Below, piece by piece: positions 1 through 64,000 of a stretch of DNA of 64,000 nt. Source of the DNA: Eremomyces bilateralis CBS 781.70 (lineage: Eukaryota); the NCBI GenBank assembly GCA_010015585.1, contig ML975151.1; one strand, written 5' to 3'. Under the pieces are notes generated by a model. That model searched no databases and was not told the DNA's origin. It was given only the letters and a program-made list of their open reading frames with translations. Position 1 is the stretch's first letter; every line of letters starts with the position of its first letter. The position numbers and the translations under genes are program-made.

Positions 1-251
1 AACTTCAAGGCCAGTAATACTGCCCGGATGCCATCGATCACTCCCATATTACTGGGCTTGGCTGCTTCTGCACATCGCTTGAGAAGCCTGCCTTTATAAA
101 TTTTCGATGCTGGAGGCGGAGACGTAGAGGTTGTGTCTACGGATGACCTTGGCCTACTTGAGACAAATGATTCTCATTGAAATTCCCGATATGGTTTCCG
201 CCCCCTTCTTGGCGTTAAATATATCTCCTGCGTGTGGCTAAAACGACTTTT

Positions 252-1125
252 CTACTTAAAAGAAAGCTTGATAGTGTCGGCTGGAATAAAGATTTGCTGC
301 AGGCCATGTCGATACTCAGTCATTTCCCTCTCTTTGTTTTGTGTGTATGCAGCAATCGTGCTCAATGTGTCCTCTCCCGGCAAATGTGTCGTGACGGAAC
401 AACCTCCCACAATGCATTCGGATACTGCATTTAACATCCCACAAATCTGTAGCCCTCTTGGATAGGTATGTGTGATGTACGTTAGCAGAGCCTCCATCAT
501 CCGATCAGTAAAACTAGTATCGTTCCTATCTAGGCGTTTAGTGCAAGAATTGAAAATAAGTCGAGGGAAGCACTTACATGGTAGTTGTTAAGCTCGCGCT
601 ACATATCAACAAGAGGCCTATTCCAAAATGATGGACCAGGATGGACCATTTCCTACCTATCTGTTTATGCTTTTGAAGAGAGTTTCGACGTTTTCTCCTG
701 GTCTTTGGATCATTCTGTATCTCCTGAGGATACATATCCTCCAGGATTTTATCGATCGCAACACTGGTAACATCCCGGCCAGGGGAACACAGGCTTAGCA
801 TATACGGATCGCTACGGCAGTCTTCATAAAATTGCTCCGAGTACTGGTAGAGAAGAAGCCTCGCCATTCGAAGTCGAACATGGTCGAAAACAGAGCGTTG
901 TTTAACGGTTTCGACGCTACGAAAAGCCCGGTAGAGCTTCTTACTCACTGGGCCAGTAGACGTAGGATCAGGAGCTATATCCTGGCACCAAAACTGTGTC
1001 CAAACATTGCTGCGATGGAACGAAAGAAAGCTTGCAGGATCCTCATGGATAAAGAAGTCAGCAGTTTTGATGACTCTTATTATTTTGTCGATGGTAAGAG
1101 ATTTGTCACCATGGTCTCCGTAAAA
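252..1125 (-). pseudogene. Hypothetical fungal protein, probably degenerate (at least 2 exons)
   Basis: The open frame from ~1125 runs into ORF 574..948 (...QKHKQIGRKWSILVHHFGIGLLL), followed by an intron-like gap and ORF 252..500. There is an in-frame TAA at ~1126-1128 upstream. No family recognised. Confidence 0.4.
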
Positions 1126-1611
1126 TTAAGGTTAGGGCGTTAAGAGCTCTAAGATACGGCGTGCCTGCACATGATGGTGTTGGTATGTTGCTGCACAATG
1201 GAGATCCACTGCTAAGCTGAGCTCGGCGAGGCAACATTCATCTCAGACTGATCAGCATTCTCTATCTCTTTCGGTTGCCCAGGGGCGGAGGGTAGTCCTG
1301 GGGATGGTGAAGGTGAAGAATTTGGAGCTGACAAAGTGACCAGATCCTGGCCTGAGTCCTGAGTGTTGCTCATAACTTGGTCCTGAAGATCCCATTACCA
1401 GTTATCAGCATTTACGGACAATAGAGAAGGATCTTCTAGTCTAGTAGAGATAATGGTGACGATACAATTGCTATTACAAGGCATCGAGTTAAAGAAATAT
1501 AAGTTAGCATGTAAAGGCTCGAGAAACAATCGTGGCATATTCTAGACACAGGCATCGGCTAAATTTAGCAATGTTCAAAATCAAGCTCATGCTAGACCCT
1601 CGAAACAAATC

Positions 1612-1643
1612 ACCCCTGTCTTCAGGGCCCTGAAGACAGGGGT
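1612..1643. repeat. Perfect 32-bp palindrome with no spacer
   Basis: ACCCCTGTCTTCAGGG|CCCTGAAGACAGGGGT; the arms are exact reverse complements. Confidence 0.95.
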
Positions 1644-2744
1644 AATGCAAGGCTCTAAAAGCGCATGGAAACAACACGTCGTCTTTGCCTGGAGCCCCTT
1701 TGGGCCACTGTACTGATGACGTCATGTATCTAACATTACAAGTACGATTCCTATCGTTTCATGCACTTCGGTGCTTAACCTCCCTCCCTGTGTGCCGGGC
1801 ACCCCTGCTTGCCGAGCAAAACCATTGGTACTTTGACTTCAATGCAAGCCAGACACTGCACAGATATCAATACTTCTATAGTTCAGTTTAAATATTGCGC
1901 TGTAGCTATCTATTAACATTCGAGACCTTCCTATCGCGAAAACTTACGTTGGCGTGGTCGCATTCGAGCCTGGTTTCCGGAGAGTCTCCCATCTTAGCAC
2001 TCGAGAATATCTTCACCACAGCACCACCATCGCACTTTTATTAATCCTAAAGCATGTAAGAAGCTCATATTCAAGCCTTAGAGTCCGAAAACAAAGTTAG
2101 AACTATTATTAATAAACGTGGCTGGTGTATCGCGCAAAATTACGAAAGTTCGCCACGCAAATCGGTACTTCCGATCACAACGATGGCCAGTCCTGGCTAC
2201 TGCGATACGATTATGCACGTGCTATACATATCATGATGTATTATTACTGAAGTAATCTGCTGTATTGTGTCGCACGTGATGTGCTAAAATGGTTGGGAGT
2301 GAGGTGCTATTGTTCCAGCAGCGAAGTTGTTGTATTGTTGTGTGTTCTTTTTATCTGAAAGTTGCGTTCAAGTTGCGTGTTCTTATGTCAATGCCTGGTC
2401 CCCTGGCCCTCCAGATATATGAGATTCGTGGCAAGTTTATTAATGCAGTTTGTAGCCTCGAGCTCCCTTAGATGAAACCTTGGTCTGCGACATATTGTTA
2501 TTGCCATGGTCGTGGCTGATTTCGCCTGTGGCTGCTGCAGTCTAACCACTCCTGGCACATCCAGAACTCCCTGCGTGCAGAAACGGGAACGCCGTCGCTA
2601 GCCGTTCTTCCTCAGAATCCCTCTAAGCCGCCTCACGAGAAGCGTTCTTTTCGAAATGCTACCCAACTTCAGTTTCTGATCTGTCGCTGACTGATCTGAC
2701 ATCCCAATAAATAGTAAACCCTCCGGTACTTGGTTAAATTGACG

Positions 2745-3960
2745 TCAGTCATCATCCTCGGCTGCGGGATCCTTAATAGGATATGTCGACGCCTGCCCTG
2801 TTTCAGGCCGTTTCGGCAGGTCCTCATAGAAGTCAGCAAGCATGTTCTCCGATACTCGCCGCGAAGGGTGATCTTTCGCCATAACTCTCCGCTTTAAAAT
2901 AACAACACGCTCTAGCAGCTGCACCGCTTTGACCTGTCCGTTTGCGTGATATGCTCTGGCGAGCTCGTGCTGCGACGCCAGTCGTGAGGGATGGTCTTCT
3001 GCGAGCACTTCCGCTTGCATCGCGACAACACGCTCCAGCAGCTCGACCGCCTCCTCGACCTGTCCGTTTGCTTGATATGCTCCGGCGAGCACCTCCCCAC
3101 CTTCAGACAGAGCTTGCTCTGCTCCGCTTTATCTTGGCATATCCCGTTCTCGTTTATGCGTGCCACATGGGGCAGATATTGTCTCCAGATCTCACGATTC
3201 GCGTAGTCGTCAGACGGAAAGACTTTCAAGAGGTGTTGCAGTGCCGCCCTGCTCGTGTCGGCTTCACGGCCTTTCCGACAATTCCATATTTTCGCCGACA
3301 TGGAAAAGCCTGTGCATGTCAAGCATCTTGCCGTCGTCCCTTCTCTCGAGAAACGAGTAAGAACAGGGCGTACCGAGAGCCCTGTCTATCGATACTTGCG
3401 AATCAGCAGCAGGTAGGATGGTACGTGGAATTGCCTTCCATTCAATGCACGAGATGAAGGTAAGAGGGTCTGCCGCCACTGTGTCGTGCTTGAGAATCTA
3501 GTTAAAACTGACTGTCCATGTCTTTGCCACCGCGTTCTTCGACGTTTTGTATCGTGAGTTGTCTGCAAATTCAATACTCATGATCTCGATGGCGTCCTGC
3601 CCCCAGCTCTTGAGCAGCTCATGATACTCTGCGATAGAGCTTCTGTTGGTGTTGATGTATGCGGCCACTTGAGTGATGGCCAAAGGGAGATACTCTAGCT
3701 CAATGAGCAGGTTTGTCATAAGCGTATTGTCGTTGGGCAAGCGTTTCGGATGTAACGGCTTCTTGAGCAAGTTCATCGTCTCTTGTATCTCCATCTTTTC
3801 GACTTCGATCATATCGCTACCTGCAACGAACTGCGCAACTTCATTGTACCGGGTTGTGAACAAAGTGGGGCCGCTGTTGCTCTCGGGCAAAAACTCCAAC
3901 AAGCCTTCCCCTTCCTCGAGACTGCGGAGGAGGTCCATGTCGTCGGCATTGTCAACAGTC
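2745..3960 (-). pseudogene. NB-ARC + TPR fungal NLR-like gene, 5'-truncated and disrupted
   Basis: Shows VDNADD (Walker B-like), LFTTR, LEYLPLAITQVAAYI, TWTVSF, MHRL, WRQYLPH and kinesin-light-chain-type TPRs (LAEDHPSRLASQHELARAY). There is a TAG at 3498-3500, frameshifts near 3290 and 3090, and no P-loop or N-terminal effector. Confidence 0.85.
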
Positions 3961-6182
3961 TGGGTTGATGTCAGCACGAACGGCGTTCCCAGAGCTAGGG
4001 TCGTTGAATGGCGCTTGATTGTCCGCCGGTTCCAATTTGTACGTTCTTGGCATTAGCAACTCTGGTGCTAGCAGTGGTCCGGAGGAAGGTCGCTGTTCTG
4101 GAGTACCGAAGATGTTGGCGGCGACCACATAAGAGTTGACGTCCAGCTTTGGGATATTAGTCATTAACCCTTGAGCGAGGTATCTGTAGCCAGTGGAATC
4201 AGTGCAGGTTGAGAGAAGCTCCTAGCTGTGGATGAGAAAGTGTCCTAAAGCTTGGCCTATCGGGGGTAGAACAACTCACAAGGACGGCTTCATGCAGAAC
4301 ACTCCGCTCGCCGAGTACGAGACCTTTTGCAAGTTTCTCAAGTTTAGCACAGCCTGCCAAGAGACGGCTTGTAATATGATAGCCTCTGTCTCGTTGTAGG
4401 TTCTCTAGGAATCGGACAAAGGAGGCCATATGTTTGACGCTCGTCAACGCGTAGTCATCTTCTGGATTCCTAATCACGGCTGAAAGCAGCGCGAGAGTCG
4501 CTGAAAACATGCTCTGTAGTGGTTCCCTTGGTAAGTTAACCACGGTGAACTACTGAAGAGGTCCTTTGCCTACCAAATCTCTACGAGCGGTAGAGTTTCC
4601 AGGCAGGGGGTCATGGCAAGAGTTGCTCGGGCAGCTCTAGCGCAATTGTCGGTGAAGAAGCCTAGACGATCCATAGCCGGCGATGGTAGGTGTTGCGCTA
4701 TATTACTAATTCGTATCTCTTCTGAATTATAGAGTTCTGCAGCGGCGCGGATCATGCCTACACAATCGTAGTACGCAAGATGCAGAGCGGTAACTGAACT
4801 GCTCAGGCTTGCCGGGTTTGGATGGAGATGGTATTCTGGTCGGACAGCCGGTGGCACAGCGTCCCGCCAAGCTGTTAGCTCATCCCGAAGCTGCGAGATT
4901 TCGTTAATCGTCGACATCCCTTGAACTCTATCGTACGTCCTGTTCAGCAAATGTCTGTGTACCCTCGACTCGATGATGGCCAGTTGGACCCTTAGCTTGA
5001 AGATCTTAATATTGTCCACCGCATGTGTAGAGTTGAGATCCCGAACTCCCCTAAGGAGATTCTCATCCGGTAGATGAACTTGAATGTTGTCCAGTTCGAG
5101 GGCAGGATGCTGTTTTGCTTTTATGCTTGAAGTCGTATCAAGTAGGAACGCTGTCCAAAATATACGACGCCGTTGCTCTGCCTCCGCGGGACTCAATTCT
5201 AGGTCAGGACTTTCCTTGTGAAACCCCAAGAGCTGTATCATCCTCATTGCCGAGGAGATGAGAAGTATCATAGTCCGTAAGTCCGCCGTTCTCTTCAAGA
5301 AGCATGCCATAACCAGTATCGCCTGGACAGCCAGAACATTAGGGCTTATTAGGATAATCTCAGCTTGGAGAAAATAGGCAGTTTTGAAAAAAGCCCACGA
5401 AAACTCCGATACTTTATGAAAGGATTTGTCCACTGCCCTGGATTGAGTTGTGATAGCAACGATGGCATTAGTACATGCCACCCACGCCGGGTTTTCGAGG
5501 GCCCTTTCGTCTGGCGTCTGGCGCTGACACAACATCCTAAGCGACTCAGGATGGAAGATAGGAATAGTCGCGTTTAGGTCCTCGAGGAAGAACTCAACCA
5601 TGCTAATTAATTCGCCTTTAGGTAACGTAGGCGCAAATAGGTTCCTGCGCGGGAGCATCTCAGACATCTTCTTTCTAAGATCTTGAACCTCACTTTCGGT
5701 AAAATGCGCTCCTGGAAAGTCAGGTGGAGGCTTTAGTAGAGTCGGAACGCTGTTTGAATCGGACAGCATTAGTGGACATGCGTTTGAGGTCGTTACGATC
5801 GGAGCTGTATAGTCTGTGATGGCTGACGATTGCGCGTTCCCGTTTCTTCCCGTGGCGGGTGTCGAAATCTGAGAAGACATCCCAATAGAATGTTCCTCAA
5901 GCGGTGACGTCTCTGCTTGATGGGCAGCGGAAGACTTGAGTAACTCCTCCATAGCCTCCATTCGCTCCTCTAGTGCACGTATATACTCTCTCCTACATCA
6001 GGAATCAGCTTCCCTTGTGTTTGGTTGCAAAACATGGAGCTAACTGACGTCTTGCCTTTTCCTCTTTTTCTTGCTTGTCCATAAGAGCATGTTGAACTTT
6101 GAGCGTCACAGGGCGAGCAAGTTGGCGTAGCAGCATCGCATCGAATTTTCTTGGCCTGACACTGTTCACATGCCTGTGCCAT
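3952..6182 (-). CDS. Zn(II)2Cys6 transcription factor with fungal-specific TF middle-homology domain (multi-exon)
   Basis: ATG at 6182 gives MAQACEQCQAKKIRCDAATPTCSPCDAQSSTC (six-Cys motif). ORF 4570..5961 contains QLLGFHK...EQRRRIFWTAFLLD. Downstream exons lie at ~4199-4543 and ~3952-4190. Confidence 0.9.
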
Positions 6183-6588
6183 GTTAGTAATAGGAACCGG
6201 GGTGTATCTTAAGTCGAGATCGAACCAGCAGAGTTTCACGTGGAGTTACAATACCTGTTTGACGCGACGTTTCTTCTGCCGAGACGCCTGGCCTCTTCCC
6301 AACTCCATGAGCGACGACAATACCGCGAGAGGCGGGCGGCTCAGTCTTCCCTTGGCATAAAAAAGAGTCAATCAGCAAGAATACAGTTGCGCTGCGTCTA
6401 GCAGAGGCAATAAGTATTGTACTTCAATACGCAGCAGAGAAAAGCGGTAGGTTTTATCGGTGGAGAGTTCCTTGCACACGGTTGACGTACTTTGCATTTG
6501 CCCGGAAGCAAACGGTCCGATATACCCTGTAGATGATGATACAACCTCCATCGATTGGCCCACTAGCCATCGGAACGCGATAGAAGGA

Positions 6589-8338
6589 GGCTGGTGAGAT
6601 TTTCCCACCAGGTTTTGAGATTTTCCCACCATTTGAGATTTTCCCACCAGCTCTTGTTTAGTGGAAATTAATCGCTCAACTGAGCCTAGTGCGTATTTCC
6701 ATATATCTTCTTCTGCAGACAACTTCAATGTTCAATCTGGTCTTTCTCTCACAATCTCCGCATGGAGGTGTTTCTTGCCAGAGATCAGGTTTTCGGGATA
6801 TCTTTGTTTTTCGGCGTTTTCCGGTTTCCTACCCGTGACCCCCATTTCTTGCTCGTATTTAGGTCTCAGCATCGACACTATAATACAGTTACAACCTCTC
6901 CTGTTGAAGGAATGCATAGGGTTTTGAAGGACCACCTTATGTCTTCAAGAGGCGACTTGCTACGTGTTGTTGGAAGGATTGAGCAGATGGTCAAGAGTTA
7001 ATACAACAAGTACAGGAAACAGATTGCTTCTTCTAAACACAGCATTAAATTTGAGCACAGACTGGAGTCAATGCCATTCCTACCTCCTGGCATTCATGAC
7101 ATCCTTACGCCAGCGGCAATTGAACGCATTAGACAACAGGATCTGCTGCGCCAGAAGGAGCAGAGACAACGTCGTAGGAGGCGTCCTTGTTCTGGCCTCT
7201 ATGAGAAGATAAACGGTCTTCCATGTCATCATACGCTACGAGATGTGATAAATTCTGGATCGACGTTACGACCAAATCACCTTTACGACGATCATTGGCG
7301 CTATCAACGTGAGCAAGGACGGTCAATAAGCCTCTCTCCAAGGCCATATCAATCTATCCTAGAGCCGCTTCCGGCTCAAACAAGAGGTGCGCCGAGGAAG
7401 AACGAGGCATCAACTCGTCGAGATCTATCAGCTTTTGAACGACGTGTACCGCCTTCTCTACCACAACCTCAAGGTCAATCACTTACTGAGGTCTTACGGC
7501 ACACAAACACCTCTGTCGCTGTGTCAATTCCTACATCTGCACTACCTACGAATGCTATAACTCGTCGAGATCCTTCGGGCTTTGAACGACGTGTGCCACC
7601 TTCTATCCCTCAATTTCAGCCTCCTCCTCAACCCCAGGGTCAAACACTTGCTGAGGTCTTGCGACACACAAACACAGCTGTTACCATATCAGTTCCTACA
7701 TCTGCACCAGCTACGAATCCTATAACTACTCCTCNNNNNNNNNNNNNNNNNNNNNNNNNNNNNNNNNNNNNNNNNNNNNNNNNNNNNNNNNNNNNNNNNN
7801 NNNNNNNNNNNNNNNNNNNNNNNNNNNNNNNNNNNNNNNNNNNNNNNNNNNNNNNNNNNNNNNNNNNNNNNNNNNNNNNNNNNNNNNNNNNNNNNNNNNN
7901 NNNNNNNNNNNNNNNNNNNNNNNNNNNNNNNNNNNNNNNNNNNNNNNNNNNNNNNNNNNNNNNNNNNNNNNNNNNNNNNNNNNNNNNNNNNNNNNNNNNN
8001 NNNNNNNNNNNNNNNNNNNNNNNNNNNNNNNNNNNNNNNNNNNNNNNNNNNNNNNNNNNNNNNNNNNNNNNNNNNNNNNNNNNNNNNNNNNNNNNNNNNN
8101 NNNNNNNNNNNNNNNNNNNNNNNNNNNNNNNNNNNNNNNNNNNNNNNNNNNNNNNNNNNNNNNNNNNNNNNNNNCTTCATAGGGAATAGATTGAAACATT
8201 GAAGTTGTTCGCAGAAGAAGATATAGGAAAATACGCGCTAGGCTCAGTTGAGCGATTAATTTCCACTAAACAAGAGCTGGTGGGAAAATCTCAAATGGTG
8301 GGAAAATCTCAAAACCTGGTGGGAAAATCTCACCAGCC
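6589..8338. mobile_element. Mutator-like (MULE) DNA transposon, internally deleted / non-autonomous
   Basis: About 150-bp terminal inverted repeats (GGCTGGTGAGATTTTCCCACCA... / ...TGGTGGGAAAATCTCACCAGCC), each with three TGAGATTTTCCCACCA subrepeats. The 9-bp TSD is ATAGAAGGA (6580-6588) / ATAGAAGAA (8339-8347). An assembly gap lies at 7735-8174. Confidence 0.9.
6860..7734 (+). pseudogene. C-terminal fragment of a MULE transposase
   Basis: HYNTVTTSPVEGMHRVLK and CSGLYEKINGLPCHH (SWIM-like) motifs typical of fungal MULE transposases, in one frame interrupted by a single TAA (6999-7001). The N-terminal and core region is missing. Confidence 0.75.
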
Positions 8339-8843
8339 ATAGAAGAATGCAGAGCACCCGCGGTTAACAGGACGTTGCCCGGAGCTTGCCGGCCACTCCG
8401 CCGACAGGCATTCGCGACCTGTGCTGATCAAGATGGCTGACAACACTGTCTCACTCGAACAAAACCTAATTACTTCAGAGCTTACCCCTGTATTCGGATG
8501 AATCATGCCATTTTGAATCCACAGGTGATGGCCTCAACCTCCATGATTCCTTTTATTGACAGGAGGCCTAGAGGTAGATGTGAGGAATTCGAATGCAACA
8601 CACCGCACTGGGCAAAAGTTGGGTCGTAATAAGCTATTCGGCAGAAACAAACTGTAGTACTAGCCAATCATAACGGGCAAGTCTTAGAAAGAAATCTGGC
8701 AAGAACGCTCAGTCTTGGAAGAGGATCAGGATCGCTGCGAAGGCTGCAAGGCACCAGCTTAGATCTGTGTGCTGTTGCGTTGACATTCCGACAACCGACA
8801 ACTAAAGCATTGTCTATGCCGTTCACTTCCACTCTCGTACCAG

Positions 8844-9700
8844 TCACTTACGGCTAGTGGTCCGATCACTAACAGCAGGAAGCTTGCCAACCCACTTCCC
8901 CTGCCCCTGCTCCACTGTATCAACTAGCCATCGCGCAAGTCCGCTGCGATTGGTCCAATACTTCCAGTCTTTGTCGCCCACATAGCCAACATAAGTTGAG
9001 TGCTCGCGATCCCTTTTCCAGCTGTCGGCATCGGACTCGCCAGGTATTGCAGTGATACGGAAGAGAGTCCAGTCTAGCCCTTGAGCCTCGTCACGGAAAA
9101 CCCGCGCGACATTTTGCATGCATTGATAGGCCCCCGGGGCGAGCAATTTAAAGATTCGTCGAATGAAGATATTCACGAGCAGATTAAAGTTGTCATTAGA
9201 CTCGGCCACGGACGGAGTGCACACTATAAGGGACAGTGTTAGTGACTTAACAGGGAGTCGGTCGCCAAAGAAGAAGCCACTATCCGAGAGTAGCTTAGAG
9301 TACGTACTAGCCAGAATTCGCTTAACGCCATGCTCCCGCATTAGCGGAAACATCAACGAATAGTAACCGGGATAAGGCATTGGGCTTCGCATGTCATTAG
9401 GACCGAGGAATGATACAATGATATAAGCTGTGGCAATGACTGCGCTCAAGGACGCGGTGTCCTCCATTGTACCTTGGACAACCTTAGAGAACGCATGTTA
9501 GTTGAACTGCACCCGCACTCTACTGTACAGCTACACGCACAACTTACTTCAAGTAAAGGATCGTCCTCTAAGTCCTGCGGTATCTTGGAAGGTGTCCGGA
9601 CATAAGCAATCGTTGCATGTTTGCGGTGTAGGAGCTCGCGAAGCAAGACGATTCCTGCCGGGCCCGTAGCGCCGAGGACGAGGACTTTATCACCAGCCAT
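8844..9700 (-). CDS. NAD(P)H-binding Rossmann-fold reductase (biliverdin reductase B / atypical SDR-like)
   Basis: MAGDKVLVLGATGPAG...IAYVRTPSK N-terminus and LDWTLFR motif; introns near 9483-9547 and 9222-9305. Confidence 0.85.
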
Positions 9701-9837
9701 TGCTTTGCGTGATGATCTGATAATGAGAGCAGATAAGGAGGACAAATATTTTTGTGGTTGACTAAACATCTATCCACACCAGATCTCCGGGAGCGTTTTA
9801 AGCAAAAGCCACCAGGCAGGCACACGGCTTTATAATC

Positions 9838-10104
9838 CGGATTCAAATTGGTTCCGGACCACTTGCCCAATCCAGCCTAGGTGGCCAGTGGGTTGAACCT
9901 CCACTCTGCCCCTCCCAGGAAAGTCAAGTGAGGCTGGTACCAGCAGTACTTTTTGGGCGTATAGTCAGCCTTCGGACGACTTGGACATGATGTCTTTGTT
10001 CTGGCGGACGTTCTAGATCCTGCCCCACTTATTACAAATTACAAAGGTAAAGGCTTACGGAACCAATTTGCATCCGTCCTCCAGGCGGAGCTATTTTGCA
10101 TCCG
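9838..10104. promoter_or_regulatory. Three CGG-N13-CCG inverted sites in a divergent promoter (candidate Zn2Cys6 binding sites)
   Basis: 9838-9856 CGGattcaaattggttCCG, 10058-10076 CGGaaccaatttgcatCCG, 10086-10104 CGGagctattttgcatCCG. Confidence 0.65.
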
Positions 10105-10230
10105 CCAACGACCTTACATATGTAAGCAGGTAGGGATCAATACTTATATTCCATTGACCCTTATGTGTCTCGATGCAAGAAATACCAACAACTTTAGCAC
10201 ATACTCGACATACCTGTTGCTCACTTCACA

Positions 10231-11279
10231 ATGCCTGTCGCTGCAGTTGCAGGAGGAACCGGCAAGCTCGGCCGCGCCATCGTTGATGGTATTAACGCTG
10301 CTGGCAAGTTCGAGGTCGTGATCCTCGCTCGTCAGGCAAGTAGCCACCATACATATTTTAGGATCTGCTGATTAACATCTGTCCTCTCTAGGCCGATGAT
10401 GAAAAAGCAGAGGAGATAGGTGCTCGCATTATTGCTGTAGACTACAGCAGCCCTGACGCAATTGCATCGGTGCTTGAGGGAAACAGTGTTGAAGTTGTCA
10501 TTTCGGCTCTGAGCAGTCAGTCACCACCTGAGCAAGAACTCAATCTGCTCAAGGGAGCGGACCAGTCGTTGGTGACCAAGCGATATATTCCAAGTATCTG
10601 GGGCATCCGCTACACTGAGGAGTACGTACCCGACCATGCACTCCCCAGTTTCCTGCAAAACACTGACAGCAAGCCTTGTAGGATAGCTTCATACTTTCCC
10701 CCGGCCGCCATCAAGCTGAGCTACATCAAGGCCCTGGAATCCACCTCCATCGAATGGACTGCTGTGATTAATGGGTATTTTCTAGACTACTATGGTGCAC
10801 CAAAGGTCAAGACGTACATGCCTTCCATGGCGCTCGTCGTTGATTTGGACAGCAACTTCGCAGCGATCCCTGGTTCCGGAGATGTGCCAGTTGTCTTCAC
10901 GCATACCTTCGATGTCGGTAAATTCGTTGCTGCCCTTCTAACTAAGGACATCTGGGAGAAGGAGTCTTACATCATTGGTGACAGAGTGACACTGAACGAG
11001 TTCGTTCGGTTTGCCGAGGAGGTTAAGAAGACAAAGTTCACCGTCGAGCACGATTCTATCGAAAAGTTGAAGACGGGCCAGATTACCGAATTACCGTCTC
11101 ACCCGCCATTCTATCCCTTCTTCCCCAAGCAAATGCTTCAAGGGATGTTCGCAGCTTTTGGCATCATGTTCGAGAACGGAGTTTTCGATTTGAAACCTAG
11201 TCGAACTCTGAACGATGACTTCCCCGACATCAAGCCTATGACAATCAGAGAGCTCATTTTGGAGGCTTACGGAGCTTAA
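10231..11279 (+). CDS. NmrA-like / isoflavone-reductase-family NAD(P)-binding protein
   Basis: MPVAAVAGGTGKLGRAIV, RYIPSIWG, NGYFLDYY and DVGKFV motifs. GC-AG intron 10336-10391 keeps the frame; a second intron lies at ~10624-10681. Confidence 0.9.
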
Positions 11280-11677
11280 GAATGGTGCACAGACTGTGGC
11301 AGATGAAGCGAGGTATCAAATCCAATCCTGCAGATCGATTACCGCCAGTTGTAGTTCAGAATGCATATTAAGCCAATGTTTTCTAGTTACTACGTTGCAA
11401 TAATTTCAACATAGACGCCTCTTGTTGCAGTTAAACCAGGGCTTGCTTGTCTCTGATCCGCCCGTCCCTTGTGACAATTTTGCATGATCGGAGATAAAGA
11501 GACTCAGCCACACTACGGTATAGCTCATTCCTTTAAAAACTGGTTGTCAGGGGGGCTTGCTAAACCCTAATATTATTTTACAAATATCTTCCAAATTCAG
11601 GCAACAACTGGCCTGCAGCTTCATACTGAGCTCAGGTCCATACCTCTTGGTCTGTCACTGGCTTCATTGGACACCCA

Positions 11678-11863
11678 TTGGTGACGCAACCCCGAAGTCC
11701 ACGATATCACACAGCGGGATTAAGCCCAGGCGGAGTGTGGATCACGTATAACTCAGAGAATGTCCTGTGGTTGCCCTCGGAATATCGGGCGTTGTGTTCA
11801 GCCGTGTCCACACCGACTGTCGGTATCGGTGTTGGATCTGGAAAGGTATGGATGGATGTGTAG
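11678..11863 (+). pseudogene. C-terminal relic of a NACHT-WD40 (HET-E-like) NLR gene
   Basis: WITYNSENVLWLPSEYR..CSAVS..TVGIGVGSGKVW matches the characteristic tail of fungal NACHT-WD40 proteins. No upstream domains are visible. Confidence 0.7.
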
Positions 11864-12424
11864 CTTCATCAAGGACAGCGAAAATTTTGGATAGGAGTGG
11901 CTATTATTTAATGATTTTTCATGGTACCTCAATTTCATCGAGGGGTCAGGGGTTGAACCTGAATATATGGTCTAGAGATTTGCCACGGTGAAGCCTCTGG
12001 AGTGCTCCAGATTGACAAGCTCGGCATTGTTGTCGAACTCTCCACAATATGACATACAAATCTTCCTCACGAACCTGTGCATCTACACTACAGCAGTCAC
12101 ATTATCGAAGACGATTTCTAGCATCGTTGTAGGACTTTAAGACCTAGATAAGGGTCTTTGATGAGTTGTAATACAGTAAAATGAGATACATGGCAGATCT
12201 GGGCTGAAAGTTGGAGCATGCACGGTTTGTTATGTTTTTGCCTGATGAGGGTAACTAGAGGTCACCAGCGACGGACCGTCCTGTTTCTGCACGCAGGGAA
12301 TCCACGTCCTCCAGAAGTACTGTGTGGGGTCAGAGTAATCCGGTCAAATCGTGCACAGGCCCCCGCGACTGCGAGACGCGTCAAAACGACTCTCGATCTT
12401 GCATGATTAATATCTTCATCAATT

Positions 12425-12912
12425 TTGATGATGGAACGCTCAATTCTGGGTGAAATTAGCGGCAATCGGCGTAATGATGCAGATCTTACGCTAGAACAGC
12501 GATCCGCAATCATTACAATGGTCGATGCGGGCCTAATATCCAAGCGAGCAATTGCGCGCGAGGTCGGATGCTCGCCCTCAACCATCGACTGTATAATTGA
12601 GAAGTTCCGTACACAACGAACATTTAAGTCTCTCCCAAAAGGACACCGTACTAAGATGATCACGGAATCTAACTTGCGTTATCTCCAACAATAAATCCCA
12701 AAAAATCCCAAAAATCACGCACAACGAGCTGGCGCGGTCCCTCGCCTGCGATAAAGGCACCCCGTCAGAGTCGACCGTCAAACGCGCGCTGCGGGGGTCC
12801 AAATACTGCCGCAAATGGCGTATGCGTAAGAAAATCCAATTAACGGAAGAGGGAGCCCATAAACGACTCAAATTCGTAAGGTATTGGCTTCCTAAAATCG
12901 AGCAATTAATGG
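12425..12912 (+). mobile_element. Tc1/mariner transposase relic (N-terminal HTH domains only)
   Basis: LTLEQRSAII...SKRAIAREVGCSPSTI, then a TAA and frameshift, then PSESTVKRALR...RKKIQLTEEGAHKRLKFVRYW. No DDE domain or paired TIRs were found. Confidence 0.75.
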
Positions 12913-13375
12913 TTAGTCTAACTATGCTAACTTATAACTAATAACAGTTTAGTAAATGAGCAGACAGCAGACGTTGAAATTGAGAAGGCTGTTTGGCGTG
13001 TTCGACTTTGGGTGATTGGCCAGGGAACGTCTGGTCTTGGATATGGTTAATACCATTACGGCTGTTGGTGCTTATAAATGAAAGCAAAACGACCGAATAA
13101 CATCGTGTCTTTTTAAAGTACAAAGCTAGAAAACGAGTCATCATGAAATTTTTTATAACCAGACTCAATCGGCATATAAACGGCACATTTCGTTCACACT
13201 GCATACACATCAGTCGAAGGCTAAAGTACGGATGACGTACCATTCAGCTATATCTCGTGCGATATGAACCTGACCATCATCCTATACACAGCACCTAGAG
13301 TTGGCAATTACTTTCATGAAATGCATGTGGTTTTTAAAACCGCACGATGGAACCGAACGATACGGTATTGGGTAT

Positions 13376-13866
13376 TAGGGCTGGACACGAATAAGGATTT
13401 TGGCTATTCGTATTCGACTTTTCCTCTTGAACGATTATTCGTATTCGACTAAGTTTTGAGACGTTTTATTCGTATTATTCGCGAATATTCGTAAATAATG
13501 CCAAGACTTATTCGGCAAAAGCCGAGCCAATGAATGAATGCCCAACAGTCGCGACTTTTGTTTACCCGAACACGATCTGGAGGATTTGAGCTCTAAGAGA
13601 TACAAAGCATATCAATAGCGTCGAATTGATCACTCCTGACGATTCAGCAAGCCAAGTGACCCCAGCTTAAAGCTCTCTGTCGACCATCTCTCCGATGCGA
13701 GATACATGGAAATAGCTTCAGAGATAGACGAATAATTACGAATAATTACGAATAATGCGAATATTATTCGTACGAATATTAGTAAGCGGAAATTCTAAAT
13801 TTTATTCGTATTCGACTACGAATATTCGTACGAATACGAATAGTCGAATATTCGTGTCCAGCCCTA
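13376..13866. mobile_element. hAT-family MITE (491 bp, non-coding)
   Basis: 18-bp perfect TIR TAGGGCTGGACACGAATA, perfect 8-bp TSD TTGGGTAT (13368-13375 / 13867-13874), and dense subterminal TATTCG/CGAATA repeats. Confidence 0.92.
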
Positions 13867-16094
13867 TTGGGTATACTCCTAGCTCATGCAGTTACCAATC
13901 CGACGACAAACTGTTGAGTGTTCTCCCGGGAGTTTGGCATCGTATCGGGGTTGGAGGCTGCCTACTTGCCTTGCAGATCTCGTCCGACCGGTCCGGTAGA
14001 CGCGAGGAGGTTGAATAGGAGATTTCCAGCATCTTGAAATGAACGATGGAATATCGCCTTTTAAACTCGATGTCGGTTGGTCCTTGACATCTAGTGCGCT
14101 AACGAACTCGATCCTGAAAAGCCGTTATCAAGAGCCTTATGAAGTGCCCAGGGATTCTTAGCCGTTCTTCTTTACTGTTTGATCAAAGATGGATGTATTG
14201 ATATGTTGTTCTGACTTCATGCCTGTGCTCCAGATGAGAATAGGGGCAATCCGGATTTTGTCATCCATTCTCGCCAATCTTATGCCACAAGTTGGGTTCT
14301 GGCAGGTAAATCCACCCATCATGCCTTCATAACAGAACCGGTTTCAGATGCTAATGCTGCAGCCGACGCTGAGTTCACTCTCAGTTGGAATGTTGGCGGT
14401 GCTGATGAGCCCAGCGAGGCCGAAAAGCTCGACTGATTTCAGGCGTGAACTACGCTTAAAATTTGGTACGAGTAAAAGAGATGTCCTGTCTGTCTATATT
14501 CAAGCCATGACACGCGATTCCTGAAAGGAAGCGACATGCCCAAGATGCAGACTGGGAGCGTGCCTTACGCGCCTAGCACTACAAGCTTTTTTGCGTTCGC
14601 AGTCACTAGGTCGCTCTCCAGTAGCGGTACCTGCGTTCAAACCGATGATTCAGAAGATAAAAGTATTCCAGGGAATAGTTGGAGTGATCTCGCAGAGATG
14701 AGACCAGGTCATACCCGCCTAGACTTCTTCGGCCGAATTAAGGACTGTTATCGTCACATGAACCAACTTAGTGATGGGAAGAAACCCTTTCAGCTTCAGA
14801 CGACACGGCAAAGAGCCTTGGATTTAACCATGAGACGTGCCATGCCATTGGAATCCTGAGAATGGTCAACTACCAGCTCCTGCTCAAAGATAGTGGCCAG
14901 AAGTTGCAGAATTTGCCCTTCATCAGCCACAGGAACGCGTATAGCGCCCCAGTGGTGCCTTCATCAAGATATCACTGCCGAGGTACAGAGTTGCAGACAC
15001 AACATTGCTTAACAAAGTCTTTGTAAAAAAGGCTGAGGCATTATGTCAGACACTGACCTAGGCAGGATGTTACGGCATCGCCTCTAGGCCCCAAAAGGTA
15101 CAAGCTGTTGCCATCTTTTTGCTCTAATAGCCTACCGTTCGACTGACACCATTCCGTTGCTTGTGTCTCTGACTTACCTAGTCAATCTGATCTGCAAGGC
15201 TCTGAAGCGACTGATTGAAGCTGATTCCCAACTCCTCACACGACCAGATACAATCTGATTGCGAATGCTGAAGATGGTGTAGGATCAATATGGTGCTAAG
15301 ACATTATAATTGAACAGCTCTGTCGGGCGTTCTTACACGGTCTACGGCCAATATCAGTACAAATTTGAACGAAATGGAAACAGCGGTGGCCGAAAACAGG
15401 TTTCAGGCCGGAGTGGCTAGTATAGATCGACCGGCTTCAGGTACCTCCGTTAAGTATTTACCTCTAGAAGGAATAGCATCACTGATTGATAAGCGGATTA
15501 GTTACATGAAGTTCTATAAACAAGACATAGAGCGGAATCTTCCCTAGTAAGTACACTGGCTGTGGCGCTGTGCCACCGATAACCCCCTCAACCTCCCTAA
15601 GACGAATTATTCGCAGTATATAACAGTCAAACTCACTAGACAGGAGTTAAACTCTTCATTAAGGGAAACAGATCAATTCTCAACGCTGCCGGTCAGGAGA
15701 CAGAGTTGATGACCAGTCCCAATTGTGCTGCCCAACATCGTCAATCACAAGGTCAAGAATCTCTATGATGATAAAATGATGCGGCGGCTTACAATCAAAT
15801 GCTGTTCTACAGTGAAATACCCCCACGGTACAGTGTTTTCGGAGCCAGCAGGCTCAGCTATGCTTTGATGGCTCCAATGCGCGCCTCGTTTTGATGAAAA
15901 AGAGAAACTTGGGAATGCCGGTGTGAGTGAAGATGAGGGAATACTGAGATTATGGATGTGGCATGTACGGTGAAGGAGGAGGATGTTAGGCGTGGCAAGT
16001 GAGTATAGACGAGCTGGGTTGAGAAATATGCTGACTTAACTGCTAATGCTGAGATGCGAGTCCTCCGTGATTAATATACATCCCTGTTCAGGCT

Positions 16095-17090
16095 TTACAT
16101 AGCCTTGATCAGGTTCTCTAATATCTCCTTCTTCCGATTTACCAGAAGACTCACATGTGTCTCATCCACGAGTCTAAGATGCGCTCTACTTCCCAGCCGC
16201 TTTTCTAGCTGCACCCCATGGTTTGCCGGAACAAAAACATCTTGCTTCCCATACCACAGGTGCACCGGCAAATCCGGCCTGATATCCTCTACTTTGAAGC
16301 CAAAATCAAGACAGCATAGCTTCCCGTCCAGCAAGACCCCATCAAAACCCTGTGCAAAGCCCTCCCTCGTCGACCGTAGAGGCAGCCGATAGAAATCATG
16401 ATCGCTCATTACGGCCAGGTCCTTCGCTGGCATTTTCGACTTGGACTTCTCGAACTGCCGGAGCGCCATCTCCAGTCGCTCCTCGTCGCTCAAATCCACA
16501 CGGCCGATGTAGTCTTGCTGCCAGAACCACCGGTTCAAAAATGGGGGACAGTAGCGGAACCCATACGGGAAACCGATGCGGTTGACGAGCCTGGCACCAC
16601 TCATGCCGATGTCCGGTGGACCAAGGCCGACAATGATGGCCACGGCTTTGAGCTTCGTAGGTGGTAACACTTTAGCGCACGCCAGGGCGGATGGACCGCC
16701 TCCTGACACCCCCTGTCATTGGTTAACAATCGTTCCCCAGGGTAAAGGGATACGTACTATTACGCTACAATCATCTAACTTTAGATGCTCTATAAGATGT
16801 TCTACATCCTCGACAAAATCAAGCAGCGTGCGGGTTGGATGGGCTGAGCTCCATCCCATCCCAGGTCTGTCTACACCTATCACGCGGGCGTCGAGTTGCT
16901 GACCTACCTCGTGGAAGTAGGCAGCATCGAAGCGAGAACAGGCCAAGCCGTGGAGGAGAATGACAGGTCGTCCTGTCGGCGAGCCAAACTGCGCATAGCC
17001 TAGTTTTCGGCCATCTGGAAGAGTGAGAGTGGATGAAGTATCGTCTTCTTCAAGCGGAGATGCGGGACTGGCAACTGGACTCTTGGACAT
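16095..17090 (-). CDS. Alpha/beta hydrolase (2 exons)
   Basis: LPDGRKLGYAQFG, LLHG and DRPGMGWS motifs; nucleophile motif GVSGGG just after the intron at ~16714-16757; LWYGKQD and DETH near the C-terminus. Confidence 0.92.
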
Positions 17091-18584
17091 TATTGGGGTG
17101 GTGAATAGTTTGGAGAGTTATGCTATGATGCTGGGTGTTAGACACATGTCAACTATGAGTAGTGGATGCTGCGAGTGCGGATGCTGGCGACATTGCTATT
17201 AAGTTGATGATAGAAAGACATGGGGGCCAGTGAAGCCGATTGTTCCGCACTTTCGTGACTCATTGATCGGACTCTGAGCCGGGTATCTAGGTGATTGACG
17301 GAATTATGTAATATGAAAATGTTGCGTAATTACAATTTTTAGAGCATCGAGAGCGAACACGACATGAAGCGAAACTTATATAATGGAGTGGATGAAGATG
17401 AAGATGAAGATGGAGGTGTAGATGGGATGGAGGTGGAGGTGGAGATGGAGATTGTCTGGACTCTGGAGGGCCGAGCTGCAGAAGGATCGAGAAAGAAAAC
17501 AAGAATAATGATACCTATGAGTTGCTCCTTAAGCCTAATTACTACGTTCGTAAGGAGACCTATAAGAGACGAATAAGCCGGAGTTAGTGGATGTCCGTCA
17601 TCAATCTTGCTAAACTCCAACTTTCTAACAACTACAACCTCACGACTCCTGAAGCAACAAGTGGATTTCCGGATATCGAGTCGTGCTCGAACGCCGAATC
17701 CACTAAGGCGCTCATCTACAACCATATTCCCGCCACTCTACCATATTATTAGCGATATAATTACTGGTTCTCAACACATACTCTGCGATGCATCGCCGCG
17801 CTTCAGGCCCAATTTCAAAGCCGTCATCACTTCCGACATCAAGACCAATGTTGTAAACAAATTGTAACTGTCTTCGTCCAGCCATTCTCTGCAACATTAC
17901 AAGCAAGTGCGATATTTATGTCGACGTGATGTAATACACTTCTTTCTCACACTTAATAATAGTAGGTGAGCGCAATTAGTAGGAATCGTTGAACGACCTG
18001 CAATTGCACCGATACATGGACACCAGAGAAGCCTACTCACTTGGCATATTCTTGTGTGCAATGGAAAGTATTATCATTCCTAGGTCCGACTAACTGTCAA
18101 GTTTCTCTAATAACCGCATATCCAGCAACTTCTAGCACTGTTAGTTATGCAGCATGAGCGAAGTGATGCGCTGAATCACTGATGGCGGTAATAACCTACG
18201 GTACTTACCCCGCATTTCGATGCCAACTTCATGTTGTATCAATTAATGCAGCCATCGCCAAGATAAGTATCGAGGCGTAAGTAGTCCCTACTAATATAGC
18301 AAGAAAGCTTGGTTTGGGGGCGGACATAGCATCGGCCCCCAAAGATGCCGAGTTTAGAGCACATTTGGAACAGGTACGGACGTACGGTCAGGTAGTAGTA
18401 TATAATAGCCGATGCCCGAGCTATACCTATGTCTCATCTTCATCGTGCATTGCAAACAGTTACACAATCGCAGACCACATCGAAAAGAAAGGGACGATAA
18501 TTACTCTATACTTTTGCCCACCGCCAACTCTTCGACGAGTTATTCAAGAGCTTGGAAGCCCTGCAACATCCCACTTCCTTCACA

Positions 18585-19644
18585 ATGGGTAAAGAACACA
18601 TGCATCTGGGCGAGCCTAACCAGGAGTTCCTCACCGAGTTCGCGAAGATCCCCGCCGCCCTCGATGGCTTCACCATCCATCAGATGCGAGACACGTTCAA
18701 TGCCCGCAAACAAGAGATGATTGACACCCTCAACACCCCGGAGCTGCTCGCCGGCATGAAGGAGCATGACATCACCGTAAAGGCGCGGGACGGGTACGAC
18801 ATCCGCGTACGGGTGCACGCGCCGGCGTCGCCTCCGGCCGGGGGGAGTCCGTTGGTAGTGTTCTATCATGGTGGAGGGTTCTGCATTGGGGACATTCTCG
18901 GGGAGACGATCCCGGCGAGGATGTTCGTGAGGAGGCATGGGGCGGTGGTGTTGAATGTGGATTATCGGCTTTCGCCGGAGCATCCGTTTCCGGTGCCAGT
19001 GAATGATAGCTGGGACGTGTTGAAATGGGTGAGTACGGTTTATGAAGGCGGTTCCATCGCCCTAACTGATCACATCGTAGGCCTCGGAGCACTATGCTGA
19101 AGTGAACGCGGATCCGTCCAAAGGGTTCGTCATTGGAGGCACTTCCGCCGGCGGGAATATCTCCGCCGTTCTCGGCTTCAAAGCGCGCGACGAGAAGCTC
19201 TCCCCGCCACTAACCGGCCTCCTCCTCACTATCCCCGCCATAGGACTCAACTACAAGGCCATCCCCGCCGAATATAAAGACGACATCCTCTCCTACGCGC
19301 AGAACGCCGAAGCCCCGATCCTCCCCCTCCCCGTCATCGACAGATTCATGGATGCTTTCAAGCCCGACTACACCTCGCGGCTGCACAACCTGTTCGCCGA
19401 CCCGGTCGACTGGTCGGGCGTCCCGCCGACGGTGTTCCAGATCTGCGGGCTCGATCCGCTCCGCGACGAGGCGTTCCTGGCGGAGAAGAAGATGCGCGAG
19501 GCCGGCGTCAAGACACTGGTAGATGTGTATCCGGGGCTGCCGCATGCGTTCTGGAGCTTCCTCCCGAAGTGGGGGCCGAGTCAGGAGTTCGTGAAGCATA
19601 CGGCGGATACGATGGGGTGGTTGTTGGAGCAGGGTGGGAAGTGA
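18585..19644 (+). CDS. Alpha/beta hydrolase fold-3 (HSL-family esterase/lipase)
   Basis: FYHGGGF, VDYRLSPEHPFP, GGTSAGG, DPLRDE and PGLPHAF motifs; intron ~19029-19080. Confidence 0.93.
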
Positions 19645-21045
19645 GGGATTGGGCTGGGGATAATATTTCCATATCGGTCGGACAATACAAGAATATATCA
19701 GTGCCCCGCCATACCCATCAAATGCTATTAGCCTTAAGTGCTCGAATGACGTCCGACATGGCTGCCAGGCATACTAGATTTTCCTTTCCAAAGGAACCAT
19801 TGAAGTAGACGAATGTCCCCCTCAAATAATTCCGTACCTGATGCCAGCATGATATGCACTTCCGTAAACTTCCATCCCTTGTCTAGCCGAATCCATCTGC
19901 ACGGCCATGTGGCTAGGACGCGTCCAACCCCTCAACATTATCAAGCGAAAGGATTCCTGCAAGAAATTGACCGGCATCTGGAGAGATGATCCGAGAAATG
20001 AAAATAATATTGCGTTACCCATGGACTAAGTTACTAAGAGGGGTTTATTAGGGATAGGCAAGGCTGAAGGAGGCGGTGCAAGTTTGGTGGAGGGGTCGAT
20101 CCCCGGTGCCCCACCTCCTGGCGTCACAGGTCATTTCAGCAAACTTGGGGAGGGCTGTCATCGTCAGCCCACTTGAAGTTGAGACTTTTCATAAACATTA
20201 GCTTTCAATTCTTTTGTTTCTTCGGGTTTTACAAACTTGATCCATCTGCCTTTCAATCAGCACGATATTCAACCCGCAGTTGCAATGGGAGTAAGTCCAA
20301 GTCCCCTTTTTCCGAGACTCTTTCCGTTACCCCTCCTTCCCTGGTTCTTGGTACTTCCCAGCGCCGCAGAACACAAGCCATGGATAGACCCATTCATCGA
20401 GCCGATCCTTATATACACAGTCGGCTCTGGCGGAAACCCCTCTCGCGCTCACGTTCCGAATGTCGTGAATGCCATGACTGACGCTTTCCTCTCCAGTTAG
20501 CATCCAAACTCGCAGCCGCGCAAGGAGGTGCGCCAGGAGGTGCACCACCGGGAGGATACGGTGGATATCCAGGCGGACCTCCCCCTCCAGGCGGGCCTCC
20601 AGGAGCTCAGGGAGGGAAACCAGGTTATGTGAGCTCATTCCTCCCCCGACAGCACCGTCGCTAAAGCTAACGGGAGCTTAGCCGGGTCAGGCGCAGTACC
20701 AAGCGTTTCCAGGAAGTGTAAGCGCATCCCTTCCATGTCATTTGCTGTTAGTTCCTTGTTCGCGCGCTGTTGGGCTTGTTGGGCTGCGGTCTTCGCCACC
20801 TGTGTTCGTCATCCTTCGTCCCGGCGCTCCGACTGCTGTGACCGAAACTTCAACGCAAACCACGTTGCGAGAGCGAAGTTACCAAGACGCCACAGTTGGC
20901 TACGTATACTTTTTTTCCGTCCGGTGCGACTCGATTCTGCCTGCTACCGTCTCACCAACTCGTGTGCGACCGACCCGATCCTTGTAGGAGTGCCCGAGAG
21001 CTTCTGGCATCATTGAAGAGCTTTCAGCGGAGCCCCGGATCGAAA

Positions 21046-22905
21046 ATGCCACTCAACCGACCATCCGCAGGACAACCACCCTATCCAACATCCTCCGCTT
21101 CATCGTTACCTCCATCGTTGCAATCTCCTCAGCCACAAGCGATGTATAATCGGCCGCCGCCAGCCAATCCTCAAGGATCGCAGTACCAGGCATATGGATC
21201 TCCGGCTCCTCAGCAGCCATACGGACAGCAACCATCCGGATATCCACAGCAACCGCAAAGTTATCAGCAACCACAAGCTTATCAACAGCAGCAATATGGA
21301 CAGCAACAGCAACCCCAATACGGAGGCCAGCCCCAATACGGAGGACAGCAGCCACAATATGGAGGACAGCAGCCACAATATGGAGGACAGCCGCAACAGC
21401 CAGCCTATGTTCGTCGACGATGCTTTGACTCATGATTGCAAGGTATTCATTGACCGACATTGATCACAACGCTGACGACAGTTTCCGTATAGGGTCAACA
21501 ACCTGGCTATGGTCAACCTCCTCCACAGGGCGGCCAGTACGGCGCCCCTCCAGCGGGTCCTCCTGTGAACGCCGGAGTCTACAAGCAGTCGCTCCAGCAG
21601 ACTGTTCAGGAGCGCGGCTTGCAGGCGTTTTACCCGCCCAACTCGCCGGCGCTTGACATGCTTGCACAGAAGGCCACGCAGCAAGTCGATGGCCTCTGCG
21701 CGAAATGGAGAATACCTCGGGAAGTTGGAGGTGACTTGGTGAAGTTAGGGTTGTACGACATCGTTCTCTATATCGGTTAGTTTAATTCCTGGAATTTCCC
21801 TTGGAGGATTCGATTCTGATATCTGCCAGACGATTCTGGCTCGATGCAGTTCGAAGAAAACGGCGAGCGCATCAAGGACCTCCGCCTCATCCTCGAACGT
21901 GTCTCCAGTGCCGCGACTCTCTTCGATGACGACGGCGTCAGCGTCCGCTTCATGAACAGCGTTCCACCCCCCCAAGCCACCGACGGCATCCGATCCGAAC
22001 AGCAGGTCGAGAGCCTCATGCAATCGGTTCAATTCAAGGGCCTGACCCCGATGGGCACCGAGCTGCGTAACAAGGTCATCGAACCGTTGGTCATCGCCAA
22101 AGCCCGCTCGGGCCAACTCCGCAAACCCGTGCTGGTCATCGCCGTCACCGACGGCCAGCCCGCGGGCGAGCCTCAGAACGCGGTCTTCGACGCCATCAAG
22201 AATGCGGCCAGCGAGCTCCAGCGCACCCAGTACGGCCCCGGCGCCGTCGCGTACCAGTTTGCCCAGGTCGGCAACGACCAGGGCGCCACCGCGTTCCTCA
22301 GCAAGCTCGACAGCGACCCCATCGTCGGCGGCATGATCGACTGCACCAGTAACTACGAGAACGAGTCCGCCGAGATGGCGCGCGCGTCGCCGCCCATCGA
22401 TCTCTCCCCCGAATTGTGGATCGTCAAGCTCTTGCTGGGCGCGATCGACCACTCGTACGATCGGAAAGATGAGAAGGGCGCCGGTGGACGCCCGCCGGTC
22501 CAGCAAGGGGGGTATGGCGCCCCGCCGGCTGGACAGTACGGTGCTCCTCCTCCTGGGCAATATGGCGCCCCTCCAGCGGGACAATACGGTGCTCCTCAGG
22601 GACAACACGGTGCTCCTCAAGGACAATACGGACAGCCCGGACAGCAGCCTGGATATCCTCAGCAAGGTGGCTATCCTGGACAACAGCCGCAGCATGGACA
22701 GCAGCATGGCCAACAGCCTGGATATCCTCAGCAAGGCGGCTATCCCGGCCAACAGCCGCAGCAGCAGTATCCGCAACAGGGTGGATATCCTGGACAGGCG
22801 GGACAGCAGCCGCCGCAGGGCTATGGCCGTGGCGGAGCGCCACAGCAGGGCTACCCACCGCAGCAAGGCTATGGAGGAGCCCCTCAAGCGCCACCAAGGT
22901 ACTAG
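21046..22905 (+). CDS. vWA-domain protein with Q/P/G/Y-rich termini (RfeF-like)
   Basis: Spliced MIDAS motif YIDDSGSM, plus GLTPMG, VTDGQP and QFAQVGND; introns 21409-21492 and ~21777-21829; low-complexity repeats at both ends. Confidence 0.85.
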
Positions 22906-23164
22906 TGTAGTTCAACCGCCGTGTCCGCTCTGGACGCTGACGCGTTTCGAATCTTTGATGGTGGATCGGATGAGTTATGGGAACGGCTCAGGGACATTCA
23001 TGGACACGAGTAATGCCTTCAAAGACCGAACTACGGCCGACTCCCGAGGCGGTGACATAATTTCGGTGTTGCAAACATGGGTACTTAGGTAGTTAGCAAT
23101 GCAATATTGTCGGCGGCCTCGGCGCAGAGTGGTGCGATGTGACGGGTGTGACCCAGATGAATAT

Positions 23165-23598
23165 ACGCGTAAGGTCTAGATTAGGGAGATATGGAGTAGA
23201 GGATGGGATTTCTCAAACTACGGAATATCTATTTGTCTGCCGATTGATGATTCTGCGACTGTGGATATGCTCTAGCAGATGGGGAGCATTAGATTAGGTA
23301 AATAATCAGTTATCAGATGCTGCCATCGTCATATTGGGATGCCATAGACCCACAACAAGCACCATTAGACCGGTGTTAAGAGCTCGAAATAGCAGAATAA
23401 GGAAATCAATCCAGTCATAACTTGATTTCCAATCGCGGAATAAACTTTCAAGTGGAACCGTCGCGTGGAAACGCGTCTGCAAAAGTGGGATGTGTCTCAA
23501 CCGTGAATGCACTGATGGTAAATATCACGTGACGAACTCTCCCAACCCCTCGAGGCGCGTCTCAGCTTCTTGGCGCGCTCTCTTTAAAGTCGACGCGT
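23165..23598. promoter_or_regulatory. MCB (ACGCGT) elements upstream of the RNR small subunit gene
   Basis: ACGCGT at 23165, 23471 and 23593, plus several CGCG cores. Confidence 0.6.
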
Positions 23599-23727
23599 TC
23601 TGCGCGTTCTTCTCTGCTACATCTTCACCACCAACCAACACAATTCTCCCATTATCTTTGCTGCACTTCAATACTTCCTTCGTGCTCTTCGTACTGCTCA
23701 TTGCTGCTGTCAGAACGCACATCGACC

Positions 23728-25179
23728 ATGTCCACCCTTCAATCCACTCCATCAAAGACGGTACGTCCCAACTTTGACGCGAGGCGGTACCGCGAGGCAC
23801 GACGAGACTGATGAGTTTTACAGGCTGCTGCTGGCATTGAGAGCCTCAAGATGGCCGACTCACCTGTGAAGAAGCTCGACTTTGCTCCTGCCGACAAAGA
23901 GAACGCGGAGGTTGCTGTCCCGGTGAAGGGTATTCCTGAGTGGGAGCCTCCCAAGGAGGAGACGAGTCTATCGGTCGCTGCCACGATTAAACCCGAGGAG
24001 GCATATGAGCCTCTCCTACAAGAGAACCCTCAGCGATTCGTCCTGTTCCCCATCAAATATCATGAGGTGAGTCATTATCACCCGCCCAATTGGTTGACGC
24101 GTCCAACACGCGCAGCTTGGTACCCAAGACCGGCTCGCTAACCCGACGTTTCTACTTTAGATCTGGCAAATGTACAAGAAGGCCGAAGCATCGTTCTGGA
24201 CGGCGGAAGAGATCGACCTGTCGAAAGACCTACACGACTGGAACAAGAAACTCAACGACGACGAGCGATTCTTCATCTCACACGTCCTCGCCTTCTTCGC
24301 CGCGTCCGACGGCATCGTCAACGAGAACCTGGTCGAGCGCTTCAGCGGCGAGGTGCAGGTCCCCGAAGCGCGATGCTTCTACGGGTTCCAGATCATGATG
24401 GAGAACATCCACTCCGAGACCTACTCGCTGCTCATCGACACCTACATCAGTGAGCCGAAGCAACGGACCTACCTCTTTAACGCCATCGACACCAGTAAGT
24501 CATCCACGTCTACGACGCGTCGTTTCGCGTTCAACATCTCTAACGATCCTACCCAGTCCCCTGCATCCGCAAAAAGGCCGACTGGGCCCTCCGCTGGATC
24601 TCCGACAAGAACAGCACCTTCGCCTCCCGCCTCGTCGCCTTCGCCGCCGTCGAAGGCATCTTCTTCAGCGGCTCCTTCGCCTCCATCTTCTGGCTCAAGA
24701 AGCGCGGCCTGATGCCGGGCCTCACCTTCAGCAACGAGCTGATCTCCCGCGACGAGGGCATGCACACCGACTTCGCGTGCCTCCTCTTCCAACACATCCG
24801 CAACAAGCCCTCCGACGAGTCCGTCCGCCGCATCATCACCGAAGCGGTCACCATCGAGCAGGAGTTCCTCACCGAGGCCCTCCCCGTCCGCCTGCTCGGC
24901 ATGAACTCCGACCTCATGTGCCAGTACATCGAGTTCGTCGCTGACCGCCTGCTCCTCGCCCTCGGCCTGCCCCGCCACTACAACTCCGCTAACCCCTTCG
25001 ACTTCATGGAGAACATCTCCCTCGCCGGCAAGACCAACTTCTTCGAGAAGCGCGTCGGCGACTACCAGAAAGCTGGCGTCATGGAGAGCACGAAGCGCCA
25101 CGAGAAGCCCGTCGACGGCATCGCTCCCGCGCCCTCCGCCACCATGAAGGGCGACTTCGCCTTCGACGAAGATTTCTAG
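23728..25179 (+). CDS. RNR2: Ribonucleoside-diphosphate reductase small subunit (4 exons)
   Basis: [53 protein letters not shown] and C-terminal FDEDF; introns start at 23761, 24067 and 24495. Confidence 0.98.
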
Positions 25180-27504
25180 GCGCATCCTCTCTGCCAGGAG
25201 GCCGGCGTCATTCCTTTTGTTCACCATGCGACGAAACATAATTCCCCTCACATTTTATCTGTTTCTTACCCCTGTCGACCCGAGCGGTCGAGGCGGGCGG
25301 AAGCGAGTTACGTAGATCATGCAGTTCATTCATCACGGGGATCCACGGGCTGCAAGCGGTGTTTGGATAGCATTCTTGTTTGATGGCGTTCGGGTGGAAT
25401 AGGGATGGGGTGGGGATGGACTTATGTATATCGCTGTGTATTGTCATACATGGAAAAAAAATTAAAATCAAACTACAAATTATAGAATGTGCTCGGAGTG
25501 TGATGTCACGCTGTTAACATAGACATTGAAAATACTGGTGATGGTTGTAACGAGTTTGACGACCTGCACGCCATCGATGCGGACCTGTCGTCTCATGTGC
25601 GGAATCTAGAATCAATGTCAAGGCCTCCCCTGCCTGTCCTCGTTCAAGCATGCCATATCGCCCGCTCCTCGCTATTGTCTTTAAAGACAGCACGTAAATA
25701 CAGATTTGATCGGATGATACGACACAGGATCATGCACAAAGCATGCAATGGCAAGCTACTCCAGCCCTCCCTTTCACCCGCGCCGGATCGATCAATATCT
25801 ACCGGTCTACAAGATATCATACGGACCGATACGCAAAGTCTATCCAACCACTTCTCCAACGTCTCCATAAGACGGTCCCTACGAATTGGTATCCGACCAG
25901 AGGGCGGGCACAACCGCCACCCCAATCCACGCACTCACACATCATTGCCCATTAGTCGCGAGACACGTTTGTATTAAGAAATCGTTGATTCAGCCGAAAC
26001 ACCGGCTACCTGTGACGAGGCTAGGCACCTCGCCCCGTGTATGATAGGTCATCCATCGTGGTACCTGAAACAGGAGGGAACGGAGGTAGGGCAGGTGGAG
26101 TGTACAGGTACAGTTTTCGTCGTTGGGTTGTTGATCGCGGAAAACCAGCTGCAGCGGTAGGAACAGTATGAGGGGCGTCGTCGGGACGGGAGTAAACGGA
26201 GTGGCAGGACATCGCACCCGACAACGAAAACTTCCGTATATGTACCTTATCTGACATCGTATCAATCAAGGCAAGACCAGGCCAGTACAGGCAAAAGATG
26301 AGAGAAGAACCGAAATTCACCAGTCACCGTGATTGAATGGTGTCAACTGAGACAAGAAAAAAACCCGCACGATCGGGAAACAGACAAGCCGTAAGAATCA
26401 GGAGCGAACATAGCGGGACAAATCAAGAACAGGTAAGAGATAGATCACAGACACAGACCGATAGACACCCACGTTTTCGGTTCCATCCAGCCCTTTTCAT
26501 CCCCCAAAAAGCGTACGACAGTCAGACTGGCAGCCAGGCCGGCACGGAGCGGAACGAACCGGTCTCGTAGCAGCATATATGAGCATCGACACGAGATCCG
26601 CACCATTCGACCAAGCACGTGTGTGAAGTGTGAACTGCGATATGAAGCATTCCCGCGTTATCCATACCAATTCCGCAAAATACAAAGCTTGTGTGCTACT
26701 CTTGTCATCCACTACTACACCAGCCATCCAGACAAAGCATGGTAATGATTCATGACCCCCTCGGAAAACCTACAACCACCACCACCACCACCTTCCCATC
26801 AACCATCAAACCGATCCGAACCGAACAACCCTCAATCGAACAACCACCAATCATCACCCATTCCACCGTCTAGCTACCCGCCTGCTCCGTCCGGTGTTCG
26901 TGTGTCGCGCGGTTCCCATGCCGTACCCATTATCCGCCGCCATCCGATCCGATCCATCCGCTGGGGAAAACGCCCCCGGGGTGCGTGAACAGGAACTCAA
27001 CCATGTGCCACGTTCTTGATGATCGAGCTCAGTCCCGTGACAATGCCGATGGCGGATATCTTGCGCGTCCCAAGGAGAGCTAAAACGAGGTCGTTCGGCC
27101 GTTGCGGGGGTGGGTTCAGTTCTTCATGCCGATGTGATGGGAACCGGGGATGCCGAGGAACGCGCGGCCGAGACGTTGCCGGAGCTAGTCGTACAGCCAT
27201 AGCGCATTCCGAGCGCAAAATAACCGAGATACGGGAGAAGAGGACCCGAGGAAGCCGAGAAAGATACAAGGATGGAGACCGGGGTCGTAACGCGTCGCTG
27301 AATGGAAAGGGTCTGTCTGTTGGGAATAATTCGTATAGGGGGAAGGAAGGACTCTAACATTCGTATGAGGGGGAAAACGTGCGGGTTTCGAAACGGTCGG
27401 GATGGGGTGGCGGGCGAACGGCGGCGTTTGGCGGGGAAGTTTGTGTGTGTGGGTGATGGATTATCTCCGCCCGAACCTGCTGCACGTGGAAGTTCGTAAG
27501 GTGT

Positions 27505-28725
<1,221 letters not shown>

Positions 28726-31700
28726 GGTGGCTCAGTTCGAGAAACGAGAGAAAAGCGGGAAACGCGAGGAAGAAAGGAGGACAAAAGGAGGAAGGAGAGA
28801 GGAGAGAGGAGAGAGAAACGAGGCGTAGCGATCCCCAACCGGCCTCGGTCGCTGCAGCCGAGAGAATCCGCGTGTGTTATTGATGTGTTTCTCTCTTTCG
28901 GGGTCGACTTCAACACTGAGCTGCAATGAATTCCTATGTCAGTTCCGAAACGTTGATAGAAAGCGCATGGCACGGCGCTCAGCTGCATCGTGGTGTTTGA
29001 TTGAGTTTAGGGCTGGGCTAGCATGCCAAGGTAGGGAGCCGAGTGCATAGAGACGAAACCAACATACCGGATTGATGGAAAAGCGAGACGTCAAGGGATC
29101 CGCTTCAACAGGTTAAGCGCTGTGTAACAGAATGGTCGAGGCGCGACTGTCTCTATCAAGCGATTCGTTTGTAAGGCTGGCGATTCGAATTTTCGGAGAT
29201 CGGAGTGGTTGTTGGTATTAGGCGGCCGGTTCTTGTGGACTCAACAAAATCTCACGCGACGTGATGGTGAAAGGTTGCAAAAACCGGTGAAAGCTGGAAT
29301 CTGGCGACGATGAGCGATTTGGAGGAGGATGTGTGCGGGTGGTGCAGGATGTATGTTCAACGAGGTAGACGACGGAGTCGAGTGAGGAAGTCGAGCAGAG
29401 CACGATGGATGATGGATTGATGGAAGGATTGGGAAGGGCGGTGGATCAGCTCTGGTTGGATGAGGGGCGTTGTTGATTTTTTTCGCCTTCTGGGAAATGG
29501 ACGGAGCAGGAGACTAACGGAAAGGGCCAACAGGCACTAGGGATCAGGCTGGATGGCGTGTTGCTAAGTTACTAGCAGACGATGATGTTGAGCAATGGAG
29601 TTATGCCTTGTAAAGGTTCTCGTCAGGAATTCAGGTGAAGTGAAAGAGTTGTTTTGTCGTGAAGGGGACAGGAGAGGAGGGAGTCGAGAAGGGGGCGGAG
29701 GAGGCTGTGGCAGTGACAAAGATCCACTCTCCTGTGGTGAGTGGTGTGTGTCTGGTGCTTTGAACTTTGAAGGGGGAGACCGGGGAATTGGTGGTCGAGG
29801 CTCAAGAATGGTGGTTTCGGGCAAGGATGACACAGGTCGAAGCTCGATATGTGTGGGTTGGACAGCTCCCGATCAATGGGATGGAGGTGGATATGGATGT
29901 GAGAGGGATGATTTTCAAGAAAGAGTGAGAAGAGGAAGACGTTGTCAGTTGTGCTCACGCCGTTTCAGGACTGAGTGTTGAAGCGCGAGTTCAGAGTTGA
30001 CGCTTGACATTTGACACGCAATCGGGAATAATAACTCTTACTAATCCTCCGGTGCTTAACTTACAAGTTACAGGCTTAATTAAGTTATGTTCCTTGTGGA
30101 ATACACTACACTATTCCGTACTATGTAAATGTACATACATCAGATCGTTTACGGTATATCATTCTATTTGGAAACGAATCATATCTCTACAATCATAACC
30201 ATCGTAGCTGAGACGAAGCAACAGAGCACCATCCAACCCTTCGGAGAGTGCTGAGTCCCACATTCCACCGCCCGGTGCCCGACGGAATCCCATCATCTCA
30301 ACCGGTCAGAATGACAACAAATCTCCCCCACGGGGAAGCCATACATCAACCGGGGACCATCACCACCTCTCATCCAATTATCTCCTGCATTGACTGTGAA
30401 CAATGCCCCACCGGCCGTTAGACATCAATAATAGCTTCAATCGTTGCCACTTAAGTACGGAAGTCACCCCTTCTGCGTACATAAAGGTTTGGTCCTTGCT
30501 GGTATGTTCTGGGAACATACTGTAAACCACGCGCATGTGGCGTTTCCCACGACGTTGAAGCTGTGGAGTGTCATGTATCACTGCAGTAGGTACCTGATTC
30601 TATATTCAGATCAAGCAATGAATGGAATTCACACAATCCTATACCGCCGACCACAATGCCATCCGTCTATGCATGTGAATCTCAGCCCGCTAGAAACGTA
30701 GTGCTGCACAACCCCTCAACTCCTATTCATCCATAAACGAGTCCATTAACCTCCTGTTCCACTTCGACAGCTCCTACCTAAGGTGTCATTCGCTTATATA
30801 TGTATGCATCTACTTTCGACATCTGCTGCATGGTACCTGGCGCCTATTCCATCCAATCCGAGGGACATCAAGGGGGGCACATATCATTCGCTCCACGCGG
30901 GAGGGGGGAATCCTCGGTTCCGCTAACTAGATAGGACTGGCAAAGGATGTCGCCCAGGTCAATGGACGCATTGGTTCGATGGACGCATCACGGGAGTTAT
31001 CACTGGAAAGGAAGCAGAGAGCGGCACCGGAAAGACCATCGAACAACCATTCCGATTCAATTCATGCGAAATGCATTTCACCGTAAAGTACCATATCTCA
31101 TGCCGTTGCAGTCTCCATCAGATCGACTACTCCGAACGATGCAGCGAGAAAAAACCCGCACTGCCAATAACGGAAAAAAGAGGAAGAAACCCGTCGGATA
31201 TGGTGCAGAACAGAGAAACCGTAGATCAGCGAGCCGAAACACGGAAAAACGCACCGCTGTGATATCAAGAATCATCTCTCCGTCAATCAGGCCGTGTCGC
31301 ATATTACCGCGAAGGAATTCCGTCCAACCTAACATCGAGCAACACAGCCCAGCGCCGCGCCGCGTTTCCCATTCCCGTCTATATCGAAAACAGAAAAACG
31401 GCACAATGCAGTCCACCCAGGATATCGATAACGTTGCAAGGTAATAATTCCTCGAACAAAAACAAAACCCAGGGACAAGACAATGTCTCCGCGTTTGCGA
31501 TTGGTCCCGCCGGTGACCGGGATATCCTGTACGCGAACAAAATGTCGGGAAGGGGGTAGAAATACAGGGACGGCGGGAGGCGGTGGTATCGAGGGAGAAA
31601 GACAAGGAATTCGAAACAGGAGACGATTAGACGAGGAAAACATCATGAGAGAAGATGTCGGAACCGGAAAAACAGGGACGAGAAACAGTAGCAGGAACAG

Positions 31701-31844
31701 GAACAGTACCAGCGACCAAAGCAACGCAAAACGACAACAAATATCCAAATGCATTTTGCTCCACCCAGACCATAAATCCCATTCATAACGCCATCATATG
31801 CACCCCTTTTACCCTCATCCCTCTCCATCATCCTCAATCCTCAC

Positions 31845-34764
31845 CTACCCCAACGTCCGTCCCCCCACCCCAACAATCCCCATCCCCTCCATGCCCCCAT
31901 GCCCCGCCGCCACATCCGCCGGCATCACCCCGCCTGTACTCATGCTCAGCGTCCCGGAGTTACTCAAACTGCGGTTCGCGCTACTAGAGCCAGATCCGCG
32001 CCCGGTGGTGGCGGGTCCGGCCTCGGGCGGCTTGGTGGAGGCCGGCTTGTTGTGCGTCTCGGAGTCCCAGGTGTCGTCGCTGAGCGCGCTGAGCCACCCG
32101 GGACCGAGGTCGGCGCGGAGGGCGGAGATTTTGCGGCGGTAGGCGGAGGAGGGGTCGTCAGTGGGGAGGGAATGGTGTGGGGAGGGTTGGGATTGGGGGG
32201 ATTGTTGCGGGGGTTGTGGTGGTTGTTGCTGTAGTTGCGGCTGTGGTTGTGGCTGTGACTGTGACTGTGGTTGTTGCTGCGGTTGTGGGGGTATAGGAGG
32301 AGAAGCGGCGAGGAGTCGGGGAGGATTGGTAGGTGGTGGAGGCTGCGAAGACGGCTGAGTTCGTGGTGGGGTCTGCACGAACGTGTCGAGGGCGGGGAGA
32401 GCGGGTCGATCAGCCTTGGAGGTGGTTGCAGGATTCGTAGAGTCGGTGAGAGGGTCGTTATCTACATTACTACTCGCGGCAGGGGTGCCATGCGAGCGGA
32501 GCGGAAGAGGCGACGTGGAGAGGTCCGGGCTACCGCCGTATGCGGAGTCGATCGAGGAGATGTTCGGCGGCTGGCTGGGGTCGTGGGGCGCGTCGGTGGC
32601 GACACGCGAGGAGGACTCGGTGGGGATAGGGAGCGTCTCGCTCATTCCGCCGGCCTCGTTGCGGGAGAGCTCGACGATTCGTCTGCGGGTCCCTTTACGT
32701 CGTCGGTGGGATCCCGAGGAGAGGAGTTGCCCGTCGGAGCGGGTGCGGCCATGCGCGTATTTCGACGAGCGGCGGGTCGGCGTCTCGGGCATTTCGAGCG
32801 GTCGAATGGTCTCGGCTTCCTCGGGTCGTGGGGGGGTATCTTTTGGTGGAGGAATGGGTGGGGGAGGCATGGAGTCGACCACGCGTTTGACGGGTAGGTT
32901 CGGTGGTAATGGAGCGCGATCGACGAGCTGTTTCCGCTCCGAATAGCTCGGGAGGGTCGAGTCGATGATGATGTCTTCGATGAATCCGGGGGTGGCTCGG
33001 AACAGGTTGAAGATGGTGACGCGGTAGTTGCTGTGAGTTCGCGTAAATGGGTTGCGGTTCACGAAGAGTTCTTGGATCTCGGGCACTCCGGTCAAGCGGG
33101 CCAGTTCGGTCGGATCGCTGAGCTTGTTGTCCCGGAAGTCAACACGTTGCAGCGATAATAACCGTTCGATCCCAGCCAACGATCGAAGTCGATTGCCACG
33201 GAGATTGAGCGTCGAAATGGCCGGAAGGGGGTTTCTGAGGAGTGAATGCAGCGACCCGATCATGCAGTTCGAAAGGTTTAGAGCACGGAGCGCCACGAGT
33301 GATGACAAGGCATCCGGGATCTCGGTGAACAGGTTCGACGACAAGTCCAAGCTCTGTAGGGTATTCGCAACCGGAGCGAAGCTGGCGGCGTTGAGCGATG
33401 TCATCCCATTATCAGCAAGGCTCAGATGCCGTAGGAACCTCCACTTAGTCGATGGAAAGTAGTTCAGGGACAACAAGTTCGTCGAGCTTCCTCGGGGGGT
33501 ACCAGAGGGAAGACTGGACCCTGAACTCCCGGACGACCGACGAAGAGTCGCAGTGCTATTCCGCCCGAAGTTGCTCGACGTGGGTCGAGAGCTGTGGCCG
33601 CCTCGCATAGGAGACACGCTCCGCTGTCGCGGTCGAGCCGTCCGTTGAGATATTGTCGATCCCGTCGAGCCGGTACGACCGATCGATTCCCGTTGTGGGC
33701 TCGCGACGGCCAGAGCGGTTTCGGAGCCCAACGAATTCGGAGTCGAGCCTTGCTTGTGCAGTTCGGCGCTCTTCAGCGCTGGGCTGGAGCCAGGGACAGG
33801 AAGAACGGGTGAGGATTGTCCCTTTGCGGAACGACGTCTCCGTCGGTCCATATCATCCAGGACGATGTTGATGAGGAGGTCCGCAGGGTCATCTACTCCG
33901 CCACGTTTTACGGTAAGGCTTCGTAGTTGTTCCGCCAAGCGGTCCCACCCATAGAACTGTCGGAAGTCGACGTCGTAGATCTCGAGGGCGCCGAGGTTCT
34001 TAAAAGCGAACAGCGGAACGGCCGAATCGAAAGGAAACTCTTCGTAGCCGGCGATAAGAGGCGCTTTGTGGTCGGGGGAGAGTCGAAGGCACGGAATCTT
34101 GGTGAACGCTGAGTATAGGTATCGAAGATCTTCCTTGATGGCTGCTTTCTGTTTTTCCGACTTGGAGTCTTTCCTGAACCCCAAGCTCGACCAGAACGAT
34201 GACATTCCTGACATGACGCTCCTCATGCTCGAAACCGAATGGATCGAATCTCGGTCGGACGGTCCTCGTGACTTCTTTCTCTGTGCCTGGTTCAGGAACG
34301 AGACATAGTTCGTGGGCGACACGTCGGTATGGATATTCTCCAGCCGCACATTCATGGGCCCAACTTGCACCCCCAGTTCTTCAAATCGTGAGAGAAGGTA
34401 GAACAGATGGTGTGGAGTCAGCGTGAGTTTCGCCGGCTTGAGGTTGTAGGATGTGAAGCTTAGATATGGGAGGGACAGCGCCGACGCAAGCGAGGCGGAC
34501 GAGGATTGAGGAGTGGTTGGCATGACCGGCATACTGCCAGTAGCCTGCGAACTCGATCCATGAGGCCGTTGGTTTCGCTGAAGTTGGAGGGCGTTTGCGA
34601 GAGCTTTCTCGTGCGTCCGTACGAATGACGCTAAGTTCTGTACGTGATGTTAATGTCGACGGTCTTTATCTATGAGAGCCTTGCATCTCCCGTTGAGTCC
34701 GCAGTCATCTGCAAAGGGGATTCAGCCGTACCTTTATGAAGATTTGCCCATCTTCGGTGTTCAT
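31845..34764 (-). CDS. Leucine-rich repeat protein (conserved fungal, nischarin/STK11IP-like LRR), Pro/Gln-rich C-terminus
   Basis: Exon 1 (34764-34732) MNTEDGQIFIK splices to NLASFVRTHEKALANAL (34637) and continues into the 895-aa ORF; LRR units LQSLDLSSNLF, LRALNLSNCMI and LNLRGNRL. Confidence 0.88.
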
Positions 34765-37700
34765 CTTTTATCGCCGTGCAAGCGTCGCGCACATGGGAGG
34801 CGGCAACGAGACGATATGGAGTTGGAGAGTGTCTATTCGGAGGGAGTTGAAGAAGAAAGAGTGGAATGGATTCAGGGTCTATCGATATCGGCGGGGTATG
34901 AGGCCGCAAAAGGAGCGCGAAGTTCGAGAGGAAGGCGAAAAGAGGCTAGAGGTGACCGCCTGAGATACCGAAAACTGATCAACGTGAGCAAACCGGCCAC
35001 AATATGGTCAGATCTTCCAACACGACGTAGTGGAGGGTAGAATGGTGGCAGAAGCCGGTAAAGATTGGCTGTTTGGCTCCACCAAACAAACCTATCCGAC
35101 AAGGAGATCGTCAATACGTACACGCCACAAGTCAAGTGAAGGGAACCCAAAGGCAAAGGAAGGACTAGAGAAGTTAATGGGATGTAACGGCGATGCAATG
35201 AGATGCAATTGAGGTGATGGGATGCACTCGTTTCTCAGCAGCACCACGCCGTCGAGATATGTCGAGGAGGAGGGAGGAGGAAGAGGAGGGGAATAGGGAT
35301 GGTGGACGGTGATATCGGATTGGACTGGGGGTCAAGGAAGAATAATAATATGGCTGCCGGTGATGGGGACTGGACGATGTGGTGCAGCCGTGCAGGTGGT
35401 CAGTGTGGCAGCGATATGGATGGGCCGATGGAGAGAAGACTGGGGGAGTTGGGATGATCCCCTGTCTGCTGTCCCACCCGCGATGCTCAATACGGGCAAT
35501 ACCAACTGATGAACAAAGAACCGTCGAACAATCGGTTCAAAGGTTCAAAGAGGATCGACTGAAGACTGAGGGGTGGCGGATCCGACGATGGAATAGAATC
35601 GATCTGCAATTGAGTGGCTTGATTCGATAACCCTTTCGACTCCTCCTCGACGCGAGAGAGCGAATCTCGCAGGATGCGTCGATGCGGGCAACTTCGCACG
35701 GAGAACCAATGGAGGTGCACGAGAGACCGTGAGGGCTGGATTCTGAGTGGATTGGACGTATGCAGCCGCCCACACCCTCAAGAGCAAAGACCTTACTATT
35801 ACGCAGGAAGTACAGGATGCACGCTTGAAATTCGCTAATAGGTACCCCCAAGTCCTCGCTCGAGCAGGGTCTTGCACCGAAATGGCGTCGTCTAGACGTC
35901 TCCCTGCTCAACAAGTCGACAGACACACGATATTTCTCGACTATCTCGGGCACCCAAGAGGCTAGGACGGTTCGTTGCAACAGGGAGATTGCGCTGGATC
36001 CGAACGGACGGGATCGTGCCGTGCTGGCGGCCTGGCGCGCTATCCTTTGTCTCCCTCCCTGGACGATAGCCACGGTAGTTAACGGCTAGACTGGGATTGA
36101 GGGAACCTCGAGACTATGGGGCATGGAATATGGATATCAAACGGTCGAGTGATATTGGCCTGACACCAGCGATCATCGGACAACAGCATTCATGTCCGTC
36201 AGGAGAGATTAGATAATAGAAGGGAATAGACGGAGTTGATGAGCATAAGATTATCAGGACTTGATCTCGTCCATTTGGAATGCGCCATACAGAGCACGGT
36301 AATTATTCTGAGCATATGAGGCGGCTGACGGGATCTGCATTTGAGGCCGGTCGGTCCGGAACATCAGCAAAGGATTGGATGAATTGGATCGTTGAAGTTG
36401 GAGCCTTGGAGGGGTTTGCAGTTACGCACAGCATGCAGAGTGGTCTGGTGTGAAAGAAAGTTTGATATGAAGCTGTTGAATGGTCAGCCATCCGATGCGC
36501 GTTCGGACTCCTTCAGCGTCAATGCCTCAAAGGTTTCATTATTCATGTTCATGTCCAATTGAAGCAACTGCTGTTTTACCCCTCCAGCTACATTGAAGCG
36601 AGATGCACAGTGTTGCGAGGAGAATCCTATTTCAACATCGTTATCGTCGTCCTCTTTGTCGAGGATTGAGTTGTCAACAGATATCTCACACCTCATAACC
36701 CATTCTCGATTCCTTTACTATCACAAACCCTATATTCTCCTTATCCCCAAACCGTCCATCCATATTTCTTCTTGGACCACTTCCACCCCACTCTCATCAC
36801 CAACGTAATATCCAGCCCTGACCCACATGATGCCACTCCCTCCCTCTTCGCGTCTCGTCATGGGGACCCCTCACCAGTGTTGATAACCCCAGCGGGCGCC
36901 CATCCAATCACCAGGCCGGAGTGCATCATCACCCGCATTGGTGGTGGCCACTGGCGGCGTTTGGTTGCCAGAGCCTCTGTCTGCATTTGTGCAGATGCAT
37001 GAACACTTTGGAACACCAATCTCACCAGGAATCCAGCCATGGCTCCACACCGCCTTCTGACTTCTGTCTGACGGCCCGTCATCATCCAAGTAAAGACCAA
37101 GTTGGACGTCGAGATGCATCAATTGCGCTGAGACGTGCAGAACTGCAGATGCAGGGCGTATCATCAATATCGGACTGCTAGGCCAATCCGGTCAGTGAAT
37201 CCCTTTGTGCATTATTCCTCATGGGATATCAATTCTATTCCGTAATACAGCTCAATGTAATGAAGCTGGCCATATGATTCAGCACTTGCCACTGGTGGTG
37301 TATTCTGGGATTTCTAGCTGGAAAACAGGGCTAAGTAGAGTCAAGTATTCCTATCCTATCTTAGCGCAACATCCAACACCATCTGATCCATCTCGGGGGG
37401 GGCAACTTATGTCATACCCGACCACGGCGGCGCTTCCATCCGAGAATACGGGGTGATGAGCCGTGAGGCTTCACAACGCGTCTTAGTCTGGTCAGCAACG
37501 AGATGCCAAATCTCACGCATGACACCAGATATGCGCTAGGGGCAAATCCAACTCCAAGCCAACAGCCCACACCACATCGGATGCGCGGCAACTTACATCG
37601 ACCAAACACTCTAGAGATGCGGTGCAACCGGAAGGCAATTTTAATGAGTAAGACAAGTATTAAGGCAAAAGGCTGCGGACTCACTCGCGATCGTCAGGTT

Positions 37701-40700
37701 ACTCCGGTAAATGGCATTTCTAAAGGTCATCACATGGGCTTGCATCACAAGGTCCAACCTACAAAGGGTCCAGTCTAACTTGAAGCTTTTTGCGCATCCG
37801 AGACCCTGAGGGTTGGATGATCGATCATGGATGAAAAGATACCGTGCACCTAATCCTCTAACCCACGCGGAAGATTTGGATTCCCAGGCTCATCCTTTCA
37901 CAAGACCAGGCCTCCCGGCTCCTGCACGCACCTTCTTTGAACCGAACCACCGAAATCGGACTGCACGAAACGGCTTGGGTGCTGGATATTATCATCGTTT
38001 CTTTATTCTGTCTCCTGCTCGACGTTTCGTACGGCGTGGATGCCGCTAGGAATCAGTACAGGTAGTTTCTCCAGAGCCAGATGCCTACGAGATCTATGGT
38101 ACACTACCCCCGCGAACAACTTGGAAGTCCATGATCAGTGGATATTCGAAATGTGCGAATATCTGCACTAATGTATCCATCGGCTCATCTTCACGTCGTC
38201 CTAGCAACTTCACGACACCATCTATCTACGCTCTCTGTGCTGAGCATTCATGGTTGCATATCTTTCTCGTCTGTCGAAGATTCTCGTTTCATTTGAAATC
38301 ACCAGGCCAATGGTGCTGTACCCGACGCGCAGCAAGCGAAACGAGGTGGCCAATAACTAAGCCCTGCCAAATACTGTGCATCACATCGCACCAACCCCCA
38401 ATCGTCGTGCGGTTATCGCGCTCGAATGAATGAACTGTTGCCCCTCCATGCCCCTCCTGTCTCGAAGATGCATCTCGCCTGCAGCAGACTCACCACCTCG
38501 CCCAATCTATCCCCACGCTAATGAAACCTTGAGACCCTATCCTGTCGCGCAGACCAATTGCGGGAAACCCTCCATCCAACAATCGTCCCACTTGCCTGTG
38601 AACGTCTGCAACTCGAAGTAGGAGGTACATCATGACACCGCGCCCGACGACGATCCCCTCACCATGACCGACTATCTGGCGCTTGCGACTCATCTGAACC
38701 AGAAAACTTTTGCCTACCCTTTCCAGTCGCCTTCGTTCAGCGATGGAAGTCCTGAAAGTCAGACCCTTCCCCCGCCCGCCCCACTCTATGTTATTTCTGT
38801 TACACAAACCCCACCCCACGATTCCTCTTTATAGAGTATAGGCAACTCAAGCCCTGCCACCACCCCAGGATATCGCCCCCCTCTACTGTATTTAGCCTCT
38901 AGATCTGCTCCGCGCCAAGGCTGAAGGCCGATGATCGTGTCTACTTCCAGTCCCGCTAAATGATTCTTCGAGAGGCCACCACCCGTGTGTTTCCGAGAGA
39001 TTGGCGGGACATCGCTGGATATATACGGGTGATGAACGGCTTCGCCACAAGAGGGATGCGTGGGAAAGGAGGAGATCTGGGCGATCGACGAAGGGATTGG
39101 AAGGATCTCCGAGTGTAACCGGCACATCGACGACATCGAAGGGAGATCTTTTGTCGAATGATTCTCGCCTCTCGGGATCGAAAGAACATATGTCAGTGAC
39201 GTGCAACGGCTGACGACGACGAGGCGACCATCCAACATCCATATATTCTGATATCCAAGCCTTCATGCATCCGGTAAGCGTGTATCTTAGTCGCTCAGAC
39301 CCTGGACATATCTTGATTGCCTTCCCGGTTGGGTTTTGCACGCAGCCGCTCTCGGTGACATCGGCACTTGGAAGTATGCCTAGGCGCCACAACGCCGCTC
39401 ACCAAGATCCAGGACGGATCTCCGTTGGAGTGATCTGCTCGGTGTGACGTCGCTCGCTGTTACAGTACAACGGTCAACGGGTGTTCAGAAAGCAGGGCAG
39501 AACCTGATGGTGAAGTACCCATTGTAGCCACCGATCTCGCTCCCTTCGTCGACCCTCGGGGGTATCTCGAGTACTCATCGACGGTGATGCTCCAGCATGC
39601 ACGACATATGGCTAAGTATGCATTCAATATACTGACCTCTAGTCCATATAATTGTTTCGCATTTATAGACAGTACTCTATATATCGGCTCCTTCAACTGA
39701 ACTCCCCTGCAGATATTCGGTACACGACTGCCTACTCTCTATCCTCCCTTTTAATAACTTCCACAGCACTACCACCAGAGTTCCCCGGTCTCAATCCGGA
39801 TATATTGGCGGTATGGCTAATATACCTTTAATCCCTACTCCCTACAGTGCGTAGAGTTATCTCTCCTCACCCACCCAGTCCCTGACTCGGCCAGAGTATG
39901 AAACTCGACTGGTACCGCCCCAAGCCTCGACCTCACAGCATTCATCACGATTGGTGTTACCCATCGTGGCGGTGAGCAAGCAACACGAACCGAGCACCTG
40001 GTACGACTCTCTATCAACCACATGTGAGCCGTTTGCAAGGCTCTGGCGCAATTTCCCGATGTCGTGTACCGCTCCTGTATATCCGTTGTTCCCCGAATGA
40101 TAACTCCGATTGCTCTGCAGAGTAACTCGCACGCTTTTATTCGATTGTGCTTCCATCAACGCGGTCATGGTCATCAAATGGGGAAATGCATGCACATGTA
40201 GATGCGAAAGACCCCCCTTGCCGTATAGAGAAGAACCGCCGATGATGCATCGAGAGAGATGGTGCCGGTCAGTCTTCACCGACTCACTTAGATGGTAACA
40301 TTGGATTGTTTGTTGGGAAAAGGAAGGGGTTCTGGTGACGAAGTTTGGCTCGTTCAATGAGTATGAGCGTCAGTGGTTCCACGAGGCTGTCCGTATGTCG
40401 GTCATCATCAGTGCGTTCAGTTCGTATGAATCGGTTTTGCTCCATGGCAAGGAGTCTGCTGAAAGCCCCCGTCGCTTTGGGCTTGTATCCCCTCCGTAGG
40501 ATCCTGAGGACCTGAATCATGATGGTACAGATCGCCCCTACTATGTAAGTTCTGTCGTAAGGTCTCCTATCTACCGTGTTTTGTTCGCTTCTTGTACCAT
40601 ACTCCAACGAGTCTCCTATGCTCTGTACTTCACACTATTGATATCGATATCAAAAGAGCTAGGGGAAATATATGGTGCGGTAACCAGACGGCCGGATGTA

Positions 40701-40831
40701 AGAACGATCCTTTCACCTGCGTATTAGGATTCACCCCTCTTCCCCCCTCTTTCCCCCAAACAGGATCGTGTATATATTTATTGATTGTAGCTCTCTTTAC
40801 ATAAAGCCCTGTGTAGTCTAGCTGGCGTTAC

Positions 40832-40978
40832 TACCAATCTTATTAAAAACTTGGCGAAGGGGGAAGTTAATGAGACGTTCTCCAATCTGACCCGGGAGGG
40901 GCGGCGTGGCCATTACCAATCCTATAAAAAATTGGCGAAGGGGGGAGTTAATCCAACCGGACCCGGGGGTGCGGTGTG
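40832..40978. repeat. Imperfect tandem duplication of ~65-77 bp
   Basis: TACCAATC..TA.AAA..TTGGCGAAGGGGG.AGTTAAT...CCAA..GACCCGGG.G.GCGG.GTG occurs at ~40832 and ~40914. Confidence 0.85.
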
Positions 40979-41033
40979 CAATCCAACCTTCAGATCCCGC
41001 TTGGACTACTTTTTATTCATTTTTTCTGCAGAG

Positions 41034-41042
41034 TGATGATGG

Positions 41043-41086
<44 letters not shown>
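41034..41086. repeat. (GAT)n microsatellite, ~17 units with one interruption
   Basis: Read directly from the sequence. Confidence 0.97.
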
Positions 41087-42980
41087 GGACGGTTGGTCAC
41101 AGCAGCAGCAGTGAGAAAAATGGCGAATATTCTCTACGCGGATATGTACCGTGATGGCTAGAATGCCATGCTGGATATTAGTGCCAAATTCTGGTCCAGG
41201 GGAACGAACCAAAAGTGGATTTGGCTCCAGAAAGGGTTGAAGTATGGACATGATGCTGAACATCAAATCCAGTATGGCATTCGTAGACAGGAAAAGATAT
41301 AGACATATGAAGCCGAATTATTTTCTTGACAATGTTTGTACAAGTTTTCTTAATCTTCATTTTCAGTCGTGGTGTCTATTTTGAACCTGTTCGTCATATC
41401 TTTATGATAGCCGGAGCCCCTGAAAGCATTGAATACACTGAGTTGGTTTCTCAAGGCCCTGAGGATTCAACATATCTCACCGATATCCTTTTCAGCATTC
41501 ACTGCCTAGTGTGTGATCATGCAAATGAAATGTGCATCTTGAGGAATCAGTTCCATTTTTGCTTTGTTAGGCTCCTTCATTTCAGCAGATTCCTTGTTCA
41601 GTGCCTCCTTCATATATTCGCATTTCCTCATCATCTTTTTGATTGCAGTTTTGAATGCAGCTCTGAATGGAATATTGGATTGGATATAGAGCAATTGGAC
41701 CACCCGCTGGATCAGATATCGAGGCAGTGGTCTGTTCTCCAGTGACTCAGTGAGTCACGAATCAAACTGTCTGAGAAATCATACAAAGCACTGTGCTTCA
41801 TCACAGACTCTGTATCTCGTACTCCTTGGCACAGGAAGTCCAGCGCCGGCGTGTAATACTTTGAAGCTAGAGATTTCGGGATATCAGGGTCGGTAGGTAT
41901 AAGTACGGTGCCGAGATTCGGCATTCCTAACATAACCTTCGAATAAGGCGGCATGTAAAGGTGCCATTTGACTTCCAGTGCTGGTGCTGGGGTGCTGGGG
42001 GGAATATTGGCTGGCCGTTTCACGATCAGAATTGGGTCTAGAGGGCCGAGCTACAAGAGCAGGCGTTAGTGCCGAGTAGGTCTTACAACGTCTAACACGC
42101 ATAAGGTACTTAAGTAGAGCAGTGTAAAACTGAGAAAAAGCTAGAATTCTAGTGATAGTGCTTTCAAAGTGACCAAGCGATTTGGGAACAAGTACTTCGA
42201 GACATACCTCAAAGAGGGACGATTGCCCTGCATCCCTATGTCCCTCTTTGATTGTCTCGCCTACAGTTGTGTCTTGAAGATGTTCAGACGCCTACAGTTT
42301 AGGGCCTTGCTCGTTGCCCTGATCTTGTACTTCTTGGTTCTCCGCTGCCGCTGTATGCGCAGGGCTCCTCCCTCGCTCTCAGGTTTTGTTCCAGTTCCAA
42401 TATCAGACTCTCGGCTGTCTCCTCTCCCGCTTGTTGTGCCATCAACACCATGATCAGTTTCTTCACTGTTTTTTGAGCTGGACACTTGAGCTTCCGGTTC
42501 GTGGGAGGCACAGTTCCAACCTAGAGGGAGATCAGCCGCCCCCGACGAAGACCCAAGTCTTCCCTCGTTCGATTTTGGTGATCCCAGTTTCCTTGGTAAT
42601 AGTGTTGTAGCTTGAAGAAGGTTGGCGATAAGGCGTGTGTAGCCCGGCAGAGGTTTATATGCCCCCTTATGATGACTGACATAGGAAAATATGGTCAAGA
42701 AAGAGTCAATGAGTAGAATGGATAAGACCGCTGGAGAAGCCAATAAATTATGACCAAAAGATAGGCAAGGTTGGAATTAATGAAATTCGACAACGACTCT
42801 TTGCTTTTAGCATAAGAGGGAAAGAAATGGCACTAGCAAGACATGGAAGCTAGAGACCGATATAATCTTTACGCCCCTTCAAGCGTCCACGAATGATACT
42901 CCCTTAGATAAAACTAGAAAGGTAACCCAAGGATAGATTGATGAGTGATGCATTAAAAAGGAGCAAAAAGAAAAAAAGAG

Positions 42981-43095
42981 TGGCCTCCACGGAGGAATCG
43001 AACGTCCATCCCAGCGCGGTAAATCTCCTGTCCCGGCCTACCGTCCCGGGATAACTGCTATTTACTGGCTTGACCATCTTAGCTGCCTTGAAGGC
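42981..43095 (-). ncRNA. tRNA-like Pol III-type unit or tRNA pseudogene, identity unresolved
   Basis: End pairing GCCTTCA/TGGAGGC, A-box-like AGCTAAGATGG, B-box GTTCGATTCC, and a T7 terminator 3 nt downstream (42971-42977). Confidence 0.65.
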
Positions 43096-43192
43096 AAGTT
43101 GGTTTAATTGATTGATATGTAAACTTAGGCGAATATGACCCCTTTCATGTTAATCTTGAAAACTCAACAAGTCAGTTCGACTCCCTCACTCC

Positions 43193-45427
43193 TCAAGCCA
43201 TTGCAATCGCCTGCCACTTTGGATTGACACTCTTCCATTTGTTCAATAGTACGACATCATCGCACAGTTGCACTCGATATGCTATGCCATCCCGATACTC
43301 AATCAGCATCACAGACATCACCTCCTCATCAACCTCATCAATCTCGTCCTCACCCTCTAAATATTCTCGCCTGCTCTTCCTTGACAAACTTGTCATTCCC
43401 GTATTTACGACGATGAAATCACCCAATTTCGATTGTTCAACTTGATAAAACTCAGGGAGCACAATTGTTCCTATCTCCTCCAAAGAGACAGGATTTCGAA
43501 TAATGTGACCTTCGTTTGGCAGTTTTGGATCTAACGATATAAGAGTCTCCTCGGCAATAAGAAGCTTTGCTGTCATTGTCAGGAAGCAGATCGTCTGCGA
43601 GACCACTGATCTTAAACTTTGCCGGCTGATTTTCAGTTGCGATGTATATTGAGCTCCATTTATCGCAACGGGAGAGAGCGTGAGTGAGAGGTGATCTTTC
43701 GCAGGGTCAAAACTAAGCGATCTCTTAGCCACAGAGGACGAAGATGGACTCGTCGATACTCTGTTTAGAAGCTGAATTGAAATGCGCTTCAGTGGTCTGA
43801 AAGCTGGCTTGCGATATCGTGGCCATTCCTCGGTCTGCCCACCGTACTCACTGGAGCTTCCAGGCTGGCTTTCAATCAAACGTAGGGACGGGGAAAGATC
43901 CCCCTTCGCCCAATCCAGGCGATGGAAGGAAATGTGGAAGTTGGTACGTCTCGAACAAGCCTCCTGAAAGGAGACTGGATATTTCTCTGGACTTTTCCAG
44001 CCCAGGAATGACCAGGTTGGGAATTCTATTCGTCGCTGAAGGGTCCGTGGATCCTCAAATCTCCACAGCAGTCCTTCACCAAAGATCAAGGACGGTATAC
44101 CCGAAAAATGAGGACCGAGTCGCGGCTTTAGATTGGACAAGATCCCTTCTAAGGCAAACAAAACATCCTCATCGTTGGTGAGGTCACGCTGGGAGTAGAC
44201 GGTTATGGTGGACTTGTACCCAGACGTCGGAAATGGATCGGACATTGACCTCCTGTATTTGGCGTGTCCTGGCTGCTCAAAAGACTTGTGTCCCTCACGG
44301 CTGTGCTCTTCAAGATATAATTGGGGAAGACCGAGGGCTTCGGACTCGAGGATCGTATCCTCCTGCCAAACTGCACTCTGGCATTGATAAAATGCTTGGC
44401 TTTCGGTAAAGATAAGGAGCCGCGTTGAGAAGATCTTCTCTTGTAGTGTCCAGCCGCGACTTTCCCACGGTAAATTTCCGATAGCTTGAGCGAAAGGTTG
44501 CGCACTGGAAAAGTGAAGGTCTCCATGGGTCACCTCCTGTTGAACTGGAGACCTAGGGTGCGATCTCATGCCGGGCAATCCGGTTTCGGCGTTTGGCATG
44601 CCGCTCACTATAGTGAGTTGAGCATTGTCATAAATCTCGTTCATCAACTTCAAGTGATTCTTGAAGGCGCTCTCAGCTCGTTCCTGGACGATGCACAGAG
44701 CGTCAATCCAAAGATACTGAAAGCCCAACCGCTGTGCAAGCTCAATCGCGTCTCGGAACGTCGCGGGCACTTCAGTCCGAGAGGAGTCCAAAGCATGGGG
44801 CGTTGTCAACATCGGATATGTATCTTTGTTCAACAATAGCCTTTTGCAATCGCCCCAAACATAGCTCAGAGCAGCATATCTGGAGGTAATCTCTAACTCC
44901 ACAACGCATGCTTTCTGAGTATCGATCAAACGGAATGGAAGGGCAAGCGCCTCAGCAGACGGTTCCTGGGAAGAGTGAGAGTGTTTCGTATCGCAGAGAT
45001 CTAACCACTCTTGGACGAGGCCAAAATCTAGGCTCGGTTTGACTCGTCTTCCACAACAAAGGGACGATAGCCCAGGGGGACGGAGCGGAAGGACGAAAGC
45101 TGATTTGGTTGATTCCGTCCCTCCCAAGCCATCATCGTCCCCGAATACTGTCAATTCGAGCCTCTTCAAAGGAACATATTGAGCTCGGTCCCAATAAGAG
45201 CCTATGGCAGTTGACATCGCAAGTATAGTACTCTCTGGACTCGGATTGTTGGCGCCATAGCTGGAGCTTGGATAAAAGATCCTCAAAATAAAGTCACAGA
45301 ATGTGCAGGACGATCGACGAGAGAGGAGGGTCTTCAAGTCCAGATCGGCATGTTCGCTGCCATACCGGTGTCGTGATTCTAGAGCCTGCTCTACAAGGGA
45401 CTGACAGCTCTGACAAATGCCGACCAT
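43193..45427 (-). CDS. HET-domain (heterokaryon incompatibility) protein, intronless, 744 aa
   Basis: WLDLCDTKH, FRLID, YAALSYVWG, YLWIDALCIVQ, MNEIYDNA, RGWTLQE and FPTWSFLGW motifs. Confidence 0.93.
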   Translation of the reverse strand: MVGICQSCQSLVEQALESRHRYGSEHADLDLKTLLSRRSSCTFCDFILRIFYPSSSYGANNPSPESTILAMSTAIGSYWDRAQYVPLKRLELTVFGDDDGLGGTESTKSAFVLPLRPPGLSSLCCGRRVKPSLDFGLVQEWLDLCDTKHSHSSQEPSAEALALPFRLIDTQKACVVELEITSRYAALSYVWGDCKRLLLNKDTYPMLTTPHALDSSRTEVPATFRDAIELAQRLGFQYLWIDALCIVQERAESAFKNHLKLMNEIYDNAQLTIVSGMPNAETGLPGMRSHPRSPVQQEVTHGDLHFSSAQPFAQAIGNLPWESRGWTLQEKIFSTRLLIFTESQAFYQCQSAVWQEDTILESEALGLPQLYLEEHSREGHKSFEQPGHAKYRRSMSDPFPTSGYKSTITVYSQRDLTNDEDVLFALEGILSNLKPRLGPHFSGIPSLIFGEGLLWRFEDPRTLQRRIEFPTWSFLGWKSPEKYPVSFQEACSRRTNFHISFHRLDWAKGDLSPSLRLIESQPGSSSEYGGQTEEWPRYRKPAFRPLKRISIQLLNRVSTSPSSSSVAKRSLSFDPAKDHLSLTLSPVAINGAQYTSQLKISRQSLRSVVSQTICFLTMTAKLLIAEETLISLDPKLPNEGHIIRNPVSLEEIGTIVLPEFYQVEQSKLGDFIVVNTGMTSLSRKSRREYLEGEDEIDEVDEEVMSVMLIEYRDGIAYRVQLCDDVVLLNKWKSVNPKWQAIAMA

Positions 45428-46033
45428 TTCATAACGCTGACTTAAAGCTCAAGCAGACAAGAATAAAAGGATAACCGTACAAGATGCCATCAAACATGAG
45501 AACAGGACGTCAAGGATGAGGACAAAAGCCTAGGAGGAACCAGTACACTCATGTTGAAAGCATGTTGATCCTGCTGCCTACTGGTATTAAAATTGATTTC
45601 AACCAGGCACTCTGAACTTCCCAAAACCTAGACTGAGAAAGCTAAGCTGTACCCACCCAGGTACATTATCTAGCAAGCGGCCAGGGCAAGTGAAACACTG
45701 AGGCTGTGCAATTCCAAACGCAATGCGCGTGGACACGAACAAGCAACCGAGGACTTGGTGCAACAGTACGCGTAAGGAATTCCGGTGCACAGAATGTGTC
45801 ATTCGCGCCGTGTTCTATTTATCAAATCCCATGTACAAATATCAGACAAGAGTTTTGGGGCAACATGCTTCCCAAATTACCAGATCCATATTGGATCGCC
45901 AAGACCCAGCTGTTCAACAACATGCGCCTGCAAATGCATATATGATGGCCCCAATCTCGACCGTGCTGCGCTTTATATCGCAAACGACACCACTATGCCG
46001 GCCGGCCGATACTCGAGGAATCCGAGAAACCCA

Positions 46034-47792
46034 TCAATCGTCTATGTCGCTTTCAGCGATCTCGTACTGCTCTAACTTTTGTCGACGTTCCTCGCCCATT
46101 TCCTTGTATGTAGCCCAACTAAGCAGAAGGAATGCGAAAATGATCAGAAGACCGCCTCCGATAGCAGCCGGAGTGAGAGGCGACTTCAACGGCTCCGGGA
46201 GGAGCTCGTCTATAATAGCAACGATGAAGATCGTGAGTAGTGCAGCCACCGATGACAATACCGGCGATGTCAGGCTGATCAAGACAAGGAAAGAGCCGGA
46301 GAATACTGAGATCACATTAGCTGATGATCTTGCCCCAGATTTCAGGATTTCCACGTTTGACGAGAACATACCTGCATTTGACAAAACGCTGATAGCCATC
46401 ATCCAAGCAGCCTCGCCTCGAGGCAGTTCAAATTCTTCCAACCCAGTCATATGGAGGATCGGTAAGGGTATCCAAAGGATACAAAGTGTGAAGACTCCAA
46501 TGCAGCTACCGAAGGTGTTGGCGAAAATCATGCCGCGCCCGGGACTCGTGCTATCAGGAGGACAGGCAACCCTTTTGTACAGGACTTCATAGAAGCCGTA
46601 GAGGACGCTTCCCAGACCGATGATGAGGTTACCCAACGATCGATTCTTCGGTTCGTGATCGGGCAGCTGCGTGTCGGGACCTCCAGTTCCACCACCTCCT
46701 TTACTTCCATGTTTCCCAGGAGCCTGCCCACCGTACGCAACGACTAGCACACCGGCAATCGCAATGGCTACAGCTAGGACCTTAGACCACCGGAGCTTCT
46801 CGCGCAAGATCGGAATACTGAAAGCATAAGCAAAGAATGCGGAGCAGTTGTAGATCGCGGTCAGATCGCTCGCCGTTGTTAGATCCACCGCTAGATACCA
46901 AGTACCCCCGGCGACTGTGAGTGCGGAAGTTACAAAAGCCGTCGTTCGGATCATATACGGGACTGGGGACTTGGCGACCTGGTAGGGATTGAGTCGCAGA
47001 GTCTGGTGTTCAACCATCTGACCGGTTTGCCGGAGTATTTGTACATGCCGTTTCCAGAACACGTTCCATGGCATATTCCATTTCTGAAGTCTCAGAATGA
47101 GTAGCTGTGTTGGCCAAAGGAGAGACCATGATCCGTGGGTCAAGTACCTAATACGAACGCCCTGTCAGGTTTGGATTGCCTGCTGGGGCCTGGGAGGGGA
47201 AGCCGGCTGGAACTTACAGCATGCAATACGCTTTATTCCAATGCAAATTTGTCTGAATATACACAGCCGTCTCGGTCTGCACCGCAAAGCTGATCAAGCT
47301 AAGCAATAGGAAAAATCCAGCGTACGTATACCGGGTCCTGGTCGCTTGCTTTGCGGCAACCTCGGGGTCCCGTTCATGGAAGGTGGACGTCCGACTTCTA
47401 GCTGGCGGCGGAGGAGAGTTGTAGACAGCCTGCGATTCTAGATTCTCCTCGGAAAGCAACGGTTGACGCGATCGACCCTCCGAACGGGTTCGCTGCGAAG
47501 AAGGACGAAGATCGGAAGGCATATCGGCGATGGGGTGGAGGGGATCGAGTTCACCCCCCCAGGCATCGAGATCGAAGTCGCTATCCGAGTCTTCGCTCTC
47601 TGCGGCCGATATGGGCTTCGGATCTATGATTCTTCCCGCAGTGTGAGTTCCGTCCGTCGCTGTGACTTGACATTGAGAGGAAATCGGTGGATTCGTACCA
47701 CGCTCCCAGTCGTCAGAATGATTATGAAATGTGTCGGAATGCCCAGGTGTCACCCCCTTTCGAGCAGAACCGTTATGGCGGTCGTGAACCAT
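46034..47792 (-). CDS. EamA/DMT-superfamily membrane transporter (SLC35F/Thi74-like)
   Basis: Multiple hydrophobic helices; DLTAIYNCSAFFAYAFS and SLTSPVLSSVAALLT. Introns ~47147-47217 and ~46310-46370. The start could instead be 47522. Confidence 0.88.
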
Positions 47793-48506
47793 ATGAAGTG
47801 AGATGTAGTATGAACATGGGACAAGACAAAGCTTCTGCAGATATCCACGACTAAACTGTATAGTGCAGTGTTGGTTGAAGCAAATCAAAGAAGGGGTGCC
47901 GAGTCTCCGAACTTCCCGGTGTGGTGTACGTGTAGTATGGATACCAGTACATTCTCAGCCGTGCTGATCATCTGGACGCAGGGGTCATCTCCAATCGTCA
48001 CACGCACCGCTCCAGCGCGAGACCGCTAGGAAATCCGTATCTAACACCTGGAAACAGTAGCTAATTAACCACCCTCTGAAGTAACTTCGAGCTTGGTACC
48101 ATAGCCCTGCCGAATTAAGATGGAATCTTGCATCATCGCCGCTACTGACGTGGACCAGCGATCCCCAACTGCATCTTACTACGTACTCCGCACTGTGACT
48201 CCAATCTCAACACGAGCGCTCCTGCGAGCAAGAACACCCCCAAGCCGAAAAGCTCTCAGATAGCTTCAATTGGTCTCAATCTGCGGGTGCTAGTTACTAT
48301 ATTAAGTAGCCGGTAGCTGCTATCTATCCGAATTCGGAGAGCTCATCATAGATTACGTCCCAACTCCGCTGAGCATAAGTGCATAATACATGTGTTATCC
48401 CGACCATCCAAACCCGAAAGTATAAAAGCATCGAATGCCCCCATCGCCCCCGCACCACCCCCATTTTCCCCTGTGAAAGTACCATCGTCGATATTACACT
48501 TGCAAA

Positions 48507-49650
48507 ATGCCTCTTGTTGCTAAGCGGCCGAAAGACCGGGTTATCCTGGGCCTGATGACCTTTGGGCCAGATGAGAGTCAAGGCGCCCGCGTGACGTCTC
48601 TCGACGACTTCAACGAATGCTTGGACTATTTCCAAAGTCAAGGCTATAACGAGATTGATACAGCCAGAACGTACGTAGGGGGAAAACAGGAAGCATTCAG
48701 TGCCGAAGCCAAATGGAAAGAGCGTGGATTGACTATCGCTACCAAGGCGTATCCCTCCCAGCCAGGCCTGCACAAGCCGGAAGTCCTGACGAACACTTTC
48801 AACAAGAGCTTGTCGGAGCTGAAGTCTGATAAAGTGGATATCTTTTACCTTCATGCTGCGGATAGGAGCGTCCCGGTCAGTGAGCCGCAAATCAAATGTG
48901 TCCAGAATATGAAGTGCATACTAACATATAATCAGTTTGCGGAAACCCTAGAAGCCGTCAATGAACTCTACAAACAAGGCAAGTTTGTGCAGCTAGGTCT
49001 AAGCAACTACACTGCCTTTGAAGTTGCGGAGGTTGTCCTGACATGCAAGGCAAATGGATGGGTGCGGCCAACGATCTATCAAGCCATGTACAATGCAATC
49101 AGTAAGTGAACCCCAAAGACTGTTCTTACGTCTTCTGACAGTAATAGCGCGCTCAATCGAGGCTGAGTTGGTAGTTGCATGCCGTCGCTATGGCCTCGAC
49201 ATTGTGGTTTACAACCCCCTGGCCGGTGGACTCTTCTCTGGCAAGTACAAGACCAAGGAGATTCCAAAGGAAGGACGATACAGCGAAGCAGGCGGGAAGA
49301 TGGGCTCGAATTATCGCAATCGATACTTCAAGGATTCAATCTTTGACGCGCTCCGCATCCTCGAGCCGGTGGTGCAGAAGCACGATCTGACCCTTCTCGA
49401 GACCGCCTTGCGATGGGTCGTCCACCACTCGGCCCTCAACATCAAGGACGGAAATGATGGCATCATTATCGGCGTGAGTAGCATCAACCAATTGAAAGGC
49501 AACCTGGCCGACCTCGAGAAAGGCCCTCTGCCAGAGGAAGTGGTCAAGGCCCTTGATGAGGCATGGCTGATCAACAAAGCGACGACGGCCAACTATTGGC
49601 ACCTTGATCTGAAGTATACGTATGACACACAGAAAGCGCTCTTTGGCTGA
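48507..49650 (+). CDS. Aldo-keto reductase (aflatoxin B1 aldehyde reductase / AKR7-like)
   Basis: ILGLMTFG, IDTARTY, IATKAYP, FYLHAAD, LGLSNY and YNPLAGG motifs; two introns. Confidence 0.93.
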
Positions 49651-49774
49651 GGACTTTGATACATTTATGGAACGTAAGTGCCTCCTGCAGCGCTGTATAC
49701 GGACAGCAACCCGATGATCCTGTCCAGTCCCTTGCATAAACATCCGTGAAACTCGTCTTGTGACTTCATAACCA

Positions 49775-50695
49775 TCACATCACCACACAACATCCACGAA
49801 GAGCTTTGAAAAGCTTCGGACCCCCCTTTTTCACTGCTTCCTCAACATGACTGTACTGTTGCTGCTGGTGGGCCTGCCCATGATGTTGTTGAGCATGTGG
49901 TTGCTGATATCCTGCTTGTGCTTGGCCATGATGTTGAGAATGTTGAACATGTTGCTGCTGGTGCCCTCCTTGTGCATGCCCGTGTCCACTACTGGCCCCT
50001 GGATGGCCAGGTTGAGGCAAGATGGCTGGTCCACCTGCCAGATTAACATAAAGCCGCCCTTGGTTCTGTTCAACTTGGAATTGGAGTCCCTCTTCTCGAA
50101 GCAATTCTTCTACAGCCTGCCTCAGCTTTGGTATGTGGCCAGTAGAGTGATTCCCTTTCCCAACAATGCTGCAAAGAACGCATTAGTCCTATCCTTGCCA
50201 ATGGGTAGCAACCCATGGATAGATAACTTACACATGCAGATGGGTTTGATTCCGCCGTCGGTCGACCGAAATGCGTTCCCGCAAGATCTGCTCCGCTTCC
50301 TGCACGTATTGACCATGCAGATCTATCTCGTCCCCTTGTACTCTTCCCGGCGCGTTGTTCTCCCGGAATATAAACTCCGACGCTTGTTTATTATATTGCT
50401 GTCCCTTCTTCTCGTGATCATCGGCCTGCCGATGTAGTCGGTCCTTCTCTCCATAGTCGCGTCGCTGTCCCGCTTCCCGGGCGTCGCGTCGCAGTTGGTT
50501 TTCTCTATCGAACTCTCGTCGCGCAAGGTCTCGAAGTCGGTCATATTCTTGTTCGGAGTCTCTGTTTGCGTCGTGATTGAATGCTGGCGTTCAAGTTCCT
50601 GTTAGCGCTTGGGTCCCGATGGCGGCATTTCGTCTCAAGGCTGGGGACTCACCTCTGCCTCCCAACTGTGTAAACGAGTCCAAATTGTGTGCCAT
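49775..50695 (-). CDS. DUF1771 + Smr domain protein with C-terminal CCVVM
   Basis: Spliced frame not in the ORF track: MAHNLDSFTQLGGRAFNH...EYDRLRDLARR...QASEFIFRENN...EIDLHGQYVQEA...HLHV/IVGKGNHS...GRLYVNL...CCVVM*. Confidence 0.88.
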
Positions 50696-51813
50696 TGTCG
50701 GGAAACGAATAGTGTATATTGTTTACAAGCTTGATATGTACATTGAAGCGAAACGAATGCAAAAGACTAATCAGTTGGAAGGTAACGATTGACGAGGAGC
50801 GATCAAATAGGTCGGCTATCCTATTCCGCCGTTCTCTGCCACGACATGTTGCCAGCGCGAAGTCGTCCAATCAATTCAGGGTCCACACCGAGGTTTCAGT
50901 ATCTCGAGTTCTCGACTGCTTGTGTTCGTACCAGATCGATTTGAAGGTAAGTCCAAATATATCAGTCTAATCTGAGTCCGAAGACCGGGTGTGTTTTATA
51001 TAGATTCGGTTTTTAACGACGCAATGACGTGAAAGAGTTTATGGCTCCGGAGTCACCGAGTCAGGAGTCCCTCTTTTACCCTAGCCGCGACGACACGTTC
51101 GGTCTGCATAGAAAAGCAGTTCGAGATGATAAGTGCCAGTAACGGAGACGCCGATATCCCTTAGCTTAAGAGTTCCATTCTGGACCATCGTGGCGGCTTG
51201 CCTGATATCCCCTAATTCTTACAAGAATTTGCCTCCTACTCGGAGCCCCTTGAACATGACCAAACCTACGGTATTGAACTGGTTGGCGATACGACCCTTG
51301 GACGGATGCAAGCACCATCTGTTCATAGGAAATTGACAGCCTGTTCCCATCCCAAAAGGCATCTGGACAGCGACGCGTGGGTCTTCTCCGGAGATTTCGC
51401 CTAGTGCCCATGCCTCCATTTCGTTAGGTTGTGTCCATCAGGCTAGTTCGATGTGCACTACTATCATCTGGATGTGGTTTCTGAGTAGGGGGTTGACTTA
51501 ACTACAATCAAGCTATTTGGAAGTCCAAGCCATAATGAGGTAGGATAGGAATGACATATTTTCTAAATTTCATCAAATGAATGTAGTTGGGTCAGGAATA
51601 GGTGTGCCACCCAAAATCGTAACGAAGGGCTCAATTGCTGTGTACCCCTATGTGGACTAAGAGAAAGAGGATGGCTCAAACTATACCCATTGTGCAAAGT
51701 TCCAGTGAACTGCATCTTGCATAGTAACAAGAAGGGATGAGTGAGGGATATGCTATGGTTTGAGGCATCCTATGTAGTTGTAAATAGTCCTGTAAAGGGT
51801 GGGACTACGCAAT

Positions 51814-52584
51814 TCAAAAATCGCAAGTTTCGGCGATTAGATTAGCGAGCTTCTCCAAAAGCTGTGCATCTTCAGAGTTGAACCCGTTCAACTCACTGCA
51901 ATCAATATCGATGATCGCAACAACCTACACCATAGTCAGTCACAAGTACTGTCATGCTTCTACATTGGACCAGGGAATCTCCTCTGCCATACCTTTGAGT
52001 TCTGAATGATGGGAACCACGATCTCGCTCTTACTGTTAGAATCGCACGCGATATGACCAGGGAATTCATCCACATTGGGAACCACTTCCGTCATCATAGT
52101 GGCAGCGGCAGCGCCACAGACACCTTGCCCGACCTTGATGCTTTGACAAGCAACATGGCCATGGAACGGACCCAGAATCAGCTCCTGGTGATTGAGTGGA
52201 TTGATAAAATAGAAACCACACCAGTTGATGGCAGAGACAGGTCCATCAACAGACTTTAGGGCGTGATGCAACAGTGAGGATGCGTTCGAGAGATTACTGG
52301 AATCAACTTTAGCATCAGTCCCGGAAGAGCGGATTGATCAGCAATCAAGCACCTACCTGACCTACATATATTAAATGAGCAGATATTCATCTCTAGTGTT
52401 CGGATATATGCTCACCCAATTTCTTTGCCCAGCAAACAAAGCTTCCGCCTCCTCTAACACTCGCGCATAGGCTTGTGCCTTCGACAGGCCTTGCTCGAAT
52501 GTTGATGCCTCCGCATGATGAACCTGAGTCAGATGCCGTTAATAATCTTGATATAGCCTAGTAGATTCCACACAGACAAACCAT
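51814..52584 (-). CDS. GAF-domain protein, free methionine-R-sulfoxide reductase-like (5 exons)
   Basis: INWCGFY, LILGPFHGHVAC, GVCGAAA, FPGHIACDSNSKSEIVVP and IIDIDC motifs; ATG-only first coding exon and a 5-nt microexon at 52357-52361. Confidence 0.9.
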
Positions 52585-52859
52585 TTTGAAAGGGCTCCAA
52601 TTAATTAGTATATTTCGCTGATGAAACCGTTTCGCGTGTGAGATATTCAGCTATTAGGCATTCGAAAGCACGATATTTGCACGTCATGTCACGTGACAAC
52701 GCGTTGTCTCGTGTTGATTCACTTTTGGGCCTTGCACCGGCATGAGACGGTGATGCACCTGCGACTGGAAAGGACAAGAATTATTGTGAATCCACACCTC
52801 CAATGCTTGAGGAGATGTAACATCTATGAGACATCCCACATGATTGCCAAGTCTTCACG

Positions 52860-53665
52860 ATGGGTGACTCCACAGTTGTCTCTGTCAAGAGCTCATTTCT
52901 TCGATCGCAAACGCGTCTCCTTACCCAACCCGTGCAGCCGTCATCAAGATGGGCGGAGCGGAACTCTAAACAAGAGAATAACTTGCCGGATGAGACTGTG
53001 CGAGATGTGTTGCGTGAAGGTATCTATCCTACAACATTTTCGAAATAAGTATATGGGAATTAAGGATGGCAGTGAACCGAATTCTACGACGGCATAACAA
53101 ATCAGTCTACTCCTCGCTGAGCATTCAGCATGTTGCTGAGCAGATTGACAAGCTGTACTGGAATGCTGGAGGAGTGGATCTTTACTCGTCAAACCCGGGC
53201 TCGGAAGACACGAGTGCTTTGCTTCGCGTTCATGACGACTTCACCGAGCAAAGGTAACTATGGTGCGGAGGCCTAGCTACAATTAGTCACTGACTTATAT
53301 CAAGGCACATTGACAAGCTACCAGAGGAATGGGAAGATGAAGATGATCCCACAGCAACAGAGGAGGCTCAAGAGGAGTGAGTAATGCCAGGAGTCGCGAT
53401 CGCTTTTGTCGGACAGGAACTAATCCGCAGTAGATACCGTGCTCTAACCAAGAAGCTCCAAAGTCTGTCTGAGCGTCGCAAAGCTCTGAGAAACAAGTTG
53501 GAATCATATCAACAATTGGAGTCCCTGTTGGCCCCGTTCCAGCAGCCACTAGAGAGTGTCCAACCCAATCTTGTAACCCGTGATTCCGAACTGGCTGCTG
53601 AACTCGAGAAGACTCATGCACTGGGCATACGGGTAGCTGCCCGAGTTGCCACAATGAAGGAATGA
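52860..53665 (+). CDS. Kinetochore Sim4-complex subunit Fta4-like protein
   Basis: KSSFLRSQTRLL, VNRILRRHNKSVYS..QHVAEQIDKLY, IDKLPEEW and VQPNLVTRDSELAAEL; three introns; divergent from the GAF gene. Confidence 0.75.
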
Positions 53666-54660
53666 AATGTAGTATACAATAGTGGATAGTTCTCTACGAA
53701 ATCATGATCTTGAACATACTCCCATAGCATCTGCGGATGCGGTATACGCTCCATGATGAGTCTTTTTCCGTGCCCTACCCACCCTGGAAATATTCTCAGA
53801 AGGCTATAAATGCAAGAACAGTAGTTAATAGTTGTAATATCTGCTCGTGCCAGGTGAGCAGCGTCAGGGTCCGCGAAACAGTGCATGTGTCGTTGCCCAT
53901 TGCGTTCGTTTGCGATGCCTTCAGCACACGATGTTTGTGAACTTAATTTTTCCTCTCCATTCATTCTTTAACTTCTCGACTTAACAACGTAGAATGAGTA
54001 TGCACGGAAAAATGCCTTTTTCGCGAGCACCAGGACTGACGAGGATGACATTATTATTAGGAACAAGATGAACGGCAAGAAGTCCAACTCCTTTTATCCC
54101 GCCCAGAATGAGTGGGAGGGGATTTGGGACAAGATGTCAAGTAAGTCACACTACGACAGCCACTCCCAGGGTCGGTTTCCATTATATGCTGTGCGGTGAG
54201 GAAAGTATATCAATTCGATCACCATAATACTCAAGGCCTATCTGGGGATGGTCCGTGCCATCGATCAGAGCATTCCTAATAAGCCTTCGGGGTTTAACCG
54301 GAGTTTAGCCGCATTTTATCCGTTGCTTCTCCGGATAGCTAACTAACCCTTGCTCTCACAGCCAAATCATCTCTAAGTCACTCACGATCTGCCAGTGCTG
54401 AAACGGTCATCTTCGCTCCTGTGCACAAAGGAAAGGGGAAGCAAATTGAAGTGTCCCATCCACTCCCTGCGCTTCCTATCCAACCTCCCTTCCGTGCTAC
54501 TGCACCTTCCTTCTATCCTCGAAGCCCGCTTCCAACCCCTGGCGAAGTTCCCTATCCCGCTCGCATCAAGCGCCCGTTCCGAAAGGACCAATTCCAAAAG
54601 CACCAGCCCCGCCGCTCGGGAAGCATGACCGGCTTCCCTCTGATTGAATCTCCCGGCGCG

Positions 54661-55460
54661 ATGGCAGGCAACGTTCCCAGGCAGGCGCCTTCTCCCGGAC
54701 CAGGACCACATCAACCAAATGGAATTGGTGGAGCGGCACTCGGCCTCGGTGGACCGCTTCCGCAGGCGGGACACCAGATGGACATGAATCATCTCTGGAA
54801 CATGGTGCAGGAATTATCTGCGCAATTGGCCGAGAACCGAGCCCACGTTTCGCATATCCTCAATGGAGTTCAGCAGATTCAGGTAAGATTGGCTAGTGAT
54901 ATCATATACGACCTATTCTAACAGAACTCCTTTCACAGGTCCGCGCAGCGGAAGACGGTGCCTCTCCTACCATCACCGAAGTGAACGGCGAACTTCAAGC
55001 CAACCGTGCCGCCGAACTCGCGACCGTCCATAACCAGCTCTCCGCCGCGAACCGCAAGGTCGCCGCCCTCGAAGCCTCCAACGAGGAATTCAAGCAACTG
55101 GTCACCGACTTCGAGAACGCCATGGAGCTCATCCTCACCAAGCTGCGCCCGTACGCATACCACCACGCGCAAGCCATCAACGCGACCAAGGCGCACTACA
55201 ACCATCTGCTCGAACAGGAACGCGCAGCGAACCTCCAGATGCGCCTGCAGCTGGTCGATTGGCAGGATGGGCTTCGTCGCGTCAACACCTATGCGCGCGA
55301 GGCGCTCAACCACAGTAGCGAGGCGAGGCTCCCCTATATCCGGCGCATCGCGGGGCTGAAGAACGAGAATCGCACGCTTCGACGATTAGCGGGGTGGCCG
55401 GAGAGGGACGACAGCAGCGACGAGGAGGAGGATGAGAAGGACGAAGAACGCGCGGCTTAG
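54661..55460 (+). CDS. Conserved coiled-coil protein, probable SIKE-like/SCI1 STRIPAK subunit
   Basis: AGHQMDMNHLWNMVQELSAQL, HYNHLLEQERAANLQMRL and PYIRRIAGLKNENRTLRRLAGW; intron 54883-54938. The family assignment is from memory, and the start may lie upstream. Confidence 0.6.
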
Positions 55461-55729
55461 TCGCAGTCCCTTCACACCATCATTGCATTTGGCGTTCAGA
55501 AGGACATGATGAGTTATGGCACGGCTGGAAATACCCTGATGCCCATTGAGTAGCGTCTCATTGGCAACCCTGGCGTTCTGGTTATGCTCTCAAGCACTAT
55601 GGATACTACGATTGGTTTCACAACCACCAAAAAGCAGCATGATCTGCACCATTCAACCTTGAGTTTTTTCATGTTACCGTGATTGCCGCCTAATGCTGCT
55701 TTTGTCCAGCCTGTTTCCTCTGAACCTGC

Positions 55730-57329
55730 TTATAGTTGACTCTTACTGCCCAACTCGCAGAACGCCTGAAACGCTATGAGCGGGTCCTCACCAGTGCTTT
55801 CAATGACACACTCCGCAGTAGCACCAACGAAGAATACATATCCCGGCTTTACCGTCTCCTGCTTCGGCCCCACCGACACCGTACCTTCTCCGGACGTGCA
55901 GATAATGATGCTCGGGCCGGCGATCGGATCGAATGTCGCCTTGGCCTCACTCTTCTTGAGCTCCGTCTTGATGACGCTGAACTCTTCGATGGGCGGGTCG
56001 TAGAGGGTCGCAGATGAGTTTGAGGAGTAAGCTTTCGCGTTGAGTACGACGTGTGCGTATGGGGCCGGCTCCATCTTCTGCTCCTCGATGGATCCATATG
56101 AGTATGTGAGCATGGAAGTCAGAGTGGAGACATCTTTGAACTTGGGTGTAAAGCCAGCGCGGACGACGTTGTCTGATGATGCCATGCACTCAATTATATC
56201 TGTGATCGCATTAGTGGGGCCTTGATCGATATATCCAGTACTCGTACCTCCTGAGATATATGCATGGATATCATCGGCCTGCAAGAACATCGCCTCACCC
56301 GGCTCCAGTTTCACAAAATTGAGGAAGAACAACACGAACAGCCCAATATCTCCAGGAAATTCTCCGTTCAATCGGGTTACTAAATCAGCAAGCTCCTGGC
56401 CCTCATTCGATGATCCGCCTCCCCCGGCAAACTGAGAGCCTTGCGACTCGGCCAGGGCTACGAGCTCCTTGCTTGCAGATGCCAACGAGTCAGCAGCACC
56501 ATTCATGAGAGAAGTGAATGCTTCCCGGAGGGCTTTTTTGCCTGCACCGTCATCCTTTGCCTCAGATGCGACCTCCTCAAAGCTCTTCGCCTTGTCTTCT
56601 CCAACCAATCTGCGAAGGGGCGGGATTGACTGGAGGAAGTGAGCAATCTCAGGGAGAGGCCGGAAACCACAGAGACCCTCGAAAGGAGTGATGGCAATTG
56701 TCATCTCAGGCTTATGATTGTCGTCTACCGGCATTCAGTCAGAATATTTCGAACCTAGACTTCTAGCACATTTTCCTTGGACTTACCAGGATAGTTCTTC
56801 GGATCTTTGGCGTGAAGTTGCTCAGCCAACTTCTTGTTCGGATGCGCCTGGATGCTGAGCACTTTCTCTATCGATAGCACCTTGAACAAGAAGGGAAGCT
56901 TTCCCCCGTATTTCGAAGTGATCTCGGTGGACATAAGGGCGTGGTTGTCCTGTACGAGGTCGACGAGGGACCGCTGTGTTTTCATGTCCTTGGAAGGCAT
57001 CTTGGGGTGCGTACCCATCCATAGCTATGCGAATGAAGTCCTTCGTAAGCTCTTGAATTTGGTCAGGTTATTTCCTTGCACATACTTCGGCATACGGCTT
57101 TTCCTCTTCAATCGAAAAGTCGTCGGTCTCGCTTGCTGCGGCGAAACGGGCAGCAGCAGATGCCTTGCCAACCTTTCCTAAGATTCTTCAGCCCGAGTAT
57201 AGCTAATGTCAATGGTGACATTACCCCAATCATAGCTGTTGACCCCTATATGAATATCAGATACTGTAAGGACAAATGATTTTGATTCAATTCCTCACCG
57301 CATTGGAGTCGGATTAGCGGCACTTGCAT
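55730..57329 (-). CDS. PMI40: Mannose-6-phosphate isomerase
   Basis: [50 protein letters not shown] and [11 protein letters not shown] motifs. Confidence 0.96.
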
Positions 57330-57869
57330 GGCGGGGACGATGACTCCAAGTTCAGGGACGGTGTGGTTTCTACAAGGAAATACTTAGGGTGTCAGGGTGT
57401 CTGAAGGGGTGATCTGGAGGAGAACCCAATTATTGAACCATGGAAATGGTTATGTCTGAAATGTAAATGTGGTTGCAAATTTGAGATGGTTCCTTTCTGT
57501 GCTCCTTGAAGCTCATCCTTGATGATGCATGTGTCGCGCATCTCGACCTCTCACGAATCACCAACTATCAACCGACAAACAACATTGCCTCTAATCTACG
57601 GAATGACTACAAAATCCATATATCCACACCCAAAGCAACTTGTCTAAAAGCCGAAGCATTTTAGCCACCCTGAAAGGAAGGATTGAAATAAATCGGTCTC
57701 AACTGGACCTGATCAAACAAAAGTATCAGCCGGCAGTGGCATCATAGCTCTAAGCCGACAACGGCCGCAATTCCCTGCCAGAGAGCACATCCATTACCTT
57801 AGAACTCCTTCAACACGCCCTTCCTTTCCTTCTATCCAACCCCTAGTGTTAGATATCCTGGCTGGAGCC

Positions 57870-59459
57870 ATGGCATCCCGCAATCGGCGGCCCAATGCCG
57901 TGAAGGACGACGCGGATGAAGAGCGGGGCATTTGGAATCAACTTCGGTCAGATGCGAAGCGGGTAGACACGCTGATGGTATGAATATTGTTCAGGAACTT
58001 GGGAAATATGGCTGTTTGATGGACAAGGAACTGATGAGTCCCAACAGGCAGGTTCAAATACTCGATGGGAGCGGATGGCTGAGATTCATAATGAACTAAA
58101 TGCAGCGCACGGTAAGCTACATTAGAGGCTATATTCATTTGGATGCTTTATTTCTTCAACTCTACCTTATTATCTTTATGTTTCTCAAATCCAGACCGCA
58201 AAACTATCCTTCCTTACAACGTCGCTTCAGGTCCTATGCTTGACATCCCAACTAACCTTCTCCAGGCCGAGGGGTCTCCCCCACCTCCGACCTCGAAGAC
58301 GAACTCTCCTCCCTCTCCCGTGAAAACATCCGACTCATCGAAGAAATCACTTCCGCCTGCGACGGCGAAACCGACGACAACAACCTCTCGATCCTCCGCT
58401 CCCTCGAGGTCCTCGGCGCCCTCCGCGCCTCCTCCGAAGCCGACACCGCCGCCACCACCTCGACCCGCACGTCTGCCGCCGCCAGCGCGAAGAGCCAGCG
58501 GCTCGCAAAACGGAAAGATCGGGATCGCGATCGGGAGAGGGGGATGGAGCGGGAGCGGGAGCGGGAGCGGGAACGCGGGGAGAAGAGGTCGAGTATTGAG
58601 AGTGGGACGCCGGTGGCAGAGGAGAGGGGGGAGAGTAGCGTGGCGGGGGAGTCGCCGCGAACGACGGCGAGTCCGAAGGTGGAGGTGAAGAGTAGCGTGT
58701 CGCGGTTGATGTCGAAGGCGGGGTCGCGGAGTGGGAGCGTCGGGGCAGGGAGGGAGTCGAGCGTGAAGGCTGAGGATGGAGACGAGAAGGAAGCACCGAA
58801 AGGTTGGTAGCAGACGCTCGCCTTTTTCTCCACGTTTTCCCATCATGATCATGATCAGCATCATTTGCCAATACCCAATACCCAAGTTCTTTTCCTCATT
58901 CGGGTCAACACATTTCGTCTCATCTTATCTTGGCATTTTTTGATCCCATCGAATGCTCCAGTCCGTATCGGTTGCTGATGCTGAAACTACAACGAAACCA
59001 GTTGCCGAACGCCACCCCAAGCTCACCGTCGGCACCGAAGTCCTCTACCGCGCCCCCACGGCTAAGAACCAGAAATCCAAGCTCGTCGACCGCGACCCCT
59101 CCGAGGGCGAAGGCATCCTCTGCAGCATCACCTCCGTCATTGGCGAGGGCAAGCAGCGACGCTACGAGATCCAGGACTCGGATCCGGACCCTCCCACGCC
59201 ACCCACGCCCTACCGCGCGTCCGTCGCGCACCTGATTCCGATCCCGGCGAGCAATGATGGGCTGCGGTCGCTGTCCATGGGAACGTCGGTGCTGGCGCTG
59301 TATCCGAGCACGACGACGTTCTATCGGGCGGAGGTGGTGAGGGTGAGGGATGGAGGGGAGGTGATGGATGGGTGGGTGAGGTTGCGGTTTGAGGGGGAGG
59401 ATGAGGAGGATAAGGAGGAGACGGTGGAGAGGAGGTATGTATTGCCAGATGTGAAGTAG
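57870..59459 (+). CDS. SGF29: SAGA-associated factor 29 (tandem tudor)
   Basis: RYEIQDSDPD, VLALYPSTTTFYRAEV and RLRFEGEDE..VERRYVL motifs; multi-exon from MASRNRRP. Confidence 0.9.
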
Positions 59460-60058
59460 GTGTTTGATGGCGGGTTGGCAAGGGCATATGTGAATGATAT
59501 GGGGAGATTATTGACGGTTATATATTTGCGGAGGATGTTATAAATGCCATCTTCATCCCCGAAGGATATTTAGTTGGCTGGGGTTATAGCTCGCAAATAT
59601 GTTGTCAACTTCAATATCGATTGGAGGTACATTTAGTAGCGCAATGTCCCGATCCAGAGTAGCACATCTAAACTACATTTAGACTAAGAAGCAAGTTAAT
59701 GTACGGTGTGCGCCTGTCCTTTTCTTCCATACGTGATGCTCAAAACTGATGAGTACAGAAGCAGAGTACAAGCGGAGTACAGGGAGCAAAGAAGCCGCGC
59801 GACGCATCCGCCCGAGGTTAGCAATCGGTAGCTAACAAAGTCAAAGCCTCCCGTGTCGCTGATTTCGACCCACGATGCGACGAAGAGAAAGGCATGGAAA
59901 GGATGGACGGGTATCATGGTATAGCAAAATTTCTCCGCGTATGTTAGAGTGCTTGGGGAAAGCATTCGATAGGGGGCGAGGGGGTGATCGAGCTCGATGA
60001 TCGGTCGGAATTAGAATATGGAGGCATATCGGAGACGTATCTCCTCGGTCGGCGCCAC

Positions 60059-60836
<778 letters not shown>

Positions 60837-61767
60837 GATCGCCGGATGTTGTGCGGTCTTGATAAGTGGCTATTACTCGACTGGTCTCGGGACAGAGGTT
60901 CAATTCGAAGGGTATTTGAAAGGATCGCGATATGAGGCAACAGTGTTATAGACAACCCTCGCAATCCAAGTCACAGTGCTCGTGTTAACGGGTGTTTCGA
61001 GATCTCGGAGGTTTCAGATGCAGAAGACGGTTCGAATGTCAGGGGAAGATAGTAGGAGCAACTACGACTTCTCAAGCTGTGAGAGTTGTGTGAATCGACT
61101 CGACTCTGGGAAAAGCCAGTGAGGGGATCCAGACAAGATCACAAACCGAAAAAAGCAGTGTGGTTGAACTCTTGCAACGGGGATGATCAGATGGTGGAGG
61201 AGAAGAGGGTTAGGGGAGAAGCAGCGGCGGCTTGGGGTCAAGCGCAGACCAACGCGTGCCCCCCAATTTCCCCGATATCAAAATGCGGCTGCAAGTGCCT
61301 GCAAGTCTGCAATTCATGCAAGGGAACGACGGGGACGACGAAACGCCACCAACAGGGAACAAGGGAACACGAAGCTGAAGGCGCATGCAGGCACGAGCGT
61401 GAGCCGGATATCGCCATATCGGATATCGAGGCCACAAGACTCGGGGAAGGATGATATATTCCTTCGAAACAACGCCAGGTATTTGTCAATCTGGATGGCT
61501 GCATACAGGTACAGGTACCCGTACACCATAATATGCCAGTCAACTTGAAGCAACTCGTGCTCACGGTTTGGTTCGGTAGCGGGACGACCCGTTGCTTGTG
61601 CTGTTGTACCTGAGTACCTGACTTACTGGTATCACGCTTTGTTGACATTGCATCAGTCAGGCACCGTGCAACATACCTGCTACGTACCTGTATCCATTGA
61701 CATCTAACAATAATATCGTATCACCCGAAGTGAACCCTCCAGATCCTTCTTCCTCCTCCATCCCATC

Positions 61768-62455
61768 ATGTCATCCCGCCAGAGCTCCTCGCGCAGCAAA
61801 GCGCCTAAAGGCGAATACATCGAAACAGTACCCCCTCCCCTCTCCATCTACCTCCATCCCCCCCTCTGACCCCCCGTAGGACAGCGGCAACAAAGTTTCC
61901 CGCAAAGCCAACATCTCCGGCACCGCCAACATCACCCTCGGCGGCCGCACCGTCATCATGGCCGACGTGAACCTCCGCGGCGACCTCCACCGCCTCCCCT
62001 CCTCCACCGACGAACCCTCCGCAAAACCCTCCTCCACCTCCACCCACGCCATCTCCATCGGGAAACACACCGTCATCTCCCCGCGTTGCATCCTCCACCC
62101 CCCGCACCGCGTCCACCGCGGCGCCACCCAGTACTACCCGCTGAAGATCGGGGATAACGTGTTCGTCGGGCCGGGATGCGTGGTGTCCGCGGCGGCGATC
62201 GCGTCGCATGTGTATGTGGGTGAGGGAAGCGTGTTGATGCCGTTTTGCATGATCCGGGAGAACGTGAGGATTTTGCCCGGGAGCGTGGTGCCGCCGAATA
62301 TGGTAGTGCCGCCGGGGTCGGTGGTGGGAGGACGGCCGGCGAGGGTGCTGGGGGAGGTCGGGGAGGGGTGGGGGGTTAATGTGGCCGGAGCGGGAGGAGC
62401 GGAGATGTGGGTGGAGGGAGGGGATTTGAGGGAGTTGGTGAGGAGTGTTAAGTGA
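61768..62455 (+). CDS. DCTN5: Dynactin subunit 5 (p25), left-handed beta-helix
   Basis: EYIET/DSGNKVSRK..ITLGGRTVIMADVNLRGDL and YYPLKIGDNVFVG; intron ~61828-61879. Confidence 0.9.
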
Positions 62456-62799
62456 AAGAGGGAGAGTTGGTCATATTGAAGAAAGGTCGCGGATGATGTT
62501 GGCTCGACCTCCTATAACTGCTTGCGTATCCGACCAAAATGAGTTGGTTTCAAGATCAGACGATGCGGTCTGGCATTACGACTTGTCACGCGAGAAGCAT
62601 GGTTAACGAAGATTGGTCATTCTGGGCTGGCATCTTCTCCGAAGAGGCATGTAGCTGCTTCTCTTTCTAGGGAAGGCATGCAGAAAGAGGACAGATCCAT
62701 CCGAGGTAAACGATGTGTACGATGGAGCTGAGATAATGTATATTGATGTCTATTGAGTTCTATGGCCGGGAATGATGCTTATTCCTCGAGTTCCTCTCC

Positions 62800-63960
62800 T
62801 CAAAACTTCAGCTCGCCCTCGAACCCGTCAACGTGCCAGAAGTTGGCCTTGATCGGAGTGACGCTGCGCAGCCAGTCAGTATAGATCATAGATGACAATC
62901 CTAAGACTTACCTTGTGAACCCTTCCTTCACCACCCATCCATCCGACCCAGGTCCACCCTTTTCCACCGTCTCGTAAACCCCCTGGAAGTTCGGCGACCA
63001 TGTGAAATGCTTATGCACATATCGAACATGCTTCTCTGGTCCAGCCGCCTCCCCATTCTTCTCCACCTTACTCTGCTCCCTTTTCCCCTCCCCCCTCCAC
63101 AACTCCCCCTCCCGAATCCTCTCCTCTCCCTCCTCCGCCCCCTCATCCTCCTCTACCGGCACCATCTCTTCCCGAAACTGGCTCCCCTTCCACTGATTCT
63201 GCAACATCTTCGTCCAATACACCTTCCTCTCGCCGATCCCCTTCTGCACCGGCACATTGATGCTATACAGCTGCACTCCCTCCCCCCACCGCCCCTCCCC
63301 CGTCAGATGCTCAATCAACCGCACCCCCAACTCCGCCGCCTCCGCAATCACCTCCGCATGGTGCACCCGCTCCGAAAACGCATAGCTCAGCGCGATCGCC
63401 CGCACCCCGCAGATCGCCGCCTCCAGCGCCCCGCCCAACGTCCCGCTGCTCAACGCGAACGCCGCCGTTGTGTTCCGCCCGTAGTTCGGCCCGGACACCA
63501 CCAGGTCGATCGGCCCGCGCGAGTCGAAGTAATGGTGCAGCCCGATCTGCACGCAGCTGGCCGGCGTGCTGTCGACGAGCAGCCATTCTTCCCGGTCGCT
63601 GTGCGGCGGCTGCGGGGCGTGCGAGACGGTGCCGGTGTCGTGCGCAGTGGAGAGCTCGCCCGGGAGGAAGTACGAGGGCTTGACGGTCTGCCCGACCATG
63701 TGGGCTTTGCCGATCCAAGAGCGCTGAGTGTTGGGGAGGACGACGCTGACGGTGTGGTTGTGGGATTGGAGAGTGCGGATGAGGGAGTGGACGTAGGGGG
63801 AGGAGTGTTGGGACGGGGGACCGTCGTCGTTGACGACCTGGCGGGGTTAGCGAGGGCGCGGAATGAGGGGGAGAGTGGAGATGGAGGCATTGGGGATTAA
63901 ATAACCGCTGGGGGACGCTCATTATGTTGTGGGATGACTTCGACGTACCAAGATATGCAT
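62800..63960 (-). CDS. SurE-like 5'/3'-nucleotidase / acid phosphatase
   Basis: MHIL/VVNDDGPPS, QRSWIGKAH, TPASCVQIG, VSGPNYGRN, SGTLGGALEA and SVTPIKANF...LKF*. Confidence 0.92.
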
Positions 63961-64000
63961 GTTGGATAGAGTGTGGGTATTCAGCTGTATGTGTGGAAAG

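What the first reader, a model, noticed from the sequence alone, without database searches (positions are those of the whole stretch)
3952..11279. Self-contained three-gene regulon with a readable operator, CGG-N13-CCG x3
Seen: the 530-bp divergent promoter between two NAD(P)-dependent reductases has three sites with identical spacing (CGGA-N11-TCCG). The reverse complement of the 9838 site (CGGaaccaatttgaatCCG) differs from the 10058 site by 1 nt, and the sites are oriented towards their nearer gene. Established: Zn2Cys6 dimers bind CGG triplets at fixed spacing (Gal4 uses CGG-N11-CCG). Inference: the neighbouring Zn2Cys6 factor induces both reductases as a xenobiotic or phenolic detoxification module, with an unusually long N13 spacer.
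Basis: partly seen in the sequence, partly recalled or inferred. Interest (0 to 1): 0.7.

Follow-up and report, generated by a model that had tools for sequence, protein, structure and literature searches.

The report
Conserved fungal reductase operator and regulator
A 19-letter DNA signal in front of a fungal reductase gene recurs in distant fungi, often next to the same kind of zinc-cluster regulator, so it is very likely that regulator's binding site, although what switches it on is unknown.

Summary
The three CGG-N13-CCG sites are real (0 of 20,000 shuffles reach three) and conserved. In 12 of 19 independent promoters of homologous reductases from other fungi the N13 site recurs (20 sites; shuffles 1.8, max 7), and its spacer is conserved too: palindrome CGGAASCAAWTTGSTTCCG. 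A related Zn2Cys6 gene lies beside the reductase in 6 of 12 motif-bearing and 0 of 7 motif-free loci; in one locus a site also precedes the regulator gene. These regulators share an R-G-x-G-K linker. So the conserved unit is regulator + operator + NmrA/pinoresinol-reductase-like enzyme. Binding, activation, inducer and the detoxification role are inferred, not shown. Closest known: AtrR (N12, spacer not read) and QA-1F (palindrome one base shorter). No N13 report turned up in three paper searches. Verdict: new variant of a known kind.

The parts
3952..6308 (-). Zn2Cys6 + Fungal_trans regulator gene; exons 6255-6308, 6049-6173, 4574-5992, 4280-4526, 3952-4221; 704 aa if fully spliced
   Evidence: Pfam PF00172 E=3.4e-9, PF04082 E=1.9e-28; model; three of four introns joined in run X3; C-terminal exons 41-53% identical to L013/L021 homologs
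4527..4573 (-). 47-nt intron with weak signals (GTAGGC donor, TTAAC branch, AAG acceptor); retention gives an in-frame stop and a 533-aa product
   Evidence: X3 contig runs 4279-5991 without a gap; an intron at the same codon with CAG acceptor is seen in L013, L021, L001, L008 and is absent in L017
6503..6519 (+). One perfect half-site inside a CGG-N11-CCG in the regulator's own upstream region; possible decayed autoregulatory site
   Evidence: exact 10-mer half-site occurs twice in the 64-kb window; no N13 site upstream of the regulator, also after removing the transposon in silico
6589..8338 (.). Mutator (MULE) family element, internally deleted or gapped (N run), 144-nt terminal inverted repeats, 9-bp target-site duplication with 1 mismatch
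   Evidence: 97% inverted repeats; flanks; 43 matches in G000, two other copies 99-100% identical; related copy L093 carries PF10551 MULE E=1.2e-23
8844..9700 (-). Left reductase, NAD(P)H-binding, flavin reductase/biliverdin IX-beta reductase-like, 235 aa; introns 9483-9547 and 9224-9307
   Evidence: (best PDB match E=1.4e-4), introns joined in X3
9829..9834 (-). TATAAA box of the left reductase, 3 nt from the end of the 9838 site
   Evidence: position -134
9838..9856 (.). Operator 1 (CGG-N13-CCG); spacer score 13.6 bits on a matrix built without the window
10058..10076 (.). Operator 2; 15.6 bits; the identical 19-mer stands upstream of the homologs in L006 and L017
10086..10104 (.). Operator 3; 8.3 bits; 28 nt after operator 2
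10231..11279 (+). Right reductase, NmrA-like atypical SDR of the pinoresinol/isoflavone/phenylcoumaran benzylic ether reductase type, 310 aa; GC-AG intron 10336-10391 and intron 10623-10682
   Evidence: (pinoresinol reductase 2 E=2e-7; PCBER E=3.4e-6), introns joined in X3

Best explanation
The 19-bp palindrome CGGAASCAAWTTGSTTCCG is the upstream activating site of a widespread, uncharacterised subfamily of Gal4-type regulators (R-G-x-G-K linker), whose conserved target is an NmrA/pinoresinol-reductase-like NADPH reductase, usually encoded next door and often head to head. SHOWN: conservation of sites and spacer, their position upstream of TATA-like boxes, the linkage to the regulator family, its zinc cluster, coiled coil and Cep3-like body. 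INFERRED: a homodimer binds the two CGG triplets; the Arg/Gly/Lys linker contacts the A/T-rich spacer, which would explain the conserved spacer; a small molecule sensed by the body domain switches on the reductase and, where a site precedes it, the regulator itself; the reductase removes an electrophilic or phenolic compound (about 45% for that role). In this genome a flavin-reductase-like gene occupies the head-to-head position and is probably co-regulated through the 9838 site (about 65%), while the regulator may be weakened by the transposon and the retained intron.
For: N13 sites: 20 in 12 of 19 independent promoters, next-best spacing 6; shuffles mean 1.8, max 7 of 1000; downstream control 3 in 14.7 kb. 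Spacer: the window's three sites score 13.6, 15.6, 8.3 bits on a matrix built without them, the other 12 window sites -5.9 to -27.5; of 69 N13 sites in 199 kb of 17 loci the 19 with positive scores all lie upstream of the reductase or the regulator (most were training sites). Linkage: regulator homolog in 6 of 12 motif-bearing vs 0 of 7 motif-free clusters, p=0.034; 6 of 8 vs 0 of 6 among loci with at least 1.1 kb upstream, p=0.009. L001 has a further strong site at 2360, upstream of the regulator and downstream of the reductase. All 6 independent linked regulators and the window's share the R-G-x-G-K linker; 18 of 34 zinc-cluster-bearing relatives have it. Lys-Lys at the triplet-reading positions aligns with Gal4. 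Precedent for an Arg/Gly segment reading the minor groove next to CGG: Pho7 (PMC6265462, passages).
Against: No binding or expression-response data. Loci are related, so the Fisher p-values overstate independence. L006 (18.9 kb) and L037 carry sites without a neighbouring regulator. Linked regulators form two subclades and are not resolved as one clade against the paralog L057 (69/51). Motif presence is not clearly clustered on the reductase tree (43 of 500 shuffles as low). The window's regulator has no full site upstream, and the X3 contig encodes a form lacking 171 residues that belong to the folded body in a homolog's model. The left reductase is absent from 39 of 39 homologous loci, and its site lies only 3 nt from the TATA box, tight for an activator.
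Confidence: 0.78

Rival explanations
1. The sites are real but are read by another, unlinked Zn2Cys6 factor, such as the conserved paralog at L057 (AtrR-like, identity recalled), and the neighbouring gene is only a frequent passenger.
For: Sites without a neighbouring regulator in L006 and L037; L057 falls in the same 99/99 clade as the linked regulators; the local regulator transcript retains an intron while both reductases give spliced contigs in the same run.
Against: AtrR reads N12, tolerates a 6-bp spacer mutation and has nearly 900 peaks (PMC6414702, passages), whereas the N13 consensus has 9 matches at 1 mismatch or fewer in 26.9 Mb, 3 of them here. Regulator linkage is confined to motif-bearing loci and L001 has a site before the regulator itself.
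Confidence: 0.1
2. The linked factor binds the sites but acts as a repressor or as a ligand-released brake; here the 9838 site would hinder TBP at the adjacent TATA box, and the truncated isoform would be the repressing form.
For: 3-nt gap between site and TATAAA; the family's conserved C-terminal module looks non-acidic (read by eye); retained-intron contig.
Against: In the homologous reductase promoters the sites lie upstream of TATA-like boxes, about 15 to 160 nt away where such a box was found, the layout of activating sequences; most Zn2Cys6 factors activate (established knowledge).
Confidence: 0.08
3. The palindromes are RNA hairpins or cruciforms, not protein-binding sites.
For: Some sites could form a 7-bp stem (L007, L015); the X3 contig of the left gene reaches 9962 and so covers one site.
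Against: Stem pairing is no higher than with halves shuffled among sites: 66 of 100 vs 67.8, P=0.75; the 19-mer shared by the window, L006 and L017 has two unpaired stem positions.
Confidence: 0.02
4. Chance, or local duplication of one sequence without function.
For: Sites 2 and 3 look like a local 28-nt duplication; the bare pattern is common.
Against: Same spacing and spacer in promoters of homologs 37-74% identical in protein whose other promoter sequence does not align.
Confidence: 0.02

Closest known systems
AtrR of Aspergillus fumigatus (ATRE, CGG-N12-CCG)
   Same: Inverted CGG triplets with a long spacer, tandem sites, binding to its own promoter (PMC6414702, passages). The nearest paralog in G000 (L057) carries words I recall as AtrR's; this identity comes from no call.
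   Different: Spacer 13 instead of 12; spacer letters conserved here but variable and dispensable for AtrR binding; a regulon of a few genes instead of about 900 peaks; different linker (R-G-x-G-K vs K-R-x-P-P-K-G); only 26% identity between the window's regulator and L057.
QA-1F (Neurospora) / Otf1 (Candida parapsilosis): GGR-N10-WCC palindrome
   Same: Cluster-encoded Gal4-like activator with a long palindromic site whose inner letters matter, controlling enzymes for aromatic or cyclic compounds (bioRxiv 10.1101/2021.09.13.460007, passages).
   Different: Core GGA-N11-TCC here is one base longer and has another inner sequence; no quinate or hydroxybenzoate pathway genes were seen beside it; homology to QA-1F not tested.
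Gal4 (CGG-N11-CCG; spacing recalled)
   Same: Zinc cluster, linker and coiled coil align with Gal4, Lac9 and Ppr1 chains.
   Different: The linker of homolog P0159 is one residue longer and Gly/basic; Gal4's linker runs above the minor groove without contacting DNA (PMC6265462), which would not explain a conserved spacer.
Pho7 of fission yeast
   Same: Arg/Gly segment after the zinc cluster enters the minor groove and reads bases 5-9 positions beyond CGG (PMC6265462, passages).
   Different: Pho7 is a monomer on an asymmetric site; this family has a coiled coil and a symmetric site; sequence match to Pho7 is only E=0.99.
Plant PIP reductases (pinoresinol-lariciresinol, isoflavone, phenylcoumaran benzylic ether reductases) and fungal homologs named 'oxidoreductase BOA1' or 'isoflavone reductase like P3'
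   Same: Best solved relatives of the right reductase; GxxGxxG motif and the lysine in the catalytic position align.
   Different: Matches are remote (E 2e-7 to 6e-4); substrate untested; no biosynthetic backbone gene was seen among the 108 neighbouring frames scanned.

Membership tests
Gal4-type Zn2Cys6 transcription factor | Six-cysteine binuclear cluster (PF00172) | tested here: met
   37.1 bits, cut-off 21; exon joined in X3
Gal4-type Zn2Cys6 transcription factor | Linker followed by coiled coil, and middle homology region (PF04082) with Cep3-like helical body | tested here: met
   PF04082 99.7 bits; model of homolog P0159 (30% identical over 683 residues): helix 59-76, body matches Cep3 at Z 16.5, rmsd 5.9, 402 aligned
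Gal4-type Zn2Cys6 transcription factor | Binds CGG triplet pairs as a dimer and regulates the adjacent promoter | not testable with these tools
   Only comparative support
AtrR ortholog / ATRE system | CGG-N12-CCG site | tested here: not met
   No N12 pair in the 530-bp promoter; N12 5 sites vs N13 20 sites in homologous promoters
AtrR ortholog / ATRE system | Orthology to AtrR | tested here: inconclusive
   No AtrR sequence was available from a tool; the paralog L057, recalled as the AtrR ortholog, is a separate gene 26% identical; atlas and cluster names gave no confirmation
NmrA-like / PIP-type atypical SDR (right reductase) | N-terminal GxxGxxG dinucleotide-binding motif and similarity to PIP reductases | tested here: met
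   (PF05368 on the spliced record P0005)
NmrA-like / PIP-type atypical SDR (right reductase) | NADPH-dependent reduction of a phenolic or quinone-methide substrate | not testable with these tools
   No assay; substrate unknown
Flavin reductase / BVR-B-like (left reductase) | NAD_binding_10 fold with similarity to biliverdin IX-beta reductase | tested here: inconclusive
   PF13460 on the spliced record P0125; PDB match E=1.4e-4 over residues 1-113 only
Mutator (MULE) transposon | Long terminal inverted repeats, 9-bp target-site duplication, MULE transposase in the family | tested here: met
   transposase domain in related copy L093, not in the window copy
Starship cargo | DUF3435 captain gene at the boundary of the element | tested here: not met
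   Nearest DUF3435 match on contig C3 is at 975 kb, about 110 kb beyond the module

The most novel reading that the evidence does not exclude
The R-G-x-G-K subfamily is a dimeric Gal4-type regulator that reads its whole 19-bp site, using a Pho7-like or AT-hook-like linker in the minor groove of the A/T spacer. That gives near-unique specificity in a fungal genome and makes 'regulator + operator + reductase' a portable sensor cassette: its DNA code stays fixed across ascomycete classes while the sensing domain diverges to about 21-36% identity, new genes are recruited by landing in the head-to-head promoter, and activity is gated by splicing of one conserved intron in front of the last helices of the body domain.
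Probability: 0.25. Interest if true: 0.72.

Novelty: new variant of a known kind. Interest (0 to 1): 0.52.

Why it matters
Most fungal Zn2Cys6 factors have no known site, target or signal. This gives one widespread subfamily (database records from Trichoderma, Fusarium, Colletotrichum, Aspergillus, Penicillium, Thozetella and others) a precise operator and a conserved target gene, so that binding and the inducing compound can be tested with one probe and one reporter. It would also give a handle on the function of the many unassigned 'isoflavone reductase-like' fungal enzymes, and a tight 19-bp operator with few stray genomic matches could serve as an orthogonal switch in fungal synthetic biology. 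The principle (cluster-linked zinc-cluster activator on spaced CGG triplets) is textbook, which limits the surprise.

Tried and rejected
RNA hairpin reading: rejected. Orientation of sites: no signal. Wider regulon in G000: 9 matches at 1 mismatch or fewer (control 1), 3 here, 2 in coding frames, 4 intergenic single sites; treated as leads only. Own paralogs: the 50%-identical reductase paralog L041/L083 has no N13 site and no neighbouring regulator; weak paralogs of the left reductase gave no matrix hit of 14 bits. Starship origin: no captain nearby. Truncation of the regulator by the adjacent NB-ARC remnant: rejected, its C-terminus aligns to the end with L021. Confirming L057 as AtrR: atlas, cluster names and a look for an N12 site upstream of it (none close) gave nothing. 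Promoters of left-reductase homologs could not be read: none lay in the 39 loci and the metagenome records could not be searched further. The second NmrA-type gene in L021 is not a homolog of the left reductase (E=0.088) and has no positive site. Run search: no RNA holder listed on record; X3 is a guess that its spliced joints support; depths were not used to rank genes; X4 covers almost none of the stretch. The bacterial promoter scan does not apply. Earlier findings: three look-ups, nothing. Paper searches for an N13 site and for the gene pair found no description; the library lacks most subscription journals, the main zinc-cluster review was not held, and motif logos in figures or databases cannot be searched. 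Complex prediction was not used, as it takes no DNA.
Full report
Observation. The window is fungal DNA (spliceosomal introns, ascomycete homologs; G000, 26.9 Mb). The three sites are at 9838, 10058 and 10086 in a 530-bp head-to-head region between ATGs at 9700 and 10231. None of 20,000 dinucleotide shuffles of that region had three N13 sites; allowing any geometry and any spacing 0-20, three like pairs arose in 0.76%. The bare pattern is common: 15 in the window against 15.55 expected, and 485 CGGA-N11-TCCG in the genome, so only the clustering and the likeness of the spacers are informative.

Anatomy. Left to right: a Zn2Cys6/Fungal_trans gene (3952-6308, minus), a Mutator element (6589-8338), a flavin-reductase-like gene (8844-9700, minus), the promoter, and an NmrA/pinoresinol-reductase-like gene (10231-11279, plus). 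Run X3, listed as 'RNA?', gave contigs spliced at seven predicted introns, three in the regulator and two in each reductase, so all three genes are transcribed in that sample. Depths were not compared.

Conservation test. One metagenome scan with an alignment of 25 close reductase homologs returned 39 loci. Six lacked a usable start and were dropped; the other 33 collapsed to 23 clusters at 85% DNA identity, 19 of which had at least 280 nt upstream. In their 10.6 kb of upstream DNA, spacing 13 gave 20 sites in 12 of 19 clusters; the other 25 spacings gave 0-6 sites; 1000 shuffles gave 1.8 on average, at most 7; 25 downstream stretches gave 3. The spacer is conserved and symmetric: CGGAASCAAWTTGSTTCCG, about 1 bit at most spacer positions. 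The window's 10058 site is letter for letter the site in L006 (best segment 73% protein identity) and L017 (44%), although the promoters otherwise do not align; among closer relatives the two sites stand out as footprints. A matrix built without the window scores its three sites 13.6, 15.6 and 8.3 bits on the spacer alone and its other 12 N13 sites below -5. Leave-one-locus-out scores were positive for 19 of 20 training sites. Seven of 19 clusters have no site, and the own paralog L041 has none. On the reductase tree the label needs at least three changes and is not clearly clustered (43 of 500 shuffles), which fits an old motif lost several times but does not prove it.

Which factor. A homologous Zn2Cys6 gene lies beside the reductase in 6 clusters: head to head in L008, L013, L017 and L034, in tandem downstream in L001, and 3.5 kb downstream in L021. 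All six carry the motif; none of the seven motif-free clusters has such a neighbour (p=0.034; 6 of 8 vs 0 of 6 with at least 1.1 kb upstream, p=0.009; related loci and short contigs weaken these numbers). In L001 a strong site that was not in the training set lies between reductase and regulator, upstream of the regulator, which ties the motif to the regulator independently of the reductase promoter. L006 and L037 have sites but no neighbouring regulator in the DNA held. The linked regulators are only 21-36% identical to the window's in the body, yet all have an R-G-x-G-K linker after the sixth cysteine. Among the best 150 of 1733 representatives, 34 carry a zinc cluster and 18 of these have this linker; none of the 17 of them and 3 L057-like proteins looked up has a characterised name. 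They also share a C-terminal module ending in P-x-x-L-x-P-x-T-Y/F-x-F (read by eye). In a tree of 19 rows the linked regulators, the window's and one own paralog (L057) form a 99/99 group apart from seven other paralogs; the linked ones split in two subclades and their unity against L057 is unresolved (69/51). I recall L057's sequence words as those of AtrR; no call confirms it.

The second reductase. It was found in 0 of 39 loci (many are short). Where the window has it, four relatives have the regulator itself head to head, and in L017 with a like pair of sites. Two hints rest on contig lengths alone: the closest regulator homolog P0001 and reductase homolog P0034 both lie on a 4056-nt contig, too short for a third gene, and close homologs of the two reductases (P0017, P0310) both list a 5716-nt contig. 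So the simplest history is a conserved two-gene unit into whose head-to-head promoter the flavin-reductase-like gene came in one lineage. Its site is strong, 138 nt from the ATG, but only 3 nt from a TATAAA box.

State of the local regulator. Its upstream region has one perfect half-site in an N11 arrangement (6503) and no N13 site, with or without the transposon. The X3 contig runs unspliced through the 47-nt intron 4527-4573. That intron sits at the same codon in four homologs, there with CAG acceptors; here the donor and branch are weak. An AAG acceptor alone does not block splicing, as the left reductase's first intron uses one. Retention gives 533 instead of 704 residues; the database model P0146 (225 aa) ends at the same stop, probably from the same RNA. 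In the AlphaFold model of homolog P0159 (pLDDT 79.4) the part after this tryptophan forms confident helices within the Cep3-like body (Z 16.5, rmsd 5.9, 402 aligned), so the short form would lack part of a folded domain. The downstream exons are open and 41-53% identical to homologs, so the defect is recent, or the intron is spliced in part or on a signal. Contigs drop rare forms, and this is one sample.

Size of the regulon. The consensus with one mismatch has 9 matches in G000 (control 1): the three here, two inside coding frames, and single imperfect sites upstream of an RTA1-like gene, an ABC transporter gene, a Foie-gras-domain gene and in a region without a clear gene. A small regulon is therefore plausible; the two resistance-type genes are leads only.

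Mechanism. Established: Gal4-type dimers read CGG triplets at a spacing set by linker and coiled coil. Inferred here: a homodimer on the N13 palindrome, with the Arg/Gly/Lys linker contacting the A/T-rich spacer as the Arg/Gly segment of Pho7 does in the minor groove (PMC6265462, passages read); sites lie upstream of TATA-like boxes found at about -108 to -152 in 9 of 13 homologous promoters, as activating sequences do. The output is an NADPH reductase whose nearest solved relatives act on phenolic compounds (chemistry recalled). NmrA-like genes are strongly induced by the plant defence compound benzoxazolinone in Fusarium verticillioides (PMC10512309, passages), but homology of those genes to this family was not tested. 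No shared pathway gene appeared among 108 neighbouring frames scanned from 13 loci, which argues for a stand-alone response unit rather than a biosynthetic cluster. Detoxification is my best guess at about 45%. A hairpin reading and a meaning of orientation were tested and failed.

Comparison with what is known. AtrR binds CGG-N12-CCG, ignores a 6-bp spacer change and has nearly 900 peaks (PMC6414702, passages; PMC10294635 and PMC12505884, passages). QA-1F and Otf1 bind a palindrome with core GGR-N10-WCC (bioRxiv 10.1101/2021.09.13.460007, passages), a precedent for informative inner letters, one base shorter. The system works like these cluster-linked activators; it is not an ATRE system, as the spacing test fails. 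Three searches for an N13 site and five for the gene pair (listings only) found no description; one search found nothing on retention in such a factor. The library misses most subscription journals and motif databases, and no supplements were read, so an unpublished or database-only motif may exist.

Verdict. New variant of a known kind; interest 0.52.

Noticed in passing
window 10336-10391: The first intron of the right reductase is a non-canonical GC-AG intron, joined in run X3.
   Followed up: partly
window 2745-4052 (-): Broken NB-ARC + TPR (NLR-like) gene remnant; its NB-ARC part begins at the regulator's stop codon, and the regulator's X3 contig runs on over it.
   Followed up: partly
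window 11630-11900 and 12407-12941: A short frame that I recall as the C-terminal end of NACHT-WD proteins (no Pfam hit) and a frameshifted Tc1/mariner-like transposase; with piggyBac-type, pogo-type and Mutator pieces in the 30 kb before the window the module sits in a repeat-rich island of lower GC.
   Followed up: partly
window 9546-9962 and about 10005-10333: The X3 contigs of both reductases extend upstream over the operator sites and nearly meet; contigs cannot show starts, so upstream or overlapping transcription is only a possibility.
   Followed up: no
L024 211 and 3950: The reductase and its promoter, with the site, are present twice in inverted order on one 4.2-kb contig.
   Followed up: no
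L021 9723-9766; L003 -291; L041 -227: N12 variants: L021 has one with a perfect half-site next to its N13 site; the motif-free L003 and L041 promoters each have one N12 pair, possibly a shift in spacing in those lineages.
   Followed up: no
L078 1501 and L080 1501 (G000 C5:1159703, C47:5366): Single imperfect operator matches upstream of an RTA1-like gene and an ABC transporter gene, both resistance-type genes.
   Followed up: partly
G000, many contigs: 46 DUF3435 (Starship captain-type) matches in the genome, one locus at C3:975-976 kb beyond the window.
   Followed up: no
P0146: The database model of the window's regulator is only 225 aa, lacks the zinc cluster and ends at the retained-intron stop, so this factor is invisible as a Zn2Cys6 protein in annotation.
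   Followed up: yes
P0005-P0018: The closest named reductase homologs (63-77%) come from scattered orders (Lithohypha, Truncatella, Stachybotrys, Clarireedia, Beauveria, Cadophora), a patchy pattern that fits transfer or repeated loss; not tested.
   Followed up: no
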